Notes: generated by a model not told the origin, from the sequence alone. A stretch of DNA of 64,000 nt from Adineta vaga (GCA_021613535.1 CP075494.1:6262001-6326000), one strand, 5' to 3'; positions 1-64,000 are shown, counted from the stretch's first letter. Numbers and translations: made by a program.

Positions 1-2373
1 TTATCTTTATTTGGTCGAATTTTCATTAACAAACATTTGTAATATCTTAAAAAAACAATCGAAATAAACGAAAATGAGATTTCTTATTCTAGTTATTTTT
101 TGCTTGATTTTCTCCGCGATTCAATTGCTGACTAGCTAGAGGCATAGAGGTACGTTGTATGCTTGCACTTATCTTTTCTAGCGCGTATGTTTATTCAAAT
201 TAGTCTAGCCAATTTTCCTGTTCATCGAATGAATGCATTTCGTTCTTTCTATGGTAATGGAACAAGTTAAACAAACATTCCGCCTCTCTCTCTCTCTCTC
301 AGCTTCTTTCTGACAACTCCTCCGCCTTAACCAATTCAAGCACGTAAAAAGAAAACGAACGAATAGGAATTGATGTTGTTCTTTTTTGAGATTTCATCAT
401 TGTGAGAAGTGTGGAGCTTTTGTTCATTCAATTTCAAGTTCTTCGCAAACAATTCAGAGAAAAAAAACGAGAATTATGAATGTTGAGAATAGTACATTAC
501 ACTCAAGTTTATAGAAGCACAAACACATAGAAAAAAATGTCCGTGCAATACCCGAGGGTCAATCAACTGTTGCCTTGAATCAACAACCATTAGACTTTAA
601 CCTATAAAAATTGATGTGAGCAACAGTTGGATGAAAAACATGATCATCAATCAGACAGTTGTGTGCCGTTCTCATCAATTCATCAAGAGGGAGAGAGAGA
701 GAGAGAGAAGAAAATGACTTCATTAGAAAATTAACTAAGAAAAACAGAATCTAGTTTGCTTGTCTTCATTTAATATTCATTCGCATTGCTTACATAAGAA
801 ATCAAATTGAAAGTTAGAATGAATGAACAAACATCTCAACTGTTACTTTTTGTTGTCATTTCATTTGCACATTGTTAATCGAAAAGTCAAGTGGATGATG
901 ATGAACAAGAAGATTTTCCTCAATCGGCTGCATATTTTCACATAGATCACTGTCATATACGTCATACCGGATGTCTATTTTTCAATCTATCAATCAATGA
1001 AATCATCAGTTTCTTCCTCTCCAAGCATCATTAATTGTGAATTTCTTGTTAGAAATCTTCTTCGAATGTGAAACAACGTCCATATGGGAATTTGATTAGA
1101 AACTTTCCTTTTATTTTCTTGTTCAGTTATGTTTATCTAGACTTACAGTAGTAAAGAAATGTGCCAAATGAATTGTTTTCTTAACATTAACTACCATATG
1201 TGAATCTTGTCGGTTCAATCAGATGAAATGATCAAGACATATTGGTGATGATGCATACGAATGGTTTAAACTTTCACATTAGAAATAATAAAAAAAGAAA
1301 AATAAGTATTCAATGTTGACTATAAAAAAGTATAGGTTTCTATAAAAAAACAAAAAAAACACATTTTATATTCTCTTTTAACATGTTAAAGAGAGAGAAA
1401 AACAAAGAAGAGAGGCTAGGATAACAAAGTTTAGTATGAGATCTCGTCAATGAATGTGTGTTTATGTTACAAATCTGTATAAATATACGCTTTGATCAAA
1501 AAAAATCTAACCCATTAGGAAAAAAAGAACGATCGCGGGACGATGCAGCAGAATAGAGAAAGTGTAAGATGATGATAGACATAACTAACAATCGTTTTGA
1601 TTCTGGCCATGAATTCTTTTATTTGAAGACAAATTTATCTTTGAAAATGAACAAGTACAATTCATATTGGCAGTTAATTTCTTTTATGGTATATTTCCAT
1701 GCCTTACGGCTAACAAATGAAACCTTTTATCAAAATCAGCATCGACTAGAAAACAGATGAACACCTTGTGATGACGATAGCAATGTGTTTAAACAAATAT
1801 TATTTCAACTCTGTTACTGATCTTAAATGGCCGCGTGACGAACTTCATTCAATACAAATTATATCCGATAGGCAAAATCAAAGTTTGATTAGAAGCGGCG
1901 CCGGAAGAATGGATTATCTACATGTGTCAAAGATCATTTCATAACTGGTAAAAAAAGATTTTCTTTCTTTCATTCTCCTCTCTCTCTCTCTCGCTCGATC
2001 GTCTTCATCACAGTTGGAACCACGCCTTCTTCTTCTGTCTTTCTATCTATCAATCTGATTGATACCATTTAACAATCATCTGTTAAAACAGCATGAAAAT
2101 ATTGAAAACATATTGGAAAAACGAAAACGTATTTATTCTTCTATTCGAATACAGATGTGGATTTCGATTGAAATTGATTTATTAATAAATGATGACGTTC
2201 GTTTGCTCGAATAGAACAGCTACGACTTGTCAAAAGCAGTAACAACAACAACAACATTCTTTTCTCCAGGACGACGAACGATGTAAAAAGAAAGACTTCA
2301 TTTCATTGGTCAAAAATTCTGATTCGTGTAAAGAAGGAAAGAATGTCATCGTAATAATGATTGGCAGGGGAAG

Positions 2374-2380
<7 letters not shown>

Positions 2381-2407
<27 letters not shown>
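2381..2407. repeat. (GA)n microsatellite upstream of FoxC
   Basis: Run of gagagaga...; similar GA/CT tracts at about 284-300, 691-708 and 1978-1992. Confidence 0.9.
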
Positions 2408-2865
2408 TGAAGAGGGAGAGAAAAAAAACTCTACTGGATTTGTTATTCTTATAACGACGAAAGAAGAAAATTGCTTGATGAGTAAGCATACGCTGGTAGC
2501 AGTCTCTACGTACTTTTTATATTAATTTTGATTATCGGGAAGAACTTTTATTTATTTAACCAAGCAAAGAAAATTCTTCGTGTCCAAGGCTGTCAAAAAA
2601 GGACGAGAAGAGAGAAGAAGAAGAAGAAGAAGAAAGAAAGTAATAAAAACAGTCGATCAAATCGTAATTTCTGTTTATTATTACGAAAAACATACATTCG
2701 TCTATCCCTCCAGTCGATTTTCTTTTTATATGTTATACATCAACTAGTTCCGTATTTGTTTTATTTGGCTCATAGTATCAATGTTATTGTTTTCTTTTTT
2801 CTCTTATTAAAATAATCACTGTGATAAGCAATTAATATTGTAATCATCGAAAAATATAAATATAA

Positions 2866-4338
<1,473 letters not shown>

Positions 4339-5364
4339 AATCGTTTTCTTTTACAATTTTTCTTCTTTTCCTTTCTTTTTATGTAGATAGTGTTTGCGTG
4401 CGTGCGTGTGTGTATTCATGATCTCATCCTTTATTTTCAAAATCTCATCCATTTTCTTGCTTTGTGATTATTGTATTTGTATGTCCGTATGTGTGTATCG
4501 CGATCAACGAGGAAAATATAGACATTTCAGAATAATTCATTTTTTATCTTTCGTACGAAAAGTTTTAAGTATAATCGAACAAAACATGATTTACTAAGAA
4601 GTAGTTAAAAGCTTGTCAACAAGGATCGTTTTAACTCATTTCAATAACAAAAATAAGTTTACATGTAAATCAAGTTTCACTTCAACGACATTTTCATAAA
4701 TATTTTTCAATTAGTAATCTTATTCTTTCTTCCATTATATACAATGCAAGACAGTCTATGAAGAGTCTTGTTGATTTCGAATGTGAATTTATTCACATAG
4801 AAACCAGCTGTTACTTCACCACCCACTCTGAACAGACAGATAAACCTTTTATGGTAAAATAACTCAATACGAAATAAGAAAAGAGAGAGAGAGTGAAGAC
4901 GAACTTAGATTGAATTAACAAATAATTGTTCAAAAAGAAAGAGTTCTCCATCTAGTTAATATACAAAACGTTTTTTAAAAAGAAAACAATAATGATCATC
5001 GGTAACAGCTGGTGATATCAAGGCAAAAAGTGATTTTGATTTTCTTTAGTAATCATTGGAAGTTTTGAATGTGAAATATAACAAAGCACTAGCGAGTAAA
5101 TGATTATCTTTAATTTCACTATGTCACAGTTGCGAATGTTTTTCTTTTCTTCTTTTTTTGACGACTGATTCTTGTCCATTGTGATTTGATCGATTAAACC
5201 TCTTTCTTTTTTTCAATTTTCCAATAACATTGTGTTTTTTCCTCTCACTATCATTATCCTATCTCTTGTCGTTTTCTTTTTTTTTCTTCTTCGTCCAAGA
5301 CTGACAAAAATTGCGTATTAGATTCAAGTTAAAAACGGTTTCGCCAGTCACGTTGCTGTCTTCA

Positions 5365-8300
5365 ATGACGTCGCCATCATCATCATCGTCAATGGGACCA
5401 AATGCGAATACTGAAAAAAAACAATATTTATGTTTATTTCATGCGATTACATCGGGATTATCTGACGACAATCTTGGTTCGGATGAACAAGAAATCATTG
5501 AATTGATTTATTTAATTATCGATAGTGAAGAGAAAAAGGTGAGTTTCTGTTATTACTTTGATAGTTTATGTCAGTTTTGAATTTTCTGTATAGACTTTAG
5601 CTTTATATCGACAATATGTTCGACCATTTTACATTAATGTATTATCGAATGAATGTAAAGAAAGTAATGAAGTTGATGAAACATTAGTATTCTCATCTGA
5701 ATTAAATCTTGATGGAGCTGTGAGAAAAGTAATTGAAATTAATGAATTTTTCGTTTGGAATTTGTTCTTTTTCTAGTTTGATACCTTCTTACATGATAAG
5801 AATTTCCATCCTGATTCAGGAATAGATTTGATATTTGTTTGCGAGAATTGTCTTCATCTACGGCAATGTTTACATCCAGAAAGTGCGAAAAAATCAATAT
5901 CTTTACCTAATTATTACTGGAAATATTTTGATTTAAGACTTGAATTTCAACGGATGTATAAAACTTCTGCATCTTCCAATTTAATTTCCATGTGTGAAAG
6001 TACTTTTGCTAGAAGCAAGGAAAATCTATTTAGACTAATCTTTTCTTTTTTCATCTATAGCATTAAATCTTTCTCCTATATCAGACGATGATTATTGTAT
6101 GCGACATATTAAACTTATGGAAATGATTGTTCATCAAATGTTAAATGATGGTAAAATTATTTCACAAAAATTCAATATTCATGGTGATAGTTTATTCTAG
6201 GACATCATTTTGAAACACCTGAATCTATTATGATCAATTTACAACAAGGATTATGGTAATATACATCTATTGATTAATATTAAACTACGTATTTCTTATT
6301 TGATTAGTTCAATAGAAGATAATATTGAAGAAAGTACCGTTGTTCGTGCACGTGGTTTACCGTGGCAATGCACTGATCAAGATGTAGCGAAATTTTTTCG
6401 TGGCCTTGATATTGAAAAGTAAGATTAAAAATCAATGTTCGTATTAAACTGATTGATATGACTTTTACTTAGAGGTGGTGTTGCTTTATGTCTTAGTAGT
6501 CAAGGACGTCGTAATGGTGAAGCCTTAGTTCGTTTTACTACTATTGAACATCGAGAATTTGCATTACGACGACATAAACATCATATTGGACATCGTTATA
6601 TTGAAGTTTATAAAGCATCTGGACGTGATTTTCTGAATATAGCAGGAGGTAATAAAAAAAAGAGAGATAAATTATCTTTAATTTCTTTTTTCGATCAATG
6701 ATCTTTCTTTATACTTTAAACTTCCGGTCGGTTGTCTTTCGTTTTCTCTGAGTAAAGGTCATTGATCATTAACGACTGACAACATTTCGAATGTGGTAGG
6801 TTATGCAAATATAGCTAAGAAGAAGAAAAAAAATTGACCGAATAACGAACTCTATTTATTCAAGGATTAAAAAGATTCACTTGTGAACAATAAGGAAAGT
6901 GAACGCAAGCATGAGTAAATCATCTCATCATTATTAAATTGTCTTGTATCAGTCTCGCGTCTCGATAAACTCAGACATTGATAATGAAGAATTTTTCTCG
7001 AAAAGAAAAAAAAATGCGTCATATTGAAAGAAATCGAAACTAATCTCTTCTGTTTTGTTGAAGGTAAATAATTAAAAATCTTTGCAATGTATACGCGCGC
7101 GTCCTTTTGTCATCATTATCATCATCACAAATAAAAGAACAAGAAGAAAAAAAAACGAATCGAGAGATTGAGAAGACAATAATTCGATCGGTTCTTTTTT
7201 TTGTGTCAAATTTGCTTGCCTTCATGTATGTGTGTTCAAGCTTCTAAGTTGTCTGTCAACGAAAGTTTAGCGTTCTTACTAATATTGTTGATACTTGTCA
7301 AACGTGTTAAATATTTTACTATTCTTTTTTTTCTTCTTTAAAATCGAAGAAAGCAGTAGTCAATCATTGACGAAATAAAACGTCGTTTTTTTTTCTCTCT
7401 CGTTTTCGCTTGCATTTCGAAAATCATTTACATAAACACATAAACATACATTATAGAGATTTAAAAATGTGTTCAATGTAAAAAAAAAAAACTTCTATCC
7501 ATGGGCAATACCAAAGGTGTATCTTATAATGGCAATTTGTATTATCATTATTTAAATTATTTAAAAAGTTTGTATATTAACATCTTGAAATAATTTTACT
7601 TCTGTTCTCGTTTCTTTTCTTTTCGCAAATCTGTTTTCAATTAGTAGTAGATAGATAGAGTGTCACTTTTCTTTGACATTCGTAATATCTTTTAAGCTCC
7701 TACGATTTCGAAGAAGTAAAGCTTTGAAGAATAGTAATAGATATCTTTTCTTCTCAATCAGATGTATCGACTCGGTAAGCATTGCAATAGAATTTTCCAT
7801 GCAGGGATTTTGTGCACTTGCATTTGAAGAATTATTTCAATGTTCGTTTTTTCTGCTTACAGGATCGAATTCAGAAGCTCAAGCTTTTCTACAACGTGAT
7901 GGTCAAGTAATTATTCGTATGCGTGGTTTACCATTTGATGCAACGGCAAAAGATGTGGTAAGTTTGAAATAACGAATTGATGCGAAAAGAAAAAATTTGT
8001 TTGATTAAGATCGAATTTTTTACTCGTGGTGATATACCAACTCATGTTGTTGACGGTGAAGATGGTGTTTTATTTGTTCACTATCCCGATGGACGAAGTA
8101 CAGGTGATGCTTTTGTTATGGTGAAAACAGAAAATGAAGCATCACAAGCATTACTTAAACATAAGGAAACGATGGGAGTACGATATATTGAATTATTTCG
8201 AAGTACAACAGCTGAAGTTCAACAAGTTCGTTATTAGAATGAGATTTTCCGTGAGATAAATTTCATTGTATATGAATAGGTTTTTCGACGAAGTCAAGAT

Positions 8301-9250
8301 CCAAAAAATTTTCAAACATCATTGAAAGACATTCCATTTGCACCATTACCAATTCTACCGCCAGAAATGTTAACAACGGGAAATAAAAGAGATTGTATTC
8401 GAGTTCGAAATCTGCCAATTGAATGTGGTATTGAACAAATTTTAGAATTTCTTGGTATTCATTCACAACATATTGTATGAAACTTCTTCTTTTTTTTTCT
8501 TCTCTATCGAAACGAAATTCATCTCTTCTAGGTTGCACAAGGTGTTCATATGGTTTATAATGCACATGTATGTTTATATAATCATGATGAAATAAATGAA
8601 TAATTGTATTTTCTTTTTCAAAGGGTCAACCATCAGGTGAAGCATTCATTCAAATGGATTCAGAAGGTTCATCATTCAATGCAGCTTCACATAAAAACAA
8701 TAAATATATGTTTTTTAATGGTAAAAAACGATATCTTGAAGTTCTTCAATGTTCAGGTGAAGATATGAATCATATTTTACTTGGTCTTGTTCCATCAAAT
8801 TTAATTCCAACGAATATTCAACGGCCAAATATCTATTCATCTCATCGTGGTAATGAAAAATCAATTCATTGATTCATATGCATCAGATTTTAATCTCTAT
8901 TTTAGCTGCACCACTTGTACCCATTTCAACATTACCACAACAAATGCTTCCACCCACAATGCCAATTTCCTTATCTCAACCATCAGGAATTCCAAATATT
9001 CCACTTACATCTGTACATCCTAATAATTCATCCGCAGCAACTATGAATGGATTACATCCGAATGCTACTTATTATCCTATGCAAGTTTTCTATTATCCAG
9101 CACCATCAATATCTCCACCAATTTATCTACAAACTGGACAAATGCATCCAGCACCAATGACCCTTGTTTTACGAGGTGAGTCATTCCTTCAATATAAATC
9201 TTTTTTTCAATGTATGCTTTTTTTTCGTAGGAGAAACCGGTCAATACTAG
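5365..9250 (+). CDS. ESRP: Epithelial splicing regulatory protein (ESRP1/2, fusilli): N-terminal exonuclease-like domain plus 3 RRMs
   Basis: LGSDEQEII and [10 protein letters not shown]-terminal motifs; RRM1 [10 protein letters not shown]...[11 protein letters not shown]; RRM2 [12 protein letters not shown]...[10 protein letters not shown]; RRM3 DCIRVRNLP...[11 protein letters not shown]; last exon 9231-9250 ends GETGQY-stop. Confidence 0.93.
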
Positions 9251-9628
9251 TGCATATAATACATCTTTTCTCTAAAGTTGTCTTTCGTTTTGTTCCGACA
9301 ATGCAGTGAATATCTTCTGTTTCTCTCAATGCAATTTAACGTGTAATTACTTAGTTTAAAAACGCATACATACACAAAAGAATGCCATATACTTCTTGAA
9401 CTAAATCAGCAGTGATTGCAATTTTGTTTATTCTGTTTTTTTTTCTGTACTCATGTTTACTGCTATTATTGTATCTTCTATTTTACATTCTTTAAATTAT
9501 TCATAATATGTTTTTTTTGTCATTTTTATTCGTATTAAATCTTAATACTTCTTTTGTGAAACTGATTTCAATAGCATTGAAAATCTATTGTATATGACTG
9601 GTAATTATAGTTAAAGTACCGATGTGAT

Positions 9629-9636
9629 TGACGTCA
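9629..9636. promoter_or_regulatory. CRE palindrome TGACGTCA about 170 bp upstream of the EF-hand gene
   Basis: Exact consensus match; function not shown. Confidence 0.35.
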
Positions 9637-9805
9637 TTGAGTACTGGATGTTTGAATCATTGTCTTGCTCATCTTTTCATCGAACGAATCAATAGGCGAT
9701 AATGAATGATGATTTACAAAACAGCTGTGACCATCGGTGAATAAATAGTATTGTTATATGACATTTTTTCTATCATTCTTTTCTTACACTGCGCAAATCT
9801 TTCAA

Positions 9806-10163
9806 ATGGCTGCATCGAACAGTAAGTTTTACGTTTGCTCTTAACGTAAATTGTTAAATATGTCTATTAGATAAATCAAGTAATCCCAAGGAAGATTTAA
9901 CGAAAGAATTTCGATTGTTTGATAAAAACAATGATGGATTTATCGACAAAACAGAATTGAAAGCAGTTTTACAGAAGATTTTACCGAAATTTCAATTATC
10001 GGATGATGAAATCAAACGAATGATTTCCAACATCGATACGAATAAGGATGGTAGAATCGATTATAAAGGTAAATAAACCATTTTACTGCCTCTTAATTGT
10101 TCCAATCTGAATTATTTAATAGAATTTATGGAATCAATTTATCCACAACTATCATCAATGTAA
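9806..10163 (+). CDS. Small calmodulin-like protein with two EF-hands (3 exons; missed by the ORF track)
   Basis: Exons 9806-9821, 9871-10068, 10123-10163; EFRLFDKNNDGFIDKTEL...MISNIDTNKDGRIDYKEF gives two canonical EF loops. Confidence 0.88.
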
Positions 10164-10791
10164 CACATCTGTCTTATTCAGAAATATATTCCAATGAAAT
10201 AGAAACGAACAATTTTACAATATTAGTTGAATTGTTATCTATTCTTATTAAGGTTTTCTTCGAATAAATTTCTTTTCTCATAAACAAGAATATCACCTTT
10301 TTTTAAAAATTATAGTGTAATGAATGTGAAAAGACTCCTAGTCATAATATTCGTACGCATGTTATTTTAAACCAATACTTACATTGCAATTTAACTATAA
10401 CCCATCTCAGCAGATCATGGTGGTTGAATTCTTCGAAACTGCGAGAAAAATCTCGAACGTATAGAAACAAATCATGATTCATCTTTACTTTCTTTTCTTG
10501 CGAACAAAACTATTCTGTATTGTTATATTCATATTTTGTTCATTTATTTCACTAATCAGTAACAAAAGAAAAGAGATATAATTTCCTCTAACTATTTTGA
10601 TAAAATTTCTGCAATCATGATCAGAAAGAGATAGAGATACAGCTATATTTCCGAAGTCTTGAGGTTGTTTATTAAATCAACAAGAAAAGAAATACACTAA
10701 TTTTTTAGATAGTTGTCAAGTGTTTGATTTCTCGATTATATTTTTATAGATAAAAGCAAAAGTCAATTTAGTTTGCTTCACACGATGATTA

Positions 10792-11001
10792 TCAAGGCGA
10801 TGGAGCTGCTAAAAGTGGTGCACAAATCGTTGCACATCCTGCTAAAGTTAATCCAACACTTAGCACAAAGGTACCAACTCCGCATATCGATTCACATGCT
10901 CGGATACAGGTAGCATACGCTTCTGGTCCCGCATGTGTTGGCATAATAGAACCAAGTAAAAGAATCAGGATTAGATTACGAACGACGAAAGTGTTTTCCA
11001 T
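10792..11001 (-). CDS. Secreted hydrophobic cysteine-rich peptide, copy A (69 aa)
   Basis: Signal peptide ending THA-GP; CxxxCxxxC...CxxxC; C-terminal LLAAPSP; paralogue on the opposite strand. Confidence 0.85.
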   Translation of the reverse strand: MENTFVVRNLILILLLGSIMPTHAGPEAYATCIRACESICGVGTFVLSVGLTLAGCATICAPLLAAPSP

Positions 11002-11729
11002 TGAATTCTATTTGTTGAGAAAGAAGATAGATATTGAATCGAAAATATTCCTTCGATGCCTTACCGTATTGTTTTGAAGGATGGGTTGTGTTGTCGTCGA
11101 AAGATTTAGTAAAGTTGAGCAGAAGAAAAGTCGATTATATTTATACTAGATCGTGAATCGCAAGGAATTTTCCGCTGCTAAATGTGATCATTGAAATAAT
11201 ATACGAGAGAAGTGACGCCGTATGAACGGATGACGTAATTTTTCTGGTTTGTTGTTTCCATAATCGCATTTAGAAGCAGAAAATCTCTTCTACGGTTGGT
11301 AAATTCCAACTAACCTACCCAGGTTCATATGATATTCAGGTATAGATATGTAAGCAAATAAATGAAATATATATTCGCTTATGGTATTTTCCTTCTTTTC
11401 TTTCATTCTATGCATGACGTTTTCTTTGTTTCCTTCGTTCTATACATATGATGTATTACCTCGATTCTTTTCTGATCACTCTGATGGACCTATATTTGAA
11501 CACTCATTGATGCAAGGGAAGAAACTTATAACATCTAGGTTTTTTCCCCTTCAAACTGTTACCTATATATATGTTCACAATCTCTTGAAAATAAACAGTG
11601 AAAAATATCTAACTATAAAAATTGACTTTTTCAACAACGACACAACCCACCTTTCAAAACAATACGGTAAGGCATTGAAGAAATATTTTCGATTCGATAT
11701 CTATTTTCTTTCTCAACATATAGAATTCA

Positions 11730-11939
11730 ATGGAAAACACTTTCATTGTCCGCAATCTAATCCTCATTCTTTTACTTGGATCTATCGTACCAACACAAGC
11801 AGGACCAACTGCCTATGCATCATGTATTGCAGCATGTTATTCAGCATGTGCTGCTGGAACTTTATGCTATGGAGTGGCATTATGTGCAGTAGGATGTGGA
11901 ACCATATGCGCTCCGTTGCTGCCAACTCCTACACCTTGA
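11730..11939 (+). CDS. Secreted hydrophobic cysteine-rich peptide, copy B (69 aa)
   Basis: Signal peptide ending TQA-GP; 7 Cys; C-terminal LLPTPTP; 47/69 aa identical to copy A; putative 5' UTR intron 11667-11723. Confidence 0.85.
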   Translation: MENTFIVRNLILILLLGSIVPTQAGPTAYASCIAACYSACAAGTLCYGVALCAVGCGTICAPLLPTPTP

Positions 11940-12384
11940 TGATCATTGTGCGAATCCAACTAAATTGATTGCTGCTCTTATGTATAAAAATATAATCAAG
12001 AAACCAAACAGATAACTCCTACGTGGAATTAAACTATCTCTTTTCTCGTTTTCACTATTGATTATTTTATTCAATAAACTATTCGGCGTAGTACATTTTT
12101 GTTTTCATATTTGTAAATTACAAATGATAAAGATTGTTTTTATTTGAAACAAGACACACTAAAAGAGATGCAAGTCCACGTCGAACGAATCTTTGTTAGT
12201 ACTCTTCTATTCGTCTCATGTTGCAAAGTTAAAATTAAATATCTTAAGTTTGATAAGAAATGTTTTACTTTTATTAAATACAAAAAAAAAAGAGAATGTG
12301 TTTTTTAGAATGAATTACAATCAATATCAAGAATTTCATTCATAAATGAGAACGTACCTTTTCTATCTGTCATTTTTTTTTCAT

Positions 12385-14099
12385 TTAATTCATTGCTGCA
12401 TCATCTGATAAATCGCCTTCGTCCATCATCATATTGCCTTGACCAGTTGGAACAAAATGTCGACGAGAAACATTCATAGTATTATTATTATTATTTGGTG
12501 AACGAGTTGACGATGATATTGAATCATCCTTTACACAAAGATTTACTTTGATTATTGCTGAACGAAGTAAAAGTGCACGTGTAATTTTTTCCGATTGTTT
12601 CGTTATTGCTAATGCATGTTGATATGCATGCCAACGTTGATCTGTATCAGCAACGTATAAAATTTTATTTTTCGAATCAATTCGTGCTTTAATTTTGCCT
12701 GAACGTATCAAACTAACAAGTTCATCTTCGAGAACATCGATCGTTGTATTCAATTGATTGGCCATTGTTGTCATACTTGCATTTTTATAAGGAAGAAAAT
12801 AAGTTATAATAATTCGATGACGAATTTCATAATATAAAGTACGTAAATGTGGTACAAGATATTGATCTAATGCTAAAATTGATTCGATTTGAGACATTAA
12901 TGCTAAACATGTTGAATAGGATGTTTCATAAAATTTCAAAAGAATATCTCGAACAGATGGTTCTAATTCCAAATATTGTTTCATATTGGGTGACATGATT
13001 ATTAAACGATGTAATTCAGATCTTTCAAATGTTGCTAAACTACATAGACAAACATATTGAATGAGTGTCTGAGGTGAGATAAGATCTTGAAAATGATTTG
13101 AACAATGTTCAAATGAAACGCCGAGAAAATGTCGTGCAGCTAATTTATATCTCTTTGTTGCTAATTCAGCAATACCAGCATAAACTTTCAAACGTGATCC
13201 TAAGATTGCATCTGATGCAATCGTTGCATTTGTTGTTGAAACATCCATTGGATTCATAACTGATGCTGTTGTTGTCGATGGTGTTGTTGTTGCTGTTGAT
13301 GATGATGATGATGATGATGATTTAGTTGTTGATTCTAAACTTTCAATTGCTTGTTCAGCTTTGCTAACATATGATAAAACATTCGACCAATTTTGCATAT
13401 AAAATGATGCTTTAATAACATTCATACACATCGTTATCATATGTCGTGGCGTAACACAATAATCTCTCGAACGTACATAACAACGAATAGCATTGAAGAA
13501 ATCTCCTGCATCTAAATAATGATCACCAAGATCATCATGACCACGACGTATAGAATCTTTGATTGAATTCGTACGAAAATTTCTCAAATCAGTATCAAGT
13601 TTTTCTAATTTTTGAGTATAACCACGTTGAGTTTTTTCATACCAAGTTGAATCCAAATCATTTGGTAATGGAATATTTTGTTTTTTCATTTCATCCAAAA
13701 CCTTTAATTTTTTTTCAAAACAAAAATAATAAAGATTAAATCAAATTTTTCTTTTATGAATATCTTTACCTGTTTATAAAGTGAAGTAAAATGTGTTTCT
13801 TGAATATATTTTAAACTTGTTAAAAGTGCTTCATTGTGTAATGCTGGACAATGATCTGCAATATATAATAAACGATAAATACGCATAAGACCTGTATAAG
13901 ATGATGTTATTGTATCAAGTTCAAAACCAGTCGAAGAGATATTAACTTGATAATTGCCTTCATATGTTGATGTTGTAGAATTTCCATTTGTATGTTGCAT
14001 GGAAAGATTATTATTTGTATCACCACTACTGCTAACGATATTTTGAATATCCATTTGTTGATTGTGAGCGCTACCTTCGAAATTTCTTGACAAATTCAT
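12385..14099 (-). CDS. GPS1: COP9 signalosome subunit 1 (exons 14099-13770, 13701-12385)
   Basis: LEKLDTDLRNFRTNSIKDSIRRGHDDLGDHYLDAGD; PCI domain with LIRSGKIKARIDSKNKIL. Confidence 0.95.
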
Positions 14100-14500
14100 G
14101 TCTAAAATAGATATTATATAAATACAATGAAAGATAAATAAATTAACATCGTTTTCCACGATTTTAAACTTTGTGTTTTCTATAGATATAAACCAATCGT
14201 TATTCGGATATGATCAAAATGGTCTTTTTAGTATTAGAGATGAAAATACATTGTTGAATACACATCTTTTATATTAAGAAAATCAGTATCAGTTTCTTTC
14301 TATTGATATTTAGTTTTATGTGTGACGAAGGATAAAAGAAGACCATTGATTCGTTATTCTATAGAACCAATCGAATCATTTTCACTAAATAAACATTATA
14401 TGTCCAGAATGGGAGAAAAAATGTAATAAAATATTGAATTTTGTAAGCTTATAATCAAAATAATATCTACATTCTATATAAAATATTCATCCGTCCAACT

Positions 14501-16082
14501 ATGTCGAATTTTAATGATCATCGATTTCGTTCGCAACATCAAAATGATCAACATGCATGGAGAACGCCTCAGAACCAACAAAATTCCAATTGGAATCCTC
14601 ATGTCCGTAATGAACAAAACAATGAAATAGATCAACAATCTCCTCTTCCATTACTTGTTCCATCATTCCTACCAAATGCATCGACACCACAAGGATCTCA
14701 TAAATATCCGTTGAACCAACCTCGTAAATATCTGTTTCATATTGTATATAACAATGTTTTTAAAATCTTTCAGTTGAGAAACATTTATCTTATCGAACAT
14801 GGTCTAATACCACTTATCGAGAATATTTTCGTCGAAATCATCAAAATCATTTTAAATTTTCTGTTGTTTGTTACAATATTTTGTCACAAAGTTTATTAGA
14901 AGATAATGTATATTTATACGGAACTTGTTCGGAAAAAAATCTGAAATGGTATCGAAGAAGAGATCGATTATTTCGAGAAATATTACGCCAAGATGCTGAT
15001 GTAAGTTCACATTCTTCTATGTTTTTCCTCGGGCAAATAAATCATTCTAGATTCTTTGTTTACAAGAAATGCAAAATAATCATTATGAAAATGAATTTCG
15101 ACCAACATTAGCACAACAGGGTCAGGAGGAAATACTGTTGCTTTATACCCAACCATTTGATATGTTTCTCTTCAGGATATGATTCTATTTATTTAAAACG
15201 TAATGGTTATAAACCAGATGGATGTTGTTTATTCTACAGAAGAAATCGTTTAAAACTCGTAGATAGTAAACTTGTATCATTCTTTCGAAATAACATTCCA
15301 GTATTAAACAGGTAAATTGATATGAATACTTTTTTTTAAAATGATATCATCGTTTTTCTTTTGATTTTAGAGATAATTGTGGTTTAATTGCATTGTTTCA
15401 ACCGTTGAATTCCAATGCAACTGAAGAAGATCTATTTTGTGTTGCTACAACTCATTTGTTATTTTCTCCAAAACGTGGTGATATTAAACTAGCTCAATTG
15501 CAGTATTTTCTTGCTGAAATCGATCAATTAGCATTAAAAAAGGAACAATCAAATTCCTACTATCCTATCGTTCTATGTGGCGATTTCAATGCTCAACCTG
15601 CATGTCCATTGGTTAATTTTGTACTCAGTGGGCATATTGAATACAATAATTACACTTCTCTAGAAATTTCCGGTCAGACACCAGATTCACCGACAGCAGG
15701 TCGTGTTTCTTATGCGTTATCATCTGAAGCACTTCTGCCATCATCATTTGTTACTTCTGATTGTCGTTTATCATCAGCTGAACATCGATCTTTATCCAAC
15801 AATGCAACTTCAACTGCTGTGTTAACGCATGATAAAAATTTCGCATCCGTTTATGATTCAAACGATTATTCTAGTGTTACATCAAATGTTGCAGATCATC
15901 CGAAAACAGTTGATTATATATTTTATACTGAACAGGAAGATGACCCATATCGATTGAATCTCTTAAGTCGTTTTGATTTATATAAAGATTATCAAATGCT
16001 TGACGTTCATGTACCGAATCATCAATTTCCATCGGATCATTTTCTTTTAGGAGCTCAGTTTGCTTTAAAATTTAAAAAGTGA
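14501..16082 (+). CDS. ANGEL: Protein angel homolog (CCR4/EEP family 2',3'-cyclic phosphatase)
   Basis: Spliced motifs YNILSQSLLE, DADILCLQE, KPDGCCLFY, ATTHLLFSPKRGDIKLAQL, CGDFNA, TVDYIFY, PSDHF. Confidence 0.9.
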
Positions 16083-16215
16083 TATTTATTTTTTGATAAT
16101 TAAAAAAATAAAAACAGTGAATTCTAAAACATATTCATACTATCAATTCAAAAGCTTTGTTTTACAAATGAACAATACTCTTCTTTAGCAAAATAAACTT
16201 TTATTGCATTTTAGA

Positions 16216-19200
16216 ATGTTTTCTTTACGTCTTTCAATGTTATTTCGTCGGACACCATTTTGTCTAATTCGTTCATCACACACAACTCGTCTTGATCTTG
16301 ATCAGTTACTTGAACGACTCGATGGTGAAGCTCATCGTCGTGGTCGTTTAAATCCTGGTCTTGTTCGTGGTGCTATGCATAAAGCAGCTGTCGAATTGAA
16401 TACAATCAATTCTACACAAGCTCTCCTCCTCATTCGTTGTACGGGTTCATTATTAATTAGTGAATTACCACATCAACGGCAAGAAGTTCTCGATTATATG
16501 ATGAAAATTTTCAAACAAAAACATGTCACATTTGATGTTACACATTATAATTCATATATGCGTGTCTCACTTCAAAATAATCAGCTGTTTGATCCAGTGA
16601 AAATCTTACAGGAAATGAAAGAAAATCAAATCATTCCAAATTTAACGTCATTTCGATTATTAATCGAATGTTATGCGAAACAAGGACGATCAGATGATAT
16701 ACAAAAGATCTTGAGTGAAATGAAAATGGCCAAGTTCAATATTGAACCATTAACATTAACTCATTTGTTAAGTTCTTATGCTGAAAAAGGTGATGTTGAA
16801 CGATTGGAAAATTTATATAATCTTTTCAATGAATTAGAATTAAAACCAATATCTGAAACTTACGAACAATTTATAATTGGATATTTAAAACGAGGTAAAA
16901 TTGATCAAGCAAAAAGATATTTCGTAGAAAATGTATCAAAAATGGATAATGATTCATTATTTCGATTACTTGTCAAATCTGCTCAATGTCAACAGAAAGA
17001 TTTATTTGAAATAATCATTTCATCCATTGATAAAAATAGCTTAGCGGATATTTGTGTAAGTCGTAATCATATTACAGATATTCAAAGTATTCGAGAATTC
17101 TTTTGTTTTTTAGGTTCAATATATTCTCTGTGCAACAGAATTACTCGATGGTAATCTTGATGATTATGCTTTTCTTCTAATCGATTCATTTCCAAAACGT
17201 GATGAAACTCTTCGTTTCGATGTTATCAATTTAACTCTTTTAAATCTCTTGAAACTTCGTTTACCAACACATCATTTTCGTCCATTTTCCACTTTAACAC
17301 TCGATGATATTACACACAATTTCGATTGTAAGTCTTTTCATCTTTTTTTTCTTCATATTTGTTTTCATTTATGATCATCGATTTAGCTTCAAGGAACTAT
17401 CAATGTGAACGAGAATCTGTTACCGATGGTCAATTAAACAATTTTCGACAATTTGTTTTGAAACGAGCTGCAAATTTTAGTGAGAAAAAAGATCGATGGC
17501 TTTCTATTCATCAATTACTTTATCATGCGTATCAAAGTCATCTTCCTCTACGATATATCTATTCAATTCATGATCTCATGCGTCAACAGAATTATGCATA
17601 TCGTCCACATTATATTCGTCCGATGTTAATCAAACTTCAACGAATATTTGTCGGTAATACACAAGAAATGACGAATCAAACTAGTCAATTATTAGGTTAT
17701 TTACAAAAGAAATTTTCATTAAATTATGATTATGAAACGATCGAATGTATAATTAATCATTTCTTTGATCGATGTCATTTAAAACCATTAGATATTTCTC
17801 TTATTTTCAAAAAAGTAAATATAAATCTAAACAATATTTGGTCTAATCTTTATCTTTCCACTTTAAAACGAATCAATATTGATTTATTAACTTCCTTAAC
17901 AATATTTCTTCATTCAAATAAAACAATTCGATTTGATTATACACCGATCATTCGCGAACAAACAATACAAGCTTTACAATCGTTAATCAATCAATTGAGT
18001 GTGAATTATACGAAAAACAATTCGGAAGAGATATTTAATTCTTCAAAAACCATTATCGATTTTCTCGAAGTATTAAATACACGTTTTGTTCAAAATACTG
18101 ATGATATTATTCGATTAAATGATGGAATATTAATCAGTTTTCTTCAGGAATTTTTAGAAAAAGATCAAAAACAAAGTATTGATTTATTGAAAAAGATTCT
18201 TCAAGTTTTCGAACAACGTTCACTAACAATACCATTGACAAATGAAACGAAAGAAAAGATCTATCAACAATTAGGTATGAAATCGCTCAATGAAGTCAGT
18301 GATCAATTATTGCAAACACTCAAACGAGATCATATTTCCTCATCTATTTCGTCAGATAATCAATTAGCATTCGATGATAGTTGTGATGTTTATATAAAAT
18401 CAACTAAAACACCACGAAATTTTACGATACGTGAACTGGAAGATCATCTTTTAGAATTAAAACGTAAGAAAATGAATACAAGTGCAATTATTAGTAAATT
18501 ATTAACAAAATATTGTACGGAATGTTTGGATATTGAACGTACAATGAGTACACAAATACGAGAATCATATATGAAACGTATAAGTGAATTAGAAAGTAGT
18601 TATTTTGATAAACAACAAACAACGGGCTATCCATCATTGGGAGTAATTGCGAATTTAATCGATTATTGTAAGTTGAAATTTGTGACAAGATAAATTCAAT
18701 TTAATTCTTTCTTCTGTTTATTTCAGATTCACGAGTTGAACTTGATCTTGAGAAAGTGATTTATTATATAAATTTATCGAATGAAATCAGTCCAAAATTT
18801 AAATTAGATCCACATAAATCTATAAGTGTTGTTCGTTTATTAATACATCGACATTCGTTTACAAAAGCAATTGAATTATTGAATTCATTAGGACGATACG
18901 ATACTGTACCAAATTATATGTATCGTCGTGTTCGAGATTTATTACTTGATGCCTACGGAACACTTTCTTTCGATGAATTTCAAGAATTAGTCAATAAATT
19001 AATCGAATATAATTATGTAGATCCATCTTCAATTGTCCTTTCATTGATTGTACGAAAATCTTATCAAGAAAATGGACCCTTACAAGCATTCGAAACAATC
19101 AAAAGTCTTCTTGTTCGATATAATAATCTTGTTGGAATATTTCCAATTATTCGAAAATTACTTCGAGATGATTGTACCGAAGAATTAAAACAGGTACATA

Positions 19201-19864
19201 CTTAAAACAGATAAATGAACGATGATTATTCTAATCAGTTTTTTTCTTCTCTTATTAGGTGTTAATAGCAATTGGTAAAATTCGTTCGCGAACTTATGCA
19301 TATGAACAATTAGCATTTGCTTTAATTCATGAACGTCGTTTGGCTGAAGCAGTTAAAACTTGTCAAAATATAAGTCGTGCAACATTTGAAGAACATTGTC
19401 AACGTTATGTTCGAGAATTATTCACATTTCCAACAGATTTTCTTCATATTGATGAAGAAAATTTATCTTCCGATCATCCATTAATGAATGATATTGATGA
19501 AAGTCATCATGTTTTCGATATGAATACAATATCACTCGTTCATTTCATTGATTACATCGAACAATATCCATCGATTACTCGACATTTATCACTTGATACA
19601 CTATTCTATAGTTTATTTAAAGCTTATGAAAAAAGCAATCGTTTAGAAGAATTTAGTAAATTAATGCGTGAATATTCATCAAAATATACACCTTATTTAT
19701 CATCGAAAACCAAAGATGCCTTAAGTCAAGCAGGAATTACTTTAGCAATTAAATCTTTATCTTCACCTAAACAATCAACAAAACGTATTCATAAACATGA
19801 ACGATTCTTACACGATCATGATTATGAAGATGAATCTTCTTCCACACAACAAAGTTCTTTCTAA
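16216..19864 (+). CDS. LRPPRC: Mitochondrial leucine-rich PPR protein (LRPPRC/bsf), 5 exons
   Basis: MTS-like start MFSLRLSMLFRR; STQALLLIRCTGSL and FDVTHYNSYMRVSLQN; PPR repeats; long helical C-terminal part. Confidence 0.85.
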
Positions 19865-19918
19865 TAAATAGTTTTTCGTTTGTTTTCTAGATTATTCTAT
19901 CTCTTGTTCAGTTTGTGT

Positions 19919-21223
19919 ATGTTTGGATCTTGTCTTCGAAGTAAATCATATCGATTTATTCAAACTTTAACGAAACAAATTTCAACAATGACTGGCATTC
20001 AATTGAATACAATTCTTTCTCAATTCAAAGATTATGCTCCACTTTATCTTGCCGATCAATCATGGGATAATGTCGGCTTACTTGTTGAACCAACTGATGA
20101 TAATCCACTAGTACAAACTATATTCTTTACAAATGATTTAACTGAACCTGTTTTAGATGAAGCGATTGAAAAACAAGCACAATTAATTATCAGTTATCAT
20201 CCACCAATTTTCAGTTCATTGAAACGTTTAACACAAAATAATTGGAAAGAGAGAATTATTTTGAAATGTATTCGACATGGAATTGCAGTCTATTCACCAC
20301 ATACTTCATGGGATGCAGTTGAAAATGGAATAAATCAATGGCTTGTATCGGCATTTGGAACAAGTAATGAAGAATGAAATGTAAGAAAAACTATATATAC
20401 TTTTGTTTTTTGAAAGATGAACAAGATTATACATCACGTCCAATTCAACCTGTTAAACAAAATGATACACCATCGAAAAGTCAACAAATTGTAACAATAA
20501 CTCTACCAAAAGATGAGAAAACCGATTCAATTATGAACATAAAAGATGCGATGATTATCAATGAAATACCGTAAACTTTCTTTATCATGTCTATACATAG
20601 TTAAACGATTGTCTTATTTTCCTAGTTGTAATACATCGAATGGTCCAGCAGTACAACTTTCGATTGCTTGTTCTGCTCAAGCGATAAGTTCTATTATAGA
20701 TTTATATCAAAACGAAGATAATATACGTAAAACAATTCAAATTGTTGATGTTGAAAAAGTACTTCGAAGAAAAAGGATTGTTCTGATTAATATGACATTT
20801 TTCTTTTAGCCATTAGATTCTCGTCAAGGTTACGGTCGTTTAATCGCATTAAACGAATCTCGAACAATTCAACAAGTTGTCGATAATGTCAAAACTTTAA
20901 CTGGTCTTAAACATATTCGCCTGGCATTAGCAAATAAGAAAACAATTGATTCACCAATAAAAACCATTGCTGTTTGTGCTGGATCAGGTTCAAGTGTATT
21001 TTCTAGTGCACGTAATGCAGATATTCAATTGACTGGCGAACTTTCTCATCATGCAGTATTAGATGCAATACACCGTGGTACAACAGTGATTTTATGTGAT
21101 CATACAAATACAGAACGAGGATTCTTAAAAGTTATCAAAAATCGTTTTGAACAAATATGGAATTCTAATCAAGTGAATTTGATCATTTCAGAACGAGATA
21201 GAGATCCATTAGAAATTGTTTAA
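19919..21223 (+). CDS. NIF3L1: NIF3-like protein 1 (DUF34), 4 exons
   Basis: APLYLADQSWDNVGLLVEP, ISYHPPIF, YSPHTSWD, IAVCAGSGSSV, TGELSHH, HTNTERGFL, SERDRDPL. Confidence 0.95.
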
Positions 21224-21930
21224 CAGATGATTCATTTGAATTTTTATTGATAAAAAAGAAATAACATAATTGTTCCACTTGACAATTTCATAGTAGGTTG
21301 AAAAAGTAAATTGAATCAACTGCAATACCTTTGAATGACTGCGGAAAAAAGAATTCAAATTTCCTTTCTAAGAAATTGATATTCATTTATAGAAATGTCT
21401 ATACTAATGGGCAGACTGAATTTCTTGTATTATAATTGAAGAGTTTTAATATATCACCGTATGATTGCTTATGTCCTATAATTGTTTCATCCGATATTTC
21501 ACTCATCTTTCATTATTATTAATAATCATTTGAAGAAGATAAAATTAGATATCGTTTTTCACTTTCTAATTAGATTTTTCTTTACTAATTGATTATATCG
21601 TTCTCATATATTCTCACGAGTTGATTTACATTTCAATGCACATGTCAAAATCTTTCGATAAGAACCTTCTATTTCCGAGAAATATTATTGTCATCATCAA
21701 TATTTGTTCAGCGATGCATATTTATGACGAGATAGAAATAATTATTCTTGCTTCTCTACACACATTTTGATAATAAATATCATCAAACGTTATCAAATTC
21801 ATTTAAAAACAAAACCAACATAAATAGACAGCACATAGAGAAAGAGAGAGAAAGAGAGAAAGAGAAAGAAAAAACACCACCATGTCTTTCAATATCTCTT
21901 CAGAAAAAGAAAAACTCAAAATCGATCTTA

Positions 21931-24900
21931 TCACTTCGATTCTTCGATTTTTATCGATGGTTTCAACATTTGCCATTGGGCATTTAACGATTCACCAGAT
22001 AATACTGTTGACCAATAGACATTCTCTGGGCAAATTGATCCTTTCGACGTACCATTTACACTAGGACCAAATATAACCGAACCAAGTTGTTCCTTATAAG
22101 ATAATGATTCATGTACAAGACGTACTTCAACAATGACATCGGAGGCAATATCACGACGTAATTCAAAGACAAGTTCTTCATTAAATGTTGGGCAATCTGA
22201 TGTACGTTGTACACTTGTTTTTTTACGTTTAATTTTCTTTCCATTTCGATCATATAGAGTAACTTTTACACAAGCATCAGGATACGATTTCGTTTCAATT
22301 GATAATGGCCGAAGATTTTTTGCTTCAATGATGACAACAGATAATTTCGCAGCACTTTGTAGATAAGATAATGAGATCAGTAATTCACCTAAATCCGGAT
22401 CCTAAAAAAAAACACAAAAAAAATGATTGATTAAATGAAGAACAAATCTATCGAACATTTAGAATTGAATTGGAATCACATTCATCAAAGGATTTTTTCA
22501 TTCGACTTTGATCACTTTGGGATAATTCATTAAGATCATATTTAATAGTAGCTAAACGAATATCTTTATATAAAGGTTTCGTTGTGCTGATCTTATATAG
22601 AAGAATTTCAATTGCATGATAATTTAATTGTTCATATGATAATTCGAATTCATTCAATTGTTTTTTATCAAAGAAATAAGATGTTTGAAGACGTGTTAAA
22701 CGAACAATTTTCGTTTGAAATAAATTACGTTTTTCGGGTAATAATCGAAAACGACAATATATTGAAATAAATTCACCATTATTATTATTCATATATGCGT
22801 CACTTAGATGAAGATTTTCTAAAGATAATGTATCAATAAACACATGATCACTATCACGATCATATGTCATCGTTAGGCGAGATATTGGTCGAGTTAAATC
22901 ATCTTCAGGATTGGTATTTGAAGAAAAACTTCCTTTCTAAAAGCAATTGTTTTTTTTTCTGTTTGTTTTAGTAATGATCTATTTAAACTTACAGTAGCTG
23001 CTGAAGCATAGAGTGCTTGTTGTAATTCTTTGGGATCAATTGGATCGAACATTGATGGTCGACGTCCTCGCATTTGTAACGACATTCTTCTATCTAAATT
23101 AAAAGTTTTCTTTTTTCTGAAAGTTTTCTTTTTTGTTTTATACCAGTATTTGGTGATGTCGAATTATTTGACGGTATACTAACACGAGGTGATGTCGATG
23201 ATGGACCAACGGCAAATTGCGAGGGTGGTGTGCCTAGTAATAAAATAGGATAAATATCAATAAACATCGAAAAAATTATCTATCCGATTGAATATTGAAT
23301 GTCGATCAAATTTTATTAGTTCTGACAAGCAAACCGTTGATGGGCTTTTACTCATTGTTGTTCTTCGCTCTTTTTCGAACGAGGGCAATGACAAAAAAAA
23401 GAACGTTCATATATATATAGTAGTGCTGATCTTTATCAATATGTTTTTTTTTGCTCACAAGTTCTTTCTATTCACGCAAATAACGATAAATATATATATA
23501 TACATGACATTTGTCGATGAATAATCATGTCTCATTTGTAGAATTTTTTTCCTTCATCCTATCCGATTATGTTAATAAATACTCGAATCATTGCTGACAA
23601 GTCAACATCGAGTGATGATTTCCAAAGTTGTTGAATATTGATGTGAAACATGCGAATAAGTCTGACCTTATTCTACTATTTGAAATAGAAGTAACATTAA
23701 TAAGAAAATCCAACAAGTCAGTGAGCTTTTAATGCATTTCTTCTAATAAAAAAGAAAAGTACAATATAAACAATAAGTCAGTAGGCGGAAATCAAATCTA
23801 ACTTGTTGTTTCAGTATATTTTTAGAAGAGAGAAAAGGAAAAAAAGAAGTATTCATTTCACTCATTGTTAAAGACAATTACAAGGTACTTCTTTCTTTTT
23901 TTTTGTTCATCTTTGCTTTCTTTTAATTTTCTTAAGACTTTATTCAGTCAATTGTAATTTCCGCTTCTCTGATTTTGTATATGATCTATTTTTTGATGTA
24001 CAAAGATGTGTGAAATAGTTGTTATTCTTTTAAATTCTGTTGTTCGAGCATAAAAAATATTTGATGAGAAGAAATTTTTCTTTTTCTATAGATTAGATGA
24101 CATTTATAAAGAGAGAGAAAAACCAAACGAACAATCTTGATCTTTTCTTCTTTTGTTCAATTGACAAGAAGAAAGAAAAAAGTTTTTCTTAAGGGAAAAC
24201 CTAAAATATCTCTGACACATACCGGATGCCGATGAAATATTATTTAATGGACTAGGTAGATTAATCGAATTCGAAGGCGATAAATTGAGTGATGGAGACT
24301 GAATATCATGACGTGGTGATGGACAAGGTGAACCTATACTAGTACCTAGACTATGCACACTAGTATTATGATGAATTGAAGTTCCTGTTGTTGATGATAA
24401 AGATAGACGTTGTAATGGAAAGATTAATGCTTCTTCTAAGTTTTCATCAACTATTGCAGATCGATGTTTACGCTGATAATAATGAGTTGATGCATGAATA
24501 ATAAGAGGAGCACTAAGACGACGATTTACTGCTTTTGTCGTATTCGATGGTAATAAATTTACATTTGAATTTTCATTATGACAATGATCAATATGTATAG
24601 TTGTTTGTTTTGTTATTGCACGATATTGTGGACGCGGTGTGGGTGAACATGATCGACTTATACGAACATTGCTATGTCCTGAAGTTCGTTTTGGTATATA
24701 TGTTGGAGTTGGTGGTGGAATAATAACAATATTTTTTCGACCATCCGATACGATCGAAGATGAATTATCAACATCCGATGTCAATGAAGTAAATAAACGT
24801 CGAAAGAATGAACTTAATTTCGCCATAGTTATTTGTCAAACGATTGAATAAGGAATATTTATATTTACTCGATTTCCGGTTTTTTTCATCAAAATTATCT

Positions 24901-26267
24901 CCATTAAAAAATCAAAATAAATATTGGGTGAAAAAAGATAATTACATAAAATAAGAAAAACACACACCCGTTATCAATACATAAGTTAATACCAATACAA
25001 AAGACTTTGATTGAGTTATGTTTCACAGATAGAAAACATCGGTAAGAACTAATGACAATGAAAACACTGATTACTCTTGACTTTTTTTTCTTTCTAAACG
25101 ACAATTTTCTCTCTCTCTCGTTCTACTCCTTTATTCTATTTCCTTTCGACATTTTTTTTTCTCTTCTTCACTTACACTCTTTCTTCTGATGCTCTTAGGA
25201 GAATAACAAAAAAAGTAATCATCAAGAAAACGTTCTAGTCAATCGTTATCACGTGAATGAATTAAAATTAAGCACTAAAAATAAACATTGAATTTTCTCT
25301 ATATGCGCATTTGTGTGTATATATCTTCTTACACAATACAATAGTTTTCTTGAAACTAACGTGAACAATAATTATAATAAAAGTGCATTCGATAAACATT
25401 CCTTTATATTTAATAAGCACTTGAAATCTTAATCAACATCATATTTTCATCAATAGAATATAACCAAGAACGAGTTTATCTTGAGATCTTCACAGATTTT
25501 TTGCGTGAGAATATAGAATTGGTCTAATTAATTTTCAGATTTCCAGCTCGTAAGACAATGATCTATCTTTTCTTTTGTATAATTTTTAAAGAACTTATTT
25601 GATTATTACACTAGTTTTTCTCCACTTTTACAAATGACGAAAAAAATTATCATGATTGTTATTATTATTATTATTATTACTGTTCATTCATAAAAAATGT
25701 CAAATGACAAGGAAAGAAAGCTTTCAAAAAAAAATTATAGAAGAAAACTTTCTTCGATATACACATGTCGATGGTGCTCGCTGAAACGAGCTTTTTTCAA
25801 TTGTATAGTCGCTTTCTATTTCATCAAATATTGCCATTCAATGCAAACAAGTTTTTAATTTCGAATTCAACGGATATTTCATCAATCATTCACTGATTAT
25901 TCATATAGATCGATGATCTTTCTCACGCACAGGATTAAAACATGCTAGTCGAGAAATACAGAAAAAATTATCACTTACCGATCGGTTTGAAACGTCTTCG
26001 CCAAGGAGCTGATGCGGGAGAAAATTGTGTTGATATTTGTTCTTCTGATGTACCTTTTTGATCGAGAATTTTACCTAAACGTTCATTTACAATGCCACGT
26101 CGGCGAATATCAGGTGCAGAACGTCGACGTTCTTGTAGATGTCGAAAATGTTGTTGTCGTTCCATTTCATTTTCGTCTATATCTTCTGTTGTATCAGTTT
26201 CGTCAACATCTTCTCTTCTATCATTTCTCAAAACAATCGATGACATACGCTGAAAAAATGATTCCAT
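21931..26267 (-). CDS. Synaptotagmin-like tandem C2 protein with alternative first exons; common exons 23233-23144, 23093-22993, 22946-22457, 22401-21931
   Basis: C2B LGELLISLSYLQSAAKLSVVIIEAKNL...KKIKRKKTSVQ...PTFNEELVF; degenerate C2A; first exons 26267-25979 and 24826-24223 both end in phase 1, matching the acceptor at 23233. Confidence 0.8.
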
Positions 26268-29200
26268 CTGAAATGACTTTCGTTTAGAATTGATTTGTTT
26301 CCCCGATGATCGTGTAAAATCAGAAATTCAATAATAATATCGAAGAGAAAACGGAAGTCACTTCTTCCACAATAACCTTCTGACGATGTATCTATTTGCA
26401 CACGACTAACTTCATCGAATATCCGCTTCAATCGATCGTTAAAGAATAGATCTATATCTTTTCGACTAAACTTGTTTTTCTTGTCAATGTCAAGTAAAAA
26501 AAAAATGAGAACAGAGGAATCTCTTGTTATGATTAGACAGATAATCAAAAGCTTACTAGTGATACCAATTTTCTCTCTCTCTCTCGTTTTGACAACCAAT
26601 TCACTGGAGAGTTGTCTATTGCGCGCATCTACATTGATTTTTCTTGTAAGACGATCATGAAGAAGAAGAAGATACGAGTACATCTAGTCAATGTATAAAT
26701 AACATGCGAACGAATATTTTGAAGTTTTCTTTTCTCTACTAGAGAGAAAATCTGATTAAATGGACTAATCGAATCTTGAGAGTAGTACAAAATATTTTAT
26801 TGGATTCCAAACAATTGGTCTACGTGATATTTCTCTACGCGCATCCTCTAAAAACTGAAATCAAGATTTTCTCTTCATTAATAAATCTCAATGCTCTATT
26901 TAAATTGATAAATAAATAACTTACCATTGAAATATATCTTAATGCAAAAAGAAAAACTCAATAAGAAATAAGAAAATCTATATTTGTTGCTTTATACTGT
27001 TCTTTTTTTGTTGTTGTTGTTCTATGTATTTATTTACGAACAAATCTAAAATAAACATTGTTATTTAATGTTAAAGAATTAGTTCTTCGCATGGAAAGCA
27101 CTACTTGAATTTGATCGCTAGATGAGTGTCGTTTAACTAGTGAGAAGAGAACGAGAATGAATAGAGAAAACGCAAGTCAACTCCTATTGGATAAGTCTAT
27201 GCTCTCCTTAATAATGTTTGATCTATCAGTTGTGCACCTAGACTAACAAAACTTTTTTTTCCTAAGTAGCACATAACCAATTAAATCGCTGAACAAAAAA
27301 TGAGAAACTTATTTCAGTTATTCTGTTCATTGAATAGATTTAATCAAACTCTCTACTTTGAATATCACTTCGAGGTCGTGCTTGGTAATGAATTGAATAT
27401 ATTTCATAGAGCAGATATTATTCAGATTTACTTATATTAATAAAACTGGCATACATAAAACAACAAGATTGACATGGTTATTTATACATTGCACAAACTT
27501 TGTTCGCAATTTTTAATAAAGAGAAATCACTGTGCGAATAATTAGTTTATCTATAGAATAGTGTGATTTATTTCAATAGGAAAGAAAAACGATTGATTAA
27601 TTGTGTCTATGCGATATTCTCTCAAATAAACATTTAGATTACATACATCTGGAATCATTATGCTAGTTTGAGATTTGTCATCTAGACAAAAATTGTTGAA
27701 TTCATTAGTAACGAAAAGAAATCGTTCTATTTTTGTTAAAGTAGATAACTATACATTTCATAGTATTCATTGATTTGTGTGAGTAAAAATTTTCAATCAA
27801 AATGAGAATGATTGATTTTATTACTAGCAAAGATGAAATGATTATGATTCTCTAGATGATAATCGATCAATTTTTTGTGAAATATCATCTTTTAGTTCTT
27901 TCGAATGACATCATTTATTCTTATCATTAATGTTTCACGTGCTTATCCTTAAGAAAACATTTGACTCATGTGATGATTTTTCGACAACATTTCATTTTGT
28001 TTGTCAATCATTTGAAGATGACTGTCTTGTAGAAAAATCTTTTCTTATATTTATTCATTTGATTTTTGATTTGCTTTTCTCCATATATCGTAAGCATTTG
28101 ATTAAGTAAGTGAACGAGCGAGATTTGTTTGTTCAATTTTGTAATCTTGTTCGATGTCGTATCTTCCACAATATTATGAAATTGACATCTAAGATGAAAA
28201 ATCCGATCGTTGCACAGAAGAATTCTTCTTTTCTATCTTTAATGAACGAAAGAAAGAAAGAAAGAAGAGAAAAGATTTTTTTGCTAATGTGATTCCGACG
28301 ACCGACTGAATAAGATGATGATTTATTATAATCAGAGAAGAGCGAACGATCTATAATGTATAGAGAGACATATAATGGATCTGATGAAAGGCAGTTTTTC
28401 TTTTCTCTTTCTCTCTTTGTGATCAATATATAGTAAAGAAAAATTTATAGATTTCAATATCGTGAGAGATGTTCATTGTTTTCATTATCATCAGATGAGT
28501 ATAATTGAAAGAAATTGTTTTCTGTTTTTTATCCGTTCGACTCTTTCCATATAGATTGACAAATCTAACAATAGAAATTGAGAACAAATGTGAATCAATC
28601 GTTGACAAGTAGAAAGAATAGAAGAAAAAGATAGTAACGATTGTGCATAATTGTGAATATTTTCTTGCATTCTTATCGGCACAAATTTTCCTTTTTTTCG
28701 ATATGAAGAAGAGTCTTTTCTACTATTTCTTTTTTTCTTTCTTCTCAGATCGACTATTGTGCGTTTAGCATAAATTATCCAAAGCGACAGAAGCAGCGAA
28801 TTTTGTATTTGCATAAACAGTATCATCATCATTCTTGTTCTCTCTCTTTCTTTCCTTTTTTCGTACGCACTCATATTCTGTTGTCGAGATAACATTAATG
28901 AGCTTTTTATTCTTTTTCTTTTTTTCTTCTTTCTTTAGCTTTAGACCATTTTCTTATTTCTCTAATTTATGTGTTTCTTTCGAGATTTTTTTCTTCTGTA
29001 TCTCTCTCTCTCTCCCTCTCTTTATTATGGTTATATATCAGGGTTGGTGCGAATCTCACTTATGCGTGTAGAAATAGATATGCGTATACACATATATACA
29101 ATTAAACTTGCACCTGGTTCGAATTTGACTTTATTCTGTGTAGCAGTAACCAACGCAAGTCAATTTTTTATTTTGTCTCGTTCCACCGCTGCTGTTGCCT

Positions 29201-29527
29201 ATCTATCTTTTCGTTTTTGCGCATAAAATATAAAGCATAGCTTCTACCATTAAATAGTAAAGAACAAAAAAAAATTGTGGAATCAAATTACCAATGAGAC
29301 AACGAGAGGAGATGGTGCTTACTTACTTACTTACTTACTCGTTTATACTCTCAAATGATAGAGTATGTGTGGTGTGTTTCACATTCTCGAGCGCGTGTGA
29401 TAAGAATACATAAACAGTCTAAATTAAAGTCGAGCGCAAGACAAGCATAAACAGTCGATTTTTTTCAACAAGGAATCGATAAAAATCATTTGATTCCTTT
29501 CTAGAATAGAAATATCCATCTATTTAT

Positions 29528-30955
29528 ATGACACTACCGAGCAATTCCGAAAAATCTCGGATATCAGAAGGTATTGTTTTTGAAATTTCATGTGTTCTTT
29601 TTTACAATTCTTTTTCTTCTTCTTCTTTTAGCTTCTTGTACATCACCCTCGAATGAATATGTCAATCCATTTTATTCCAACATTTTCTCTCATCTCACAT
29701 CTCAACAGCAACAACAACAATTACTTCTTACTCAACTTTTACTTTCCGGTAATTTATTATTTGTATCTTATCAAAATGTAATTTTAATGATTTATAGGAG
29801 TCACTTCTCCCCCATTAAATCCATTGGCAAATGCGTTACAATATCTTCTACATAATAGTGCACTTTATCTTCAACAGCAACAAAATTTTTGTAAATTTCT
29901 CGTCCGATAGAATAAGATTTCTATTTTTCTATCGTATAATTTTAGCGTCGTGTCCAATTCCACCATTGATTGATAGTCATAAACCAAAAGAATCATGTTT
30001 ACCTGTAAATTTGAAACATAAAAATACTTCGATTGATTGCAGGTTACTACGCATTACCTTTCGTTCGTTAATTTTTATGTCTTCGTTTTTGTAGTTTATC
30101 TGAAACAAATGGAAAATCAATACCAGATGATGATGATAATTCACCGACGATTGCTACAACACTCGCGACATTACCTTCAAATCCTAGTAATAATTATTTA
30201 ACCTACAAATTCATTCGTTGATCTAGAGTTCTTTTCCGTATAGATGAATCAACTACCATTGATGGTATTAATCTAGATGAAATCAAACAATTTGCTAAAG
30301 CATTCAAATTACGACGATTAGCATTGGGTTTGACTCAAACTCAAGTTGGTCAAGCTTTAAGTGTAACTCGTGGACCAGCTTATAGTCAATCCGCAATCTG
30401 TCGTTTTGAGAAACTTGACATAACACCAAAAAGTGCTTCCAAAATCAAACCAGTTCTGGAGAAATGGATGCGAGAAGCCGAATTAAAATATGCAGATAGG
30501 TACACACATCCATCGAACAACTATTTCATTCTCTCAAGTTTGTTTGTTTTTCTTTTTTATATAGATTAAAAAATGGACCAACAAATCTTCAAGATCTTGT
30601 TGCTGATCTCAATACGAAGAAACGTAAAAGACGAACATCATTTACACCTCAAGCATTGGAAAAATTAAATGATGCATTTGAATTAAATACACATCCATCA
30701 GGTATCGATATGTCATCACTTGCTCAAGAATTAAATTATGATCGAGAAGTAATACGTGTTTGGTAGGATTTTATCTTATTTTCTGAGAAAAATAATCAAT
30801 TCATTTTTATTTCATTCATTAGGTTTTGTAATAAACGGCAAGCATTGAAAAATTCCGTTAAAAAATTCAAATCAAATCAGATAAATGACGATAATGACTC
30901 GACATCTAGTTTCCTATTGGAGAATCGTTCAAATCCTGAACAAGATGAAATTTGA
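29528..30955 (+). CDS. POU6: POU class VI homeodomain transcription factor (POU6F/pdm3-like)
   Basis: POU domain GINLDEIKQFAKAFKLRRLALGLTQTQVGQALS...YSQSAICRFEKLDITPKSA; homeodomain KKRKRRTSFTPQALE...YDREVIRVW/FCNKRQALKN. Confidence 0.93.
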
Positions 30956-30959
30956 TCTT

Positions 30960-30986
30960 GATATATATATATATATATATATATAT
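30960..30986. repeat. (TA)n microsatellite in the POU6 3' UTR
   Basis: Perfect AT dinucleotide run. Confidence 0.9.
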
Positions 30987-31457
30987 CTTCCGAAACAGAG
31001 AATAAAAGCAATCAAATGAAACGTTCTTCCATATTTATCATTGACTTTACTGATAATAAAAAAAATCAACATGCGGTTTTTTCTTTTCTTCATTTTCTAA
31101 TAAAATGCACAAGATATCGAATAAGTGTCTTTCTTTATTGTACATAGTTTTCAACAAGAAATTCTATTTTGTATTCGAAGAATTATTAAACATTATGAAC
31201 TAAAAATAGATGAATATAGTTATAATCAAATGATGTTATCAGTTGCTTTTTTTGTTTGTTTGTTATCTGTGTGTTAGTTGTTGTCTTTGAATCATTAAAT
31301 GACAAAGCAACATTACTCAGATGAGTTGTGTGGTGAAATAGAAAAAATTTATGCTTGTGGTAACACGTCAGAAATGACACATTTTATCTTATGTTATGAA
31401 ATAAAAAGAAATTCATACGATGAGTTCATGAAAATTCGTTGATAAGAATCGTATTTT

Positions 31458-32579
31458 TCATAATCTTTCATTGTTTTTTGCATTTGAATGAATTAAATCG
31501 ACAGTTTTCATATATGACGATGTCAGATGACAGTATTCTGATGGGGCTGATGGAGTATTTCCAAAATCTGAACAGGAAGTTGATGATAATTCTAATGATT
31601 CTTGACTAAGTACAATGTATTGTTTCACTCCATGTCGAAATGAGCATTTGCCATGAATTGTAAAGGCAATCGATGGAAGATTTTCATTGATAATCTCAAA
31701 ATGATTTAATCGATGATGAGTTTTTCGCACTTTTGATATTATATCCACAATATCCCCGACGATAAATTTCAAACAAATATTTGGTGATTGATGTGTTGCA
31801 ATACTTGCAATGATTCGACCAGAAATTCGAATTGATGTAGAAAAACTACTCGAAAATTCTTCTTCATCAACATTTAAATTTGCTAGAAGACGAGTACGAG
31901 ACGGTACACGTAATTGACTATTGACATTCCAAGGTATATCATCTTCTTTTATCCTAAATCGTAAAATTTTACTTGTAGAAAATCGATGAATAGAAATTGA
32001 CACTTACATATCTTTTCCAAATGAGATCACTTGTTCACATTGTATACTATTTTGTAATGAAATCATTTGTTTTGGCAATTGAAGTGTAATAGTTGATTCT
32101 TGTGACATAGATAAACTTTGTGTAAAAAGAATTTTTAATGTTGAACATGTTGTTCGATTAGTAGTTAAATTATAAGATTGTTCAATGGATGTGTTATTAT
32201 CAAAATTGGTTTGGAATAATGTACGAGGAAAACATGAAGATGTGGAATTATAAAAATACACATCATTTTGAGTAAAAGATACGTTTTTCCAATTGACTTT
32301 GATGAGAAGATCTTCACGTCTAAATTAATGGAAGAACAAAGTTTGAATTATTAGATTGAGTAGATGTTGAATACTTATATCGAGATAATAATTTGGTTTT
32401 ACTATATGTTTGCCAAATCCATTGTTCAACAAGTTCATCTAGATCAATAATACCACACTGATCTTCTTCTTCGATGAATTCAGTATTCTGTTGAGTTTTA
32501 TTCTTAATTAGAGAAAAAGAATTGTATGAGAAATTTCATCAAAAAATAAAATCTTCGATTCTACTTGAGAATTGCCCAT
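31458..32579 (-). CDS. LIN-24-like aerolysin/ETX-MTX2-type beta pore-forming protein (4 exons)
   Basis: LFQTNFDNNTSIEQSYNLTTNRTTCST, WNVNSQLRVPSRTRLLANLNVDEEEF, GDIVDII and GKCSFRHGVKQYI match the recalled LIN-24-like module; N-terminus MGNSQ/NKT. Confidence 0.72.
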
Positions 32580-33043
32580 TGAAACTGTCGTTAACTGATA
32601 TATTAAAGAAGGAAATAAAAGATGCTCTCGATTATATATTACAAAAATTGAAAGGTTGATCCTTTCTTTTCCAAGGTCATTGTCGATATATAAACAAAAA
32701 TCGAATATCGATTTAGATTTTTTATCATTGGTAAATAGCATCATAGTTATAAATGTCAGATATAATTTTTCACCAAAAGAACAAGTATATGTAATCAATG
32801 AATGTATGAGATTAGTTCTTTGATTATGAAAATGAAAGATGAACTCACATTTTCTCATTTTACTATGATTGCAAGCATAAAAATATGTTATATTTCGTTC
32901 AATAGTCACAAAAAGAAGACAACAAATTACAAACAAAAGAAGATCAAAACATATAAGGCACATGATGTTGACTAGCGTAAGCATGCAGTAGAACATTAAT
33001 TAATTGAGAATGATACGAAAAATTGAGATGAATAAAAACGAGT

Positions 33044-34393
33044 TTATGACCAGATGAATTTAATGACATGAGCTACATTTTGACATTCTCGTGGTGCAAG
33101 AATACCACCGGCTGTATATAAACCACTAAGTGTACAACTTTGACAACGAACACTAAATCGACATGTAACACGTTCAACAGAAGCTTTAAAACCATCATGA
33201 ACTAATTCATCCACAACAAAACTAAATCAAATAATCATTATGATTTAGATACAGAGAAGAAATTCTTCTTACGCAACGAGCTTATCCATGTCAATATGTA
33301 TATCTGATTGTGTCGGTTTAAGTTGCTGTTGAATTTCTAAATCAGCTGTTATTCCATCAAAAGCACATGCTAAAAAAAGCAAATCAATATGTTATACAGA
33401 AGAATATTCTCTTGCGCATATGTACCGTGATTTACTGTGACGAATTCTCGACTACAATTGTAACAAGGTATTGTTCCTTTTAATTTGGAATGATCCAATT
33501 GAGTAATAACAACACGTGATTCATGGAATGAAGAACGTTTCTCAGCAGAACGATTGATAATATCTATTTTCATATGTTCATAATCAGGTATAAGATGACG
33601 AAAACATTCTCGACGACGTAATGAAATAACACGTGGACTTGAACTTTCTAATTTAGCAATCAATGGATTAATACAAAATAGTTCAGCTTCACGAAGAACA
33701 TCTAATGCTACAGATTCAGGAGGCATTTGATCACAACGAATAAAATTTAAAATATGTCTAAAAAAATGGAGAAAAGACTTTAGTGAATTCATTTTCCATA
33801 CTATCACAATGCGTTTCTAACACAATCGTGATATTAAACAGAACTATCGGTATTTTTCTCTCAAATCCAACAAATGATTATTTCTATGACGTATGCAATC
33901 AATCACTTGATTAAGTTCGTAAGAGAAAAGTTCTTACCCGAAATGTGTTCCATCTCGATCAATAAAAAAATGTCCATCTTTATCTTTGACAAGATCATAT
34001 CGTCCACTGAACATAACTGCTAGCATTGAATCTTCATATTTTCGTAATGTAGATAAACTTGTCGTATAGCGACAACCTCCGACATTGAGATCAATTACAT
34101 TTGAAAACTAAAAAGAAAACCCTCAATAGTTTCATTCTGTTTATTTCTTAAAGAGACAAGATCTAACTTACTACAATATTTTCTTGAGTTTTCGGTAAAC
34201 TAATAAGTTCTATTGGTGGTGTTTGATGACGCTGTGTTTGAAGATGTGAATTTGGTTCATCACTTAATGTTGTTTTTAACTGAACTTGAGTTAATTTTGT
34301 TTGAATTTTCTCTGTTGTTACTTCGTTTCCATCATTCACTCTTTCGGGTGTTGATGTTCGAATCATAAACGTTTCATTCAATTCATCAGTCAT
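33044..34393 (-). CDS. BTB/POZ (T1) domain protein, KCTD7/KCTD14-like
   Basis: VIDLNVGGCRYTTSLSTLRKYEDSMLAVMFSGR...FFIDRDGTHFG/HILNFIR; C-terminal IKFIWS-stop. Confidence 0.88.
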
Positions 34394-34548
34394 TGTACAT
34401 CTAAAAAAAATGCCTTACTTTTATGCAATTTATCGATCTAAGTTATTGTTGTTGCTGTTTTTATTTTCAATAGACATGAAAACGAACAGCGGATGAGAAA
34501 ATATCAGGGATGGATACTAAGTTAGAAAATAAGCTAAAAAAATCTCGA

Positions 34549-35016
34549 TCACATAAAATATTTGTAAGGAGCTGGGATGCCTTCACTACGACCTGGTCGA
34601 TAACCAATAATACTACCACGACCGATACATTCGCCGATATAAAACCAAAACATCACTTCAAGACCGACAAGTGTGTTCAATCCGAATTGCTATATGTAGG
34701 AGAAAGAAAAAAAACGGAAAATTTCCAATTTAAGAATCAGAATGTGTTTACTTTAACAGTTAAATTACGCCAACCACCGGTTGCAGCTGATTTGAGAATT
34801 TGTTGTACACCTTGTTGAACTTGACCAAATTCACTAGGCATTGGTGGTCGTAATTCGACTCGTGCAAAATACCAGAAACGAGACAATTTTGATTGACCAT
34901 ATCGTGCTACAGCTGTTAATTAATAACAATTATTTTCTTTAAAATATAAGGAAATCAAACTTACGTTGAGCAAGTTTAGGAACAAGAGCAGTGACTCGAT
35001 TAACAATGGCAGCCAT
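34549..35016 (-). CDS. ATP5MG: Mitochondrial ATP synthase subunit g (3 exons; missed by the ORF track)
   Basis: FWYFARVELRPP, GGWRNLTVK, LNTLVGLEVMFWFYIGECIGRGSIIGY. Confidence 0.93.
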
Positions 35017-35510
35017 TTTCTAGTCAACCGGATGTTTTACGATTCAGCAAAAAAAAACAATAAATCGGAGAATATGTTAGTTGTTGCTTCTTCTTTTCTA
35101 TAGAGAAAAATCTAAGTTAATAGACTTTCCATTGGTTATGTGTATTTGCCTTTCTGTTACCAAGATTAAATTAGATGTCGCTAATCAATTAGGAAAGAAA
35201 AGTTACCAGATTTACATAGGATTTTGATTTTGATTTTGATTTTAACGTATGATACGAATTAATCGTTTAGTAACTGACAAAATAAAAGACATGTGTAAAA
35301 TCTGTTGATATTCCTTCATATGTTGTCATGTTGATATCTGGTGATTTTTATTCTTTCAACATTTTCTTATCTATGACGTATTGCGCAAGAATGCAATAAT
35401 TGCTAATAATGATCGGGTGAAAAAGAGATTTACGTGTATAGGTATATATATATATATAGATAGATAGATACACAGTACATTCTGTAACGTTGTCAATATC
35501 ATAGAAAGAA

Positions 35511-36755
35511 ATGTACACTTCAACTGCAAAGAATACTTCACAGGTTGATGTGGATTATCAAGTGATCACTCCTCGATTTTCAGTTCAGAATATTGAAGAA
35601 CTACAGCAAGGTATCGAACATTTGAATGCACGTGGTTATGCCATCTTTAGTGATATTCTTACAACTGAAGAAATCAGCAATAGTGTAGATTTGTTATGGA
35701 AACATTTAGAAAATCTACCAAAACCATGTGATATTCGTCGAGCGAATCCCGAAACATGGGATAAAAATTGGTAAGTCATATTGAAAGAATAAAAATTATG
35801 ATTGAAAAGACAAAAATCCTAGGCCTGGAATAACGGATATTGGTCTGTTAAATGATTATGGTATTGGTCAATCAGAATTCATGTGGTATATACGTGCAAA
35901 TCCTAATGTGAAGAAAGTTTTTTCTCAAATTTGGAATTCAGATGAATTATTCGTATCCTTCGATGGTGTTGGATGTTATCGCAATTGGTTTTTGAATAAA
36001 AATTGGAAAACTAGAAATGGTTGGTATCACTGTGATCAAGTATGAATATTATTCAACATGTTTAGTGATTAATAAAAACGATCTTGTTTTTGTAGAATCC
36101 ATTTCGAAAACCTGAACGATGTTCCGTCCAAGGTTTTGTTGCTTTAACTGATAATGATGAATCAACTGGTGGCCTTGTTATTGTACCTGGTTCACATGAA
36201 CGTTTCGTTGATTTACAATTTCTTGTTGATGAAGAACGTTTATGGGGTGATTTCGTTCCTATTCCATCGGAATTAACCGAAACAATACATCCATGTTTAG
36301 TGAAATGTAAAGCAGGAGATTTAGTTGTTTGGGATTCACGATGTATTCATTGTAATACACCAAGTCTTATTGAACAACATGATGAAAACTTATGTTTAGA
36401 AACACAATTCTTACGTATTGTTGCTTATATATGTATGAGTCCATTGAAATTATTCGAACCTGATGGAGTTCGCTATGAAAGTTTAGAAGAATTTCGTGAA
36501 TCACGAGAAGATTTTGTTCGAGATAGAGTTACATGTACTCATTGGCCATTGGAATTAGTTACAGCAAGTACGTATTTACAAAGAATTATCATTATAAAGT
36601 TTAGACAAAGATAAAACGTTTTTCTTCTTCTTCTTCTAATAGATCGACCATCACATGTGAAAAAAACTCCATTGAAGCTCAATGTTTATCAACATTCACT
36701 TATTGTTGGCAGTCATACTAAACCTGAAGATGGAACTGCAGAAATCATTTATTAA
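35511..36755 (+). CDS. Phytanoyl-CoA dioxygenase-like (PhyH) 2OG-Fe(II) oxygenase, 4 exons
   Basis: ELFVSFDG; WYHCDQ (HxD); VQGFVALTD...GGLVIVPGSH; KAGDLVVWDSRCIHCN (distal His). Confidence 0.88.
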
Positions 36756-36989
36756 TCTAAACTTTTGTTTTTATCATACAATGAAATTAAAGAATGATTT
36801 TATACGTGATAGAATTCACTACTTTTGAAGTAGAAAGTTTATTAGATTCATACTGTTTATATTCTGATTGAATTAGTATTGTTGTTTTGTACGAATATGG
36901 ATAAGATGCTATTTAATTTCGTTGAAGAAGCTATTAAGAATATATTTGAAACAAGAAGAAGTTCACCGGTCGTGTATTTACATAGATAA

Positions 36990-38597
36990 TTATGGTGATT
37001 TTTCACTTGTCTCTATGATTGTTTCAGCTGCTTTCTCATCACTGATTGGAACATATACTTCTACTTGTGTCGTTTCACTTTCACTTGTACTTTGTGTAGA
37101 ATACTTCGGACAATTTCTAAAACTTCGTCGAATAGATTGAGTACGTTGATTCGAACAACGTTGAATTGGTGGTGTTGAATATTTATATCCATGTTGTGTC
37201 GAAATATTTTCTAATATATACAGTTCATAATCATTCTTACTCAATTGATTTGGTAAAATTGAAAGCGTATTTGCATGTGGTCGAGCTGCTTGTTGAAGTT
37301 GAGGATGTGTATGTTTTAGTTTAGATTTCATTTTAGTTCTTATTGGTGATAATACACCATGAACATCATTTTCTGACTGAGTTTGTTCTTTTCGTTTATA
37401 CATCATAATATTTTCTTGACTTTCACGATGTAATGCCAATAAACTTCGACGAACAGTGGCAGGAATCAATCGAGGATCAAGTAATTGTTCATCGGGATTT
37501 TCTACATTAGTTTGTGTCATTTGTGGAACGGGTAGAGATATATTTCCATCAGAGAAACGATTGGATCGTAGACCAGCTGTTGGAACACATAAATGTTGAG
37601 TTGAACAACTTGTATCATACATTTGAGAAGCATTCCAAGATGAATGTAAACTATTTGGAATATATATATGTGGAATAGTAAGAGCTGTTGAATGACGTGT
37701 CATTTCTATAAAAAGAAGATAGAGATAATTACTAAATACAACTTAATAATTGAAGAATAAGATAAGAATATTGGTTTTCTTTTCGAAGATCATAATGAAT
37801 AGGTGATTATCTTTAGAAAAATATGAATAATTAACTTCCAGTTTTGAATAGAAATAGACTAGATGGGACAAATTTCTTCTTTACCTGATGGATGACTAGT
37901 TGATGCATTTCCATTGTATTGATATGATTCTCGGATAGTATTTGAATTCGATATTACATCTTCTTCAGCAGTTTCTTCATGTGTTGTTAAGGAAATATTA
38001 ATTGCTGAATGAAATCCTTTTGTTGTTGTTGAAAGAGGAATGGATGATAAAAGATCATCTCGACCAATAACCAAAGCTGAAACTGTTGATGGAATAGTTT
38101 TCATCGAATTTTTCGGTAAATATTGATGAACATAATGCATAGTTTTTAATTCTTCGGAAGTTATATTTGTATCAAGAAGAGTTGAATAACGTTTTTTCTT
38201 ATAGATTATAGAATCTTGTTCACGTTCAACAATTTTGATATCACCGATATTAACTGGATCTTTACGATCAACACAATAATGTACTTGAGTTTCTAGACGA
38301 CGAAGTGATTTATATTGATTAAGACAAAATCCAATTGCTGACAACCATACGGCCAAAACGAAGAGAATAAGTATTACTTCACTTAACATTATATCTGGAC
38401 CTGAACTAACGACGACTGTCGATGACACTGAAGTTTGATGTATGAGAAATTCAATCAAATGAACAAAATGAGAACTTACTCGGATTGGCAATGTCACCAA
38501 AACATCGACATATACTTGAATTTTCTGCTAGATTAGGTCGACTTCGTGTTAAATTTCCTAAAACTTGACATAGTTTTGCAATTGTCAATTGATTCAT
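36990..38597 (-). CDS. Single-pass membrane protein with FNDC4/5-like TM segment and long disordered cytoplasmic tail
   Basis: EVILILFVLAVWLSAIGFCLNQYKSLR TM; spliceable exons from the ATG at 38597 through ORFs 37859-38500 and 36990-37703. Confidence 0.6.
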
Positions 38598-39852
38598 ATC
38601 AATTGATTCTTCAATGAAAACAAAAAGTTCTTTCGTCAGTTGTTTTTTCTCTATATTTTAGATTTTATTAACACATTCTGTCAATGAATTTCTCTCTCTC
38701 TCTCGCTATTCTTTTTTTTTTTCTATATATAGAATCAAACTTCTCATACAAGAAACTTCAAGCAGAAATCAACAGAAAGAAAAGAGCAGAATATTTTGTT
38801 TTTCATTAAGCTTTTATACAAACTTACATCCGTTCTTTCTAATATATCTCGCCATAAAGATTAAGCTAATAACTAAGTATATTCTTGTCTTTTCTTTTTC
38901 TTTATGATCGACATCTAAAATAGATATAAAAATAAATTGTAATGAAATTTTCTACTGTGACAAAAAATAAACAGGTTGACATTCATAAGATTTAACATTT
39001 CTTGAGAGACATTCAAATTTAATCATATTAATTGACAATAACATTAGAAATCTTCAAGAATTATTTCAATCTATCATATGATTCCATTTTGTTTTACAGA
39101 AAGAAATGTATGAAGTATTCACTTAACAAGAAGAAAGAATTTCTCATCTATAGAATAACAAAAAAAGAAGAGAAATAATCAACTCTTTTACCTTCATTTT
39201 CTTTTCAAGTGTATATTACGGTTATTATCATTCAAATGCATTTTTTTTGTTCTTCTATTACTGTGTGTCTATGTGGATAGAAAAGAAATATCTTTTGTCA
39301 TACGAACTTAATAGTATGGCATCTGGTTGTTAGTTATTTATGAGACATAGCAAAGTTTGTAGTTTTACAATAAAAATGATCAATAAAAGAAGAGAAAGAA
39401 AAACGAACTTGGTCTAATTTTCTATCGGATCAAATGGCTAATAAAAAGAGGGAAAGAACATCGATTATAAGAAATGATGTAATCATAAGTTTGGTAAGTA
39501 AATAGAATAATTGAATTAACTGGAAAAAGAATGAGTCAATCGTAATTCTTTCAGTCATTAATAATTTGCAAATACTTAATGAAACATCCGAGAACAAGAA
39601 CAAAGACTTTCATTAATATAAGTTTTTTTAATAATAGAGTGTACACAAACATTGATTCTCACGTGTTTATCTTTTTCTTTTTGATTCAAAAATTCTAATA
39701 GCAAATGCATATTTTCTATCATCTTGTAATCATCGGAATTTGTTTGTATGTATGCTACTTAGCGAATCAATCATCGAATTTATTCTAGGAATTTGTTATT
39801 GCACACATACAAAAAGAAAAATTTCATCAAACATAATTTTTAATATTCAATA

Positions 39853-41784
39853 TCATAAACGACGTCGACGAATGAATTCAATGACAGTTTCTGTTCGTTG
39901 TTGATATGGATCTTCATCTGTCGATTTTCGTTCGGATCTTATCATTGTTTCTCTAGAATGTCATATAAATACAATCTTTTCGTGATAAGTATTGTTTAGT
40001 TTTTATTAATAAATTACACGCGCACATACATTATAATTGGTAAAAGAGTAGAGAAACACGATGAAATGTAGTAGTAGTAGATTCATTAGTAAAAGTGCAT
40101 CTTACCCATTGATATCTATATTATGATTTACTTTAACATGTTTTTCTAGATACGGTGCTTCAATAATTAATTTTCCATCAAGATAATTCGATTGTAAACG
40201 TTCGATATCTGTTTGAGGTGGTAAACTTGTTGATTGAAAGAATGATGTACGAGATTTTCGTGTATCCGTTTCGATTTTTCGTTCGGCTTTAACAATTAAT
40301 TCTTGATCTTTAATTGATACTTGAATATCTTCAGGTTGATAATCAGTTAGATCTAGAGACATCAATAGTTTCTTTTCACTATTATTCTCTGTAGATGGTC
40401 CAGGCAGAATTTGTGGACGAAAAGCAGATCGATGAAATACATCAAAGTCAAATGGTTTGTTTTTTCCGATCGATGAATCATTTTTTGATGTTATTGTAAC
40501 TGGTGTTTTTGATGGATCAGTAAATCTAGTATTGATTCCATTTGAATTAATGGGTAAATTATGATGTAGATCTGATCGTGAATGAATTGTTCGTCCATCA
40601 TTGGATAAATTCATATCACCATAGGAAAATGTTGATGATTGAATTGATGGAATAAATGATGAGTCAATTTTCTTTTCATTTGTTATTGAATGTAAATAAG
40701 GCATTTCAATAGTTAATTCTCGTGCTTTTCGATTGTATGAATAAGAATATTTATTTATATCGATATGTTTAGGAATGGGAAAGATTTTATGTAATTCTCT
40801 ACGAATAAAACCACCAAAATTATCTTCTTCAATATGTTTTCCATCAATAACTAATTGATATCGAGAAAAATAAGGTGTAATCGTAAATTCTTTTTCTTCG
40901 AAATCATCAGTGGTTAATTGAATGACATATTTATTGCCTTGATCACTAATTCGTTGATCATAAGAATGTGTTACAGGTCCTGTATAACTATCCGAACCTG
41001 TTGTAGGATATTTTGATGATGACATTGTTGAATTAATGTTCCAAGGATCAGTTGAATATCTTGATGATGATGATGATGATCGATCCAATCTATTGTTTGA
41101 TATTTTTGAAACGTATTTGTTTTCGTTATTTTTGTTCGAAGATGATAATGTAAATAATGGTTCGGTTGTTTTAGGTTGATGAAGAGAAAGCGACGAAAGA
41201 TGAAATGAATTCTCGTTTTTCTTATTAACTAAAATACTTTCGTTGATTAAACTTGCCGATGATAATGATGACGATAGAAATGGATTATTTCGATCGAATT
41301 GATAGTTATCGACTGAGTGTGGTTTTGTTGATGATTGGTAAAGATGATTTTTATTATCAGTAGTCGTTGGTTGACAATAGGAATGTCGTGATTCGTAATA
41401 ATGATTGGATGGAACTTTTTGTTGTTCTTTAACAAATGATGAAGAACATGGATCGTGACAAAGACGAGATGCCTTATTTTGAGTACTTGGAAAGAGAAAT
41501 AACGATGATGTAGATAAAAAATCTCTTGTTTTTCGTCCTTGATAGAATTGTCGGTCGGCTAGTGGGTTGGAACTTGAGAGAAATTCTTTTGCATTTCGAT
41601 CTTGTAAACTTTCACTGGGCGTATCAATCGAACCATAGATTCCTGGTTTCTTTGATGATTTCGATGAAAGAAAATAATCATTTGATAATAATGATGTTGA
41701 CGGTAGTTTATTATAAATATAATGTCGATTACGATGCGAACCAATATATGGTCGTGGTACGGATGATGACTGTAATAAATACAA
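39853..41784 (-). CDS. Small heat-shock protein with two alpha-crystallin domains (p40-like); true start unresolved; last exon 39952-39853
   Basis: LDLTDYQPEDIQVSIKDQELIVKAE...FFQSTSLPPQTDIERLQSNYLDGKLIIEAP; second degenerate ACD YVIQLTTDDFEEKEF...ELTIEMP. Confidence 0.85.
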
Positions 41785-42830
41785 AACAATGAATCAGTGA
41801 TTTTCTTTTTCTATGGAATTCATATACATAAAATGAAGTGAAAGTATATGAATGAAATTGAGTTGAGTTGAAGGTCGATGAACTAAATTTCTTTCAGACA
41901 TTCTTTTCGAACTATCTCCTTTTCATATCAATGGAAAAGGGCATTCACAAGAGAGTTCAGTCAAGTTTTTCTTTCTACATATGTAAATATTATCTTAAAA
42001 ATCAACTCATTTGCATATTACACTACATCAGATATTTCCTATTCAATTATCGAATATTAGATCCAAAAAATCATTTACCCTGTTAATACTTGTAGACATT
42101 GGATTTTTTTTTATGAATGAATAAGTGTGTGCGCCTGCCAACAAAGATCTCGAGTGAATAAAACTAAAAGATGCATTCATCGTCATTGTCAGTTCGTTTT
42201 TTTTAGAGACATAACAGATTGTAATGTTTTCTTAACAATTGAAAAAAAGTTTTTTTCTTTTTATTTGCTATCATTGAAATAAAACTGATGTTTGTCTATA
42301 GACGACGATGTGTTCTCGAGATTTTTTTGAACGATTATTTTTATAAAAGAATACATGTGTTGATAAACTTGATTTGGATAGTTTTATACATCATAGAAAC
42401 CATTCTATTTGTTGAAAGAGAGACGATCAGGTAATATGACCGATAGAGAAAAAAACTATTATTTCAAATAGGAATTTTTTTCTGATGTAAAAAGAAGATT
42501 ATTAAAATGTTAGTGAAGAACGGAAATGTCGTCGGATGTCACGTACAGTTTCACTGAATTCTTGTAGCGTGATATAAGTAGATATGTGTCTCAAATGGTT
42601 CTAAAAATAACAATGAAAACGAGAAAACTATTTTAGTTTCAATTTATTGTCTGATAAAACATTTTCTATCTTATAAAAACAATGAGACATGAGAAATTCG
42701 TTAGAATGTATCGAAATTAATCATACAGATCTATGTTTACATTAATAAAATAAACACACAAAAAAAGAAACGTTCGTAAGAATTATTCTTTTACAAATAA
42801 TTTTCAGTAAATATGTTTAATTATTTGTTC

Positions 42831-45800
42831 TCAACGAAATATCATCAGATCTACTTGGTTGTAGCAAGCAAAACATAAAAGAATGATAAAAATCATCGTC
42901 AATGACTGTACAAATATTGTTCCCTGACTATAATATGGACAATATGGACATTGATACGATCCACAAACCTGGAAGAATCGAAAAAAAGCAGAATTATTTC
43001 ACAAATAAGTAAGTAACTTACTTCACAAATATCTAATCCGAATAAATTTCGCAATGTATAAACATTTCGATACATATTCGCTGGTTCGAACCATTCATAC
43101 GCTCGAACTTCATAGTATCGTGAAATATTGGCTACTGGTATCCAACGTTTTGCTTGAAATTGAAAACAAATTGGATCAAAATCTACATAGTCAAAACCGA
43201 AATTAACTTGACCAGGCCAATTTTCTGCTTCACGTAAATTTCGAATAAAAAATCCCCAAATCATCGATTTTAAATCTTTTTCTTCTACACGATAACCTGT
43301 CGGAATTTGAATTTCAATAAATACTGTTCCACTCGATGATGCTTTCAAATTTTTGACATTTTCTGCACGCCATGAAACGCAAACATTATAATCAATTGTT
43401 GAAAAATTACGACCAGATAACATGGGTCGAACATCAACTGTAAAAGGTACATATGCTGGTCGACGAATCCGATCAGGAAATTCAACATTAACACCAACAT
43501 GCATCTAAAAAAGAAAATGTTTACTTAATGCAGTCATACTCATCAAGATGACCTACTTGTATAAGTGCATAACCATTTCCGAAACCGTCAATATAAACAA
43601 CACCCCAAACATGTTCAACATCACGAACTTGTGTATCAATTATATTTTCATCAACAATAACAACTGGATCATGACCTTTTTCTGATGATGATGCAGATGT
43701 TAAATTAATACGTATATTATATGCTGTTATTTCAAAACCACGTAGAACAGCATAACCAACAATCGCACGTTGAGCCATACAGGAATCATATGTTGCAGAC
43801 CAACCACCAATAAAATTTCGCATCGATTGAAGCCATAGTACTAATTACAAATAGAAACAATCTCAATATTCAACAAAGAAATGTTCGTATCGATAAAATT
43901 CGTCTTTGTTAAAAAGATCTAATGTGCGTGTCTATTTAGCTATTTTATTCATTTTAAGAACATACCAGATTGCTCAGCATCTCTCACTCTTGCTTTATGA
44001 GTATATGTCATAACAACAAACGCTGTTGCACTGACAGCATGTGCTTCAAAATCTGTCGATACTGGTTTTGGTCCATATCGAGGATTAACGTTTGGCCATG
44101 TTTTTGTCATTGCTGGAAGATTTACATTCGAATAATAGATTCCATTTTCATCTAAATATTCAGAAAGAAATTGGCTATTTTGAAAAATAACATTTCATAT
44201 CTATGTACTCATTCGTTTAAATAGAGTTAATTTTGCGAAAGCTGCATCTTGTTCAGCACTATTTGTAAGATGTAATGCATAAGTAACAATAGCCATATCA
44301 AATGCATCAGTAATATAACGGAAATTTTGTTCTAACCATTGTTTTCCTCGATGAATTGCACCAGTTAGATATTTAGCTGGTACTCCTCGTATATCGACAT
44401 TCATTTGTAAAGCAATAAGAACTTGTGCTGTTAAGGATAAATTTAAATATTGATATGTTCCACTAATATTGGTTAAATGCAGACCGAATTTATTTCGATC
44501 TTCAATAGTAGTCGTCTCAGCCCATGAACCATTTTCTCTTTGATTTGTTAGAAGAGATTTGACTATATCAGAACGAAGATTAGGATCAATGTATAATCCT
44601 TTTTCTTCCCATTCAGGATAAACAGCATCACGTAATGTCATTAATGTCCAAGCTGTAAACCAAACAGCTGTTTCATTTGAAAAACCAAATTGACTAAATG
44701 AGCCTACACGCCATGGTTCATCTGGATAGTCATCAACATACATAGCCATAAATCGAAGATATTCCATATTTACATAAATTAATACTTGTGTTAATTTTTG
44801 TTCGTCAAATGCTCGACCACCATGACCTTATGAAAGAAAAACGTTTAGATTTAGTGACTATTATTTAGAATCGAATCTATAGACAAACAAAAACAACGGG
44901 ATTTCATGTCGATGAGTTACCTTGTAGCATATATCGAAGATTATAAATCATCATAGCAAAATCGAATACACCTGAATCACCTGGAGCTGTTGTTCGTTGA
45001 ATTAAATTATCTGTATTTAACCATTCATCATAACCTAATAGAAAGTATGGACCAGCTACATCACCGGATATAAATATTTCACAAGTTGCTGAACCCGATA
45101 TATAATCCCAAGTATTCTGTAATGGAAGAATAAAATTTTCAGGAACAGTTATATCATATTCATTGACTTGTCTTGGTAGATTATTCAATAATAATACAGT
45201 TGGAGTATGATAATAATTACGTATACCTTCATAATTAACTTTAATTGTTTCACGAAAAAAATCACGAGATACACCAGTAATACCTAGAGAAGAGATGTCG
45301 AAACAAAAGCAATGTTAGTTGAATAGATACATATTGTTGTCATCAGTATTATGTATATAATTTCTTTTGACTTGTAATCTTCCTTACTGACAACGCAAAA
45401 TCAATCATTTTATCGAAAAACTGAAAAATTGTGTAAAAAAGAGAGATCAGATGGTGTTCATACCTTCGATCATAATTTCAATTTCACCAGCAGTCACCGG
45501 TACAAATGGAATATAGAGTCGTCGAACTTCATTCGGATATAGAATAACCAATACATGATGCTGTCCTTCAGTTAATTTTGGTGCATATGATGATACAATA
45601 CCTCGTTGTTCAATATTAACTGAACGATAATCATCAGATGCATGTAGAATAATCAAAGCTTCTATACGATATGGTTGAAAATTAAATACATCGACACGTG
45701 CACCAATTTGTTCACCAAATCGAACAATAGGTGGTACTTCAACTTTGATAAAAAATTGTCTTGTACCTTCATATATAAATGGAACTTCAACAACACCGAA

Positions 45801-48520
45801 ACCTGTTAAACGACTAACTGCAACAGCTGTAATAACCCATGTAGCAATAACATTTGGAACTGTAGTACGAAATTGTACACGACCATCAGGATAAGCAAAT
45901 TGTTGATGCCACATAAAATCAAGTTGCAATTCACGTTCCCAATATGGCCATAAACGAAGATATAACGGAGTAAAATTATATTGACCTGTGGATGTTGTTA
46001 CATTACCTAGAAGAATAAATGATATATATTCATTTTGCAAAAGATTTCTATTTACAATTTGCTTCATCTGAACCATCACGACAATCAAGTATATCATTAC
46101 ATCTGAATGAAGATGGATAACATGTACCATCTGTACATTGTAATAAACCATATTGATCACAACCTGTTTGTATTGCTTGTATATTAACATCGGTAAATAT
46201 TTGCATTCCAGATGAATTAAATGTTGAACCAACATCATAACCATAAGATTGAGATGGAAAAAAGACTCGATGTGATGCAATATTAATGTCCGAATACCAT
46301 GTATGTTGAAAACTTGTTGTAGAATAACGATCAAATGAATATAATTCATCATAAAGCTAAATGAATTTAAAAGATGATTAAACAGAAAATCTCGTCGAAA
46401 TTGTTTTACTTACCATAACTGAACTAAAATGATTTCCTGGTGGAAATAAACGTGCTTGTACAAGGCCAAGACCAGCAAAAGCAACATAGGATTGTGGTGA
46501 TGCATAGGCAATAACTTCAATTGTATTTCCTGTAAAATCTTTTCGTCGATTGATTGTTATGTTTACATGATTAGTAATTGATGATGTATTTATATGAAAA
46601 TTCATACTATCAGCAACAATTTCACCATCATAACGAACATAATAAACTAAGATATGAGCTGATGGTGCCATATCACGGCTAATACCAACATCAAATGTTT
46701 TTTGTCTAGCACCATCCATAGGAAGAATATTTGTAAAGATTAATTTTCCTGCTGATGTTATATGATAATAAACAAAATCAACATATTGTGTTACATTAAC
46801 ACGAAATAACATAAAATCACCAACACGTGGTGCTTCCGTACTTGATGTTACTTGTAAATAACTATTCGATGGAGATAAATAACGTATAGCACGTTGTTCA
46901 TCACTAGTACCTTGAACTAGTAGATTATTATCATATAATTCTGCACGAAGACGAATGAATGTTATTGTTGAATCACCTGGAGCTAGAAATCGATGTTGAA
47001 CTATACCAGAAGAATCAATCATATAGTCTACTGGCACTTGAGATTGACCAAGATCATTATCAGTATAGATACGAATAAATCGACCAGGACCTGGTGGATA
47101 TTTACTACCATCAACATTCGTAGCAGCTATATATGTTGTAAAGATCATACGAGGTTTGAATACCATGGAAGGACCACCAAGAAAGCGAAGACGCGTACCA
47201 GGTGTATAGAACGAAACAACAGTTGTACCTAAATTGAAGATTATCAATTATTTCATCGTTAATAAATGTATAGAGAAATGATTTACTAACCATTATTTGT
47301 TTCATTCCACCATGGATCATGTACAATAGCTGTTATTAAAATTTCATTTCCATCTAAATTTGGTAGAAGTGTTTGAATAGTTTCCATTGGAATAAAAAAT
47401 CCAGCAACACCATTAAAATCACTGATTACTGTTCGATATATGGCTATTGATCTTTGTGTTGCTGTTTCAAATTCCATATCAGCTAATGGATAATTGTGAG
47501 GATCATATATCGAACTTATATTACGTGCTCGAACAACTAAATGTGCATAACCAAGTACGCCCATACCAGTTGTATAATTTGCTGTAATGATACCGCCAAT
47601 ACCAGGTGAATCCGTAGGTAAATAGTATGGAACAGTAACATTCACTTCAAATTTTCGATTATAAAATTCATGTATATCAAATGATTTTGTGGCCTCATAA
47701 CCCATAACACGACATTTCACTGACCATACACCTTCCGGTGGGCCATCATTGATTGGATACTAAAATATAGAAAGATTATTTTTCATCTTTCCGTTAAAGA
47801 TTTTTTTACTTCAAGCGAAATAATTCCTGCCGTCGTTTGTTGATTCTCCCATTTACGTAAAATATGACCTGATGGTCCAATAATATATGCATCGACCGTA
47901 TGGAAATATCCACTCAAATCTGGATAAATTGGTATACAACGAAATTGTACAACAGTTTCATGTCGATAAATAGGTCGATCAAGTTGAATAAGAATTGATA
48001 CAGCTTTTTGTTCAAAAATTAATTCCGAAATATTAGAAAATTTTCTTTCACCAGTTAACGATGTTCCTTCGACTGTTAAACGATATGTACTCGGACGAAT
48101 ATTTTTTGGTATCCGCATTTGTAATGTTCTGGGTACATTCACCATACAAAGATCTTCAACCGATGCAATTGCCATATCATCATTTGATATCAGTGCTTTA
48201 ACCATGATTGAGTTCCATTCTTTTCTTAGAATAGTTACACTAACAGAAACAATTTGTGCTGGACGAACTACACGTGGACCAAGGATAACATAGGATGGTG
48301 TAATCGGTCGTCGTGCTTGTTGTGATGTGTAAATATTCAGTGGTGCTTGTCGACGATAGATGGAATGATTAAGAAAACTACGCGATTGAAATTGTTCATC
48401 GATTTGCAAGTTTTCCGTATCGTCTTGTGAGTAAAATGGAAAAAATTCCGATGATTGATAAGAGAAGATTGTTGTAAAGAGATGCAATTGAAGGATGAGA
48501 ACAACACTCAACCGATTCAT
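42831..48520 (-). CDS. Mcr: Macroglobulin complement-related protein (Mcr/TEP6; A2M family with LDLa domain and C-terminal hydrophobic anchor)
   Basis: Signal peptide; SILIQLDRPIY; VPNVIATWVITAVAVS; LDLa CTDGTCYPSSFRCNDILDCRDGSDEANC; C-terminal CEVCGSYQCPYC; no GCGEQ. Confidence 0.88.
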
Positions 48521-48985
48521 CTGAAATAGAAATGAGTTGAGCACCGTTATAAAACATGATAATAAAAATATCTTGAAATTTCTACAAGCTTTTTTTCTCG
48601 TCTTTGATATCTCATATGAATCATCAGATAAATCAATAATGATTATATCTATCCAAAAATTGAAATTTTTCGTAAAAAGAAAAAGAAGCAAATAATTATT
48701 TACAATAGAACGATGTCGATTGGGATGAATCACATTCCTTGTGCATAAGCTAACCTTTTCTATTGAATGGCAGATCTTATCATAAGAAAAAGAACATTCA
48801 TCGTTCTTTGAACTTTATCAAACAAATTTGTTTTGTCAATGAACCCTATCATCACATATAGAAGACGATCCTTTAATAAATATCCATTATTCTTCTCCGT
48901 ATTGAGTTACTGTTCAATTTCTTCTCGTTTATTTCAAATGAAAACTAACATAAAATGTTTTCAGAAAAATATCTAACATACGTAT

Positions 48986-50199
48986 TCATGCAATGATATC
49001 TACTAGGAATTTATTGGTAGATTCGCCTAAATTTTGTATCCAGAAACTAATATTATACAATTGTCTTTTTTCTGTGTGTACATATTGAAATAAGTAATCG
49101 ATTGAAGACAATGATCGATGACAGAATGCATACGAACTAGAATCTTTAGTAAAATGCTCATATGAAAGATTTGTTAAACTATGATTTGCTTTTGAACAGA
49201 AGCGAAACGGTTGAATAATACCATCTTCAAAATCACCATTACGTATTAATTCGGAATTCGAAGAAATATGAATTATTGAAACATTATCTAAACACCAATA
49301 TGAAGAATCGTGTTGAAAACTAAATAGAATTGTATTATTCGATGATGTTGCTTTGTATACGTAAGAATAATACGTATAATTAAACTGAGAGACATTTGTC
49401 AAGCGAAGTAATCGAGTAATATGAGAATTCGATACACAATAATTCGATATATTCACTAAAATAAAGAATGTAATAAGAATAAATAACTGACATAGAAGAT
49501 TTTTAACTGAGATTATAATAAGTGTACTTCATGGAATACATAAAAAAGACAATGAACTGTTCTGTTAGCTATTCATTTCTTTTCTTTTTCGTATGTGTAT
49601 GTGTATATATCTACTCTTTGTTTTTTTCTTTGATCATCAGTATCTCTGTCATAAAAATATAGTCTACCTATTTTATTACAAACTTAAAAATTTGAACAAT
49701 GCTTCAAAAATCGAACATTCTCAAATATTCTCGACATACCTGAAGAAATTTTTGGTCTATTATAAAAACTTTGTGCAGCTAGAACCAATAGAAATAAAAT
49801 ACCCAATATTCCAATCGATGTTATAAGTATTAAAATACATGCCATCCATGATTGATTTCTACATTTCAAATTATAACATCTTGTATATTCATTTGAAAGT
49901 GAATCATTAGGATCATTTGTTGAATGAGTTTGATAATATGAATGATTTGAAAGTTCAATTGTTTGGATACTTGGAGAACTAGATGAAATGGACTTTCGAT
50001 GATGATCAGTAAGTTTTTGAATATCTATATTACTATATAAATCTTCTACACGAAGACTTTCTCTTGTTAATGGACTTGTACCATGTTGTCGTATCCATTG
50101 TGTAATTGCTTTTCGTTCATAAGTATGTCCATCAGTTGCAATAACTGGATCATGAAAGACTTGCAATGTAATTGGACATATGAATTCATTGTCAGTCAT
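48986..50199 (-). CDS. U-box E3 ligase domain plus TM helix plus carbohydrate-binding-like C-terminal domain (exons 50199-49739, 49456-48986)
   Basis: FICPITLQVFHDPVIATDGHTYERKAITQWIRQHGTSPLTRE; TM WMACILILITSIGILGILFLLVLAA; phase-1 splice to WCLDNVSI...ELIRNGDFEDG...YNISFWIQN. Confidence 0.8.
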
Positions 50200-50823
50200 T
50201 AGGATAGGTAACGGTTTGTGTTCTAATTTTTGAGAATACACTTACGCACGAAAATGGATTGTTATAGAATATTTTATTCTTTGCATAACTAAGGACTTAA
50301 GCTGATTGTTGAGTGTTCAGAATGGAGGACACGTTTCTTTTTTGAGGAAAAAAAATGAACTTAGAGTTCTTTTTCTCACAAGAATTGACGACAGAAAATA
50401 GTATTTTTTGATGAATACATGAAGATAATTTCCATAATTAAATGACAACTATGTACGCATGATAAAATGTACTCTGCTTACAATTAAACCAGTTGAATTA
50501 ATTATCGAAGAAATCATTCAATTAGATAGTCTAATTCTCATGACAGATTTTATAGTGAAGTTTTTTCTCTAATCTTATTACCACTTACCTTCCTGATAGT
50601 TTGTTGAACGTCTCACGAACTGAAGAGAAAAGAAAGCCTTGGACGATTTATTGACATAAAACCCAAGGATGTTTCCGATTGCTTTACCATATTTAACAAG
50701 ACTGCACTTTTTCCCTCTCTCTCTCTCTCAATATGTTTACATTTTATCGGCTGTATTTTCAATGAACTTTTTTTTATCAAAATATGATAGTCTTTATTAA
50801 AAACCAATATATATTCAATACAA

Positions 50824-51396
50824 TCAAGCTTTAACATTTCCTTGATGAGGTGTTGATAAAGGATTGCCTGGGAGACGTTGTGCACATGAAAGAACAATTA
50901 CGAGAGCAAGAATAAAAGCATGAAGTTCTTCTGCACTATTACTAATATCCACCCAAAATGTATTTTTCGATGGTGCCGTGTCTTTCGTAACAATCGCGAT
51001 AATATTATCATCTTTTTTCAATGTAAATTCTTGAGAAAAGATACTTCCTCGTTTTTCCATTATATAATTACCATTAACTGCACTTATTTCTAATTTATGT
51101 TGCCCAGGTAAACCAGTTCGTTTTATAGAAGCTAAGCGCGTTTCTTGTTCATCGCGACGAATTGAAAAAATATTATATGTCTGATGAAAATGTAAGTTTT
51201 CCTGACGAATTTGAATTATTTCAGTTCCAGCCGCATCAGAAAGTATCAATTTGTCACCTAAGATAAACAATGTTGAATCAACTTTGTAATGAATATTTCC
51301 AGCTTCATCAGTGATGACATATTTGTCATCCGAAGAAAAATGTTTGTCCTGAATCACATAACGATTTGTTACTGATATTTGTTGAGACTGTGCCAT
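50824..51396 (-). CDS. LURP-one-related (Tubby C2/scramblase fold) protein, intronless
   Basis: RYVIQDKHFSSDDKYVITDEAGNIHYKVDSTLFILGDKLILSDAAG; C-terminal FWVDI...AFILALVIVL helix. Confidence 0.8.
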   Translation of the reverse strand: MAQSQQISVTNRYVIQDKHFSSDDKYVITDEAGNIHYKVDSTLFILGDKLILSDAAGTEIIQIRQENLHFHQTYNIFSIRRDEQETRLASIKRTGLPGQHKLEISAVNGNYIMEKRGSIFSQEFTLKKDDNIIAIVTKDTAPSKNTFWVDISNSAEELHAFILALVIVLSCAQRLPGNPLSTPHQGNVKA

Positions 51397-51940
51397 GAGA
51401 TAAAAATAATATCGCAAAAACTAACAAAAATAACCAACATCAAGTTAATACGGACAAACGTGAAGTAATCAACCGTGACATCAACAACTGAGTCAAGAAA
51501 TAAAATTCAACTGATTCATGATTTCTTTTTCTCTATTTATTGTCAAGTTAATCAAGTAAAAAATCAGGAAAAACGTCGTTTTACATATATATATTTATAA
51601 AAAAGAAAAACGAAATGCGTATAAATAAAAACTACAATGTACATCGATTTATTTTGTTATTCGTTTTATCACCATTTATCAATTGAATACATATATATAT
51701 ATATATATATAAATGTATAACAAGATATTTTCAAGCAACATATTGCATATCACACAATGCATTGAGAGAGATGGAGAAAAGAAAGAAATTATAATGTACT
51801 CCTATTCACACTGATCTACAACTACAATGTTTGTCTAATGATATGTTTGATACAAAAACACACACAAAAAGGACGTCTGGAATGTGTCACTGTTCGATTA
51901 TAAACACTTGAGCGAGTATGTAAGATAATTATTCGTTTTT

Positions 51941-53770
51941 TTAATCCATCATATGTTCTTCTTGTTTACAACCAGCAGCTAAATTTAGTGGTTGTTCAAC
52001 TGAATAATTATGTAACAGACGAGCTGTTAACGATACTGGAATTGTTTGTTTGCGTTTTGTTGTTGACGAACATGAATATTGTTTTTCACTATCATGACTA
52101 CTATCTAACGATTCAGGAGAAGAGGAACTCGCTCGATCACTTTTTAATATTGGTTTATCACGTGTTGGTAGTAGAAAATGATTCGATGAAGACGTTAAAT
52201 TCGATAGCATCGAAGAATAATTTGGTAAAAGATGAAGAAATTGATTTGGAACTTGTGAGGAAGGTGATTCTTGATGTTGAAGATTTGTTTCTGATAACAA
52301 TGAAGTTTTATTCATTGAAGAATAGAGCACATTTGATGATGTATTTTGACGTTTCATATTTTTTCGAATTTCATCTGGTGAACGCATAAAACGATATAAT
52401 AAACGCTTGGATTGTTCTTTTGATATGATATTATTGGAATAATAGTAACGCATTCCACGCGATAATTTTTCATAGGTCATCGATAAACGATTTTTTTGTA
52501 AACCTAAATAGAATGTAAAATGATTTATTGAAATTAATAATAAAAAGAACTGACCCCAAAGTGCAGCTAATTTATCAGCTTGATTGATTCGAAAGATCAT
52601 TTTTTCACGATTTTCCCAATGAATAATCGATTCATAGAGTGGATCTTCAAGTAAGATGTAAATAAATTCCCAAAGAATTCGACAATCTAAAGAATTATAA
52701 ATATCTGATAGATCATTTCTGTATATATATATATGCGAATTCTTTACTTTTAGCGGCTTTTGGTTTCATTAAAATATCACCATGAAAATCAATTCGATCT
52801 TGATAATAACGTATTTGTCTTGTACTATCATTTTCATCAAGATTTCGTTTATCATTTACTTGTGATTTGATTGATATAGATGGTTTACATATAGGTTCGT
52901 GCTGTTCAATATCGATATCTTCATCATCGATGTATTCTTCTTTTACCGATAACAATGGAAGATGAATGTGATTTTTCTCTAAAGGTTTTGTCACTAGAGA
53001 AGCAAAAAGACTTTGATTAGAATTCTAGTGATGAATTCGGACAAACTTGATGATGAAGAAGAAGAATTTGATGTCTGTCGAGTACGTAGCGATTGTTGAG
53101 AATCAGTCATATTCATTGGATATTTTGTTTCAGAATGATTGTATAGATAATTCAATGTTGGATGTAAGTATGGCATGTTAGATGGTGGAATAGATAGAAA
53201 TGGACTGTTGAAATGACGCATTGATGAAGATGGAAGAAGACCAAAATTGTTCCATAATTGATAGGAAAAGGCTATACAAAATAGATCAATATAAATATAA
53301 GATTCAATTGCAAATCTTTACTTTGACAATTGATGGATTTGAGAAGTGCATAATGTTGTTGAAGTGCTTTATATAGAATATCTCCGGAACGTGATGAACG
53401 TTGTTTAAAACCATCTTCATTCAAAAGAGATAGTGCTTTACCTATACACAATTCAGATAAATTCGAAAAACGACTTTTTTTTGTGCTATTTACTTACCAT
53501 TCATTTCGAAATCATTCAATTTAATATCACCTAACGAATATTCTTCAATACAATATTCAATCCAATTTTGTACATCCTCTTTTGTCCATTGATTAATCGA
53601 TCGAACTAAAATATAAATCAATACTTTGCTTTTTTTTTCTTCTTCTTATCTCTTTACTAAACATTTTTCTTACGTAAATTCGGAGGTAAATTCATTTTTG
53701 TTGATGGTATAAAATAATTATTGGTTGGAAATGGTATATTAGTATATGTCGTATCAGTATTAGCTACCAT
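51941..53770 (-). CDS. ETV6: ETS transcription factor with PNT/SAM domain, ETV6/TEL/yan class
   Basis: [22 protein letters not shown]...FEMNGKALSLL; [15 protein letters not shown]...[19 protein letters not shown]...[13 protein letters not shown]. Confidence 0.85.
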
Positions 53771-56217
53771 ACTAAAATTAAAAAGAAAAAACAACAAGGG
53801 TAAATGCGTTCATGCGTCACAGTAACGGAAAAGAATCAACGAGTGATGTTTTTTACATGCCTATATATGTACATTTATTAGGTATATATGCTTCCCTCGA
53901 ACATGACATCCATATTCACGTAGGATGAAATGCATTGCTTTCCCTCCTACATATTTATGTTGTTTTTTTCTTAAGACTCAATACTTCCTGTATGTTTACT
54001 TAACGGAGAATGAAAAAAGGAGCAAGTAGATAAAAATTAAAAGATAAGTTTGATAAAGGTAGATAGACGAAGACATCATTGCTCGATGTCATTAAATGAT
54101 AATAGTTAATATGTGATACTGTAGTAAATAAGTATAAAAAAAAACGAATAAGAAGAAGAAATAAGTTTAACGGAATTGTATGTCGAATAAGCATATTCGT
54201 TGTGTTATTGTTCAAAGAATAGGAGTACTTATAACTGACCTCCTTCCTTCGAAAATATTGTGGGTCAAAAGAAGAAATCTATTCATTTTGATTTCATTGT
54301 CTACCTTGGAAGCTCAAGAACACAATTCTCTCCCAACAGGAGACATATTCTGTTCTGTTTTTGCATCGTTGCTTTCTCACTCTTTCGGCCAGTCAACGAT
54401 GTGAAAAGAAAAAAAGGAATCATTTCAAGTTATTTTTTTTGAACACATATATACATACATACATACATACACAGTGGCCTTGTTCTGTTCTCTTTTTCCT
54501 CTCGATCATCATCATCATCATCCATCCTGTCTACCTGTCGAGACGACAAGAGGAAGGTCCAAAACATTCGCATATAATAAAACAAATTTTTCGCTTTTCT
54601 CTCTCTTTCATTCATTAGATTGAACACGATATCCGCACCAATACACTCAACACATATATTTTTCGGTCTTTTATCTCGGTGACCTCAAAAATATGAATGC
54701 AATATTCTCAACATAGAATCCGATGAATAGAAATGAGCGGGAAAAAAAAAGAATTCTTTGTCGCGTCACTTAAACTCCTCCTTCTCCTTTTTCATTGTTA
54801 TATTCCATTAATGGTACTATTCTCATTCGAATCATCTACAGTTACTTGCTTCAACCTAATTACAAGATGAATATAGATCTATACATATACATAGTCGACA
54901 GGTGTTTGCAAGTAATGATGATACTGATAAGACATATGACAAACAACAGTCGATTGATGACGTGTATTTACGCTAAGCTTTAATTCTACAGAGAAGTGCT
55001 AATATATAAAGACTATGATCATATCAACACTGTTCATTGTTCAAAAGAGTGAGAGAAAGAAGAAGAAGAAGAATATTAAAAAAACTAGGTCACAACAACC
55101 TGTTACTTGTTCAATCATTAATAACTCATGATCATTGACCTAGATAGACTTCTTTTTTCGTTCTCAACTATTAGTAAAGTGTATGTATGTGAAGGAGAAA
55201 TGAATGATATATCCCATTCTCTATTTGTATATGAAAGACTGATCAATGAACAATTCTTCTACTCGATTGAAAGTAAAAATCTCTATTTTTTATGCTTTGA
55301 ATTCAATCAATATCGGTTTTGCTTCATTTGACTTCTACTTCGCTTCAGTTCGAATGTTTCTGTCTAGTGAATACCGATTTAACTTAAAAGAGAAAATACA
55401 TATCTATAAAAGAGTTCATTTACACTAGACACATACTTCTGACGGAAGAAAAGAAAAATGAAAAGTGACTTGTTAACTCATTCACGGAAGATAAGATAAT
55501 AGTGGTAAGGTGAAAGTCGATTTATTTATTCTCTCTTGTATACTGTTTACCATCTTAAGAGATAAATAGATTGGTTTGTTCTTATGATGAAGATGATAAG
55601 ACAATAAACGACGAAAAGCACTGATAAATGTTCAAATGATGATAGTTAGTGATCAGAAATATACTTTTTTTTTCTTTCGTTATTTACATCGACATTCATT
55701 AATTTAACGCATGTATAGATATGCTAATCGAGCTGAAGGTGAAATCAAATGAGACATTACGTCGAGAAATGTGTATACGATTAGAACTAATCAAAAAATA
55801 TGACATAAACATTTCTTTCCTTCGTCTACTTAACGATGTCTTCGAACTTATTTGAAAATCTTTATGTTTATCTCCCAATACATTCTTTGACTATTACTTT
55901 ATTAGAAAATAAATACGCATTTCTTCCTTTCCGTGAGCATTTATCAAGTACAAAAAGAAAAGTAAATGTTTTTCTTCGAGGACAAAAACGAAAGCACATG
56001 GTGAAAAGTAAACAAAAATTAATCGATTTAGTCAATTTTTAGTAGGAAAATACATATTTTATATATGATGTAAATGTTTTTTCGTTCGTTCTATGTGGTT
56101 ATTTATAACGATTGTATTACAATGATTACATAAAAAAGTATAAATGCGAGAAAAAAACACGATTGGTATCGACATTTCTTGCACTGTGTATATAGAAAAA
56201 GGTAATCACAAAGTTCG

Positions 56218-56834
56218 ATGGGTAATCAACAGGCTTCACGTTCTTTAACCAATAAAGATATTCAAATCTTAATTGAAACTAGCGGTAAAAGTGAAAAGGA
56301 AATTCAGCAATGGTACGAAGATTTTCATGAAGATAGTCAAGGTACAGATCGAATGAATAAACGACAATTTCAGACATTTTATTTGAAATTAAGAAAACGA
56401 TCAAATTTACAACAATTAACCGATCATATCTTTCGAGCATTTGATATTGATCAATCTGGTAGTTAATTCAATTTTGTTTTAGAAATTTAAATCTTTCCAA
56501 TGTTTCTTTTAAAAAAGGTACAATTGATTTTAATGAATTTCTTCTTGCCTATATTGCGACAAGTGAAGGAACTAAACGTCAAAAATTTGGTTATGCATTT
56601 GAAGTTTATGATATTAATGACGATCAAGTTATTGAAAAAAAAGAAGTGAGAAAAATTCTGAATATCATCGGTCGACTTGTTGGTCTATCTGAAAGTGAAG
56701 CTGAAAGTTATAGTCGAACATTGATGCTTTCATTCGATACCAATCGTGATAAAGTTTTAACCAAAAATGAATTTATTGAAGGATGTTTACATGATTCAAC
56801 ATTAGGGAAAGTATCCAATCCATTCGATATCTAA
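56218..56834 (+). CDS. Neuronal calcium sensor/recoverin-family EF-hand protein (exons 56218-56458, 56518-56834)
   Basis: MGNQQAS myristoylation motif; HIFRAFDIDQSG/TIDFNEF; YAFEVYDINDD; DTNRDKVLTKNEFIEGC. Confidence 0.88.
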
Positions 56835-57240
56835 TTCGAATGAATCATAAATTCGTCTCATTTTTATATAGTTATCATTATAATAAAAATTGTTTCGAAA
56901 TCATTTTCTGTTTCATTAATATCAAACTAAAGGTATCACATCGATTCTTCTAAGATCGAAGACTTTTACACAATTTCATAGAGAGAAACATTTTCTTTTC
57001 AAGTTTATACAAATAACAAACGCTCTTAACAAGCAAATACACATTAGAGCGTCATTTTTTTTTGTTGAAAAACATCCAATAGACAGTTACAATACATGAT
57101 GTATACATACACACACACACGCAAAAGAAAAAGATTTAGATTTATATATATGTATGTATGACGAGGAAATGTTGACTAGTGATCAATACAGCTAAAGATA
57201 TCCTCCATGTTGTTATTGGCTTTACCAAGCTATATCAACA

Positions 57241-60200
57241 TTAGAAAATATATAAGCATCCGCCTGTTGCATTATAGAATCAAATCGTTCGAATAACTAA
57301 ATTCAAGGAAAAAGAGACATTCGATATTAAAATGAAAGGTTTTGTTTTTTTTAAATTACTTCTTGTAACCATGTTGAATCACCACAAATAGCACTGATTA
57401 ATTCGGTCGCGTCAGCTGTAGGATTTAATGCTTGTAATTCAGCAACCTGTATTATACAAATTTTGAATGGAATAGAATATTTTATATAAAAATACTTTAC
57501 TTTTTGTTGTGCATGACAAAACATATGATAAACATGATGTTTCAATTGATGAGCTGTTTGAGCTAAAGCAGCGATATTTTCACAGACAAAGATCTCCTGA
57601 AAATGATTTGTTCATCAATATAAATTAGAAAAGACAATTGTTTATTATATATATACCAATGTTTGTAATGGAGTATCACTAGCTTTCAATGTATCAACAT
57701 CATATTGATTTCCATGAAAACGTAGTGTATGTGAAACTTGTTGAGATTTATCTTCAGTCACCTAGAGAAAATGAATGTGTTATTTTTCTCAAGAAAAACA
57801 AAATTAACGATGAAATATTTACTTGACAGTGTAATTGTCTTTGTGGTTGTGCAATAATATCAAGTAAAGGATATTTAGCTACGGCATACTTATAATAGAG
57901 AAAAATTTACATCTTCAATTCGATACATTAGAATTTCCATACCGGAAATGTTTCGATTGTACGTCTTGATTGAATTACATAGTTATAACGTTGTTCAAGC
58001 ATTTCATCAATTAATCGAATATAAGTTGCATATTCATCTAAATGGTTTTCTTTTTTTGAGAAAAAAGATTCTTGAAATTTAAATATGAAATCTTACCAGT
58101 ATTCGCTTTTATTCTTGGTAATACATCAGCATCATAAACATGATTAACAAGTACTTGCGCATAAACATCATGTTGAATACGTACTGAACTCATATGACCA
58201 TGTATTCTAAACAAATGATGTCATAGTAATTTGATAAAAGATTTTTTTGTTTTAAATCTTACTTAAGTTTGATCGGATGGGATTCACTGGCTATACGAAC
58301 AACTTCTTGATTATTATGTAAACCTTTTAATTCACATTTAAGTGGAATATAATCATCAGGAACATTCGTATAAAACATTCCCTAGAAGAAAATCAAAAAT
58401 TCAATTATAAGAATAGAATATATATTCTTACTTCATCTGTTGCCTCCCAAGCAATTTCAGAGTCAGCAAGTACTGTATCATATTTGAGTAGAAGTGTTTT
58501 TGTATGAACTTTCCAAATAGGAAAATGAAGTAGATTCAGAAAATGTCCTTTATAAAGTAAAAATTGACCGATTTCAAATGGAATTTCTGGACCCATTTCT
58601 GTGACTAAATAGAGAACAATATTTATTATTTACAAGTAAATATTAATTTCTCATCTCTAACCTTCTTCGGTATATTGTTGTCCACCGACAGTTGTTGTGA
58701 CCATTTGATTCGCTGTTGATACTGTTGAACCACCTGATGTATCTGATTGTTTATTATCCGTTGATGTTTCTTGTTGATTTCGCTCGTGCACTACTTGTTG
58801 CTGATGCTGATGCTGCTGTTGTTGTTGTTGTTGTTGTAATGCAGCATTTGCTAATTGTAATTGTTCATTTTTAAGATCATACAAAGCAGCAGCTGCAAGA
58901 GATGGACGATCAATATCCATATATGATGATGAACTATCCAAATGAGAAATGATGGGTTATACAATATTTTGCTATACAATTGACTTACTTTGTAGTCGTT
59001 GGTTGATAAATACCTTCACTAGTTGTATTTATATCTAAAAAAAGAGTATTGAATACTATTTGAAGACGAAACACAGATGATATTTAGATTTACTGGAATT
59101 AGTTGTACCAAAATTTGTTTTAGATATTGCTGCAGCTAAGAGTGCATCGGCTGTTTCCTGAACAATATAAAATCATTTAGTAAAGACAATGAATTGTGTC
59201 AAATAGACAATACTTTTTCACTCTGTACTCGACTAGGATCTGTTGCTGCTAATAAATCATTTGAAAGATAAGCCGTAGTATTTTGATTTGTTTGTTGATG
59301 TTGTCCTTGAACCATTTCATTCAATTGAGTGAGTATTGCTGCAGCAGTTGCTGTAGCTGGCTCAATACCTTCCGTACCATTCGATGGTTGTGTTACTGTT
59401 AATGTACCAGCACCTAATTGATCAATTAAATGTTGTGGTAATGTGATTGTTGTCTAAAATAGATGAACATATCATAAGAAATATGAAGGAAAAAGTTTTT
59501 TGTTTATGATTACGGTAGTATTGAGAGGGTGTGAGTGTGCATTGCGAAATAAACCGTTTAAGGCATTCAAATTTTGCTGTTCAGCATTTGGTGTTAAAGT
59601 TATCGTTTGTGGTATAAAAGTTGTTGATTGATTGTTCGTTGTTGTTGGAAGATTTTTCAGTAGTGGATTTACTTTTACTCCTTTACTATCATCGTACAAT
59701 GGTCGACCAATGACCATTATTTCTTCAATACGTGATTCATCATTGAGCATATAGGTTTGATAACCCATCGTGCCAGTTGGTTGACTCAATGAACTTAAAA
59801 CAATACCAGCATTGACTGAACCGATATAAACATTATCTTTTGGTTTACGTATAATTGGTTCATTGACAAGAGTTTCTAGAGATGGCAATTTTTCTCCAGC
59901 AAGAAATTTTAAAAAAGCATTTTGAAATGAATTTTCTTTCGGATCATAATGAATTTCAACTATAAAAAAAATATGTCAATGAATAGTTGATGAAAATCAT
60001 CAACAATCTTTACTTGGTTTTCGTTTTGGTGGTGGAGCTGCCACACGTTGTACAGATTCTTCGACATTTTGTACATGAAAGGCATTGGCATTGACCTTAA
60101 AGAAATACATGATATATGGATATAAATAGACGATTGTAGATATATTACTTTGCTTTGAAATGATTGTTTATGTTGTACAATAGATGGATTCAGAGTAGCA

Positions 60201-60897
60201 GGTGCTATTGGTTTTGGTGTTGGTTTTGGTTGAATTGGCACTGGTGTTGATACAACGGGTGGTACATGAGTTGTTTGAATTGTAGGCATCGAGGCAATTT
60301 GTAAAATTTGTTGTTGTAAACCAGCAGGTACTTGAGCAACTTGCTGTTCAGGATAATGAGAAAATAGAGAACCTAAACATGAATCAAACCATATGAATAT
60401 ATATATATATATATCTGTCTCATAGTTTAAAAGTCAGTTCAAATCAGTTGAGTAGTAGTGTGTAATAGTTTTTATTCATAAAATATTTCATTTATCCGTT
60501 CTTATTTATAAGATCATCATTTTTGAACTGACATCGAACGAAAAAAGAAAACACTTACCATCTTGTAATAAAGCATTGATATCTTGATCCTTATCAATAA
60601 TAACATCTAGAACGAAAAATATAGATTATTTTCAAATCTATATTCACAATTCTGATAAAAAAACATACACTGATCTTGTCCTTGATCATCTGTAATAATC
60701 AAAATTTGTTGATTTTCTGTAATATGATTTTGTAATTGATTGATTAATTCAGCTTGAGTTGTGGTATCTTGTATGATAACTACATCATTATTTCCAACTG
60801 TTGTTGTGGGTAAAACATTGCCAGCTGTTTGTAATACAGTACCAGGTAATACTTGTGCCGCACCGACCGTTGTTAACGGAACGATATTACCAAACAT
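57241..60897 (-). CDS. Multi-exon Q/T-rich protein with a C-terminal DUF4211-like (QSER1/PRR12-type) domain
   Basis: FEIGQFLLYKG...FPIWKVHTKTLLLKYD; DVYAQVLVNHVYD; HQLKHHVYHMF...DSTWLQE/LFERF; many short exons on the same strand. Confidence 0.6.
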
Positions 60898-61338
60898 AAT
60901 GGATTAAAACAAACGAATTTGAAAAAGAAGAAATCTAAAACAAATCGTCTTTTCTAGTACTATTTTCGTCACAATCGAAATGTTTGCTTGACACAAAGAA
61001 CGAATAGAATATTTCATTTGAAGATATATTTGATCAATAAGATAACGAGAAAAATTGTCGATAGAGGGTGTATTGAAGCTATGTTCTTCATTATTCTATT
61101 TTGAGAATGTAGATATCTTGTACTACATTTAATATAATATAGTATATCTATGACAGAAATGCTTTATGTCAATTATAAAAAGTATTTCACTATTGATCAA
61201 ACATGATATATGGTATTAGCGACAACAAGGAAATTGACGAAAGAACACGCACATTTATAGAGAAACGTAAAATCTATGAACAAAATTGTTTTTATCTTCT
61301 CGAAAGGGTTCTATTTACTCTAAAGTTTCAGCAACACT

Positions 61339-61350
61339 TATGACGTCATA
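61339..61350. promoter_or_regulatory. 12-bp palindrome TATGACGTCATA (CRE/ATF-like) about 440 bp upstream of the DUF4211 gene
   Basis: Perfect palindrome containing TGACGTCA. Confidence 0.35.
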
Positions 61351-61577
61351 TGTCAACTTGATGCATAGAATAAAAATAAAAAATTGCTAGAGGGCTAAGT
61401 TCATAGTTCGTTTTCTTCTTAAAAATTTTTCGTAAAAATAATTCATCCGTTGTTTACAACAGCTAATATATAAAAAAAAAGAAAGAAAATACATTAAAGT
61501 AAGAAGAAATATTTAGTCTAGAATATCAACATGCTGGATTAAATATAAATGAAAAGAAAGTGACCAAAGTTATGTAT

Positions 61578-62509
61578 TTATTTCTTCTTTGCATCTTTGG
61601 CTGTATCTTCTGCAAGTTTTTTTGCTTCTTCACTCTTCTTCTTCAACAATTCTTGGGCTTGTTTAATTGTTTGTTTATTAACACCATTATCTTTGAAAAT
61701 ATTCGCTAATTCTGTTCCTGTTTCTTTAAGAAGTTTCTTAATTTCAGGTTTTTTATCTTTAGCTTTTTCAGCTAAATCCTTTAAACTTGAATATTGCTCG
61801 GAAATTTTACTACGTAATTCAGAATTTTCAGATATTAATTTGTTGAATGCATCACCACCAACATCACCAGCTAAATCTTGAATTTCTTTCACACGTTTTT
61901 GAAGAATTTCAACAGCTTTACCAGCTGTTTTAGGATCTAAACCACCTTCTTTTGTTAATTTTTCAAAATCATTATATGTTTCTTCAAAGACTTTCTTAAC
62001 TTCATCACCATGTTCTTTAGTAATATCTTCGATTTGATCGAAAATTTTACCAAGAAAAGGTGCCGAACCAGGAATTAAAGTAGCACTAGCTGATCGTAAA
62101 TATTTCAATGTTTCAGTTGAATCACCAGCTTTGTCTTTAATTTTTTCTTTTAATTCTTGTGCTTTCTTTGCACCTTGCTGAGCTGTACTTACAACTTGAC
62201 GAGTACCACTAAAATGATACCATGCAAAGCCTAAGAAAATAATCAAAGTATTGAAATCATATTTAAATGAATTCTTTACCTCCAAGTAGAACAGTAAGAC
62301 CACCAGCAATTCCGGCTGTAAGATTTGATCCTGATCCTTGTCCTGCTTGATTAGCAGAAGCTTGTGATGATTGCTAAAAAAAGAAATCGATCAAAATAAA
62401 TGTACGATAAAGAAGGATGGCTTACCCAACGATAAGGCGCAACTGATCGAATAGTTGGATTGACACGAGTTGCTCGTATAATAGTACTGAGTGCAATACG
62501 ATTCATCAT
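61578..62509 (-). CDS. Mitochondria-targeted amphipathic helical (apolipoprotein/LEA-like) protein (exons 62509-62426, 62373-62280, 62230-61578)
   Basis: Arg-rich MTS MMNRIALSTIIRATRVNPTIRSVAPYRW; TM GIAGGLTVLLGGFAWYHFSG; K/E-rich helical body. Confidence 0.8.
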
Positions 62510-63707
62510 TGTTAATTAGAAAGAAAAGACGTTTAGATAGATATAAGAAATATACAAGGTATGCTTTTGAATGAGAAAAAGAATGGTAAATATTTGATTT
62601 TGAGAATAGAAGCCTCCGTTGTGAAAGAAAAAATCATTGATTGGTAGATTGATCGACCAATTCATTCGTAGAAATAAATGAATGAATGAAACGATCGATC
62701 GATACCATAAACGTCAAAAACTCTAGTTAGTCTCTGTACTTTACGTACGTGCGGACAAACAAACAATTTATCCTTACAAGACTCTTCTCTATGAATAAGA
62801 GAATTCAATAAAAGAAGCATTTAAAAAAATAACCTACTCTTTTCCTTTTATTTTCATCAAATATTTTATGTTCATTAGATCTCTCATCTCATCGATGGAT
62901 TTTATTCTTTCAAATATTCTCTCATAAACTTTATATACTCAATTTGAATCATTTAATACTATTATAAAATAGTAATGGAAACTTAATGTACATCGTTTTC
63001 TAGTTACTGAGAATGAAGACTCTGTTGATCACCATCGTTTTGTCCATTATTACGATTATCTAATAGTTCTGTAACTGTTAGTTCACTGATTTTGAATCTA
63101 TGAGACGAAAAATGGAATATAAGATTAACGAATATTTATTTCGAATTAGCACATCCACGTTTTTTATTATCTCTAGTAACTTTATCTGCACTAGCCCAGA
63201 ACCTTTTGATTTTATGTTGATCATCATCCCTCGGCAAACGCATACAATGCTCTATTTGTATTCTTTCTAAAGTTAAAAAGGAAACGAACCCATTTCCGAC
63301 TGAAATTGGGAGTCTAAAGCATACGTTCTACTAAAAAAGATAAACAGTCAAACAAAAGCTATCGATATAAGATATATTAAGTTAATCTCACATTTATTTC
63401 ACTAAGTCGTCTTATTACATCAAATACGTCTTTAGACCTGTTTGTGAAGAATACATGAGTTAGACGGCGCTTATTTTTAACATACGATTGATTCACAGAT
63501 AAAATCTTCGAAATAGAAATTATTCGATACTTGATTGAAATTATGAAAAAAACGTTTGTATAACTGATAACATATTTACGTGTGTAAATTGATGAAATTT
63601 ATTTTTGCTACATTTGATTTTAGTTTGTAAAAAAAAGAAAGCAAATACATAATCGTATATAGAAACTACATAAAAACAGTTTAAAAAATTGTCTGCTTTT
63701 TTTCTCT

Positions 63708-64000
63708 TTATATATCATCCCAAGTTAATGGAATTTTTTTTTCGGTTGATCGATTCGTATGTGAATTATTCAAATCATCCCATGTTAATGGTATAACACC
63801 TTCAATTATCTTGATTGAATCAGCTGCACTATTTTCTGATATTAATCGACAAAATTGTGATAATTTTACAGGATCAATTGAAATTCCATTGATTTCAATT
63901 GTTAAATCAAAACGTGTTTTATAATGACTTCGAAATAGAAAGGATGATTCATGTTCACAAGATAAATGAGCATAAACATATGCATGAATATTCATTTTTA
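63708..64000 (-). CDS. 3' end of an uncharacterised gene (likely extends beyond the window), ending in a duplicated IPLTWDD(L/I)
   Basis: Frame is open to the window edge; repeated motif; TAA at 63708-63710. Confidence 0.55.
   Translation of the reverse strand, partial: KMNIHAYVYAHLSCEHESSFLFRSHYKTRFDLTIEINGISIDPVKLSQFCRLISENSAADSIKIIEGVIPLTWDDLNNSHTNRSTEKKIPLTWDDI

Follow-up and report, generated by a model that had tools for sequence, protein, structure and literature searches.

A tight, conserved ANGEL-PPR-NIF3L1 gene cluster in the bdelloid rotifer Adineta vaga and a candidate spliced-leader-resolved dicistron within it

Results

Three head-to-tail genes with short spacers

We analyzed a 64-kb stretch of Adineta vaga DNA (hereafter the window), using the sequence, exon models and assembled contigs from three RNA runs (X1, X10 and X14). 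Genes for an ANGEL-like nuclease, an LRPPRC-like PPR protein (hereafter PPR) and NIF3L1 lie head to tail on the same strand, and the spacers from stop codon to next ATG measure exactly 133 bp (ANGEL-PPR) and 54 bp (PPR-NIF3L1). The features, numbered from the first letter of the window, are as follows.

12385-14099, minus strand: CSN1-like gene (Pfam RPN7 8.6e-50, PCI 1e-17), facing the ANGEL-like gene head to head; included as context
14100-14396, no strand: divergent intergenic region, putative bidirectional promoter
14397-16117, plus strand: mRNA of the ANGEL-like EEP nuclease/phosphatase; CDS 14501-16082, 5 exons, 455 aa
14501-14723, 14774-15000, 15051-15120, 15176-15311, 15371-16082, plus strand: ANGEL-like exons; 4 GT..AG joints in X1, X10 and X14
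16083-16215, plus strand: spacer 1 (133 bp), A/T-rich in sequence, with ATTAAA/AATAAA near 16099-16112
16213-16214, plus strand: trans-splice acceptor AG of the PPR gene (ttttAG), 1 nt before the ATG; start of an X10 contig
16216-19864, plus strand: LRPPRC-like PPR CDS, 1135 aa, 5 exons; Pfam PPR families, RNA joints
16216-17055, 17114-17327, 17387-18667, 18727-19193, 19259-19864, plus strand: PPR exons; 4 GT..AG joints in RNA contigs
19863-19868, plus strand: AATAAA in the sequence, overlapping the PPR stop (TAA 19862-19864); X1 PPR contig ends at 19875
19865-19918, plus strand: spacer 2 (54 bp), with a T-rich tract after AATAAA in the sequence; crossed by a spliced RNA contig
19889-19890, plus strand: probable NIF3L1 trans-splice acceptor AG (ttctAG/ATT); computed X1 contig start
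19910-19911, plus strand: second candidate NIF3L1 acceptor AG (ttcAG), from sequence
19919-21223, plus strand: NIF3L1 CDS, 381 aa, 4 exons; Pfam DUF34_NIF3 9.6e-35 and 3.5e-25
19919-20363, 20417-20570, 20626-20758, 20810-21223, plus strand: NIF3L1 exons (exon model)

Each of the eight introns within 14300-20299 was recovered as a GT..AG joint in contigs from the three RNA runs. The NIF3L1 model is identical to NCBI protein I4U23_023888, and NCBI gene models in A. vaga, A. ricciae and Rotaria socialis agree with ours. The layout described in an earlier note on this DNA was confirmed, including both spacer lengths, the overlap of the PPR stop with AATAAA followed by the T-rich tract, ttctag and ttcag, the PPR ATG 1 nt after ttttag, and the head-to-head CSN1 neighbor. 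A crude scan of the window for a long-ORF stop followed within 200 nt by a long-ORF ATG recovered both junctions and 13 other matches. Three of the 13 were checked (two were introns of one alpha-2-macroglobulin gene, and the third lay at 37703), and against this weak baseline the tight layout looks uncommon in the window. tRNA and Rfam scans of 13500-22500, spacers included, found no tRNA or Rfam RNA. An ohnologue search in A. vaga showed PPR and NIF3L1 to be single copy; ANGEL alone has an ohnologue, on C2, where the downstream neighbor differs.

Identities of the three proteins

Protein searches of the spliced models were run exon by exon, and the joined proteins were used for frame and identity comparison. 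The ANGEL-like protein matched Pfam Exo_endo_phos, and the best PDB match of its last exon was human ANGEL2 (6rvz, 5.5e-25) over the whole exon, compared with 7e-12 for CNOT6 and 3e-9 for PDE12 over part only. By these matches, its predicted EEP catalytic domain is closest to ANGEL1/2 and not to CNOT6, PDE12 or nocturnin. Exon 1 of the PPR gene (N-terminal 220 aa) is colinear with human LRPPRC residues 82-298 (3.2e-33), and exons 3, 4 and 5 gave no sequence match in the PDB. The NIF3 domain is complete and split, with Pfam positions 2-118 in exon 1 and 129-256 in exon 4; the interruption by an insert typical of NIF3L1 points to NIF3L1 (DUF34/NIF3) as the predicted product, and the top full-length relatives of the model carry the name NIF3-like protein 1. 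The closest human counterparts are LRPPRC, ANGEL2 and NIF3L1, the PDB match to LRPPRC being confined to exon 1 among PPR exons 1, 3, 4 and 5. The identities proposed earlier were supported by Pfam and PDB matches, with the PPR protein as a candidate LRPPRC orthologue. A profile search for NIF3L1 returned annotated proteins of A. vaga, A. ricciae, Rotaria and Didymodactylos and no transcript contigs, and two exon-level word searches for an RNA-derived full-length NIF3L1 gave only exon-sized ORFs from DNA contigs.

The N-terminus of the PPR protein is basic, acid-free and presequence-like, and NIF3L1 has a conserved basic, acid-free extension of ~11-25 residues ahead of an MTG/MSG start. In the ANGEL-like protein the N-terminus is polar and Q/N-rich and does not resemble a presequence, in line with the earlier remark that it does not look like an MTS. 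Mitochondrial coherence is plausible for two of the three proteins, whose location is predicted at most.

The PPR mRNA carries the rotifer spliced leader

An X10 RNA contig starts at the acceptor AG 16213-14 with the loose letters CTTACCAAG in front. These letters are the 3′ end of the rotifer spliced leader (SL), whose final AG overlaps the acceptor AG, and they agree with the published rotifer SL (PMC3795323). The genomic SL reads TGCTTATTACAACTTACCAAGAG followed by GT, with 59 matches elsewhere in the genome (both strands, up to 2 mismatches); its exon ends in CTTACCAAGAG followed by GTAAAT, in agreement with CTTACCAAG. A search of the window for CTTACCAAGAG found none. Genomic SL variants exist (position 10 A/C and others), differing further 5′ than the nine letters seen, for which a chance match has a probability of ~4e-6. 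In a second run, the start of X14 record 17 likewise falls on 16213, preceded by 7 extra letters. Since the SL 3′ end on the contig at 16213 has no genomic copy in the window, the PPR mRNA has received the rotifer SL by trans-splicing, 1 nt ahead of the AUG and at the very acceptor that the earlier note had predicted. The YAG 1 nt before the PPR ATG is kept in six other bdelloid loci. A metagenome contig scan (SL 3′ end + ATT + N(0-30) + ATGTT) returned mostly chance matches together with four SL-starting bdelloid transcript contigs, none of which encodes ANGEL, PPR or NIF3L1.

RNA at the two junctions

At the PPR-NIF3L1 junction, a spliced RNA contig spanning 17785-20064 (X14 record 18) has both PPR introns removed and runs straight through spacer 2. 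Some transcripts without PPR introns thus continue through the 54-bp spacer into NIF3L1, as seen in one contig from one of the three runs. Since both introns are removed, the assembled contig begins 2 kb or more upstream of NIF3L1; an assembly of this kind is no proof of a single molecule, and the same bridging contig would arise if NIF3L1 had a promoter within the final exon of PPR. The X1 PPR contig ends at 19875, ~10 nt past AATAAA and ~15 nt before the acceptor at 19890. The start of the X1 NIF3L1 contig (depth 159.3) was computed by depth arithmetic at 19889, a signature matching that of the PPR contig start at 16213, and SL addition to NIF3L1 at AG 19889-90 is therefore probable, on depth arithmetic rather than SL letters. 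Of the two sites once proposed for this addition (19891 and 19912), the X1 start favors the first, while the X10 NIF3L1 contig, if single, would start near 19907 and matches neither exactly. A YAG/AT acceptor for NIF3L1 was kept in 10 of 10 other bdelloid loci in which the upstream region was read, and Rotaria sp. Silwood2 has an AG 5 nt before the NIF3L1 ATG, like the ttcAG candidate at 19910-11. NIF3L1 contigs exceeded PPR contigs ~5-18-fold in depth, which is a poor measure; the difference hints at an internal promoter or at differing mRNA stability.

ANGEL RNA contigs reach back to 14397 (X10) and 14428 (X1), 73-104 nt upstream of the ATG; they are genome-colinear and lack SL letters, and there is no AG close to this ATG. 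Their ends at 16114 and 16117 leave ~97 nt to the PPR acceptor. By depth arithmetic, no X1, X10 or X14 contig lies inside 16118-16212 of spacer 1, and none crosses it in any run. Contig depth differed ~3-fold between ANGEL and PPR. Spacer-spanning RNA, as the earlier note expected, was seen at PPR-NIF3L1 in that one spliced contig and at ANGEL-PPR in none of the three runs. The CSN1-like divergent neighbor is also present in A. ricciae (L143) and in the bdelloid contigs L015 and L019. Taken together, the two downstream genes appear to obtain their 5′ ends by SL trans-splicing and not from a transcription start of their own.

Conservation in bdelloids

When we compared the locus among bdelloids, the PPR-NIF3L1 spacer measured 31-96 bp in A. 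ricciae, R. socialis, Rotaria sp. Silwood2 and the bdelloid contigs L015-L019, with the YAG/AT acceptor kept; in L018 the NIF3L1 acceptor AG follows the stop by just 20 nt. An ANGEL-PPR spacer of 63-82 bp, with AATAAA 20-45 nt before the acceptor, was found only in A. ricciae, L015, L016 and L019. The spacer is 1589 bp in R. socialis, and ANGEL was not found within 2.5 kb in Rotaria sp. Silwood2; the PPR acceptor is kept in both, 1 nt before the ATG in R. socialis. The proposed synteny in other bdelloids was supported; spacing is tight in Adineta and Rotaria at PPR-NIF3L1 and, among the relatives, only in A. ricciae, L015, L016 and L019 at ANGEL-PPR. In Didymodactylos, ANGEL and NIF3L1 have no PPR gene between them and the NIF3L1 acceptor is kept; one A. 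steineri copy has lost the PPR body and retains NIF3L1.

Because the Rotaria PPR and Didymodactylos NIF3L1 acceptors are kept with the upstream gene 1.1-1.6 kb away, an acceptor beside the ATG is by itself no mark of an operon. The flanking CSN1 gene and a C2-domain gene, both on the opposite strand, are syntenic as well. Gene order alone is thus not special, and we rejected it as evidence for an operon.

Discussion

Our preferred explanation, to which we assign a probability of about 0.55, is a conserved tight cluster containing an SL-resolved PPR-NIF3L1 dicistron, with ANGEL possibly as its first cistron. NIF3L1 mRNA would be made from PPR read-through RNA by cleavage and polyadenylation ~10 nt past the AATAAA at the PPR stop and by SL addition at AG 19889-90, ~15 nt beyond the PPR RNA end, so that PPR and NIF3L1 would form a dicistron in which the intercistronic region is all but absent. 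The ANGEL-like gene, with its genome-encoded 5′ UTR adjoining the divergent CSN1 promoter region, may be the first cistron.

The chief competitor, somewhat less probable, holds that the three are independent compact genes, each with its own promoter in the spacer or toward the 3′ end of the gene before it, and that the SL only trims a short outron, as in C. elegans for the majority of SL1 genes; on this view the bridging contig would represent pre-mRNA that still has its outron, or PPR read-through from which no NIF3L1 mRNA is made. The far greater depth of NIF3L1 contigs relative to PPR contigs keeps it in contention, and it accommodates the persistence of acceptors where the upstream gene is distant (Rotaria PPR, Didymodactylos NIF3L1), the A. 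steineri copy that keeps NIF3L1 without the PPR body, and bridging seen in a single run and never at ANGEL-PPR. However, with the PPR-NIF3L1 spacer held at 31-96 bp across bdelloid families, and 20 nt from stop to acceptor in L018, a NIF3L1 promoter would have to lie in conserved coding sequence, and the bridging contig, with both PPR introns removed, begins in the assembly at least 2 kb upstream of NIF3L1.

The dicistron could in turn be part of a larger unit, a sub-case of the preferred explanation in which a promoter common to CSN1 drives one precursor of ANGEL, PPR and NIF3L1, with polyadenylation and SL addition at both spacers. This full operon is rather unlikely. The SL on the PPR mRNA, the spacers of just 133 and 54 bp, the normal 5′ UTR of ANGEL, as expected of a first cistron, the classic nematode spacing of ~97 nt from the ANGEL RNA end to the PPR acceptor, and the 63-82-bp ANGEL-PPR spacers with AATAAA before the acceptor in A. 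ricciae, L015, L016 and L019 all speak for it, but 16118-16212 is devoid of RNA contigs in all three runs, and PPR contigs differ in depth ~3-fold from those of ANGEL and 5-18-fold from those of NIF3L1. ANGEL also lies 1589 bp away in R. socialis and beyond 2.5 kb in Silwood2 while the PPR acceptor is kept, and Didymodactylos keeps the NIF3L1 acceptor without a PPR gene in between. An artefact, whether mis-modelled exons of one gene or SL letters from a chimeric contig end, is very improbable and largely refuted. Only nine SL letters were seen, for one contig, and Logan contigs can be chimeric; against this stand the 16213 start in X14 record 17, the low chance of a 9-nt match and the NCBI models of three species. 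The reading as exons of one gene was rejected, since the three belong to distinct families with their own stops and starts. The operon interpretation of the earlier note is partly supported.

Compared with known systems, the two junctions differ. The operons of Ciona and Oikopleura and the SL1-type operons of C. elegans have little or no intercistronic region and one SL class. The PPR-NIF3L1 junction resembles them, with a poly(A) signal at the stop and an RNA end at 19875 ~15 nt from the acceptor at 19890; the genes are likewise housekeeping genes, and the SL letters seen on PPR mRNA match the general rotifer SL. Unlike in those systems, co-transcription in A. vaga is seen at contig level in one run and the NIF3L1 SL is inferred. 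SL2-type operons of C. elegans have an intercistronic region of ~100 nt with a U-rich element and a specialised SL2. The A/T-rich ANGEL-PPR junction, with its ~97 nt and SL trans-splicing of the downstream gene, is similar, but no RNA spans it in three runs and its tight spacing is not kept in Rotaria. The last nine SL letters, those seen on the PPR mRNA, would fit a general and a specialised downstream SL alike, and genomic SL variants differ upstream of them. The nematode layout suggested earlier fits the first spacer only. Nematode operons are enriched in mitochondrial and RNA-metabolism genes.

Rotifers have been known to use SL trans-splicing since 2005. The literature searched reports trans-splicing and no operons for the phylum (PMC7986045), and no later report on Adineta, bdelloids or Brachionus turned up. 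Tentatively, bdelloids may have true SL-resolved operons, here a promoter-sharing unit for mitochondrial RNA-metabolism proteins (LRPPRC-like and NIF3L1, possibly ANGEL) whose near-zero-spacer PPR-NIF3L1 core would predate the Adinetidae-Philodinidae split. If so, Rotifera would join the phyla with operons, whose distribution among animals is patchy, and the locus would offer a datable compaction of neighbors, with ANGEL and PPR 1.6 kb apart in Rotaria versus 63-133 bp in Adineta. With its small size, its conservation and two single-copy genes, the locus is a convenient test case in A. vaga. Proof of an operon in rotifers would inform the question of whether SL trans-splicing precedes operon formation, and the presence of acceptors in lineages whose genes are still far apart fits an order in which the SL came first and compaction later.

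Gene content and layout of the block

The window corresponds to G000:C5:6262001-6326000 within the 100.8-Mb, six-contig Adineta vaga assembly. Sequence and frame checks gave the following gene models, in which "PPR gene" denotes the LRPPRC-like gene.

Coding sequences of the same-strand block (window coordinates)
14501-16082, + strand: ANGEL-like EEP gene, five exons, 455 aa
16216-19864, + strand: PPR gene, five exons, 1135 aa
19919-21223, + strand: NIF3L1, four exons, 381 aa

The derived 381-aa NIF3L1 model and the NCBI protein "I4U23_023888 [Adineta vaga]" (P0241) were identical. We obtained the same spacers as the earlier note, 133 bp between ANGEL and PPR (16083-16215) and 54 bp between PPR and NIF3L1 (19865-19918). 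The motifs that it had listed were likewise in place, namely AATAAA over the PPR stop (19863-19868), the acceptors ttctAG and ttcAG ending at 19890 and 19911, and a ttttAG separated from the PPR ATG by 1 nt.

When the spliced models were searched one exon at a time, Pfam assigned Exo_endo_phos to the last ANGEL exon, PPR families to PPR exon 1, and the two halves of DUF34_NIF3 to NIF3L1 exons 1 and 4. Among PDB sequences, the best match of the ANGEL exon was human ANGEL2 (6rvz, 5.5e-25) over the full exon length, with CNOT6, PDE12 and nocturnin matching it over part only. PPR exon 1 was colinear with residues 82-298 of human LRPPRC (3.2e-33); PPR exons 3-5 had zero matches among PDB sequences, and the label "LRPPRC-like" thus rests on the N-terminal quarter. 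The minus-strand gene upstream was CSN1-like (domains RPN7 and PCI). In every bdelloid sequence examined, the PPR N-terminus and an N-terminal extension of about 11-25 residues in NIF3L1 were basic, Ser/Thr-rich, acid-free and presequence-like. The ANGEL N-terminus was not presequence-like, in line with the previous remark that it does not resemble an MTS. Judged from these N-termini, PPR and NIF3L1 could plausibly form a mitochondrial pair, and ANGEL is not clearly part of that theme.

Spliced leader trans-splicing of the PPR mRNA

The published rotifer spliced leader (SL), GGCTTATTACAACTTACCAAGAG (PMC3795323, Table 1), is the same as the genomic SL exon. The query TGCTTATTACAACTTACCAAGAG had 59 matches in the genome (both strands, at most 2 mismatches), and a GTAAAT donor directly followed the SL exon in the one copy read (L002). 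SL RNA genes were located, for example, at C5:9884356-9925969 and C5:10912931-10934587 (among loci L001-L006). Many SL matches were paired in inverted orientation at a distance of about 154 bp, in clusters on contigs C5 and C2, and several variants were present, for instance with A instead of C at SL position 10. The SL 3′ end, CTTACCAAGAG, was absent from the window even when one mismatch was allowed. Four contigs of a metagenome collection (L034, L039, L040 and L092; JGI24214-24217) began exactly with CTTACCAAGAG, indicating that the collection holds bdelloid-type SL-bearing transcript assemblies; L032 and L052 from the same JGI project series matched the SL pattern internally, as a pattern match only.

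Contigs of four sequencing runs were aligned to 14300-20299. All eight introns were missing, at GT..AG joints, from contigs of X1, X10 and X14, which marks these three runs as RNA; run X11 is DNA. Since the SL itself ends in AG, a contig joined to it aligns from the acceptor AG onward. The X10 PPR contig began at 16213, preceded by loose letters CTTACCAAG, and the X14 PPR contig likewise began at 16213 with 7 extra letters in front. The PPR mRNA is therefore trans-spliced at the AG at 16213-14, 1 nt before the AUG; the SL acceptor predicted for PPR was borne out by the X10 contig, which carries the SL 3′ end in front of that position. The ANGEL contigs had 5′ ends at 14428 or 14397, colinear with the genome and with no SL letters in the printed output, and 3′ ends at 16114 or 16117. 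A short upstream ORF of 8 codons (14400-14426, + strand, ATG...TAA) in the ANGEL 5′ UTR lay within the X10 contig and outside the X1 contig.

Transcripts across the two spacers

At contig level, RNA spliced in PPR runs on into NIF3L1. Record 18 of X14 (2156 nt) spanned 17785-20064 with both PPR introns spliced out, and crossed the 54-bp spacer unbroken. The X1 PPR contig ended at 19875, 7 nt past AATAAA.

Binned contig depths were decomposed exactly into the contributing contigs. In bins 16100-16299, the X1, X10 and X14 depths equalled those of the ANGEL and PPR contigs alone, and by this arithmetic no contig of these runs lay in 16118-16212. Of the spacer-spanning RNA proposed in the earlier note, the PPR-NIF3L1 part was found, as one spliced contig in one of three RNA runs, and the ANGEL-PPR part was not. 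For X1 at 19700-19899, the remainder after the PPR contig was 11 nt at depth 159.3, as in the next bins, which places the start of the NIF3L1 contig at 19889, the AG of ttctAG. This is the same signature as for PPR, here derived from depth and not from SL letters. For X10, the same arithmetic gave a NIF3L1 start at about 19907, which fits no acceptor.

Four positions, 14367, 14648, 18692 and 19472, were points at which the alignment of contigs from X11 as well as from the RNA runs began, with long unrelated sequence before them; these may be haplotype or strain structural differences, or short shared repeats.

Conservation among bdelloids

Adineta ricciae had the order CSN1(-), ANGEL, PPR, NIF3L1 and a C2-domain gene(-) (spacers 82 and 61 bp). 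The whole block and both flanking genes also occurred on bdelloid contig L015 (63 and 96 bp), CSN1 and the three genes on L019 (72 and 46 bp), and the three genes only on L016 (80 and 48 bp). PPR and NIF3L1 were adjacent in L018 (31 bp), L017 (91 bp), Rotaria sp. Silwood2 (69 bp) and R. socialis (59 bp). All loci with this adjacency had a pyrimidine tract and YAG|AT(T), the distance to the NIF3L1 ATG ranging from a few nt to 28 nt. A PPR-NIF3L1 spacer of 31-96 bp with an acceptor has been retained long-term. The YAG 1 nt ahead of the PPR ATG was kept in every locus compared (6 other bdelloid loci read).

ANGEL-PPR was tight only in A. vaga, A. ricciae, L015, L016 and L019. In R. socialis, ANGEL lay 1589 bp upstream of PPR, and in Rotaria sp. 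Silwood2 it was not within 2.5 kb. In Didymodactylos carnosus (L142, GCA_905249995.1, 2966-4102), ANGEL was followed 1133 bp on by NIF3L1 on the same strand, with no PPR gene between them, and NIF3L1 retained cAG|ATT 24 nt before its ATG; PPR was either inserted in the Adineta+Rotaria ancestor or lost in Didymodactylos. Both acceptors are kept in loci with over 1 kb between the gene and its upstream neighbour, which implies that they predate compaction and that an acceptor alone is not evidence of an operon. Of PPR, an Adineta steineri copy (L014, GCA_905250045.1, 7908-8369) retained just the final ~20 codons, immediately before NIF3L1. This copy also had an intron of ~780 bp, against 53 bp in A. 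vaga, and may be decaying or rearranged.

In A. vaga, PPR and NIF3L1 each occur once. ANGEL has an ohnologue with 61% identity (L010, G000:C2:13781687-13785418, minus strand), followed ~110-140 bp after its stop on the same strand by a SMUBP-2/IGHMBP2-like helicase (exons with AAA_11, SMUBP-2 1B domain, AAA_12 and zf-AN1), whose ATG comes directly after tttatAG. By its arrangement, this junction too is operon-like, with another gene in the downstream place. At 36993-38527 (- strand) of the window, an ORF ending at 37859 was followed after 155 nt by ctttttatagaa directly before the ATG of a 237-aa ORF; neither ORF had an informative Pfam match, and the site could be a tight same-strand junction or merely an intron.

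Operon or independent promoters

We consider it somewhat probable (about 0.55) that PPR and NIF3L1, at least, form a true SL-resolved dicistron. The NIF3L1 mRNA would be cut from the PPR-NIF3L1 read-through RNA, with polyadenylation of the upstream RNA near 19875 and SL addition to the downstream RNA at 19890. The ~15 nt between these processing sites would liken the proposed dicistron to Ciona and SL1-type operons. The main rival gives the genes promoters of their own, whether independent or internal, and short outrons; it is a serious contender that we still put below even odds. It draws on NIF3L1 contigs being far deeper than PPR contigs (159 vs 8.9 in X1, 112 vs ~10 in X10, 161 vs 16-35 in X14), although the aligner itself warns that contig depth tracks expression poorly.

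An operon of all three genes, a sub-case of the dicistron reading, appears rather unlikely. The ANGEL-PPR junction has a nematode-like distance between processing sites of ~97 nt, but the X1, X10 and X14 contigs gave no evidence of an ANGEL-PPR co-transcript, and the tightness of this pair is confined to five of the loci compared.

A passing mention in a 2025 paper (PMC12460157) counts rotifers among the lineages that have trans-splicing and operonic transcription, and a search of the literature for bdelloid, Adineta and Brachionus operons found nothing specific. SL-resolved operons are a known kind of system; if the dicistron is real, it would add one more, in a phylum with none formally described.
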